Shown here one piece after another: positions 1-32,000 of a stretch of DNA of 32,000 nt. This DNA is from Promethearchaeum syntrophicum (lineage in GTDB: Archaea > Asgardarchaeota > Lokiarchaeia > Sigyniarchaeales > Promethearchaeaceae). The stretch lies in contig NZ_CP042905.2 of assembly GCF_008000775.2 (NCBI RefSeq), positions 3,150,001 through 3,182,000 of the forward strand. Reading direction: 5' to 3'. The first letter of the stretch is position 1. Each line of letters opens with the position of its first letter. Below the pieces are notes generated by a model. The model worked only from the letters and a program-made list of their open reading frames with translations. It did no database searches and had not been told where the DNA came from. Made by a program: the position numbers and the translations under genes.

Positions 1-111
1 CAAATTGGAGAAGAAAGGCTTGGAAAAGGATATGGGATTTTAGATGTTAATACAGATTTCTTAAATTCTCAAATAATCAAATATTATAACGGTAAAATTG
101 AACAGAAATAA
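1..111 (+). CDS. 3' end of an unidentified CDS truncated by the window start
   Basis: Frame 1 is open from base 1 to TAA at 109-111 (...GKGYGILDVNTDFLNSQIIKYYNGKIEQK*). Only 36 codons are visible and there is no recognisable motif. Confidence 0.3.
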   Translation, partial: QIGEERLGKGYGILDVNTDFLNSQIIKYYNGKIEQK

Positions 112-131
112 TTAAATTCATAGTTTTTAGA

Positions 132-1079
132 ATGAAAATCAGAATTCTTGGTGCTGAAAGTCTTGGTGTAAGGAGTTTATGCGTTTTTGTAACTACGAAT
201 AACAAAAGGATCCTTATAGATCCTGGAATTGCCTTAGGATACAAAAGATTTGGACTATTGCCGCATCCGTTCCAGGTTGCAATCGGAGATAATATTAGGA
301 AAAATGTCATCTCTATTTTAAAATCAGGAGTTACAGATATTGTTTTCAGCCACTATCATGGGGATCATATTCCTCTTCCCCATGCCAATCCTTTTCAATT
401 AGATGCATATCAAGTTTCCCAATATTTCAAAAAACCCAACCTTTGGTGCAAAAGTTCTGAAAATATATCAAACCAGATGCTAATTCGTAGAAATAAACTA
501 ATGAGGATTTTACAAAGGGATTTTCCTAATTCTGAGGGCAATACTGAAGGAAGTTTAAGTTTTTCCCCTTCTGTATCTCATGGACGGATGAAAAAAAATC
601 ATGTCATGATGACTCGGATTGAGGAAAGGGACACGATCTTTGTTCATGCTTCAGATATTCAACTACTTGATAATAAAGCAATTTCACAAATTTTAAAGTG
701 GAAACCAACAATAGTTCTTGCTTCTGGACCACCGTTTTATTTAAAACAATACCATACCAAAGAAATTTATTATAAAGCTTGGAAAAACGCATTAAAATTA
801 GCAGAAAAGACATCAACCCTTATCCTCGATCATCATTTATGCCGAGAAAAAGAGGGTTTAGATTTTATTTCTAATATTTCCGGAAAAACCGGGACAAAAA
901 TCATTTGCGCTGCTCAATTTATGGAAAAAGAACCCATGTTATTAGAAGCATACAGACGAGAATTATACAAAGAGCTACCCGTTGATCCTAAATGGCATGA
1001 GAATTACTCTAAGGAAATAAGTACTACCGCAAGATTTCAATTTTGGAGAAATTTTCAAATAAAAGATTATGTTCTTTAA
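132..1079 (+). CDS. MBL-fold metallo-hydrolase, archaeal UPF0282-like
   Basis: 315-aa ORF. The N-terminus MKIRILGAESLGVRSLCVFV...ILIDPG and the HYHGDH motif (HxHxDH-type metal site) match my recollection of archaeal UPF0282 / metallo-beta-lactamase-fold proteins. Confidence 0.75.
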   Translation: MKIRILGAESLGVRSLCVFVTTNNKRILIDPGIALGYKRFGLLPHPFQVAIGDNIRKNVISILKSGVTDIVFSHYHGDHIPLPHANPFQLDAYQVSQYFKKPNLWCKSSENISNQMLIRRNKLMRILQRDFPNSEGNTEGSLSFSPSVSHGRMKKNHVMMTRIEERDTIFVHASDIQLLDNKAISQILKWKPTIVLASGPPFYLKQYHTKEIYYKAWKNALKLAEKTSTLILDHHLCREKEGLDFISNISGKTGTKIICAAQFMEKEPMLLEAYRRELYKELPVDPKWHENYSKEISTTARFQFWRNFQIKDYVL

Positions 1080-1098
1080 TATAAAAGAAAAAAAGAAA

Positions 1099-4000
1099 TT
1101 AGAGTTGTTTTCCGCAGAAAAAGCAATACCGCTCATGAGATGAAGGTTGAGTCGCCTTACAATAAGGACAAACTTGAACTGCTTTTTTAGGAGATCTTCT
1201 CAAATGGGATCGAGGTTGGATGTTTGGATGTTCACTTTTAGTTTCATTTTCTGATACCCTCAATTTCATTGGTCCAGGTTTGGTATGTTTTACAATCATT
1301 GTGCCTTCAATATCGGCCAGTTTCTCTTTTCTGGGCGAGATTTTCTTAATTGGGGGTTCGATTTTTTTTATTTTTTTCTTTTTCTGCCTTTCTATGGAAT
1401 CAGGAGAGGATTGCATATCACATATTTTAAGTAAATCATTAATTTCAGCCACAGTCATCCCTACACCTAAATATTCAGCCCGGTTTCGTGCTGCAAATAA
1501 AGATGATTTCGCTTCATTAGTTTTTTTATTTTCAACTAAAGTCACTAAACTAGGAATTTTACCTTTGAGTTTTTCAATTTCTGATTCAATTTCTGTTTCT
1601 ATAGATTTATGTAAGTTATTCCAATGGGAAGTTATATTATCGGCAATTTTTTCGAATTTTTCCTTTCCTCTTGGTAAATTTGGCTTAACCAAAGAAATGT
1701 TATTTCGCGCTTCAATTATTCTACCTGATTTAAGATCATTTTCAATCCCATCCAAATTTTCAAGGATAGGTAAATTTATTGAGCAAAAATTAATGTAATG
1801 TTTTATTTCGGGAACTATCAGTGTTACATTAAGATTTTGAGCGGTAGTTAAGTTTTCTGTTAGAGAATCAATAGCTTTCTTGAACTTTAAAGTCATTACT
1901 TCGGTTTTAATTATTTTATCAAAAGCATTTTTTACTTTGGATTCTCTTTTATTACTCTCGGATTTCACTCTGTTATGTAAATTCTTAATTTTTGCTTTTA
2001 CATGATCAAAGGATTTCTCTTCTTTCTCACATGTATCGAACAATTTATAAATTGCCTCAACTGTGGTGACAAAATCGATCAAATTTTCATAATTTTCATG
2101 AAGTTGATTGTATTCTGAAACAAATTCAGTATTCTTTGAACATTTTCGGTTTAAATTTTCAATACTTACTATTAAATCATCAAGACCGAGATCCTTTGCC
2201 CTAAGCGTGTATTTTTTGAGATGATCCTGAGCTTCTGAGAAATCAAAAGTCTGGTTTATTTTTTCCTCAAGTTTATTAAATTCTCCATGTAATTTTGAAG
2301 TCATTTCTCCGATTTTAGTTTTTAAATCATTCAATTCATTTTCAAGGTCTTTTTTCAATGCAGAACTATAGATCTTTGGTGTTTTTTCTAAAGCAGAATT
2401 CATTTTTTCTAATAGTGTAGTATACTCATTTTCACCAATTTTTAGTTGATTTGCTGCAATTTTATTCTGAATTTCCTTTTGAATTTTTACACCCTCAAGA
2501 TTTAATTCAATTTTCTGAGTGATAGGTTCTAGCAAACTGCTGAATTCTTTTAAACCAGTCTCGCTTATTCGATTTTTAATCTCACTAATTGCATTTTGAG
2601 CACTAATTAAATTATTTTTCTCATCAATTATAGCTTCAATATCTTCAATCTTTTGAATTATTGTCGTTTTTTCTTTAGAAATTTGATTATCTGTTTCTTT
2701 TTCTAATTCAGAGTATTTATTTTTAATTATAGTGAAGTAAATTTCAGATTTTTCTGAAATATTTGAGTTTATTTTTACCAATTCCAATTTAACAGAATGA
2801 ATTTTCGCTTCTTTCAACGATTTTGTTAATTGATTGAAAAGATTAAAAATTTGAAGATTTAAATCTAACTCAGCAGAATATTTGTCGAGAATAACAATGA
2901 TTGATGGATATCCATTTAGATCAGCAAAATTACGTTTAGCAGCCAACTCCTTTTTAGCTACCTCAAAATCGAGAGATTCTGATAAAATAATCCATATTTT
3001 TTCAATTTCTTCCTTAAGTTCAGCTTCTTCCTTTCTTCTTGCTTCTGCAATCTTATCAATTAAAGTGTCGATTTGCTCTTTATTGCTTTTTACCATTTCG
3101 ATGGAAGTATATTTTGTAGAAATATGTTGTTTAAGACTTTCTAACTTATTGTGAGCATTGAAATATGATTTTGATTCAAAAATTCCATTTATTGCTTGAA
3201 CATCATTATAAATTTGCTCATTGATTTGACAGATATTGATTACAATATTTACAGAATTTACAAGACTAACTAGACCGTTTTTTGTTAGATCTTCCTTAAG
3301 TTTTACTAAATTCTTTCTTGCTATGCTATATTGGAATTCTTCCATTAAATCCATTGATTTTTTAGTTATTAAATCAGTATCGCTTGTCCATTTTTCAATC
3401 ATTGAATCTATTTTTTTTAAGAAGATATAATATTCTTCCTGCTTGTCTTGATATATTATTTTTAAATCATTTTCTTTTAGAATGGCTTCTGCGGATGCTA
3501 GAAAATCTTTAGCTTGTAGAAGATCAGTAGTATTTTTTGCAGATGATAAGAGATCATCAAATTTCTTATTAATTTTGTGAATATTTCGTGTTTCGCTCAA
3601 ATCTTTTGCCTTCAATTTCAAATTTTTACCTAAGGACTTTTTCAAATCTGTTAAACCGTGTTCAGTCATTGAATTTTGGTAAATTTTATGAACTTCTTCA
3701 ATTTTTGATATAATTTCAGGATGAGCGGCTCGTTGTTTTTGAATATCATTTAAAAGCGAGGTTAGAGAATAAAATTTAAGCTCAAGATCTTCAGAAGTGA
3801 TACCAGATGGAACAGGAACCGCAAATCTTTCTAAATTCCTCTGAGCATGAACCGAGTTCTCTGTTTTCTTCTTTAAAAATTTTATATTATTGATTAATTC
3901 GGTGATTCCACTAACCTGAACTTTTGATTTTATACTTTCCAATTCATTTGGTATCTTAGCGAAATCTTTTGAATTAAATGAATTTTCAACCCTTTCAATT

Positions 4001-4236
4001 TCTCCTAATAATTCTTCTGTTGTTTTCCTTATTGTTTCTTCATTTGCTTCAATTAAGGCTTTTAACTGAGTTTTTAAATCGGGATTAAAGGTTTGGGGTT
4101 GTTTATTAAGCATTTCTGTACAAGTATTAAGAATATCTCTTGTTTTCATAAGATTTTTTGAATTCTTAGCGTTTAGCAGTTTTTTATTATACTTTTCAAG
4201 ATTGAAAGGACTCTTAACACTATTATCTATATCCAT
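1099..4236 (-). CDS. Giant coiled-coil/helical-repeat protein with basic linker and C-terminal zinc ribbon
   Basis: 1045-aa uninterrupted ORF, Lys/Glu/Asn/Leu/Ile-rich. A motif xxxA[KQR]xx[LI]-x10-G[LVY] recurs at residues 303, 424, 543, 666, 785 and 906. Lys-rich tract RQKKKKIKKIEPPIKKISPRKEK. C-terminal CPYC-x13-CFFC zinc ribbon. No Walker A motif. Confidence 0.8.
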   Translation of the reverse strand: MDIDNSVKSPFNLEKYNKKLLNAKNSKNLMKTRDILNTCTEMLNKQPQTFNPDLKTQLKALIEANEETIRKTTEELLGEIERVENSFNSKDFAKIPNELESIKSKVQVSGITELINNIKFLKKKTENSVHAQRNLERFAVPVPSGITSEDLELKFYSLTSLLNDIQKQRAAHPEIISKIEEVHKIYQNSMTEHGLTDLKKSLGKNLKLKAKDLSETRNIHKINKKFDDLLSSAKNTTDLLQAKDFLASAEAILKENDLKIIYQDKQEEYYIFLKKIDSMIEKWTSDTDLITKKSMDLMEEFQYSIARKNLVKLKEDLTKNGLVSLVNSVNIVINICQINEQIYNDVQAINGIFESKSYFNAHNKLESLKQHISTKYTSIEMVKSNKEQIDTLIDKIAEARRKEEAELKEEIEKIWIILSESLDFEVAKKELAAKRNFADLNGYPSIIVILDKYSAELDLNLQIFNLFNQLTKSLKEAKIHSVKLELVKINSNISEKSEIYFTIIKNKYSELEKETDNQISKEKTTIIQKIEDIEAIIDEKNNLISAQNAISEIKNRISETGLKEFSSLLEPITQKIELNLEGVKIQKEIQNKIAANQLKIGENEYTTLLEKMNSALEKTPKIYSSALKKDLENELNDLKTKIGEMTSKLHGEFNKLEEKINQTFDFSEAQDHLKKYTLRAKDLGLDDLIVSIENLNRKCSKNTEFVSEYNQLHENYENLIDFVTTVEAIYKLFDTCEKEEKSFDHVKAKIKNLHNRVKSESNKRESKVKNAFDKIIKTEVMTLKFKKAIDSLTENLTTAQNLNVTLIVPEIKHYINFCSINLPILENLDGIENDLKSGRIIEARNNISLVKPNLPRGKEKFEKIADNITSHWNNLHKSIETEIESEIEKLKGKIPSLVTLVENKKTNEAKSSLFAARNRAEYLGVGMTVAEINDLLKICDMQSSPDSIERQKKKKIKKIEPPIKKISPRKEKLADIEGTMIVKHTKPGPMKLRVSENETKSEHPNIQPRSHLRRSPKKAVQVCPYCKATQPSSHERYCFFCGKQL

Positions 4237-4317
4237 AGTTTGAAATATTAACTTGTCCGTATTAAGGATTTTGTAAAAATTAAAAAATCTGGAATGAAAA
4301 TTTAACCCGATGTATAC

Positions 4318-5127
4318 TTAGAAAAGCAATAGACTTAATGCCATAACAATCATTCCTAAAACGATTCCGATAATTACAATATGGCCTTGTCCATAATGAT
4401 GGGCCGTTGGAAGAATTTCATCCAATGAAATATAAATCATAACTCCCGAGATGAATACCAATAAGCCACCAATTACTTGATCATTTAAAAAAGGTCTTAA
4501 AATTAAATAACCAATAGCTGCCCCGATCGGCTCTGCTAACCCAGATAAGAAAGAATAGAGAAACGCCTTTTTTCTATTTTTTGTAGCATAATAAATAGGA
4601 ATTGACACGGATATTCCCTCCGGAATATTGTGTAAGGCTATAGCAATCGATGTTAAAATCCCTAGATTTAAATCAGATAAAGCTGTTCCAAATGTCGCCA
4701 TTCCTTCAGGAAAGTTATGAATACCTATAGCTAGCGCCATTACAACACCCATTTTCATTAATTTTGATTTATTTTCAGAATCATCATCTTCACAACTCTT
4801 AGCTTCTTCTTCTAAGCATTCAGAATCAACAATATGATGAGGATTTTCGACTTCAGGTAATAAAAAATCCATAATTCCGATGAAAAACATTCCAGAAAAC
4901 AAAATAACGATACTCCAGAATTCACCAATAGCTTCCATTCCATTCGGTAAAAGTTCCACAAAAGAAATGTATAACATAACTCCTCCAGAAAAACCAAGCG
5001 CAAAGGACAGATAGGAAGTTTTTGGTTTTCTGATAAAAAAAGCGATAAGACTGCCTATTCCTGTAGAAAGTCCCGCAAGAATTGTTAATAAAAATGCCAT
5101 TCCAACATCTGTGATAATAAATAACAT
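4318..5127 (-). CDS. zupT: ZIP-family zinc/divalent metal transporter (ZupT-like)
   Basis: 269-aa polytopic ORF with ATG start. Paired ZIP signatures HNFPEGMA and HNIPEGIS. Central acidic/His loop (ENPHHIVDSECLEEEAKSCEDDDSE). Confidence 0.9.
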   Translation of the reverse strand: MLFIITDVGMAFLLTILAGLSTGIGSLIAFFIRKPKTSYLSFALGFSGGVMLYISFVELLPNGMEAIGEFWSIVILFSGMFFIGIMDFLLPEVENPHHIVDSECLEEEAKSCEDDDSENKSKLMKMGVVMALAIGIHNFPEGMATFGTALSDLNLGILTSIAIALHNIPEGISVSIPIYYATKNRKKAFLYSFLSGLAEPIGAAIGYLILRPFLNDQVIGGLLVFISGVMIYISLDEILPTAHHYGQGHIVIIGIVLGMIVMALSLLLF

Positions 5128-5168
5128 GTCTGAATTACCTTTGATTTTCTAATTTTTAAATATTATAT

Positions 5169-5182
5169 TTAGACGTGTCTAA
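5169..5182. promoter_or_regulatory. Palindrome TTAGAC-GT-GTCTAA upstream of zupT (candidate operator)
   Basis: 6+2+6 inverted repeat, the only G/C-containing element in an almost pure A/T stretch. It lies 42-55 nt upstream of the zupT ATG (5127) and next to TATA-like AATATAATATTTAAAA on the minus strand. Confidence 0.3.
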
Positions 5183-5327
5183 TTAATTATTAATTAAATA
5201 AAAATTTATTGGCAGAAAATATGCAAATATCAAAATGATTAAAAAAAAAGGTAATCCAGAATGAAATATATAGTAAAAAGGAATCTATATCTAATTTTCT
5301 AAATATCTATTGTATATTTCAGTTTTA

Positions 5328-8225
5328 CTATAGAGTATTTCTTAGTATAAATTCGAAAGTTATTACCTCAAACTTATGGATTTTAAATTTCAATTCATTA
5401 TCAGAAGGGTTCCAGCTGAAATCTTGCTTGTTTAATTCCCTTTCAAGCAAATCAACTTGTTTTATTTTTGATACCTTCCCTACTAGCTTGGTTGGAAGGA
5501 AAACATTAACCGGACTATCTTTTCCACACAGCTCATTGAATCTGATAATGACACTATTTGATTTATTCCAATCATTCTGCTTAAATGCGGTAATTTCTAC
5601 ATTATCTTGAACCAAAATATCTAATTCGTCATAAATTAAAGATCCTTTTTGGTTTTCTGATTTTTTTCGTGCAATAATTGGATTATTAAATTCTTCTGCT
5701 GCCTTCTTTACGATAGCTGAAGGTTTTTTATTGTAGCTTTCTAATGCACCACCTCGATGCGGAAAATATGCAAATTTACAACTATTCGGACCCATTCCAA
5801 TATATCTTGAAACTTTTTTCTTGCCATCTCTTTTTCGCGCCAATCTCTCCAATTTTGCCCAGGATTCCGCAGATGGAGATGGATACTTTGGGCTGCGGTG
5901 TAAAGTTAAGCGAATTCTATCAGCACTGCAATCAAATGCATATTTTCCTTCATTTAATAAAGCTATACCCCAACTATTATCTGAAGTGCTTAGATCAGCG
6001 TACTGATGCATAATTTTTTCATATCTAGCTTTATCACTAGGAGTTTTTGGCAAAGTGCTTTGATTTAATGAACAAAACATTTCATCTACAACTACTTTAT
6101 TAGATGCTGTATTTGTGTCTAAAGCAATTTTAAGTAAAGTGTTTTTATTTTGCCAATCAGAACTCCAAGAGCAATAGATAATTGGATCATCTTTAAAGAG
6201 CCTAATCACTTGTGTTATTTCAGAGTCACCTAGAATTCTTATTATTTTTAGGGAACTAAATACAGGTCCTTCATCTAAAATAGTAATTTTGGCATTATCT
6301 TCTGGGTAATTGTTTGGAAATTTCCAGTATTCTTCAGTAAGATTCCAAGCAGGATATTCCCAACCACCTTTATCTTTGTATCCTTTTACAACAAAAGTTG
6401 CATCTCCATGAATTAGATTCTTACCGTAATTTAAATTCACAGCTTTTAACTCTTTAATTGCACCAGATTTACTGTTTAGTTCTAGTTGAACTAGGCTATT
6501 TGCCAACCTTGGTTTTTTTCCTATAGAAACAAAAACATTAGTAATTTTATTTTCAGAGAACTCTAATCTCCCTGAAAGAATTCCATAAGGAAGTATTGAA
6601 ATTTGTGTCCACCAACCTGCAGATCGATTACTTAAATCATCTTTGTATTCTGATTGGGCTGGTTGACAGATTGTATACTCACCATTATTCAATTTTAATC
6701 GTGCATATGGAGGTTTCCCCTCCTTATTCAGCTTAATATTTGAATCAATTTCGTTTATAGGAATAAAAACTCTCCCAGACCGTTCCCAAGGTAATGGATT
6801 ATAAAATATTAGATTATTTTTACCGTTAGTTTTTACCCTTTCAAAACAATTTGCGATTAATTCATTCAAATTCTGATACGCATCTTGCCATATTTCATAA
6901 ACATCATCATAGACTTCAATAATTGAACTACCAGGCAAGATATCATGAAATTGATTGAGGAGTATTTGTTTCCAAATTTTTTCAATTCTATTGTAAGGAT
7001 ATTTAAACCCTTCATCAAATAAGGAAATGATGGAACATAACGATTCAGCTGTTTTTGCTAATGTTTCCAGTTTTCGATTGTGTCTTTTTACTGCACCGTG
7101 GGTAGTAAATGTACCGCGATGAGTTTCAAGATATAACTCATCTGACCATACAGGCAATTTATTTTTATATTTTTCAACTTCCGCGAAAAATCTGTTAACG
7201 GTAGACCATTTAATATTTAGATTCAATTCTTCTCCAATTTTAAGGTAATTGATCATTTGTGCTACTTCTTTATGAGTGGGCCCATGTCCACCATCCCCTT
7301 GTCCATTAAATAAACCAACTGCAGGAACATATTCTTCTGGATTAATCTCCTCAGAAAACTTAGAATATCCTTCATTATAGCTCCAGGTTTTTTTAGCTCC
7401 TTTCTTTAAAAGATGACGACCGAGTTTATACGAACTCCATTTATCAAATGCTTCTTTATTTTGACCGAAATTGCATGTTAAAATCTGAGAACCATCAGGA
7501 CTTTCCCATAAAAAATTAATAAAAGGAAAAGCAGTAATTTTATTCCAAGTTAATTTAGAGGTCCAAAAGAATTTAGCCCCACTTTTAATTAAAATTTGGG
7601 GTAAACCTACATTATACCCAAAAGAATCCAAAAACCATTCCGTGTTCGGAAGTTGATTGAATTCATCTCGATAAAATCTCATACCATATAATCTTTGGCG
7701 GATAAATGCTTCTCCATCAGGCATCATACAATCCGATTCTACCCAAGACCCCCCTACCAATTCGATATTACCTTTTTTAACTGCTACTTTTAATTTTTCA
7801 AATAGAGATGGTTTATCTGTCTTAATCCAAGCAAGTAATTGAGGTGAAGATACAGCGAAATGAAATTCAGGAAACAGCTCAATGTGTAGAAGCACTTTTT
7901 CAAGAGTAACTATCCCCTTTTTATGGGTTTGAGCAAAGGTCCATAGCCATGCCAAGTCTATATGCGATTGGCCAATCATATGAATGTTTACTTTAGAAGG
8001 ATCCATTGATTCTGAGATTTTTTTCCGAATTTCTTTCAAGTATTTCCGAATTTCATCAATATTTTCTGGATCATCGATATTTTCTTCCAACCATAATTTT
8101 CGAGTTCTTTCATCATCAATTGGAGTTTCCTCAAGAGAATTAGTATCAAGTTTTTTAGAACCACTAAAATGCCCTATAGTCTCCAGAGTATCCACTTTTT
8201 TAACCATTAAAGCAGTAAAAATCAC
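5328..8225 (-). CDS. Glycoside hydrolase family 38 alpha-mannosidase
   Basis: 965-aa ORF with GH38 hallmarks: GQSHIDLAWLW, GGSWVESDCMMPDGEAFIRQ, WFLDSFGY, ETHRGTFTTH. The track start is GTG at 8225; an ATG alternative lies at 8207. Confidence 0.9.
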   Translation of the reverse strand: MIFTALMVKKVDTLETIGHFSGSKKLDTNSLEETPIDDERTRKLWLEENIDDPENIDEIRKYLKEIRKKISESMDPSKVNIHMIGQSHIDLAWLWTFAQTHKKGIVTLEKVLLHIELFPEFHFAVSSPQLLAWIKTDKPSLFEKLKVAVKKGNIELVGGSWVESDCMMPDGEAFIRQRLYGMRFYRDEFNQLPNTEWFLDSFGYNVGLPQILIKSGAKFFWTSKLTWNKITAFPFINFLWESPDGSQILTCNFGQNKEAFDKWSSYKLGRHLLKKGAKKTWSYNEGYSKFSEEINPEEYVPAVGLFNGQGDGGHGPTHKEVAQMINYLKIGEELNLNIKWSTVNRFFAEVEKYKNKLPVWSDELYLETHRGTFTTHGAVKRHNRKLETLAKTAESLCSIISLFDEGFKYPYNRIEKIWKQILLNQFHDILPGSSIIEVYDDVYEIWQDAYQNLNELIANCFERVKTNGKNNLIFYNPLPWERSGRVFIPINEIDSNIKLNKEGKPPYARLKLNNGEYTICQPAQSEYKDDLSNRSAGWWTQISILPYGILSGRLEFSENKITNVFVSIGKKPRLANSLVQLELNSKSGAIKELKAVNLNYGKNLIHGDATFVVKGYKDKGGWEYPAWNLTEEYWKFPNNYPEDNAKITILDEGPVFSSLKIIRILGDSEITQVIRLFKDDPIIYCSWSSDWQNKNTLLKIALDTNTASNKVVVDEMFCSLNQSTLPKTPSDKARYEKIMHQYADLSTSDNSWGIALLNEGKYAFDCSADRIRLTLHRSPKYPSPSAESWAKLERLARKRDGKKKVSRYIGMGPNSCKFAYFPHRGGALESYNKKPSAIVKKAAEEFNNPIIARKKSENQKGSLIYDELDILVQDNVEITAFKQNDWNKSNSVIIRFNELCGKDSPVNVFLPTKLVGKVSKIKQVDLLERELNKQDFSWNPSDNELKFKIHKFEVITFEFILRNTL

Positions 8226-8313
8226 AAGGAAAAAAAAGATTTTCTTCTAACTTTTCAATATCGAAATGTACTACATCTTTATAACATCTATTTATTCTTC
8301 TTTATTAAAGAAT

Positions 8314-9009
8314 CTACATGTTCAAATTGACAAACTCTTCCGTTTTAAGAAAAATATCAGGATATGGAATGAATAGACCTCTTATTCGAGCTTGTTCATC
8401 AATCCACTTAGCTAGTTGATTATGAATTTCAATTTTTAATTTAGTATGTAAGTGAATCTCATCAAATCGCGCTATAATTTCTTCATTTGAGATAGTTGAA
8501 AAACCAAAATCATAAGTGGTATTTTTTAAATCATTAATCTCCAATTTTTGATTGTCAAGGTCATTTTGACTTCTCGAATGAAAAGAAGTATCAGATAACA
8601 CTTCTCTTATAGTATTAATTTTATCGGAATTTGCAGCGGAATTTCTAATAGAACCTGGTTTGTTGTCCCACACATCCTTGGAGGAAGAAGAAAATCGATG
8701 GGAACTAGGATGAGAGGTGTCGTAAACATTGCCATCAATTATAAAATAGCTGATCCACAGTACAGGAATTAAATAAATACTAGAACCACAAAAACAAAGG
8801 AGGCAAATATTCAAGCCGTTTTTCCCAGACATAGTGGGTAATATCTTTGCTAAGAAGAATATAAACCAACTGAATAAAGCAGATATTATTCCAATGACAT
8901 AAAAAACATCAGTTGGAAACCCCACGATTGCTGATCCTACGACACCAAATAGGATTCCTGAACCAAAATAAAGCAGAAAAGTTATACCTATATATCTTGA
9001 ATTTGTCAT
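8314..9009 (-). CDS. Hypothetical membrane protein (N-terminal ~4 TM helices, soluble C-terminal domain)
   Basis: 231-aa ORF. Hydrophobic N-terminal 95 aa, then a Ser-rich linker and a charged C-terminal domain. No family recognised. Confidence 0.55.
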   Translation of the reverse strand: MTNSRYIGITFLLYFGSGILFGVVGSAIVGFPTDVFYVIGIISALFSWFIFFLAKILPTMSGKNGLNICLLCFCGSSIYLIPVLWISYFIIDGNVYDTSHPSSHRFSSSSKDVWDNKPGSIRNSAANSDKINTIREVLSDTSFHSRSQNDLDNQKLEINDLKNTTYDFGFSTISNEEIIARFDEIHLHTKLKIEIHNQLAKWIDEQARIRGLFIPYPDIFLKTEEFVNLNM

Positions 9010-9074
9010 TTCAATACTAAATCTATAGTAGAATATATAAATTTAGTGTTTTTTTATTCAAAAATTAATGGAAT

Positions 9075-9281
9075 TTAAATAGGTTTTCTAAAAAATAAAT
9101 CGGCACGAAAAGGAGCCCCATATTCTTTTCTTATTTCTTTAGGTGTGTATTCTCCTTCCCGACCAATATCTTTTATTTCCACACCCCCACATCGAGGACA
9201 GAAACTTGGGAGCGGTTTTGAAGGATATCCTAGCAATATAGTTCCACATCGAACACAAAGAAAATGAATATCCGTCTCCAT
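9075..9281 (-). CDS. Small zinc-ribbon protein
   Basis: 68-aa ORF with CVRCG...CPRCGG (CxxC-x18-CxxC). It lies 36 nt downstream of the phosphatase gene on the same strand. Confidence 0.55.
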   Translation of the reverse strand: METDIHFLCVRCGTILLGYPSKPLPSFCPRCGGVEIKDIGREGEYTPKEIRKEYGAPFRADLFFRKPI

Positions 9282-9317
9282 ATTAAATATTAAGATGAAT
9301 TTTCATGTTAAATATTT

Positions 9318-10619
9318 TTACAATTCTTTAGAAATAGTTAAATAGCGCCAATTGCTCTCCCATGGTTTTGAAAAATCGAATTCTAATATTTTAGCATCAA
9401 GTCGTCTATAAACATATTTTGAGCTTGAAAATACACTAAAAAGTCGATCATTAAAGAAATTTTTAAAACCTTCCAAAAATACTTCATGACCCCTGATCAA
9501 TCTGTCCGCTTGATTCTCCCTCATCCACTCATCAAACACTTCTTTTCCAAAATTAAATCCAATACCTCTTCTGCTTGGAAGAAATAACATATTAGGAGGC
9601 AGATCATCTGCAGGATCGTTCCACAAAATTTGTTGGGATAAATCATCCATTTCATCGATATTTGAATGTGCAGGATCAAGAAAATCTAATCCTTGAATTA
9701 TCTTGGGAATTTCGGGCATTTCAGTAAATTTTTTATCATAAATTGGAATACCTCCATGAAGCGAGACAAGTACCCTCGGGTTCTCCATAGATTCTGATTG
9801 GTAATGTACTGCATGCACTAGAGGTAATCTCATAAAAAAATATTCAAAATCATTGAACAGGTACAAATTAGGAAGATATTTGTTAATTGAGTGCCAAAAA
9901 CCGTATCGCATATTAATCGTTACTTCTTCGTGGTTCCCCCGTAAAATTCTGACATATTTTGAATATTTCATCGTAAATGTTAATATGTACAATAAATTAT
10001 GGATGTCCATTTTGTTTCTATCAACGTAATCTCCCAGAAAAATTATTCTTAGGTCTTCATTATTCAGTTCTGCTTTTTCAATTTGTTTTACGAAAAACCT
10101 AATGCATTTATCAGTGTCAATGATTGAACCATGCGTATCACCAACATAATATAGTTTTCCTGATTGCATTTTTTCATTGAATGCGTGATTTAAATCTAAT
10201 ACTTCTGGATTAAGAACAAATTCATTTAATTCTGAAAGAAGACCAATGATTTTTTCTCTTACAGCATTTCCACCCATGTATTTCCGAGGATCTTTAATTT
10301 GTTTATTATTATAATAAAATTCCCAAAATTCATCGGCAAAAGGGGTTTCAACTTTCTCTTTTTCTAAGAATGTAATGATATCTGTAAATTTTATTGCAAT
10401 AGACTGAGATAAGATATCTGGTTCTTCTGTTGGTAAGATATCAGTAGTAGTAAAGGTTTCTTCAGTTGTAATTTCTTCTCGGAGCAAATTTAATTTTTTT
10501 ATAAAGGCAGCTTCGCTTTTTTGCTCTTCTAAGTTAATATCTTGCATGATATCAGCGAGGGCTTCTTCCATTGCTTTCTTTTCTTCCTCTTCTTTCTCAT
10601 TTTCATCCATCGCTGTCAT
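9318..10619 (-). CDS. PPP-family Ser/Thr protein phosphatase (metallophosphoesterase) with acidic N-terminal extension
   Basis: 433-aa ORF with the canonical PPP triad GDTHG (res 160-164), GDYVDRN and RGNHE. About 100 extra acidic residues (EKEEEEKKAMEE...) precede the catalytic core. Confidence 0.85.
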   Translation of the reverse strand: MTAMDENEKEEEEKKAMEEALADIMQDINLEEQKSEAAFIKKLNLLREEITTEETFTTTDILPTEEPDILSQSIAIKFTDIITFLEKEKVETPFADEFWEFYYNNKQIKDPRKYMGGNAVREKIIGLLSELNEFVLNPEVLDLNHAFNEKMQSGKLYYVGDTHGSIIDTDKCIRFFVKQIEKAELNNEDLRIIFLGDYVDRNKMDIHNLLYILTFTMKYSKYVRILRGNHEEVTINMRYGFWHSINKYLPNLYLFNDFEYFFMRLPLVHAVHYQSESMENPRVLVSLHGGIPIYDKKFTEMPEIPKIIQGLDFLDPAHSNIDEMDDLSQQILWNDPADDLPPNMLFLPSRRGIGFNFGKEVFDEWMRENQADRLIRGHEVFLEGFKNFFNDRLFSVFSSSKYVYRRLDAKILEFDFSKPWESNWRYLTISKEL

Positions 10620-10723
10620 TGTTTAAAAAGCCCCATTAAAAAACCCGTTGATTGATTTAATATTTCAATTTCTGTATTGATAAAATTTTTGGAATAGATA
10701 ACCAAAAAAAATTGCATTCGATT

Positions 10724-11332
10724 TTAGACCACTTCGTAATTAAATCCTTTTTCAAATGCGAGTAAATTGACTTCATGATATTTGCGGGGAATATTCAATC
10801 GAATAGATTCTATAATATGTTCTTTGCTAAAAGGTAAAATACTTAAATTTCTTGCTAAAGCGCCTAAAAGAATTACATTCATAGTTTGACTTAAACCTAA
10901 TTCGATACTATCATTAAATGCATCAACCTGTACGACATTTTTTGTCCATCGATGTAATTCTTTCACGATTTGTTCCATAGTTGGAGATTGAACTTGTCCA
11001 TTTGCAATTCTGACTGTCAACGGTTGATAAATGGTTGAATTGACAATGACTATTCCATCAGGTTTTAATCGAGGAAGGGATCTTACAGATTCCAATGCCT
11101 CTAGGGCAATTAGAACATCCGATTCCCCATCAGAACAAATCGGAGATTCTGAAGGATCAAAGCCGATTGCTAAATCTGAAACTACTACACCCCCTCTTTG
11201 AGCCAAACCATGAGTCTCCATTGTCATTACAGTATTTCCAGCCAGTTGTGCTGCACGCGAAATAATCCGTGATGTTGCTCCGATTCCTTGTCCTCCCATT
11301 CCAGTGATGTGAATTTTTAATTGTTTTACCAT
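10724..11332 (-). CDS. iorB: Indolepyruvate:ferredoxin oxidoreductase, beta subunit
   Basis: MVKQLKIHITGMGGQGIG... is typical of the 2-oxoacid:ferredoxin oxidoreductase gamma/IorB fold. The ATG at 11332 lies 10 nt after the iorA stop and is preceded by GGTGA. The track ORF start at 11455 overlaps iorA and is rejected. Confidence 0.85.
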   Translation of the reverse strand: MVKQLKIHITGMGGQGIGATSRIISRAAQLAGNTVMTMETHGLAQRGGVVVSDLAIGFDPSESPICSDGESDVLIALEALESVRSLPRLKPDGIVIVNSTIYQPLTVRIANGQVQSPTMEQIVKELHRWTKNVVQVDAFNDSIELGLSQTMNVILLGALARNLSILPFSKEHIIESIRLNIPRKYHEVNLLAFEKGFNYEVV

Positions 11333-11342
11333 GATATTCACC

Positions 11343-13277
11343 TTAAATGCGTTTAAAATCCTCCATTTGTTTGATCGGTTTATTTTGCATCGGACAGGTT
11401 TGAACACAACAACCACATCCAATACATAATGAAGTATTAATCTCAGCTTGGCCATTAATATCCTCTATTGCTGGACAAGCGAATTCAAGTAAGCATTTCT
11501 TAATGTTTCGACAAATATCATGATCTATATAATAGGGATTTGCCAAAGTTCCTGCTTTTCGTTCAGCTGTACTTCGCATTAATGCGCAAGGTTCTTCTTG
11601 GATTACTACTGCTAAAGTTTTTTCTTTTTCAGCAAATTCAAACGCTTCATATAAAGCATCTTCAACCATTTTTTCATTATAGGCAGGGACTCGTTTAATA
11701 AATTTAACACCCCATGCAGCAAGTGTTTTATCCATACTGATCGTTTTCGTATCAGCATATTTATGAAACAATTTTGCACCTCGTGATTTTTTACCTGTGT
11801 TCGGATTGGGTTGATGCCCAGTCATTGCTGTAATTCCATTATCCATAATCATTAATACTTGAGCATGTTTGTTGAATAATGTATTTACAATTCCGGGCAT
11901 TCCAGCATGGAAGAATGTTGAATCTCCAATAAACGACATAATCGGGGCACCATTTAAAGCTAATGACATCCCAGAGGCGGAAGGAACCCCAGATCCCATA
12001 CTATAAAGTACTTTTCCTTGCTCATATGGAGGAAGATATCCAAGTGTATAACAACCAATATCTGCCATAGAGTATCCTTTCAATTTTTTGATTACTTTAG
12101 ATGCTACATGAATTGAAGTTCGATGACCACAACCAGGACATAATTGAGGAGGACGCTTTGGAACTTCTAATAAGGGAGAATAAATAACATTCTTTACTTC
12201 CAAATTTAAGATTTGGGAAATCATTTGAACTAATCGACTAGGATTGTATTCCGAAATCATTAAATCAATATAATTTTTTTCATTCGATTTTCCTAAAAGT
12301 TCGATATGAGAAATAGCATGTTCAAATAATGCCGCTTTTATCTGTGTTTCAAAGATTGGATCTAATTCTTCTAAAATTTTAATTTTCTTGTATTTTTGAA
12401 TAAAAGTTAGGATTTCTTCCATGGGAAGTGGATATACAATTCCCAATTTTAATATTGCAGCACCAACACCTAAAATTCGAAGGGCACTTTTCAAAGCAGC
12501 ATATGTATGACCACTGGTAATGAATCCGATTTGTGGAATTTGGTTACCAAAAATCTCTTCTTTCAATAATTCACCAGAATCCGCCAATTCTTTCCATTTT
12601 TCTAAATTTTTTAAGGATTTTCTTCGAAGAGGAGCTAATGTTGCCGGTAATGGGATATAACCCCCTTCTAAATTTGGATCGAATTTTCTTTGAATATTTG
12701 TTTTATTTTTCACGCCGAATTTTACAATACCTGTTTGATGGCAAATTCGTGTAGTAGAGCGAATAACAACAGGCATTTGCCATTGTTGAGAATATTTCAT
12801 AGCAAAACAGAAATAATCTTTTGCTTCTTGCACATTGGCAGGTTCGAGCATTGGAATTTTTCCAAGTTTTGCATAGTGACGATTATCTTGTTCATTTTGA
12901 GAAGAATGAGGTCCGGGATCATCACCTAAAATAATAACTAATCCACCAGGAAGAGTAAACTTACTTAATTGAACGAATGAATCAGAAGCCACATTCAACC
13001 CTACGCTTTTCATAAACACGCATGCAGGTGCCCCTCCAATGGCAGCTGAGGCAGCAATTTCCAAAGCGACTTTTTCATTTGTAGAAAATTCAAAATAAAT
13101 TCCACTTTCATCTTGAATCTGCGCCAATCGCACACCTATTCCACTTGTGGGAGATCCGGGGTATGCAGTTGCAACTTTAACATCCGCTTCAATCATTCCT
13201 CGAACAAAAGCATCATTACCCAATAGAATTTCTTGATGCGGTTCGTCATTCAGAATTGAATATTTATAGTTGACCAT
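11343..13277 (-). CDS. iorA: Indolepyruvate:ferredoxin oxidoreductase, alpha subunit (TPP-binding, 2x[4Fe-4S])
   Basis: 644-aa ORF. Pyruvate:ferredoxin-oxidoreductase-like N-terminal domain, TPP-binding region (GDSTFFHAGMPG...MDNGITAMTGHQ) and a C-terminal ferredoxin motif CIGCGCCVQTCP plus CxxxxxxCP. Confidence 0.9.
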   Translation of the reverse strand: MVNYKYSILNDEPHQEILLGNDAFVRGMIEADVKVATAYPGSPTSGIGVRLAQIQDESGIYFEFSTNEKVALEIAASAAIGGAPACVFMKSVGLNVASDSFVQLSKFTLPGGLVIILGDDPGPHSSQNEQDNRHYAKLGKIPMLEPANVQEAKDYFCFAMKYSQQWQMPVVIRSTTRICHQTGIVKFGVKNKTNIQRKFDPNLEGGYIPLPATLAPLRRKSLKNLEKWKELADSGELLKEEIFGNQIPQIGFITSGHTYAALKSALRILGVGAAILKLGIVYPLPMEEILTFIQKYKKIKILEELDPIFETQIKAALFEHAISHIELLGKSNEKNYIDLMISEYNPSRLVQMISQILNLEVKNVIYSPLLEVPKRPPQLCPGCGHRTSIHVASKVIKKLKGYSMADIGCYTLGYLPPYEQGKVLYSMGSGVPSASGMSLALNGAPIMSFIGDSTFFHAGMPGIVNTLFNKHAQVLMIMDNGITAMTGHQPNPNTGKKSRGAKLFHKYADTKTISMDKTLAAWGVKFIKRVPAYNEKMVEDALYEAFEFAEKEKTLAVVIQEEPCALMRSTAERKAGTLANPYYIDHDICRNIKKCLLEFACPAIEDINGQAEINTSLCIGCGCCVQTCPMQNKPIKQMEDFKRI

Positions 13278-13407
13278 GATTTAAACTTTAGTTTACAATA
13301 ACAATATTTAAAAATTTGGCTTAAATTTTATTGGATTTTCAGCTTAATACTGAAAAAAATGAGGATTACCAGGAGAAAACCTAAAAAATAAACTTGATTT
13401 AAATGAA

Positions 13408-14253
13408 TCAGAGAAATTCTATTAACCCATCTATACCAAACCCACTAAGTATTATCTCAATACCCATCCATACTAAGACTAATGCAAATATTTTCTCCAG
13501 AATTGCACCATATTTAATCATTTTTGCAAGAAATCGATTATTAATAAATCCGATAAGAGCTCCTAAGATTATAAAAGGAACTGTGATTCCCATGGCATAA
13601 AGGATCATTAGGTATAGCGCTGTTGAATATTCATTTTGCACAGCACCTATTGAAATTATGGTTCCTAATACCGGAGTAACACAAGCAATCCAAGAACTTC
13701 CTGTGGTAAATCCAAGAATAAACGCACCTCCGTATCCAGTATACTTATTAAAAGATGTGGGGTTATCTAATTTATTCGAAATTTCAACTTCATTGAGTCG
13801 AGTTTCTCGATTTTCAAGGATTTCCATATTTCGGTTAATTTCTTGCTTTTTTATTTTTCGTATTTCTTTCAATTTTCGAGTTAGTTTTTGAATTTCTTTA
13901 TTGAAAAATAGATATAACGCAAGTAGAATCGTGATAATTCCAGAAATAAGGTTAAAGTACGTTCTATTTTCAAGACTCATAACACCCGCTAAAAAAATAA
14001 CCCCAATTATACCAAATGTTAATGAAAATCCAAGTGAATAAAGTAAACTCATGAATGAACTCTGTCTCCAGTTCTTGGAGGAAGACCCAACATACGAAAC
14101 GAAAGTTGGAATTAATGCAACATTACACGGGGATACGAAAGAAGCAATTCCAGCTCCAAAAGCAATAAAATATAAAGTGGGGTCTACGGCCATTTTTTCT
14201 TCACATATGCATTTTATAAGGCAGGATTGATTAAAGTATAAAAAAAAAATCAT
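13408..14253 (-). CDS. ccdA: CcdA/DsbD-family thiol-disulfide electron transporter (cytochrome c biogenesis CcdA-like)
   Basis: Polytopic ORF with the two conserved Cys-Pro motifs FVSPCNVALIP and ACVTPVLG. Its ATG at 14253 overlaps the upstream TGA (ATGA). An alternative start is M21 at 14193. It has an unusual ~53-aa charged insert (res 118-170). Confidence 0.8.
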   Translation of the reverse strand: MIFFLYFNQSCLIKCICEEKMAVDPTLYFIAFGAGIASFVSPCNVALIPTFVSYVGSSSKNWRQSSFMSLLYSLGFSLTFGIIGVIFLAGVMSLENRTYFNLISGIITILLALYLFFNKEIQKLTRKLKEIRKIKKQEINRNMEILENRETRLNEVEISNKLDNPTSFNKYTGYGGAFILGFTTGSSWIACVTPVLGTIISIGAVQNEYSTALYLMILYAMGITVPFIILGALIGFINNRFLAKMIKYGAILEKIFALVLVWMGIEIILSGFGIDGLIEFL

Positions 14254-14918
14254 AATAAATTATTAATATTAGTTTGAATCTCTTCTATTGTTTGAGGACC
14301 AGTTTGAGTTGTTCCAACACTGCCATCTTTTGCAAAATAGACTGTGTGTGGGACATATTGAGAGCCAAATCTTGATGATAAAGAATAATCTGTATCTTTC
14401 ACATTTTTCCAAGTAAATCCTTGTTCATCAGCATATTCTTGTATAGCATCTACACTATCTGCAGCCTTGACATTTATAGATAAGATTAATAGTTGGTTTG
14501 ATGTATATAGCTCTGAAGCGGATTGCAAATTGGGTGAATGTTGCTTACAGGCAGGACAATCGATAAAATTAAAATAGAATATAACCACCTTCCCTTCATA
14601 ATCTGCCAAATGAATAATAGTCCCATCTATTGTAGTTATATCAAGATCAGTTTTATACCCCGTCTCAGGATCTTCTGTATATGTATTAGTATCTGTAGAA
14701 TAATTTGGATTTAGACTATTATCTTCAGCTGTATTATCTAATAAACTTCCAATACCTACGACCCCACCAGCGATTACAATCATTACAATAAAGAATATTG
14801 CAAAACCACTGGATTTCTTTGGATTTATCTCTTCATCATAATATTTTGCCCGCGAGCCTGAAGTGGATTTCTTATTTATATTTTCTCTTGCTTTCGCTTG
14901 AAATTTACTTTTTCCCAT
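14250..14918 (-). CDS. Membrane-anchored thioredoxin-like thiol:disulfide oxidoreductase (TlpA/ResA-like)
   Basis: 222-aa ORF. N-terminal basic region plus a single TM (FAIFFIVMIVIAGGVVGIG), then a thioredoxin fold with CPAC active site (VVIFYFNFIDCPACKQH). Coupled to ccdA. Confidence 0.8.
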   Translation of the reverse strand: MGKSKFQAKARENINKKSTSGSRAKYYDEEINPKKSSGFAIFFIVMIVIAGGVVGIGSLLDNTAEDNSLNPNYSTDTNTYTEDPETGYKTDLDITTIDGTIIHLADYEGKVVIFYFNFIDCPACKQHSPNLQSASELYTSNQLLILSINVKAADSVDAIQEYADEQGFTWKNVKDTDYSLSSRFGSQYVPHTVYFAKDGSVGTTQTGPQTIEEIQTNINNLL

Positions 14919-14955
14919 TTCTAATCCTCTTAAAATTTTATATAATTATTTATTA

Positions 14956-15279
14956 CTAAATTATGCAAACATTCTTAATAATAGGTTCAATATTTTTGAT
15001 AAAAAGCTGTTTGCGAATAAGACCCTTAATAGAAATCAATATTTTTTCGTATTTTCCAAACCGTTCAATAAATTGATTTGAAATTAAGATTTCAATACCA
15101 TTGACGTTTGTTTTATGCGCGAATTCATCATTATCTGAGAATTTGAGCTTGATAACAGGAGATAAAACTTGAACACAAGGCTCTTCCATCAGATCTACAT
15201 CTATTAAAAATGAAGATATTGATTTTTCTTGAACTAAGCTTATAGCTTTTTCATCAAAATCAATATTTACTGCTATCAT
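14956..15279 (-). CDS. Hypothetical small protein
   Basis: 107-aa ORF, same strand and 37 nt upstream of the thioredoxin gene. No motif recognised with confidence. Confidence 0.45.
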   Translation of the reverse strand: MIAVNIDFDEKAISLVQEKSISSFLIDVDLMEEPCVQVLSPVIKLKFSDNDEFAHKTNVNGIEILISNQFIERFGKYEKILISIKGLIRKQLFIKNIEPIIKNVCII

Positions 15280-15380
15280 AAATTAAAAATGGTAGGATAA
15301 TTATATAAAGTTTGTGCATTATTTTTGCCCAATCATATTTGTTTATAAATCCCGACAATTGATATCAAAGGTAGGATATT

Positions 15381-16175
15381 TTAATTATAAAGAATATCAG
15401 AAATTAGTTGCTGGAGATGGGAATTGAAAGTATGATGATCTGCCCAGAACATGCAATGTCCATGTCCCTCCATAAAGATTGTGTCAATTTTGGGTTTGAA
15501 TTTTTCTCGATGTTTTTTCTTAGGTAGCGATAACCCTGCTATGATAGCTTTTATGGGATATCGCGCTTCCTCAATGTATGGTATAACATTCCAATAGCAG
15601 AGTTCCTCAAATTCACTCAAAAAGACCGCATTTTTAATGATCGGATACTGCAAAAATTCCTTCTGTAGTTGCTCTGAGACCTTAATTCCAGAATTCATAT
15701 GGGTTTTATACAAGTTAACAATTTTTTTGTGTGTATTTTCTCTGAAATCTTTCATGATCAGTTCGGTGGCTTCTACAGTATTCTTGGTATAGAGACTTCC
15801 TTGAATCGGAAAGAAAGTATCAATACCGATTATACCTATGATCCTATCTTTAAGGATTCTTGCAGCTTCAAGAATTATTGGTCCACCCATTGACCAGCCA
15901 ATAAGGATAACTCTTTGAAGATCCTCTGCTTGTATAACAGCTGCGATATCTTCTCCAAATGCTTGCATAGTGAATTTCAATCTGTCTGTGGTTGCAGATT
16001 TTCCATGCCCACCTATATCGGGGAGTACTAATTTGTATTGTTTAGCAAATGAATGTTGCAATTTCCAGTGTTCAAGGATACCTCCAGCGCCAGAGACAAA
16101 GCAGAGTGTGATATCTCCTTTTCCGTGTACCTCGTAGTAGATGTCCGTTCCATCTTTTGATTTGCATTTATTCAT
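15381..16175 (-). CDS. Alpha/beta-fold hydrolase (intact paralog, copy 1)
   Basis: 264-aa ORF (795 nt). Has the GWSMGG nucleophile elbow (GxSxG), an HGKS oxyanion region and a C-terminal GHGHCMFW with the catalytic His. Near-identical at nucleotide level to 17875-18209. Confidence 0.85.
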   Translation of the reverse strand: MNKCKSKDGTDIYYEVHGKGDITLCFVSGAGGILEHWKLQHSFAKQYKLVLPDIGGHGKSATTDRLKFTMQAFGEDIAAVIQAEDLQRVILIGWSMGGPIILEAARILKDRIIGIIGIDTFFPIQGSLYTKNTVEATELIMKDFRENTHKKIVNLYKTHMNSGIKVSEQLQKEFLQYPIIKNAVFLSEFEELCYWNVIPYIEEARYPIKAIIAGLSLPKKKHREKFKPKIDTIFMEGHGHCMFWADHHTFNSHLQQLISDILYN

Positions 16176-16476
16176 ATTTTGTTTTAAAAAATTAGCTCAT
16201 AAAAAGATTGTCTGATGAAATAAATGTTCAACAGATAAGCTTTGAGAATAAAAATATCAAGATTTTAAGAATAAATAAATCAAATAAAATGAGTTCTGGA
16301 AGTAATTTTTCCAGTAAATTTAAAAGATTTTTCCCATTAGCCGATCTACTCACCAAGAAGGGATTTACATGGTTTCAATGAACTAATAGTGCCGAAACAC
16401 TAGCAGGAGTTTATATGTTCTACGGACGCCATTTGTAGTTTAGGTAGAATCAACGTCTGAAATCAACAGTTTGAAG

Positions 16477-16547
16477 TTATTTATTAGAAAGAATATCTGA
16501 GATCATCTGCTGGAGATTTGTATTGAAGGTCTCATGGGTGTGGTCAT
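16477..16547 (-). pseudogene. 3'-terminal remnant of a third alpha/beta-hydrolase paralog
   Basis: The minus strand translates ...DHTHETFNTNLQQMISDILSNK*, matching the last ~20 codons of copies 1 and 2 (HTFNSHLQQLISDILYN / HETFNTHLQQMISDILND). It abuts the stop codon of the 232-aa gene. Confidence 0.55.
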
Positions 16548-17242
16548 CGTGTAAATCCAATTAAGAATGCAAATCCAATGATTATTAAAAATAATATTTC
16601 TGAAATAATCAGAATAAGAGTAATTTGTTTAAATTTTTTTTTTTGTGTCTCAATGTTTTTAGATGAATACCATAACAATCCCAATATCAAGTATAGAAAG
16701 AAGCAAGCACTAAATCCCAATATAATATAGCTCAGATATCCATAGTATTCTGGGATTTCACCTATTAATTCAAAACTCAATAAGAGAGAACTAATTGCAG
16801 TTAAGGCCATTACTGTAAAAAATTTAACGAGTCGTCCTTCAATAACAACATGTAAATGGGCTTCGATATCCTTTAATGATGGAACGTCTATATGTGACTT
16901 CTTCTCAATTATTTCATAGATTTTTTGAAACCGTTTTTCATTAATTTTACTTAATCTAATTATGATATGGTTCTTCGAATCCAATTTTCCAATAAACTTG
17001 ATTTCATATGTCTGATTTAGGTTTTTGCTAATATTCACATCAGAAATGGTATCAAAGTTTAAAACATATGAGTTATCTAAACATGTGAGAAGCTTATTAT
17101 TTAAAAAAAATGGTTTATTTCTACCAATAACGAGAAATGATAAAAATTTTGGAATAATAATCCCATTTGTCGTAAATAATAGATAATCAATTGTATTATG
17201 ATAATCTACTTCTAATTTATATGATATATCTGAATTTTCCAT
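16544..17242 (-). CDS. Hypothetical protein: soluble beta-rich N-terminal domain plus C-terminal 3-TM region
   Basis: 232-aa ORF with ATG start. Residues ~140-232 form three hydrophobic helices. It sits between hydrolase copies. No family recognised. Confidence 0.6.
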   Translation of the reverse strand: MENSDISYKLEVDYHNTIDYLLFTTNGIIIPKFLSFLVIGRNKPFFLNNKLLTCLDNSYVLNFDTISDVNISKNLNQTYEIKFIGKLDSKNHIIIRLSKINEKRFQKIYEIIEKKSHIDVPSLKDIEAHLHVVIEGRLVKFFTVMALTAISSLLLSFELIGEIPEYYGYLSYIILGFSACFFLYLILGLLWYSSKNIETQKKKFKQITLILIISEILFLIIIGFAFLIGFTR

Positions 17243-17422
17243 TGGATCACCTTATGGGAAAAGATTACTTTCTTGATTTGAAGTCTACTAATCGTCCCAT
17301 TGTTAAATCAACTCCAAGTAACTTAGATGATTCTACCCATAAAAACATTTTCTGAACCCCTCCCAGTGAAATGTTGATATTACATATGTTCTTCTTTTTT
17401 TCGGGAATTAAAATGAGAATTT

Positions 17423-18209
17423 CTAATCATTAAGAATATCAGAGATCATCTGCTGGAGATGAGTATTGAAGGTTTCGTGATCTGCCCAGAGCATGCAATG
17501 ACCGTGCCCCTCCATGACAATAATATCGATTTTTGGTTTGAAGCTCTCTCTTTGTGCTTCTTCAAGTGCAGACATGCCTGCTATGATTGCTTTTATTGGA
17601 TGTTGTGGGTCCTCAAGATGAGGCATATCATTCCAATTACAGAGATCCTCCAACTCACTTAAAAATATCTCACTTTTGATGACCGGATATTGCAGAAATT
17701 CCTTCTGTAGTTGCTCTGATTCCAGTATTCATATGATATTTAAACAGGTTAACAATTTTCTTTGGGGTATCTTCCCTGAAATCTTTCATGATCAGTTTGG
17801 TGGCTTCTTCACTATTCTTGGTATAGAGACTTCCTTGAATAGGAAAGAATGTATCAATGCCGATTATACCTATGATCCTATCTTTAAGGATTCTTGCAGC
17901 TTCAAGAATTATTGGTCCACCCATTGACCAACCAATAAGGATAACTCTTTGAAGATCCTCTGCTTGTATAACAGCTGCGATATCTTCTCCAAATGCTTGC
18001 ATAGTGAATTTCAATCTCTCTGTATTTGCAGATTTTCCATGCCCAGCTATGTCGGGGAGCACTAATTTATATTGTTTAGCAAATGAATGTTGCAATTTCC
18101 AGTGTTCAAGGATCCCTCCAGCGCCAGAGACAAAGCAGAGTGTGATATCTCCCTCTCCGTATACCTCGTAGTAGATGTCCGTTCCATCTTTCGATTTGCA
18201 TTTATTCAT
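17423..18209 (-). pseudogene. Alpha/beta-fold hydrolase, frameshifted paralog (copy 2)
   Basis: 787 nt (not a multiple of 3) versus 795 nt for copy 1. An 8-nt deletion at 17719/17720 relative to copy 1 (15678-15685) splits it into track ORFs 17670-18320 (true ATG at 18209) and 17423-17653. Confidence 0.8.
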
Positions 18210-18316
18210 ATTTTGTGTTAAAATTTTAACAATATTAAATTTGATAAGGAAATAATTGTTCAAGGAATAAATTTGAAAAAAAATGAAACTGTTCATCAAT
18301 TTCATCAATAGAGATT

Positions 18317-19312
18317 TCATATAATTATGTAAATGTTATTTCTATCAAGAATACAAGCAAGCAACCAAATAATTAACATATTTACGACCCCAACTATTAA
18401 AATTATACCCCAACCTATTGATTCTGGTATTAATAACAAAGTGAACCCGTATAGAATTCCATGAAAAACATATAAGGCAAACGCATTTTTTCCTTGAGGT
18501 TGAAATATTCTGCTTTTTTTGTTAGTTGACTCATTATTCTCATAAATATCCCATAATATACAAAATAAGATACCTCCAAGGCCGATAGAAAGCGTAATAT
18601 AAGAAATGTTAACTCGCTGTTTACTAATTCCAAAAATGAGAGCTAAAATAACCCCAACTGTAGAGAAAAGAATACTGAACAGAATTATTTTTTTAAGTTC
18701 CTTTTTTTCAAATAATTCTCCAATCACAGTTGCCATTAACATCAAAATTGTCCATCCAAATCCGCCAATGAATCCACCGTGAGAATCTGTTAGAATCATT
18801 TCTGATAAAACAATTGTGTTCTCATCAATAATTAACTCAACAATGCTAAAAAATTGATAAAAAATTAGAAGGTAGATGGAAATGATAAAGCGAACAATAA
18901 TTCGAAAATTAATAAAAAGAAGTGTAAAAATTCCCGCAAATCCTATTGCTTGCAGAACTCCCCATGAAAAAGAGATACCGCTAGGTGAATATGATAAAGC
19001 ACCAAGAAATCCAAATCCAATAAACGCCCCATATCTACGTAAAAATTGTAAATAAGTATTTAATGAACCAAATTTCTCCTTTCTCCTTTTAAATGATTTA
19101 TGATAAGTAAGCGAGATTGTAAAAATAAAAAATGACGCAACTAAATCGACGTAGGTTAATCCAAAATCAGATGTATGTTTGTTCCATGACGGAGTATTAT
19201 TAAAGATACCAATAATATTTACAAAAACCATCGCACTTATGGTTATTCCACGAAACACATCAATAGCAAGCGATCTCTCTACTTTTAAAACCGGCTCTGA
19301 ATTTCTTTCCAT
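18317..19312 (-). CDS. Polytopic membrane acyltransferase-like protein (DUF1624 / heparan-alpha-glucosaminide N-acetyltransferase-like)
   Basis: 331-aa ORF with ~9-10 TM helices. The N-terminal signature RSLAIDVFRGITISAMVFVN is typical of the HGSNAT/DUF1624 family as I recall it. Confidence 0.65.
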   Translation of the reverse strand: MERNSEPVLKVERSLAIDVFRGITISAMVFVNIIGIFNNTPSWNKHTSDFGLTYVDLVASFFIFTISLTYHKSFKRRKEKFGSLNTYLQFLRRYGAFIGFGFLGALSYSPSGISFSWGVLQAIGFAGIFTLLFINFRIIVRFIISIYLLIFYQFFSIVELIIDENTIVLSEMILTDSHGGFIGGFGWTILMLMATVIGELFEKKELKKIILFSILFSTVGVILALIFGISKQRVNISYITLSIGLGGILFCILWDIYENNESTNKKSRIFQPQGKNAFALYVFHGILYGFTLLLIPESIGWGIILIVGVVNMLIIWLLACILDRNNIYIII

Positions 19313-19464
19313 ATATTCTGTTTAGATTTATCATATATATAAGGAATCTCAGATTATTGAATCAATTTTGAAATTGAATATAGTTTAATATATTTTATCA
19401 AATTTAGCTGAAAAAAATTTTTTAATTCTACATATTTCAGTAATAGAGGATTAGTCATATTTAA

Positions 19465-19725
19465 TCATCCACCACTTAACGCTTGGATAATAAATAATTC
19501 ATCTTGATCCTTGACTGTAATAGAAATTTCTTCCACTTGCGTATTGTTTAGAAAGATATTCATATGTTTTCGAATATGATCTTGTTCATCGATAAAACGA
19601 AATTTAATTCCTGGAAATTGTATATCTAAATTTTTTAAAACTTCTTCGATTGTTTTTCCAACTATATTAATTTCGTTCATTCCATTTGTATAGGAGTTTA
19701 AAAGACCCGGGAGTCTCACCTTCAT
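19465..19725 (-). CDS. MoaD/ThiS-family ubiquitin-like beta-grasp protein (SAMP-like, C-terminal GG)
   Basis: 86-aa ORF ending ...FIIQALSGG*. Length and diglycine terminus are typical of MoaD/ThiS/SAMP. Its ATG overlaps the upstream stop as ATGA (19722-19725). Confidence 0.75.
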   Translation of the reverse strand: MKVRLPGLLNSYTNGMNEINIVGKTIEEVLKNLDIQFPGIKFRFIDEQDHIRKHMNIFLNNTQVEEISITVKDQDELFIIQALSGG

Positions 19726-20852
19726 GATTTTACTAACACCTCTAAAGAATAAATTTCAGGTAAATGTCGAATGATATTCTGCCAGTTATCTCCTTCATCA
19801 AAACTAGCCCAAATTTCACCATGTTTGGTTCCAATATATATACCTAAAGGATCTTGGGAATCTTGAGCCATACCCTGTCTTAGGACTGTCATCCATGCAT
19901 TTTCAGTTGGAAAACCTTTGTCTTGACGCTCCCAATTTTTTCCACCATTTGTAGACTTATAAAGAGCAGGTTTACCACCAACACAAGTACGGGGCCATAC
20001 CTCACTTCCATCCATAGGAAAAACCCAAAGAATATTTGGATCTCTTGGATGTAGTAAAAGGGGGAAACCCATATCACCAATATCTTTCGGAATATTCTCA
20101 CCAATGCGCACCCAAAAACCCTCTCTTCGATCCATCCTATACACGCCACAATGGCCTTGCTGATAGATTATATCTGGATCAACTGGACTCATTTGCAAGT
20201 TGTGTACACATTGTCCGTACTCAGGATATGGATCTGGTAAGAAATCAGCTAACACTCCTTTATTTAGTGGGAACCATGTTTCTCCTCCATCTTGTGTTTC
20301 AATATAACCCCCAAGTGACAATGCCAAACAGATATGGTTTTTATCTCTTGGATCAACATTAATTGAATGGAGTATTGGTCCCGCTGGAGTTCCTTCATTA
20401 TCCATCCATTTTTGAGCCTCTGGATAACTATTGAATTTTTCAAAACTTTCCCAATTATCTCCTCCATCCTTAGTGATAAACAATCCTTGCGGTACTGTCC
20501 CTGCATACCACAGGTTCGGCTCAGATGCGTGGCCTGGAGTTAGCCAAAAAATTGATTTCACAACTTTTCCTTTTTTTGAAACCTTATCATTATTTACTTT
20601 TGGAAAAGCGGGAGGATGGGATGATTCTTTCCAAGTTTCACCCCCATCTATAGATCGATATATTGTCGGACCAAGATGTCCAGTTGAAGTAGCCATAAGG
20701 ATCAGAGAACTATTGCGAGGGTCTGGCATAACATGATTTATGATATGTCCAAGTAAAATTGGTTCATGAACCTTCCAGGATTCGCGAAAATCTTCCGAAG
20801 ATACAATAAACGCCCCTCTTTTAGTTCCAACAAGCAAGGAAATTTTTTTCAT
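19722..20852 (-). CDS. BNR/Asp-box repeat beta-propeller protein (sialidase-like / Ycf48-like fold)
   Basis: 376-aa ORF with five Asp-box-like motifs: SIDGGETW, TKDGGDNW, TQDGGETW, STNGGKNW, SFDEGDNW. Confidence 0.8.
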   Translation of the reverse strand: MKKISLLVGTKRGAFIVSSEDFRESWKVHEPILLGHIINHVMPDPRNSSLILMATSTGHLGPTIYRSIDGGETWKESSHPPAFPKVNNDKVSKKGKVVKSIFWLTPGHASEPNLWYAGTVPQGLFITKDGGDNWESFEKFNSYPEAQKWMDNEGTPAGPILHSINVDPRDKNHICLALSLGGYIETQDGGETWFPLNKGVLADFLPDPYPEYGQCVHNLQMSPVDPDIIYQQGHCGVYRMDRREGFWVRIGENIPKDIGDMGFPLLLHPRDPNILWVFPMDGSEVWPRTCVGGKPALYKSTNGGKNWERQDKGFPTENAWMTVLRQGMAQDSQDPLGIYIGTKHGEIWASFDEGDNWQNIIRHLPEIYSLEVLVKS

Positions 20853-21000
20853 ATAAATATTCCGTAAATGGAATTAATATATCTAATGGTTTAGATTGAA
20901 AATATGGTTTCTATATTGAATTTGAATTTCTTTCCAAATATATCGTTTAGATTTAACATTTATATATTGGTTCTGAGAACTATAATTGGAAGTATTTTTT

Positions 21001-22446
21001 ATGGAAATGAAATCAAAATATGATATTGTGATAATTGGGTCCGGACTAGGGGGATTAGGTGCCGGATTGATTCTAACCAAGCAAAATCCAAATCTTCGTG
21101 TTTTAATTGTTGAACAACATACGATTCCAGGAGGCTATGTTACAGGATTCTACCGAAAAGGATATTATTTTGATCCGGGAGCTGAGGGTATTTCCAGTAT
21201 GTATGAAGGTTCCACATTAAGGAAAACTCTTAATGAAATTGGATTTCAGCAGGAATATATAAAGATAGATCCATTAGAAACCTATTATTTTGATGATGGA
21301 AAAAAAATTGCACTGTATTATGATATTGAGAAGTTCTTGATTGAAGTGGAAGCTGCATATCCTGAAGAAAAAAAAGGAACTGAAGATTTTCTAAATGAAT
21401 GCAATAGGATTTTGGGAAAAAAAATGAAAGGTGAAGATATCGAGGAATATAAAGATTGGAGCTTCTATGATCTCCTAAAGAAATATGTAAAAAATGATAA
21501 TATTCTTGATATTTTTAATCTCTTTTGCTTGTGGTTCAGTGAACCAATTAGAAAAATGAAAGCGAAGACTGGAGCAACTTTAGTATCCAATGTAATGAAA
21601 ACTGGAGTAGTTTACCCAAAAGGAGGGATGGCAAATTTTTCAAAAAAACTGGCAGATTTATTCGTATCTAATGGTGGAACAATAATTTATGGAAAGAAAG
21701 CAACGAATATCCTTATCGAAGATCATATCGTAACTGGAATTCTCCTCAATGATGGTAAAGAAGTAAAATGTGATTATGTAATATCAAATGCAGATGTAAA
21801 AAAAACAATGCTCGAATATATTGAGGAAAAATATTTAGATAACGATTATTTGAAATTTATTCGAGATTTAAAACAATCTCATACAGGTGTAATGTTATTT
21901 CTAGGAGTTGATATGGATCTTTCAATGTATCCATCTCATTTCCAAATTAGCGAAGATATTGATGGAATCGATCGAATTAAAAAAAATATTCTGGAAATTA
22001 AAAAACTCGCGGTTAGAATTCCCGCAATTAAAGATCCTAGTTTGTTAAATGATGGAAAATATTCAATAGTAGCATTTTTCTTTTCTCCCTACGATTGGAA
22101 CAATATGTGGAACTCCGGACCAGGTGGAAAACGAACTCCAGAGTACCGAAAATTGAAAGATGACCTTATGAACCAGATGATTACCAAAATTGAAACTATA
22201 ATCCCTAAATTAAAAGAAAATATTGATATTAGAATTTTAGCCACACCGCTCACATTCGATAGATATGTTATGGTCTCAGAAGGTGCATGGTTTGGACCCA
22301 ACAGTTTTTCAAAATTACCAGGAATTAAAACTCCCATTAAGAATCTATTCTTGGTAGGGGCAAGTGTTGAAGGAAGCGGAGTACCTTCTGCGTTATCCTC
22401 CGGTTTTAAGGTAGGAAAAATCCTTTCAGCTATATTTTACAAATAG
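21001..22446 (+). CDS. NAD(P)/FAD-dependent oxidoreductase, phytoene desaturase (CrtI/CrtD) family
   Basis: N-terminal Rossmann YDIVIIGSGLGGLGAG...VLIVEQHTIPGGY and a C-terminal FAD motif LFLVGASVEGSGVPSALSSG. The ATG at 21001 is preferred over the TTG at 20986 in the track. Confidence 0.85.
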   Translation: MEMKSKYDIVIIGSGLGGLGAGLILTKQNPNLRVLIVEQHTIPGGYVTGFYRKGYYFDPGAEGISSMYEGSTLRKTLNEIGFQQEYIKIDPLETYYFDDGKKIALYYDIEKFLIEVEAAYPEEKKGTEDFLNECNRILGKKMKGEDIEEYKDWSFYDLLKKYVKNDNILDIFNLFCLWFSEPIRKMKAKTGATLVSNVMKTGVVYPKGGMANFSKKLADLFVSNGGTIIYGKKATNILIEDHIVTGILLNDGKEVKCDYVISNADVKKTMLEYIEEKYLDNDYLKFIRDLKQSHTGVMLFLGVDMDLSMYPSHFQISEDIDGIDRIKKNILEIKKLAVRIPAIKDPSLLNDGKYSIVAFFFSPYDWNNMWNSGPGGKRTPEYRKLKDDLMNQMITKIETIIPKLKENIDIRILATPLTFDRYVMVSEGAWFGPNSFSKLPGIKTPIKNLFLVGASVEGSGVPSALSSGFKVGKILSAIFYK

Positions 22447-22475
22447 AAATTCTTTATTTTTAAAAAAGAAAAAAA

Positions 22476-23060
22476 TCATAATATGATATCAAAAACAGAA
22501 ATAACAATATAAGCCCAAACAATTAATTTTATGTTAGGGGTTAAAAATCTTATAGTAACTTGTTTCTGATAAGTAAGGTATTCTTCACTGAATAACGGAA
22601 TTAAAATTCTTTTTTCTTCCCGAATTCCATTTAAAACTTGGAAAGTGACGAAAATAAGTGCAAGAAGAAAGCCAAAGACACTTCCCATCATTAAAAATAT
22701 AGCGATAATATTAACAATGAACATTCCATACATCGGATGACGAGTTTTTCCATAATACTTTTCAGTAAGTAATTGCGTAGGTTCTCGATTTTCCCGATTT
22801 TGAACAGCATGATTTACTTTTGATATGAGCCCAATTTGGATAGATGCATACACTATGAGGATACAACCAAATAGTAGATGAACAATGTCCATAATTTTTA
22901 TCTCTAGATCAAGAAAAAATGGAGAAATTGGAAGGGTAAAGAAATAAAGAATATTGTTGAAAATCGGAATGAAATACTCCACACAATAAAAAAAAATGAT
23001 AAGTAGAGTAATTAATACGAATCTACTTGATAATTCTTTTTTTGCATTCAAAATAAGCAT
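22476..23060 (-). CDS. ICMT/PEMT-like membrane methyltransferase (isoprenylcysteine carboxyl methyltransferase family)
   Basis: Polytopic ORF with EKYYGKTRHPMYGMF (the G-x-Y-x3-RHP-x-Y signature of ICMT/phospholipid methyltransferase family proteins). ATG at 23060; the track uses TTG at 23066. Confidence 0.7.
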   Translation of the reverse strand: MLILNAKKELSSRFVLITLLIIFFYCVEYFIPIFNNILYFFTLPISPFFLDLEIKIMDIVHLLFGCILIVYASIQIGLISKVNHAVQNRENREPTQLLTEKYYGKTRHPMYGMFIVNIIAIFLMMGSVFGFLLALIFVTFQVLNGIREEKRILIPLFSEEYLTYQKQVTIRFLTPNIKLIVWAYIVISVFDIIL

Positions 23061-23067
23061 ATCCAAT

Positions 23068-24012
23068 TCACTTCCCCGTATTTCTAATAAACCTTTTTGA
23101 TCGTAAACGAACTTTATCTTTAATCAGATAATAAAACCCACCATACGAAAGAAGGAACAAGACACTAAATATTGCTAAAGTTTCTATCTGTAGTTCTGGA
23201 TCATGATTGAAAAACATAATCCAACCCATCATATTCACCGCAAAAATCATTGTAGTGAAAAACCCGAAAAAGAGCAACATGATAGAATATGCTTTTTGAG
23301 GGCGTGTAATGAAAATATACATTCCAATGATCCCTAAGGGAATAGTAAAGCCTAAATCTAAATACCGGATGACCCAAAAAACGACTGGAGTAGCAGAATA
23401 AGAACCGCTGACAGTATCACCGAATTGCACCACTTCAAACACTTCTTTCAGCCACATCATTGCAAATAGCACTAAGAAAACTATCACAGATAGGGCATAA
23501 ATTTTAATTGTCTTTGGATTAAACTTAGGAACATCCGATTGATTAAAGAGCGGAAGACTAAAAATAATCATAATTAAACCTCCAATGATTAAGATGAGAT
23601 ATATCCAGAAGAATTTTTCAACATTGTAATTTCCTAAAAGTTCGGGGTGATTCCATTCTTGACCAATTCCATAAGATAATCCCGTATAGATTAAAGTTAT
23701 CGCAGGTAAAATTAGGAAATATTTTGCGGCTTCCCGTTTTTTTAGGTGCAAAATTCCACCAACAATACATATTGGGGCTAGTAAAATCAAATTTGCTAAA
23801 TCTTGTCCTAAAACCTGCCAAATCCCGGATTGGGATGTTTTATAATTAATTATATTCAAAAATAGCGGTCCTAAAATTGCGAGTACTACTATTATAATTC
23901 CACAAATAATGCTAGTAATTCCCAATAAAGATCTGTCATATGTTTGAAATTTCTCTTCTTTTTCATCTTTAAAGGCTTTACTAAGGGCTATATTTTTCTT
24001 TTCACTAGTCAT
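23068..24012 (-). CDS. Hypothetical polytopic membrane protein (~8 TM)
   Basis: 314-aa ORF with ATG start. Separated by only 1-7 nt from the flanking genes on the same strand. No family recognised. Confidence 0.65.
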   Translation of the reverse strand: MTSEKKNIALSKAFKDEKEEKFQTYDRSLLGITSIICGIIIVVLAILGPLFLNIINYKTSQSGIWQVLGQDLANLILLAPICIVGGILHLKKREAAKYFLILPAITLIYTGLSYGIGQEWNHPELLGNYNVEKFFWIYLILIIGGLIMIIFSLPLFNQSDVPKFNPKTIKIYALSVIVFLVLFAMMWLKEVFEVVQFGDTVSGSYSATPVVFWVIRYLDLGFTIPLGIIGMYIFITRPQKAYSIMLLFFGFFTTMIFAVNMMGWIMFFNHDPELQIETLAIFSVLFLLSYGGFYYLIKDKVRLRSKRFIRNTGK

Positions 24013-24014
24013 TT

Positions 24015-24238
24015 TTATTCATCTTCAGTAAATATTTGAAATTTTTCATGATTAACATCAAGAAGTAGAGAACCATTATCGAAAATGATTTCCATGATTC
24101 CTTCCGAATGAATTTTTATCTTGGATACTATTCCGATTGAGACATGGAGAACGAATTCATTTTTGATGTTTTGATTCCAATCAATTCCATTAATTTTTGA
24201 TATATCATTTAAATTTAAGATTAAATTATGTTGCTTCA
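24015..24238 (-). CDS. Hypothetical small protein, first gene of a three-gene membrane operon
   Basis: 74-aa ORF from ATG 24238 (the track uses TTG at 24248). Its stop lies 2 nt before the next ATG. No motif. Confidence 0.4.
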
Positions 24239-24384
24239 TGATGTTCAAAAGGAATAATCAGGAAAATATATATAAAGAAATTCTGGAAATTTTCATACAA
24301 ATTTTGATTTCGCGTAGTTACTTCGAAAAAAAAAACTAAAGAGTTAAAAAAAAAAAAAATTCAACAATGATCGAGATTTGTAAT

Positions 24385-25131
24385 CTAATCCTTTGGAGAT
24401 ACCCCTAGCTCCCAAAAATAGCCCCATAAATCATGAAGAAATTGAAATGCGGTTTGATTTTGAGGAGAAATATAAAATCCCTCATTAAAATCGGGAACAC
24501 CATCTAAATTTGGAAAAAATAGAAACCCTCCAGGAATATCAGATAATAATATACAAAACGATAGATCGGATATAATTCGGATTTTTGTTTCCAAATTAAC
24601 TTTGATAGCATCTTGATATTCATCTTTAAATTTAAGGAATGATTCAGGAACAAGATATGACACATTTAAACCTGGTTTTCCCCATGGAAAAGGTTGATTC
24701 GTCATCACTTTGATTTCTTTCTGAACTAATTCAAAATAATCCGAAACTCGCATCATTACTGAACCCGTTCCTGAAATAAGTTCGCTACCGTCCAATGCAT
24801 GTAAGTTTGATAACAAATGAGGTGGTAAACCGTGGAACCCATGGTTTTGAAAAAAGTTATGATTGATGAAAATGAAACGAATCGGTTGCAGAAGCGAAAT
24901 AATTGCAGATCCTAATGATGATAGATTATATTTCTTTGATTTTGGGGATTTTTCCACTAGTTTCTTTTCTGTTAATGAGTTTAAATGGCGAGACATTTCT
25001 GAACTCGAAATTTTCAAAGATTTGGATAATTCTGAAAAGGATTCATCTTGTTCTGAGAGCTTTTGCAATAATTCAATTCGCTTCGGATGCAAAATGTCAT
25101 TAATTAAATCAAGCGGAAATTTTTCACTCAT
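24385..25131 (-). CDS. Winged-helix (ArsR-like) transcriptional regulator with DUF1724/FilR1-type C-terminal domain
   Basis: The N-terminal wHTH (FSELSKSLKISSSEMSRHLNSLTEKKLVEK) is followed by NHNFFQNHGFHGLPPHLLSNLHALDGSELI, which matches the conserved start of the archaeal DUF1724 domain as I recall it. Confidence 0.75.
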   Translation of the reverse strand: MSEKFPLDLINDILHPKRIELLQKLSEQDESFSELSKSLKISSSEMSRHLNSLTEKKLVEKSPKSKKYNLSSLGSAIISLLQPIRFIFINHNFFQNHGFHGLPPHLLSNLHALDGSELISGTGSVMMRVSDYFELVQKEIKVMTNQPFPWGKPGLNVSYLVPESFLKFKDEYQDAIKVNLETKIRIISDLSFCILLSDIPGGFLFFPNLDGVPDFNEGFYISPQNQTAFQFLHDLWGYFWELGVSPKD

Positions 25132-25484
25132 TATTTTATTTCTAATTAGAATAATATTAAATGTTTGTTAACTGAAGCGAATTTCTATCGAAAAAGGATT
25201 GATAATTACTATAGAAACTAAAAGAGCAAAGATTTCCATTTTCAATCCAATGCTAAGCACAATCATAGAGTAAGGATCCTACCTATTGTCTTCATTATCA
25301 TTTTCTTCTTTCAAAATTTCTCTCCTATTACTATTATACCTTTAGTTGCATTTATAGGTGTGTTGGCAGGAAATTTGTTATATATGGTGAGAGTTAAATG
25401 TCCAAACTGCCCTATCCGAGAGCAATGCCAATCTTTTTTTTAAATCTAAAAACGAGAAAGAATACCTCTTAAAACTGCTGTGAC

Positions 25485-26063
25485 TTACTGGAAAAAAAGG
25501 TGTTCTATTAAAATTTTAATTCCTAAAGAAATAAGAACTATCCCACCAAAAATCTCTGCTTTAGCTTGAAACAAAGAACCAAGTTTGTTTCCGAAAGAAA
25601 ATCCTCCTAAGGAAAATAAGAAGGTTCCAAGAAATATGATAAAGATTGTAAGTGGGATATTTAAATCTGTCGCAATTAAGCTGATTCCAGCAGCAAGTGC
25701 ATCAATACTCGTTGCGATTCCCATCGTAATAAGAACCCAGATTGTTAATTTCCTATCCTCACATTCTACTTTATTATTATGTTTAATTCCTTCTGTTATC
25801 ATTTTACTCCCAATAAACGCCAATAATCCAAAAGCGATCCAATGATCGATAAACGCTATTTGTTCAGCAAACAATGTTCCTGTAAAATAACCAATAATTG
25901 GGGTTGTAGCTTGGATAATTGCAAAAATAAATGCCACCTTCAAAGCCATTGATAATTTGTTTTCTACTTTTTGAAGGCCACACGAAACTGAAAGTGCCAG
26001 ACTATCCATACTTAATCCAATGCTAAGCATGATCATAGAAAAAAGAGCAGAAAGAGTTACCAT
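25485..26063 (-). CDS. mntP: Manganese efflux pump MntP (DUF204 repeat)
   Basis: 192-aa 6-TM ORF with the duplicated DUF204 signatures LSMDSLALSVSCG and TSIDALAAGISL. Confidence 0.85.
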   Translation of the reverse strand: MVTLSALFSMIMLSIGLSMDSLALSVSCGLQKVENKLSMALKVAFIFAIIQATTPIIGYFTGTLFAEQIAFIDHWIAFGLLAFIGSKMITEGIKHNNKVECEDRKLTIWVLITMGIATSIDALAAGISLIATDLNIPLTIFIIFLGTFLFSLGGFSFGNKLGSLFQAKAEIFGGIVLISLGIKILIEHLFFQ

Positions 26064-26264
26064 ATTTTATTTCTCACAATAAGACAATGTATTTTAAATG
26101 AAAAAGTTAATTATTATTTAAAGAACTTTCTTAAATATGCCCAAACCTTATAATCGTGGGATATTGAATAAAATTGGGAGAAATAGTGGGGCCGGATAAA
26201 GAATATATTGCTATAGAGACGCAATAATAATTATTTTCAGGATTCCTTGAAGAGTTATCAACGG

Positions 26265-26282
26265 AGTGATTTTTAAATCACT
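26265..26282 (-). terminator. Perfect 8-bp hairpin AGTGATTT-TT-AAATCACT just downstream of the nuclease gene stop
   Basis: The inverted repeat starts 6 nt after the stop codon (26288-26290) and is flanked by T-rich sequence. It could be a terminator or a palindromic binding site. Confidence 0.25.
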
Positions 26283-26287
26283 TTATT

Positions 26288-27535
26288 TTATTGATATCTT
26301 GAAAAAATTTGGTCAAAAGTCCATAGATTAATAAAAGGATCCATTAGTTTTCTATATATTTCAAATGTAGAAACCTTATTAGTTGAAGCGGCTTCTAAAT
26401 TCCCGATTATTAAATATGGTTTTTTAGGTTCCTCTAGTTTTTTTTTCAATGTTGCATTTAGTACAATCCTATAATAGCAATATTTATTATGATAATTCTT
26501 CAGCTGAACACAAGAAGATGCTAAATCAGGAGATATTGTGCAAATATTTGTTCTATATTCATCATCATCTATAAATTCTTTAAATGGTGTTTTAATTTCT
26601 ATTAACACACCATAAAAATCATCAATAAAGAATAAATCAACAAATTTCCCTCCTTTACTAAGAGAATTTACAACAGCAACTGGTGCTTCTGCTTTTAAGA
26701 GAAGATCAATTTGAAAAACACTTGAAAGTATATCTGGATGACATTTGAAGAAATACTGAAAATAACCTTCCCATTTTCTTGTGTGTTGTAATTCTTTAAA
26801 TTTTACATCATCATTTTCTTTAAAAAAATTCCAATAATTCAGAAAATCAATTTTCTTCAAATTTTGTGTTCTAGTCAATAAAATTCTATCATTTAGAATA
26901 TTCTCTAAATGAATTATGTAATTTGGATTATTAATATTAATTTGAGTGTAATTATTCCACTCAACCTCATTTTCAGTTTCTGATATGATAACACAATTTT
27001 TTTCTGATATTTTTGTAAAAGTCCCATTTTCGATAAAATTTTTGAAGGCTGAATCTATTAAGAAAAATTGATATTTGTTATATTCTTCGGAATTAGCTTT
27101 GGATGTTGTAATTCGTTCAATTTCATATATTCCTGATTTTGTATCTAAAATTTTTTCCAATTTGATGATTGGAGTTTTTAAATCAGAAATTACATTAATC
27201 CTAAAGGGAATTTCTTCAAGTTCAATTGATTCATCATATAAAATCTTATTTTTATTTTTCTGAGTGTTATTTTGAAATTTTATTCTAATTTTTTTTTTTC
27301 TAAATTCTTGGGAATTTTGAATAATTCTCAAGCATGAGCAATATGTTTTGTCCTTTTTAGTTGAAAATAGAGTTTGATCTGAATAAATAATTAACAATTC
27401 TTCTCCTAAATTTTTTTTTATCATACTTTTATGATTGGTTTGAAAACCAAATAATTCTGGAACATATATCCAATTTTTATCAATTTCAAATGAAATGTTT
27501 GGGAATCTCGGATTTAAATCTTTGATTTTAACCAT
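26288..27535 (-). CDS. Shedu-like protein: novel N-terminal domain plus C-terminal DUF4263-type PD-(D/E)xK (RecB/NucS-like) nuclease
   Basis: 415-aa ORF. Residues ~245-415 carry KWEGYFQYFFKCHPDIL, VD(300)LFFID, LIE(313)IK(315) and SCVQ(344)LKNY(348), with a terminal PYLIIGN...INLWTFDQIF. These are D / ExK / QxxxY motifs in the SduA-like order. The N-terminal 240 aa are unrecognised. Confidence 0.65.
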   Translation of the reverse strand: MVKIKDLNPRFPNISFEIDKNWIYVPELFGFQTNHKSMIKKNLGEELLIIYSDQTLFSTKKDKTYCSCLRIIQNSQEFRKKKIRIKFQNNTQKNKNKILYDESIELEEIPFRINVISDLKTPIIKLEKILDTKSGIYEIERITTSKANSEEYNKYQFFLIDSAFKNFIENGTFTKISEKNCVIISETENEVEWNNYTQININNPNYIIHLENILNDRILLTRTQNLKKIDFLNYWNFFKENDDVKFKELQHTRKWEGYFQYFFKCHPDILSSVFQIDLLLKAEAPVAVVNSLSKGGKFVDLFFIDDFYGVLIEIKTPFKEFIDDDEYRTNICTISPDLASSCVQLKNYHNKYCYYRIVLNATLKKKLEEPKKPYLIIGNLEAASTNKVSTFEIYRKLMDPFINLWTFDQIFSRYQ

Positions 27536-27538
27536 TTA

Positions 27539-27546
27539 ATCACCTC
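27539..27546 (-). promoter_or_regulatory. Shine-Dalgarno GAGGTGAT for the nuclease gene, embedded in the end of the upstream ORF
   Basis: The minus strand reads ...GCGAGGTGATTAAATG. The SD spans the last codon and TGA stop (27540-27542) of the 899-aa ORF, 3 nt before the ATG at 27535. Confidence 0.5.
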
Positions 27547-30239
27547 GCAATTCCAAATTCGGCATCATCTTTTTTAGCGCGTAAAATTTCTGCCGAAAAT
27601 TTTTCCTCAATGATTTCAATTAATTTAGTTGAATTATCAAAAATTTCGCTTCTACTCCATTCTTGAAACCGCTTAAGCCGATTTTCATAGACCACATAAC
27701 TTTTTCCAGGGGAACTCACCATAACACCTGAATTAAAACTATTATAAATTCGATATGCAATATTTTCTAAACTTTGGTAATATTTCCATAAAATGGCGAT
27801 AATTGGTCGACTTTCTTCTTGGTATATATCATCTCCAATAATATTAATTAATATAAGAGGGATTTCTTGCTCATTCAATTGGCATAATTCGAAAATTTGT
27901 TCTTGTGATAAAATTAAGAGAAATTTGAGATCTAATTTGTATTCCAAAAAATTTGCCATCAGATACTCATCTCGTTTTTCTTCAAAGAGATCATGAATTT
28001 TTTTAATTGTATCTTGTGGGTTCAATTTATAACATTCGCGATAAAAGGGGGAGAGTCCAATCCGTTTAAAATCCGAGGGAAAATTGGAATGATATATATT
28101 ATTTCCTATCGCACTCAAAAATTTTGGAATATAAGTTGAATCTTGTCGCATGAAAAGACAGGTTAACTTAAACCAATCTTCAGAAAAGGATTTGTTAAAA
28201 GATTTTTGAGATAATTTGAAATCAATGAGCAATTTAAATAGATCTTCTTTGATAGAATCAAGTTTACTAGTATATTTTTTTAAATAATCATAAAGATGGA
28301 AAAAACCTGACGGAAATTCTCTCCATATATCAAGATCAGGATTATTTATGAAATAGAATGAAAATAATCGTTCAAAATATTCTGGAGATAGTGCTTGTTC
28401 ATTGAAATAATTTCCAAAATCTTTATAATCATTATAAGTAATCATTTCATTTTCTTTTAAAACCTCAAGATGTTTTATCCCCCATTCATTTAAGGGATAA
28501 GAAGCCCTTATCAATTTAAGGTTATTTGGTTTAAAATTTTCTGGAGTAAAAAAAGAATCTAACAGGGATTGCCATTGAGGTTTACTCTCTCTTTTCATAT
28601 TATTAAAAAACCCAAATAAAAAGTCATATGGAAAATCAGAAGTTTTAGGTTCATATTGCTTAATAATTTCTACTTCCCATGGATTGAAATCATCAGTAAT
28701 TTCAAGTTGGTTTGCCATCTGCTCTCCTATTAAGGATATAAAGTCATGTTTTATCTTGATGAGAAAAGAGACTTTATTTGATATACTATCTTCGAATAAG
28801 AGAATTTGATTTGCGAAATCCGTGGCCAAAGGCTGTTTTTCTTCTCTTTTATATAAATAATACGGTTTTTGAATCTCCTTTTTGATTAAATCATATATAT
28901 TGTAAACTGCTTCAAAGAGTTGAATGAATGATTCAATTTCTGTTTTATAAGGTGATTCATTTTTTTTAATATAATTGCGCAAAAATTGAAGGAGTTTAAA
29001 TTTACGGGAGGGATTTTTTTTCAGATCTCCTTTCCATAATGTGGTGAGAGTAATCCAACCTGGTTCTAAGCAAATTATCTTCCAAAATTTATCAAGGGTT
29101 ATGAAAAATATTTTTTCTTCCAATTCGTGGTAATAAGTTTTAATTAATTCAAGACCAAATAATTCATATTCTTCATCTCTTCGTTTCTCTTTCTGTTCTT
29201 TAGTTAAATTTCCTTCATTTAATAAATAAATTTTGACGTGATCTCCATAAGAAACGGAATCTTCTGCTTGAGTACGAAATATATTGTTGATAATCGAGGG
29301 TATATAAGTCTTGATTCGCTTTTCTTCCGTTTTCAATTTATGTATTAAATATTCTTTCCGTTGTTTCAATGAGATATTAAAGCGGGGAATATTTTTGCAG
29401 AAATAATAGGAGAATAATCCTGTAGCATTATTTATATAATTTTCATTTTCTGCCTCACTCAGAAGTAGAATGATATCCATTGTTTTTTCAAATAAGCTTG
29501 GATTTTTTATGGTGAGTTTAAAAATACTCCGAAAATTACTGCGGTTTGTTAGATTTTTTAGGGGAAACTCCTTTAATTGATTTTTATCTTCAAATAATTT
29601 CTGAATATGAATAATGCAAGTTGAATTTATGATGGTACTTAATCGAAAAAGTAATTCCGAATTTATTGGCTCGTTAAGCGATTTCAAAGAATTCAATTCT
29701 GGTAAATTGAGAGTCTTAGCGGAAATTTCTTTAATTTTTAATATTTTTTTCTTATCATTTTGAATAAAGGCTGTTATTTTAGGAATATACAGCATTTTAA
29801 AAAAAGAATTAAGAAATTCAAGATTCTGAAGGAAAATGAGTTCCTGAGCAAAATCGGAGATTAGATCAAAATTAGTAAATAAAATTTCTGCTTGTAAGTA
29901 TTCATCTTTTATTTTAATATATCTACCTTTTTCTTCAAGTATTTCTTCATGGATTAAAATTTCTACGATTTTTTGAAGTTTATCAAGTTCAATCACAACT
30001 TCATTTGCTTTTTCAAATTGTATATCTTTCTTATCAAAGATATGAAATAATTTTGGAAAATCTTGGCGATTTTGTTCAAATGGATATTGGAATCCTTTAT
30101 CTATTCCTATTTTATAATAACCTTGATCCCAACCAATTTCGGAAAAAAAGGCTAAGGTTGTTAAAAATTGTATGATTAAATCTGAATCGACTAAATTTTG
30201 TTGAGCAATCTCTTGTATTTTTTCTAAATAATCATCCAT
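27540..30239 (-). CDS. Large (899 aa) all-alpha/helical-repeat protein of unknown function, upstream partner of the Shedu-like nuclease
   Basis: Uninterrupted 2.7-kb ORF with ATG start preceded by GAGGA (30246-30250). Composition is Lys/Glu/Phe/Ile/Leu/Asn/Tyr-rich. No Walker A/B, nuclease, protease or TM motif recognised. Confidence 0.8.
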   Translation of the reverse strand: MDDYLEKIQEIAQQNLVDSDLIIQFLTTLAFFSEIGWDQGYYKIGIDKGFQYPFEQNRQDFPKLFHIFDKKDIQFEKANEVVIELDKLQKIVEILIHEEILEEKGRYIKIKDEYLQAEILFTNFDLISDFAQELIFLQNLEFLNSFFKMLYIPKITAFIQNDKKKILKIKEISAKTLNLPELNSLKSLNEPINSELLFRLSTIINSTCIIHIQKLFEDKNQLKEFPLKNLTNRSNFRSIFKLTIKNPSLFEKTMDIILLLSEAENENYINNATGLFSYYFCKNIPRFNISLKQRKEYLIHKLKTEEKRIKTYIPSIINNIFRTQAEDSVSYGDHVKIYLLNEGNLTKEQKEKRRDEEYELFGLELIKTYYHELEEKIFFITLDKFWKIICLEPGWITLTTLWKGDLKKNPSRKFKLLQFLRNYIKKNESPYKTEIESFIQLFEAVYNIYDLIKKEIQKPYYLYKREEKQPLATDFANQILLFEDSISNKVSFLIKIKHDFISLIGEQMANQLEITDDFNPWEVEIIKQYEPKTSDFPYDFLFGFFNNMKRESKPQWQSLLDSFFTPENFKPNNLKLIRASYPLNEWGIKHLEVLKENEMITYNDYKDFGNYFNEQALSPEYFERLFSFYFINNPDLDIWREFPSGFFHLYDYLKKYTSKLDSIKEDLFKLLIDFKLSQKSFNKSFSEDWFKLTCLFMRQDSTYIPKFLSAIGNNIYHSNFPSDFKRIGLSPFYRECYKLNPQDTIKKIHDLFEEKRDEYLMANFLEYKLDLKFLLILSQEQIFELCQLNEQEIPLILINIIGDDIYQEESRPIIAILWKYYQSLENIAYRIYNSFNSGVMVSSPGKSYVVYENRLKRFQEWSRSEIFDNSTKLIEIIEEKFSAEILRAKKDDAEFGIAR

Positions 30240-30575
30240 GTAAAATCCTCAAAGTGAGAAAAATACCGACTAAATGAAAAAAGTCGTATTTTGTTTTACT
30301 TGAATAATAATGGCTTTTATCCCTTAATAAAATTTTAGACCGTATTATTATTGCTTGATCCCTCCCTTTTTTATCTTGTGATATATATTTTCTTCGTTTA
30401 CAATTGAATGGTTTTGTTTCTTTTTATTTTGGCATATTTTTCATTTTTCTTCAATTTTTAAAATATATCACCATAAATAATAGCAGAAGGTTGTAAGAAA
30501 AATTCTTTTTTTATCTCATATCCCTTTTTGATTGCTGAATTTAAGAAAAAATTATTTCTCCTTTATTAAAATCAC

Positions 30576-30585
30576 ATATATATAA
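30576..30585 (+). promoter_or_regulatory. TATA-box-like ATATATATAA ~25 nt upstream of the 30605 ATG
   Basis: The spacing fits an archaeal promoter driving a leaderless or very short-leader transcript. No SD-like motif lies before the ATG. Confidence 0.3.
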
Positions 30586-30604
30586 TTACAAATTAAGTAA
30601 AAAC

Positions 30605-31675
30605 ATGAGAAAAAAAAATGAATATATGAAATTACAGAAATCTTTCAAAAATAAGAAATTATTTATCATCCAATTTTCAACCACTGATATTTTTCAAAAA
30701 CCGTCTATAGCAACACACTTTTTTGCATTAGATTATTTTAAAGACACTGAAGTTTCAATCGAATATACCTCAAATAATTTCTTTTATCAAATTGAAAAGT
30801 TCTTTAAGAAACATAAAAAATATCACTTCGCTTTCTGGAATTATAATCATATTTATAAGATTTCATTGCTAATCCCTGGAATTTCCCTTACGGAAAAAAA
30901 GGTAATAGAAAGAAACATTATTGATCTAGACGATGCGTTTGAGTTTTTTTCTGAAGAAAAGAAAACTCGATACTTAAAACGCCAGAATCAAAGTATCGAT
31001 AAAAGATATTATTTTAGTCTTTTGAATGGATATAATATTGATGAATCTTTTTGGAAAACTGGTATTGTCGAAAAGGATTTGCGGGATGCAATAATTTTGA
31101 GTAATTCTTGTAGATTAAAATGCAAAGTAATGAGCTTTTTAATAACCAAAATGAAGGATGGAAGAGTAAAATTTGATCATAATGAAGAATTCATGAGAAA
31201 AACAATAAAATTCATGGAATTGCAGAAAATTTCATCTGATCAGAGTACAAATACAATTAATTTTTACAACAACATATGGAATCTAATAAATAGAGATATT
31301 AGAATTAAATGCCAGACAAAATTTCATGATGGATATTTCGCGGATTCAGTGGAAGCAGCATTCAAAGAAATAAATACGAGAGTAAAAACATATTATCATG
31401 ATTTAAAAGGAGAATGGGGTGATGGGGCTTCCTTAATGCGGAATGCATTTTCAGGCATAGATCCTGTTATATCTTGGTTAGATCAAAAGGACCCATCATC
31501 ATCCAATATCCAAAAAGGGTTTGAACATATTTTTGCAGGAGCAATGATAGGAATTCGAAATCCTAAAGCCCATGCAAATTTGATCATCACTAAGGATCGA
31601 GCAATTCATTTTTTGTTTCTTGCTAGTTTACTTATGGATAAAATAGATGAGGCTAATATTAAAACCACCTCTTGA
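30605..31675 (+). CDS. TIGR02391 (Hypoth_Ymh) HEPN-superfamily protein with unrecognised ~220-aa N-terminal domain
   Basis: Residues ~225-350 (FHDGYFADSVEAAFKEINTRV...GASLMRNAFSG...QKGFEHIFAGAMIGIR(318)NPKAH(323)...AIHFLFLASLLMDKID) match the TIGR02391/PF09509 consensus as I recall it, including the Rx4H HEPN motif. Confidence 0.8.
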   Translation: MRKKNEYMKLQKSFKNKKLFIIQFSTTDIFQKPSIATHFFALDYFKDTEVSIEYTSNNFFYQIEKFFKKHKKYHFAFWNYNHIYKISLLIPGISLTEKKVIERNIIDLDDAFEFFSEEKKTRYLKRQNQSIDKRYYFSLLNGYNIDESFWKTGIVEKDLRDAIILSNSCRLKCKVMSFLITKMKDGRVKFDHNEEFMRKTIKFMELQKISSDQSTNTINFYNNIWNLINRDIRIKCQTKFHDGYFADSVEAAFKEINTRVKTYYHDLKGEWGDGASLMRNAFSGIDPVISWLDQKDPSSSNIQKGFEHIFAGAMIGIRNPKAHANLIITKDRAIHFLFLASLLMDKIDEANIKTTS

Positions 31676-31746
31676 ATTTCTCTTTGAATAATAAATAATT
31701 AGAATCGTATGAATTTCATCGAATTTTTACCAATGATGATTAAAAA

Positions 31747-32000
31747 TCAAGTTTTTATTGTTTGAAATAATATTTGGTATAATCCGGAAATTTGTGAAAT
31801 AATTACACTCACAATTAATATTTCATCAGAAATTTCTTCTATATTTCCCAATTTTCCTTGAATTTGCTTTTGATTATTAATATCAATTAATAACCTCTGA
31901 TTTTCATGAATTATGATATTGGAATGGGCAAGTGCATGACGTATTTTTGCATAGATTTCCATTAATTGATTTTTTGTGGTCGGTACAATATCAAATTTAA
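31747..32000 (-). CDS. C-terminal part of an Rx4H (HEPN-like) protein, 5' end beyond the window
   Basis: The reading frame stays open from 31962 to the window edge (KFDIVPTTKNQLMEIYAKIRHALAHSN...). The IRHALAH motif (Rx4H) sits ~55 aa from the C-terminus, as in HEPN domains. Convergent with the TIGR02391 gene. Confidence 0.45.
   Translation of the reverse strand, partial: KFDIVPTTKNQLMEIYAKIRHALAHSNIIIHENQRLLIDINNQKQIQGKLGNIEEISDEILIVSVIISQISGLYQILFQTIKT

Follow-up and report, generated by a model that had tools for sequence, protein, structure and literature searches.

A Shedu-type nuclease gene coupled to a gene for a putative Avs8-type sensor protein in Promethearchaeum syntrophicum MK-D1

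Shedu defence proteins such as those of B. cereus B4264 and E. coli carry a C-terminal nuclease behind a variable N-terminal region, and are located in defence islands. In the classical form there is a single gene, with sensing and regulation provided by its own N-terminal domain. In B. cereus Shedu the N-terminal domains are autoinhibitory, and removal of the N-terminal domain activates the nuclease. A survey of 7,687 Shedu proteins included 47 archaeal cases, from Euryarchaeota and DPANN, and the only neighbourhoods it reported were those of RM, BREX, transposons and prophages; at the level of a census, Shedu had already been noted in Asgard archaea (PMC11291487). The initial annotation of the locus described here took Shedu to be a single-gene system, a view that is now outdated, as the two-component KELShedu was published in 2025. 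It comprises KELA, a 12.6-kDa DNA-binding protein, and a DUF4263 nuclease, and its reported response is to NTP depletion (PMC12577705).

The second family of relevance is Avs8, also named PD-lambda-4, in which Avs8A is composed of an Mrr nuclease, a STAND P-loop NTPase and a repeat sensor, and Avs8B is small. Avs8A binds the gpE capsid protein of lambda, following which DNA is degraded, and Avs8B, encoded by the second gene of the E. coli operon, is dispensable (bioRxiv 10.1101/2025.07.02.662641). The Avs8A family has been described as MCP-sensing STAND proteins (bioRxiv 10.64898/2026.01.04.697583). Dsr1 and other defence proteins that lack an NTPase carry the Avs7 sensor.

The nuclease and its coupling to the upstream gene

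The window, by which we mean the whole 32-kb stretch of DNA analysed, contains two ORFs of 899 and 415 aa lying exactly where the initial annotation had placed them. The principal features of the nuclease gene and of the junction are as follows.

26288..27535, minus strand: Shedu-type nuclease gene DSAG12_03369, 415 aa (ORF call and identity look-up)
26288..26800, minus strand: SduA_C / DUF4263 PD-(D/E)xK nuclease domain, aa 246-415 plus stop (Pfam, PADLOC, PDB, Foldseek)
26504-26506, minus strand: catalytic Q344 (alignment)
26591..26599, minus strand: motif III, E313-I-K315 (translation and alignment)
26636-26638, minus strand: catalytic D300 (alignment)
26768-26770, minus strand: catalytic E256, motif I (alignment)
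26801..27535, minus strand: subfamily-specific N-terminal domain, aa 1-245 (no profile match; AF2; conservation)
27539..27546, minus strand: GAGGTGAT, Shine-Dalgarno-like, over the last codon and stop of the partner gene and 3 nt before the nuclease ATG

A genuine Shedu nuclease domain makes up the final ~170 aa of the 415-aa protein. When isolated as aa 246-415 this domain matches PF14082 (SduA_C) over profile positions 6-158/159 with E 9.3e-11 and 42.6 bits, above the gathering score of 27; the whole 415-aa query gives no match, owing to the HMMER filters. The PADLOC SduA model PDLC00406 matches the 415-aa protein with E 3.5e-12, and the protein is already annotated in UniRef as DUF4263 domain-containing. 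Solved Shedu structures are found both by sequence, with a phmmer match to B. cereus SduA (PDB 8ti8, E 3.8e-9), and by fold. The AF2 model of the C-terminal domain (pLDDT 60-91) was compared with the PDB using Foldseek, and the best nine matches are all Shedu (8ti9, E 4e-8, TM 0.68), the next match having an E of only 0.2. The D, ExK and QxxxY motifs picked out in the initial annotation are all in place, as D300, E313, K315, Q344 and Y348. There is an additional motif I glutamate, E256, that is invariant in 12 Shedu relatives. By alignment E256, D300, E313/K315 and Q344 correspond to E204, D249, E264/K266 and Q295 of B. cereus SduA, so that PD-(D/E)xK motifs I to IV (E, D, ExK, Q) are all intact, and they are invariant.

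The N-terminal 245 aa are a different matter. They match no Pfam or PADLOC profile, are modelled by AF2 with a pLDDT below 50, and are kept only in six relatives that are linked to a partner gene. There is also no similarity between this segment and the small ORFs 3′ of full-length Asgard Avs8A-like genes (hhalign 0.4%). We propose that it is a regulatory and docking domain.

The upstream partner gene ends in a TGA at 27540-27542, and after a gap of 4 nt the nuclease begins with an ATG at 27535, the junction reading gcGAGGTGATtaaATG. The Shine-Dalgarno sequence noted in the initial annotation across the last codon and stop of the partner is confirmed. It occurs just once in the window, where ~0.5 occurrences are expected by chance, so what gives it meaning is that it sits 3 nt ahead of the start codon; SD-like sequences are missing upstream of most other genes in the window. 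Judged from this arrangement, the two genes are best read as one co-transcribed unit.

The partner protein and its relation to Avs8A

The features of the partner gene and of the region upstream of it are these.

27540..30239, minus strand: partner gene DSAG12_03370, 899 aa (ORF call and identity look-up)
29418..29453, minus strand: AENENYINNATG motif, aa 263-274 (family alignment; translation verified)
29910..30239, minus strand: winged-helix-like N-terminal domain, aa 1-110 (hmmalign and AF2)
30240..30604, no strand: AT-rich intergenic region of 365 bp between the partner gene and a divergent HEPN gene, presumed to be the promoter region of the operon (sequence)
30605-31675, plus strand: HEPN gene, 356-aa ORF (Hypoth_Ymh match, E 7e-21)

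An in-frame TGA lies 4 codons 5′ of the partner ATG, so that the ORF cannot extend further in that direction, and a GAGGA is found 7 nt before the ATG. A sigma-70 scan of the intergenic region is irrelevant, the host being an archaeon. No Walker A/B, DExH, HxH, Rx4H or CxxC motif was found in the partner by motif scan, and neither the whole protein nor its segments match any sequence in Pfam, NCBIfam, PADLOC or the PDB. The curated PADLOC PD-Lambda-4_A models also miss it (whole protein E<=1, segments E<=10).

The initial annotation had described the protein as helical and non-enzymatic. It is no orphan. A custom HMM constructed from 10 PD-lambda-4_A-like proteins matches the partner with E 5.8e-15 and 60.1 bits, aligning aa 24-324 with HMM positions 413-675 and aa 471-890 with 832-1255, compared with at most 3.3 bits for 300 shuffled sequences and the reversed sequence. 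Alignment with an Avs8A-like profile using hhalign gave 99.1% and E 6.5e-19 over 772 collinear columns, with aa 23-895 of the partner spanning 406-1220 of 1222. The link to Avs8A is also transitive, because longer relatives of the partner match PADLOC PD-Lambda-4_A (P0009 1e-30, P0008 1e-16, P0006 1e-10, P0005 9e-7); the bacterial relatives, from which the custom HMM was built, match it over its whole length (3e-72). Only 13 relatives came back when 1.84 billion representatives were searched with a profile.

Homology with Avs8A begins at the winged-helix of the partner, just past the NTPase/GxP helical domain of the full-length relatives. In the HMM the order is Walker A (235-242), Walker B (~287-294) and GxP (~367), with the partner homology running from ~413. 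Within this N-terminal region hmmalign places FLTTLAFFSEIGW and ILEEKGRYIKI of the partner against LRALSLFTKVGF and VIERRGRYVVV of the Avs8A consensus, and in the AF2 model there are helices followed by a β-hairpin at ~100-109. The complete model (pLDDT 78.9) is an α-solenoid, for which Foldseek returned generic HEAT solenoids only (TM ~0.2). No motif in the whole Avs8A-like family is more strongly conserved than AENENYINNATG, which has the form AENENWANNATG in bacterial relatives and is nearly invariant in an alignment of 10 sequences; it lies in a low-confidence loop of the model. As judged from its sequence, the partner corresponds to those two-thirds of an Avs8A/PD-lambda-4_A-type STAND receptor that comprise the winged-helix and the all-α sensor. 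Lacking the NTPase, it is not itself a STAND protein.

The comparison with Avs8 can be drawn more closely. The partner gene comes first in an operon of two, as the Avs8A gene does, and the collinearity of its product with Avs8A extends from the winged-helix to the C-terminus, with the family motif AENENxxNNATG present. It differs in that the NTPase is missing, as is the N-terminal effector (an Mrr-type nuclease) from the polypeptide, and in that the second gene codes for a Shedu nuclease and not for a small protein like Avs8B. The sensor has only ~15% identity to bacterial Avs8A, and for that reason the Avs8A trigger is not transferable to the partner. Dsr1 and its like offer a precedent, as their Avs-type capsid sensor operates in the absence of a STAND NTPase and is joined to a different effector; there, however, sensor and effector (SIR2, HEPN) are in a single polypeptide and the sensor is of the Avs7 family, whereas here they are in separate genes and the family is Avs8. 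KELShedu of E. coli is likewise bicistronic, with a very short gap, and needs both an upstream protein that is not a nuclease and a DUF4263 nuclease (PMC12577705). KELShedu, though, reportedly responds to NTP depletion and not to a protein ligand, and KELA is a dsDNA-binding protein of ~110 aa, whereas the partner here is a receptor-derived solenoid of 899 aa and ~100 kDa.

Linkage of the pair and its genomic setting

Six members of this Shedu subfamily could be retrieved, and in every one a partner-family gene is the immediate upstream neighbour, with a gap of <=17 nt or an overlap. They represent only three deep lineages, namely the window, locus L001 and four loci that form a clade at 74-84% identity, and assignment to Promethearchaeota applies to only two of the six loci. 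The association is seen from both sides. On the partner side, P0004 (43% identity) is followed after 2 nt by an SduA_C gene, and P0005 (27% identity) by an overlapping one; on the nuclease side, the gene immediately upstream of P0017, of P0018 and of P0019 belongs in each case to the partner family. P0002, a more distant Shedu, has none. Along its whole length the nuclease shares 32% identity with the 414-aa product of the gene 3′ of the partner ortholog in L001. For the same pairs of loci the identities are 43, 27 and 76% between partners and 34, 29 and 79% between nucleases; this parallel divergence is as expected for genes that are co-inherited. The MK-D1 subfamily differs from classical Shedu in its strict linkage to a ~100-kDa upstream gene, and in carrying a private 245-aa module at its N-terminus.

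Four of the six partners are long forms, comprising HNH, P-loop and sensor, and two are short forms consisting of the sensor only. The absence of any NTPase or enzymatic motif in the partner, as claimed initially, thus holds for the MK-D1 protein but is not a trait of the family. The presence of HNH and P-loop upstream of the shared sensor in the long relatives indicates that the MK-D1 partner is an N-terminally reduced form, and the long forms are closer to the ancestral state. They carry HNH where Avs8A has an Mrr-type nuclease. Full-length Avs8A-like genes (1416-1428 aa, with an Mrr-like N-terminus) are also found in Promethearchaeota, and the Walker A and B motifs of the Asgard relatives are non-canonical.

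The genes around the pair are of defence type and differ between genomes, in non-syntenic positions: HEPN and FRG in MK-D1, SIR2_2, AAA_15/21, DUF4411+M78, HNH and FRG in L001, and AAA_15/21+SLFN_AlbA_2 in L004. A drop in GC was observed across the island holding the pair. The initial annotation had put HEPN genes alongside, and this is borne out for the 356-aa ORF; the second is the 3′ end of a 338-aa gene leaving the window, with an Rx4H motif alone and no HMM support found.

How the pair may act

We consider that the pair forms one co-transcribed antiviral module, with an Avs8-type sensor and a Shedu effector, and we would put the probability of this at about 60%. The sensor protein would hold, or be bound by, the Shedu nuclease through the N-terminal domain of the latter, and the nuclease would thereby be kept autoinhibited, as by the N-terminal domains in B. 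cereus Shedu. The solenoid might then be bound by a viral protein, for which Avs8 would suggest the major capsid protein as a candidate. With binding the complex would change, and its Shedu nuclease domains could come together as an active oligomer that cuts DNA.

There are points against such a scheme. STAND receptors signal through NTPase-driven oligomerization, and the partner lacks the domain that drives it. Shedu is normally autonomous, and the nuclease could sense alone through its own 245-aa N-terminal domain, although its linkage to the partner in six of six loci argues against a self-sufficient single-gene Shedu here. In the long forms the sensor has an intact-looking HNH effector of its own, so the Shedu gene there may be an add-on.

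The same parts could operate with the opposite sign of regulation, the partner acting as an inhibitor or guard in the manner of a toxin-antitoxin pair, with infection titrating, displacing or destabilizing it and so freeing the nuclease. The nuclease gene is downstream and translationally coupled, and consequently never made without the partner, a layout typical of toxic effectors paired with a restraining protein; Shedu nuclease domains become toxic once released from N-terminal regulation, and the partner has no motor for oligomerization. The present data fit activation equally, however, the known role of Avs-type sensors is to activate once a ligand is bound, and the nuclease retains an N-terminal domain of the kind that is already autoinhibitory in other Shedu proteins. 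We regard an inhibitory role as unlikely. Still less probable, in our view, is that the two are independent neighbours, an autonomous Shedu and what is left of an Avs8-like receptor, decaying and non-functional, with its effector and NTPase lost. Shedu is usually a stand-alone gene, the partner is a truncated version of longer relatives, the non-canonical Walker motifs are suggestive of erosion, and the dispensability of Avs8B in E. coli indicates that operon partnership in this family is no guarantee of joint function. Yet the short forms are intact ORFs of 885-899 aa with an identical start point in two lineages only 43% identical, and no remnant of HNH or NTPase was found by tblastn anywhere in the window, so there is no NTPase debris upstream. 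The tight linkage at all six loci and the parallel divergence also stand against a chance neighbour, as does an N-terminal nuclease domain seen only alongside the partner family.

A housekeeping function, with a NucS/EndoMS-like nuclease and a scaffold protein engaged in DNA repair outside immunity, we consider very improbable indeed. Outside the family, the structure closest to the Shedu fold is that of EndoMS, and the pair is flanked by housekeeping genes in L004. This is hard to reconcile with so rare and patchy a family (the 13 partner relatives above), with non-syntenic sites beside SIR2, AAA_15/21, HEPN and HNH genes, and with the derivation of both halves from experimentally validated antiviral families.

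Taking the pair to be a sensor-effector module, the best reading of the sequences is that the partner descends from the sensor arm of an Avs8A receptor, with loss of the N-terminal nuclease and the STAND NTPase, and that the private N-terminal domain of the nuclease stands in for the usual Shedu sensor domains. The module joins parts of two already known defence systems, and for a two-component Shedu there is a precedent in KELShedu.

The gene pair and its nuclease

The stretch is chromosomal DNA from Promethearchaeum syntrophicum MK-D1, a member of the phylum Promethearchaeota (Asgard/Loki). Two of its open reading frames, on the same strand, form the pair discussed here, and each is 100% identical to an annotated protein.

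The gene pair
27540..30239, (-), partner gene DSAG12_03370, 899 aa
26288..27535, (-), nuclease gene DSAG12_03369, 415 aa

The junction reads gcGAGGTGATtaaATG, with 4 nt between the TGA of the partner and the ATG of the nuclease. The ORF calls and the junction sequence thus confirm the coordinates and the 4-nt gap of the initial annotation. Within the 32 kb GAGGTGAT occurs once, exactly at this junction, and most other genes of the window are not preceded by an SD-like sequence. It is therefore reasonable to regard the two genes as probably co-transcribed, with translational coupling. There is an in-frame TGA four codons 5′ of the partner ATG, so that the ORF cannot be extended upstream. An inverted repeat, AGTGAT-tt aaaa-ATCACT (26265-26282, (-)), lies 6 nt past the nuclease stop codon and could form a transcript-end hairpin, with no T-run after the repeat. 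A scan for sigma-70 promoters and terminators, which has no relevance to an archaeon, stayed at background level.

The smaller protein, of 415 aa, is a Shedu nuclease. Taken alone, its C-terminal 170 aa match PF14082 (SduA_C) with 42.6 bits against a gathering score of 27, covering 153 of the 159 profile positions. PADLOC SduA models match the protein at 3.5e-12, and phmmer against PDB sequences finds B. cereus SduA (8ti8) at 3.8e-9. The C-terminal domain is confidently modeled by AF2, and its best nine Foldseek matches in the PDB are all Shedu, from B. cereus and E. coli, with the next at E 0.2. The DUF4263 assignment suggested for this part of the protein thus holds, and is also the existing UniRef label. 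All the nuclease motif positions proposed at the outset are correct: D300, E313, K315 and Q344 align with D249, E264, K266 and Q295 of B. cereus Shedu, and E256 is the counterpart in motif I. Mutants of the B. cereus protein have shown a requirement for D249 and E264; K266 and Q295 belong to the conserved residues of the motifs.

The full-length protein finds no Pfam match even at E<=1. This is an artefact of HMMER filtering on a protein rich in lysine, isoleucine and asparagine, and it accounts for the empty precomputed annotation. Similar domains in AT-rich Asgard genomes may escape automated Pfam annotation. The N-terminal part was originally described as unrecognized and stays so, with no Pfam or PADLOC match to its 245 aa; over the first 228 aa the AF2 pLDDT is below 50 and no fold can be assigned.

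Origin of the 899-aa partner

The partner was originally presented as a helical protein without NTPase or enzymatic motifs. Profile comparisons show that it descends from an Avs8A sensor. Avs8 is the new name of PD-lambda-4. Avs8A, a STAND NTPase, recognizes the HK97-fold major capsid protein through its repeat sensor, and this binding activates its DNase (bioRxiv 10.1101/2025.07.02.662641; bioRxiv 10.64898/2026.01.04.697583). The second gene of the system, the small Avs8B, is not required (bioRxiv 10.1101/2025.07.02.662641).

The connection was obtained only through intermediates and profiles. Neither the whole partner nor any of four segments matched Pfam, NCBIfam, PADLOC or PDB sequences. 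In its AF2 model (pLDDT 78.9) a small winged-helix-like domain at the N-terminus leads into an all-α solenoid, for which Foldseek against the PDB returned only generic HEAT/importin-like solenoids (TM ~0.2), uninformative beyond α-solenoid. Only 13 relatives came out of a profile search across 1.84 billion representative proteins. The longer of these (1183-1421 aa) are called PD-Lambda-4_A by PADLOC at 1e-30 to 9e-7, and bacterial relatives from GTDB genomes fit that model end to end (3e-72). An HMM of ten PD-Lambda-4_A-like proteins matches the partner in two collinear pieces with E 5.8e-15 and 60.1 bits, against at most 3.3 bits for 300 local shuffles and for the sequence reversed. Profile-profile alignment with the Avs8A-like family gives 99.1% probability over 772 columns, placing partner aa 23-895 on positions 406-1220 of 1222.

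Elements of the Avs8A-like family consensus, in order
N-terminus, Mrr-like PD-(D/E)xK domain
235-242, Walker A
near 290, Walker B
near 367, GxP helical-domain motif
~400-480, winged-helix domain
last element, sensor with the AENENWANNATG motif

The partner starts at the winged-helix domain and lacks every Avs8A element upstream of it. The family motif of the sensor is kept as AENENYINNATG (aa 263-274). No split or decayed NTPase or HNH gene was found near the short-form partner, either in the window or in L001, the locus of its closest homolog.

Linkage, related architectures and genomic setting

The partner has a single close homolog, P0004 (885 aa, 43% identity). A 414-aa SduA_C gene lies 2 nt downstream of it and shares 32% identity with the window nuclease along the whole protein. 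Next in similarity comes P0005 (1183 aa, from a Promethearchaeota MAG), with an overlapping SduA_C gene of 431 aa behind it. Searching with a profile of these nucleases, three in all, added the full-length relatives P0017, P0018 and P0019. Directly upstream of every one lies a same-strand gene, overlapping or 16-17 nt away, that hmmsearch places in the partner family at 1e-36 to 1e-65. More distant Shedu proteins have neither the N-terminal domain nor the partner. The expected co-conservation of the pair is thus found in 6/6 loci, representing three deep lineages, as four of the loci are 74-84% identical to each other. Partner and nuclease diverge in parallel across the loci. Scanning metagenomes with the nuclease alignment found nothing, and the partner alignment found only more full-length loci (a 1428-aa gene plus small ORF).

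Architectures among the related loci
Short form: winged helix and sensor only, with Shedu; MK-D1 and L001/L002
Long form: HNH nuclease, P-loop domain, winged helix and sensor, ~1185 aa, with Shedu; full in L004/L005 and L036
Long form, cut by contig ends: L033 and L034, same clade as L004/L005 and L036
Third group: 1416-1428 aa, Mrr-like N-terminus kept, then one or two small LFDTGNE ORFs, no Shedu
LFDTGNE ORFs after the Avs8A-like genes: L006 10318-10809; L008 5742-6209; L009 12190-12756; L013 4412-4900; L026 5750-6241 and 6207-6752; L028 2837-3355 and 3389-3877

The LFDTGNE ORFs encode 155-188 aa and are coupled to the 1416-1428-aa genes, with two tandem paralogs in two loci. They match nothing in Pfam, nor any PADLOC model at E<=1, PD-Lambda-4_B included. 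They occupy the position of Avs8B and have no similarity to the N-terminal domain of the nuclease; an origin of that domain from them is ruled out (HMM ~0 bits, hhalign 0.4%).

In the Asgard Avs8A-like proteins compared (P0005, L036 259-3819, P0006, P0008 and P0009) the Walker A motif is non-canonical, GxGK[KR][ST] with one GIGRKT, against GxGK[ST]R in bacterial relatives. The acidic Walker B pair is absent, the sequences being LILLETS, IIFINV and LIILNCS against vvDEC. With such motifs the NTPase may hydrolyze poorly, and its complete absence from the short forms would agree with this.

The N-terminal HNH domain of the long-form partner P0005 (aa 4-141; L004 10010-10423) matches the N-terminal part of the PADLOC SduA model PDLC00406 at E 7e-14, implying that some Shedu proteins have HNH fused to DUF4263. 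The same model is the best PADLOC match for the C-terminal domain of the window nuclease. This hints that the parts share ancestry.

Genes beyond the partner
30605-31675, (+), HEPN (Hypoth_Ymh) gene, 356 aa, divergent from the partner gene
31747-32000, (-), 3′ end of an Rx4H gene, a 71-aa ORF with RHALAH, part of a 338-aa gene running off the window

Adjoining HEPN genes had been proposed. The 356-aa gene proves to be one: its C-terminus holds a Hypoth_Ymh/HEPN domain (Pfam 7e-21, TIGR02391 7e-16, PADLOC PD-Lambda-3_B 1e-11), its N-terminal ~230 aa have no match, and it may be a separate defense gene. The second shows only the Rx4H motif, and behind it comes an FRG-domain gene of 330 aa (weak match); the sequence beyond the window is L037 11143-13154. 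In L001, too, the orthologous pair has an FRG gene next to it (14644-15783). The island in MK-D1 therefore spans roughly 26.2 kb to 34.8 kb in window numbering. At its outer flanks lie MntP at one end and genes for a methyltransferase and IF-2 at the other. The GC content is 25-28% over 26001-31000, and most of the window has 31-33% (up to 38%); the drop is in line with horizontal acquisition of the island. Neither an integrase nor a tRNA gene marking an integration site was seen at its edges.

The L001 pair has DUF4411+Peptidase_M78, AAA_15/21 ATPase, 1268-aa SIR2_2, FRG and HNH genes as neighbors, and that of L004 an AAA_15/21+SLFN_AlbA_2 gene, set between housekeeping genes. The contexts are thus non-syntenic and rich in defense-type genes, as anticipated for a variable island. 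Scans of viral contigs with both alignments did not find the pair, and gave no sign of carriage by viruses.

Elsewhere in the window, two α/β-hydrolase genes (15381-16175 and 17670-18320, both (-)) have near-identical Pfam patterns with a 37-residue offset, and look like paralogs around an unannotated 232-aa ORF (16544-17242). A 1045-aa ORF (1099-4236, (-)) has no Pfam match at E<=0.001.

Proposed working and significance

Homology, architecture, linkage and context are what the sequences establish, and the best-supported account of them is a hybrid module that combines a sensor protein derived from Avs8A with a Shedu nuclease as the effector. A putative scheme for its interaction, trigger, sign of regulation and activity can be drawn from the parent systems. 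By analogy with Avs8 the solenoid of the partner would bind a viral protein. In B. cereus Shedu the N-terminal region holds the nuclease inactive, and by analogy the private N-terminal domain of the nuclease would be the likely contact with the partner. Ligand binding would then be the event that releases the nuclease.

Of the two main rivals, one has the partner as a restraint on the nuclease, a guard or antitoxin-like protein. The other, an autonomous Shedu that happens to lie next to the decaying remnant of a receptor, is disfavored, because the truncated partner ORF is preserved at 43% identity, the linkage of the pair is strict, and the N-terminal domain of the nuclease is restricted to partnered genes. 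The most far-reaching reading is that an Avs-type sensor without the STAND NTPase would act in trans, switching on a separately encoded Shedu nuclease through a dedicated N-terminal adaptor domain of that nuclease. The long forms (HNH, degenerate P-loop and sensor, with Shedu) and short forms (sensor only, with Shedu) of Promethearchaeota would then represent consecutive stages of a shift in which a partner gene took over the effector role from a fused nuclease. We put the probability of this reading at about one in three.

Avs receptors and Shedu nucleases are well studied as self-contained proteins. Dsr1 and other proteins with Avs7 sensors are a precedent for an Avs sensor working without an NTPase. 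Shedu is known in Asgard genomes at census level (PMC11291487), and a large Shedu survey includes no dedicated partner and no Asgard cases among those reported. The view of Shedu as a single-gene system in the initial annotation has been overtaken, since a Shedu of two components, in which the partner is a small DNA-binding protein, is already published (PMC12577705). Literature searches combining Shedu with Avs8, and DUF4263 with STAND, found no description of the present pairing, at a coverage that is incomplete and leaves absence unproven. What appears new from the sequences is thus the NTPase-less, putatively trans-acting sensor and the natural series of long and short forms, and not a categorically new system. 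Current defense annotation tools would call a solitary Shedu here and overlook the partner.

If the reading is correct, a trans-acting sensor without an NTPase would be a signaling route undescribed for Avs or Shedu systems. The virus-sensing arm of a STAND receptor would have been retained without its ATPase switch and coupled to an effector from another gene, and Shedu nucleases could hand sensing to a dedicated partner. Comparing the natural variants that have the NTPase with those that lack it could help to show what this domain contributes to signal transmission. Such shuffling of modules would be found in the Asgard archaea, which are closer to eukaryotes than any other prokaryotes are; the NLR-type immunity of eukaryotes follows the same receptor logic.
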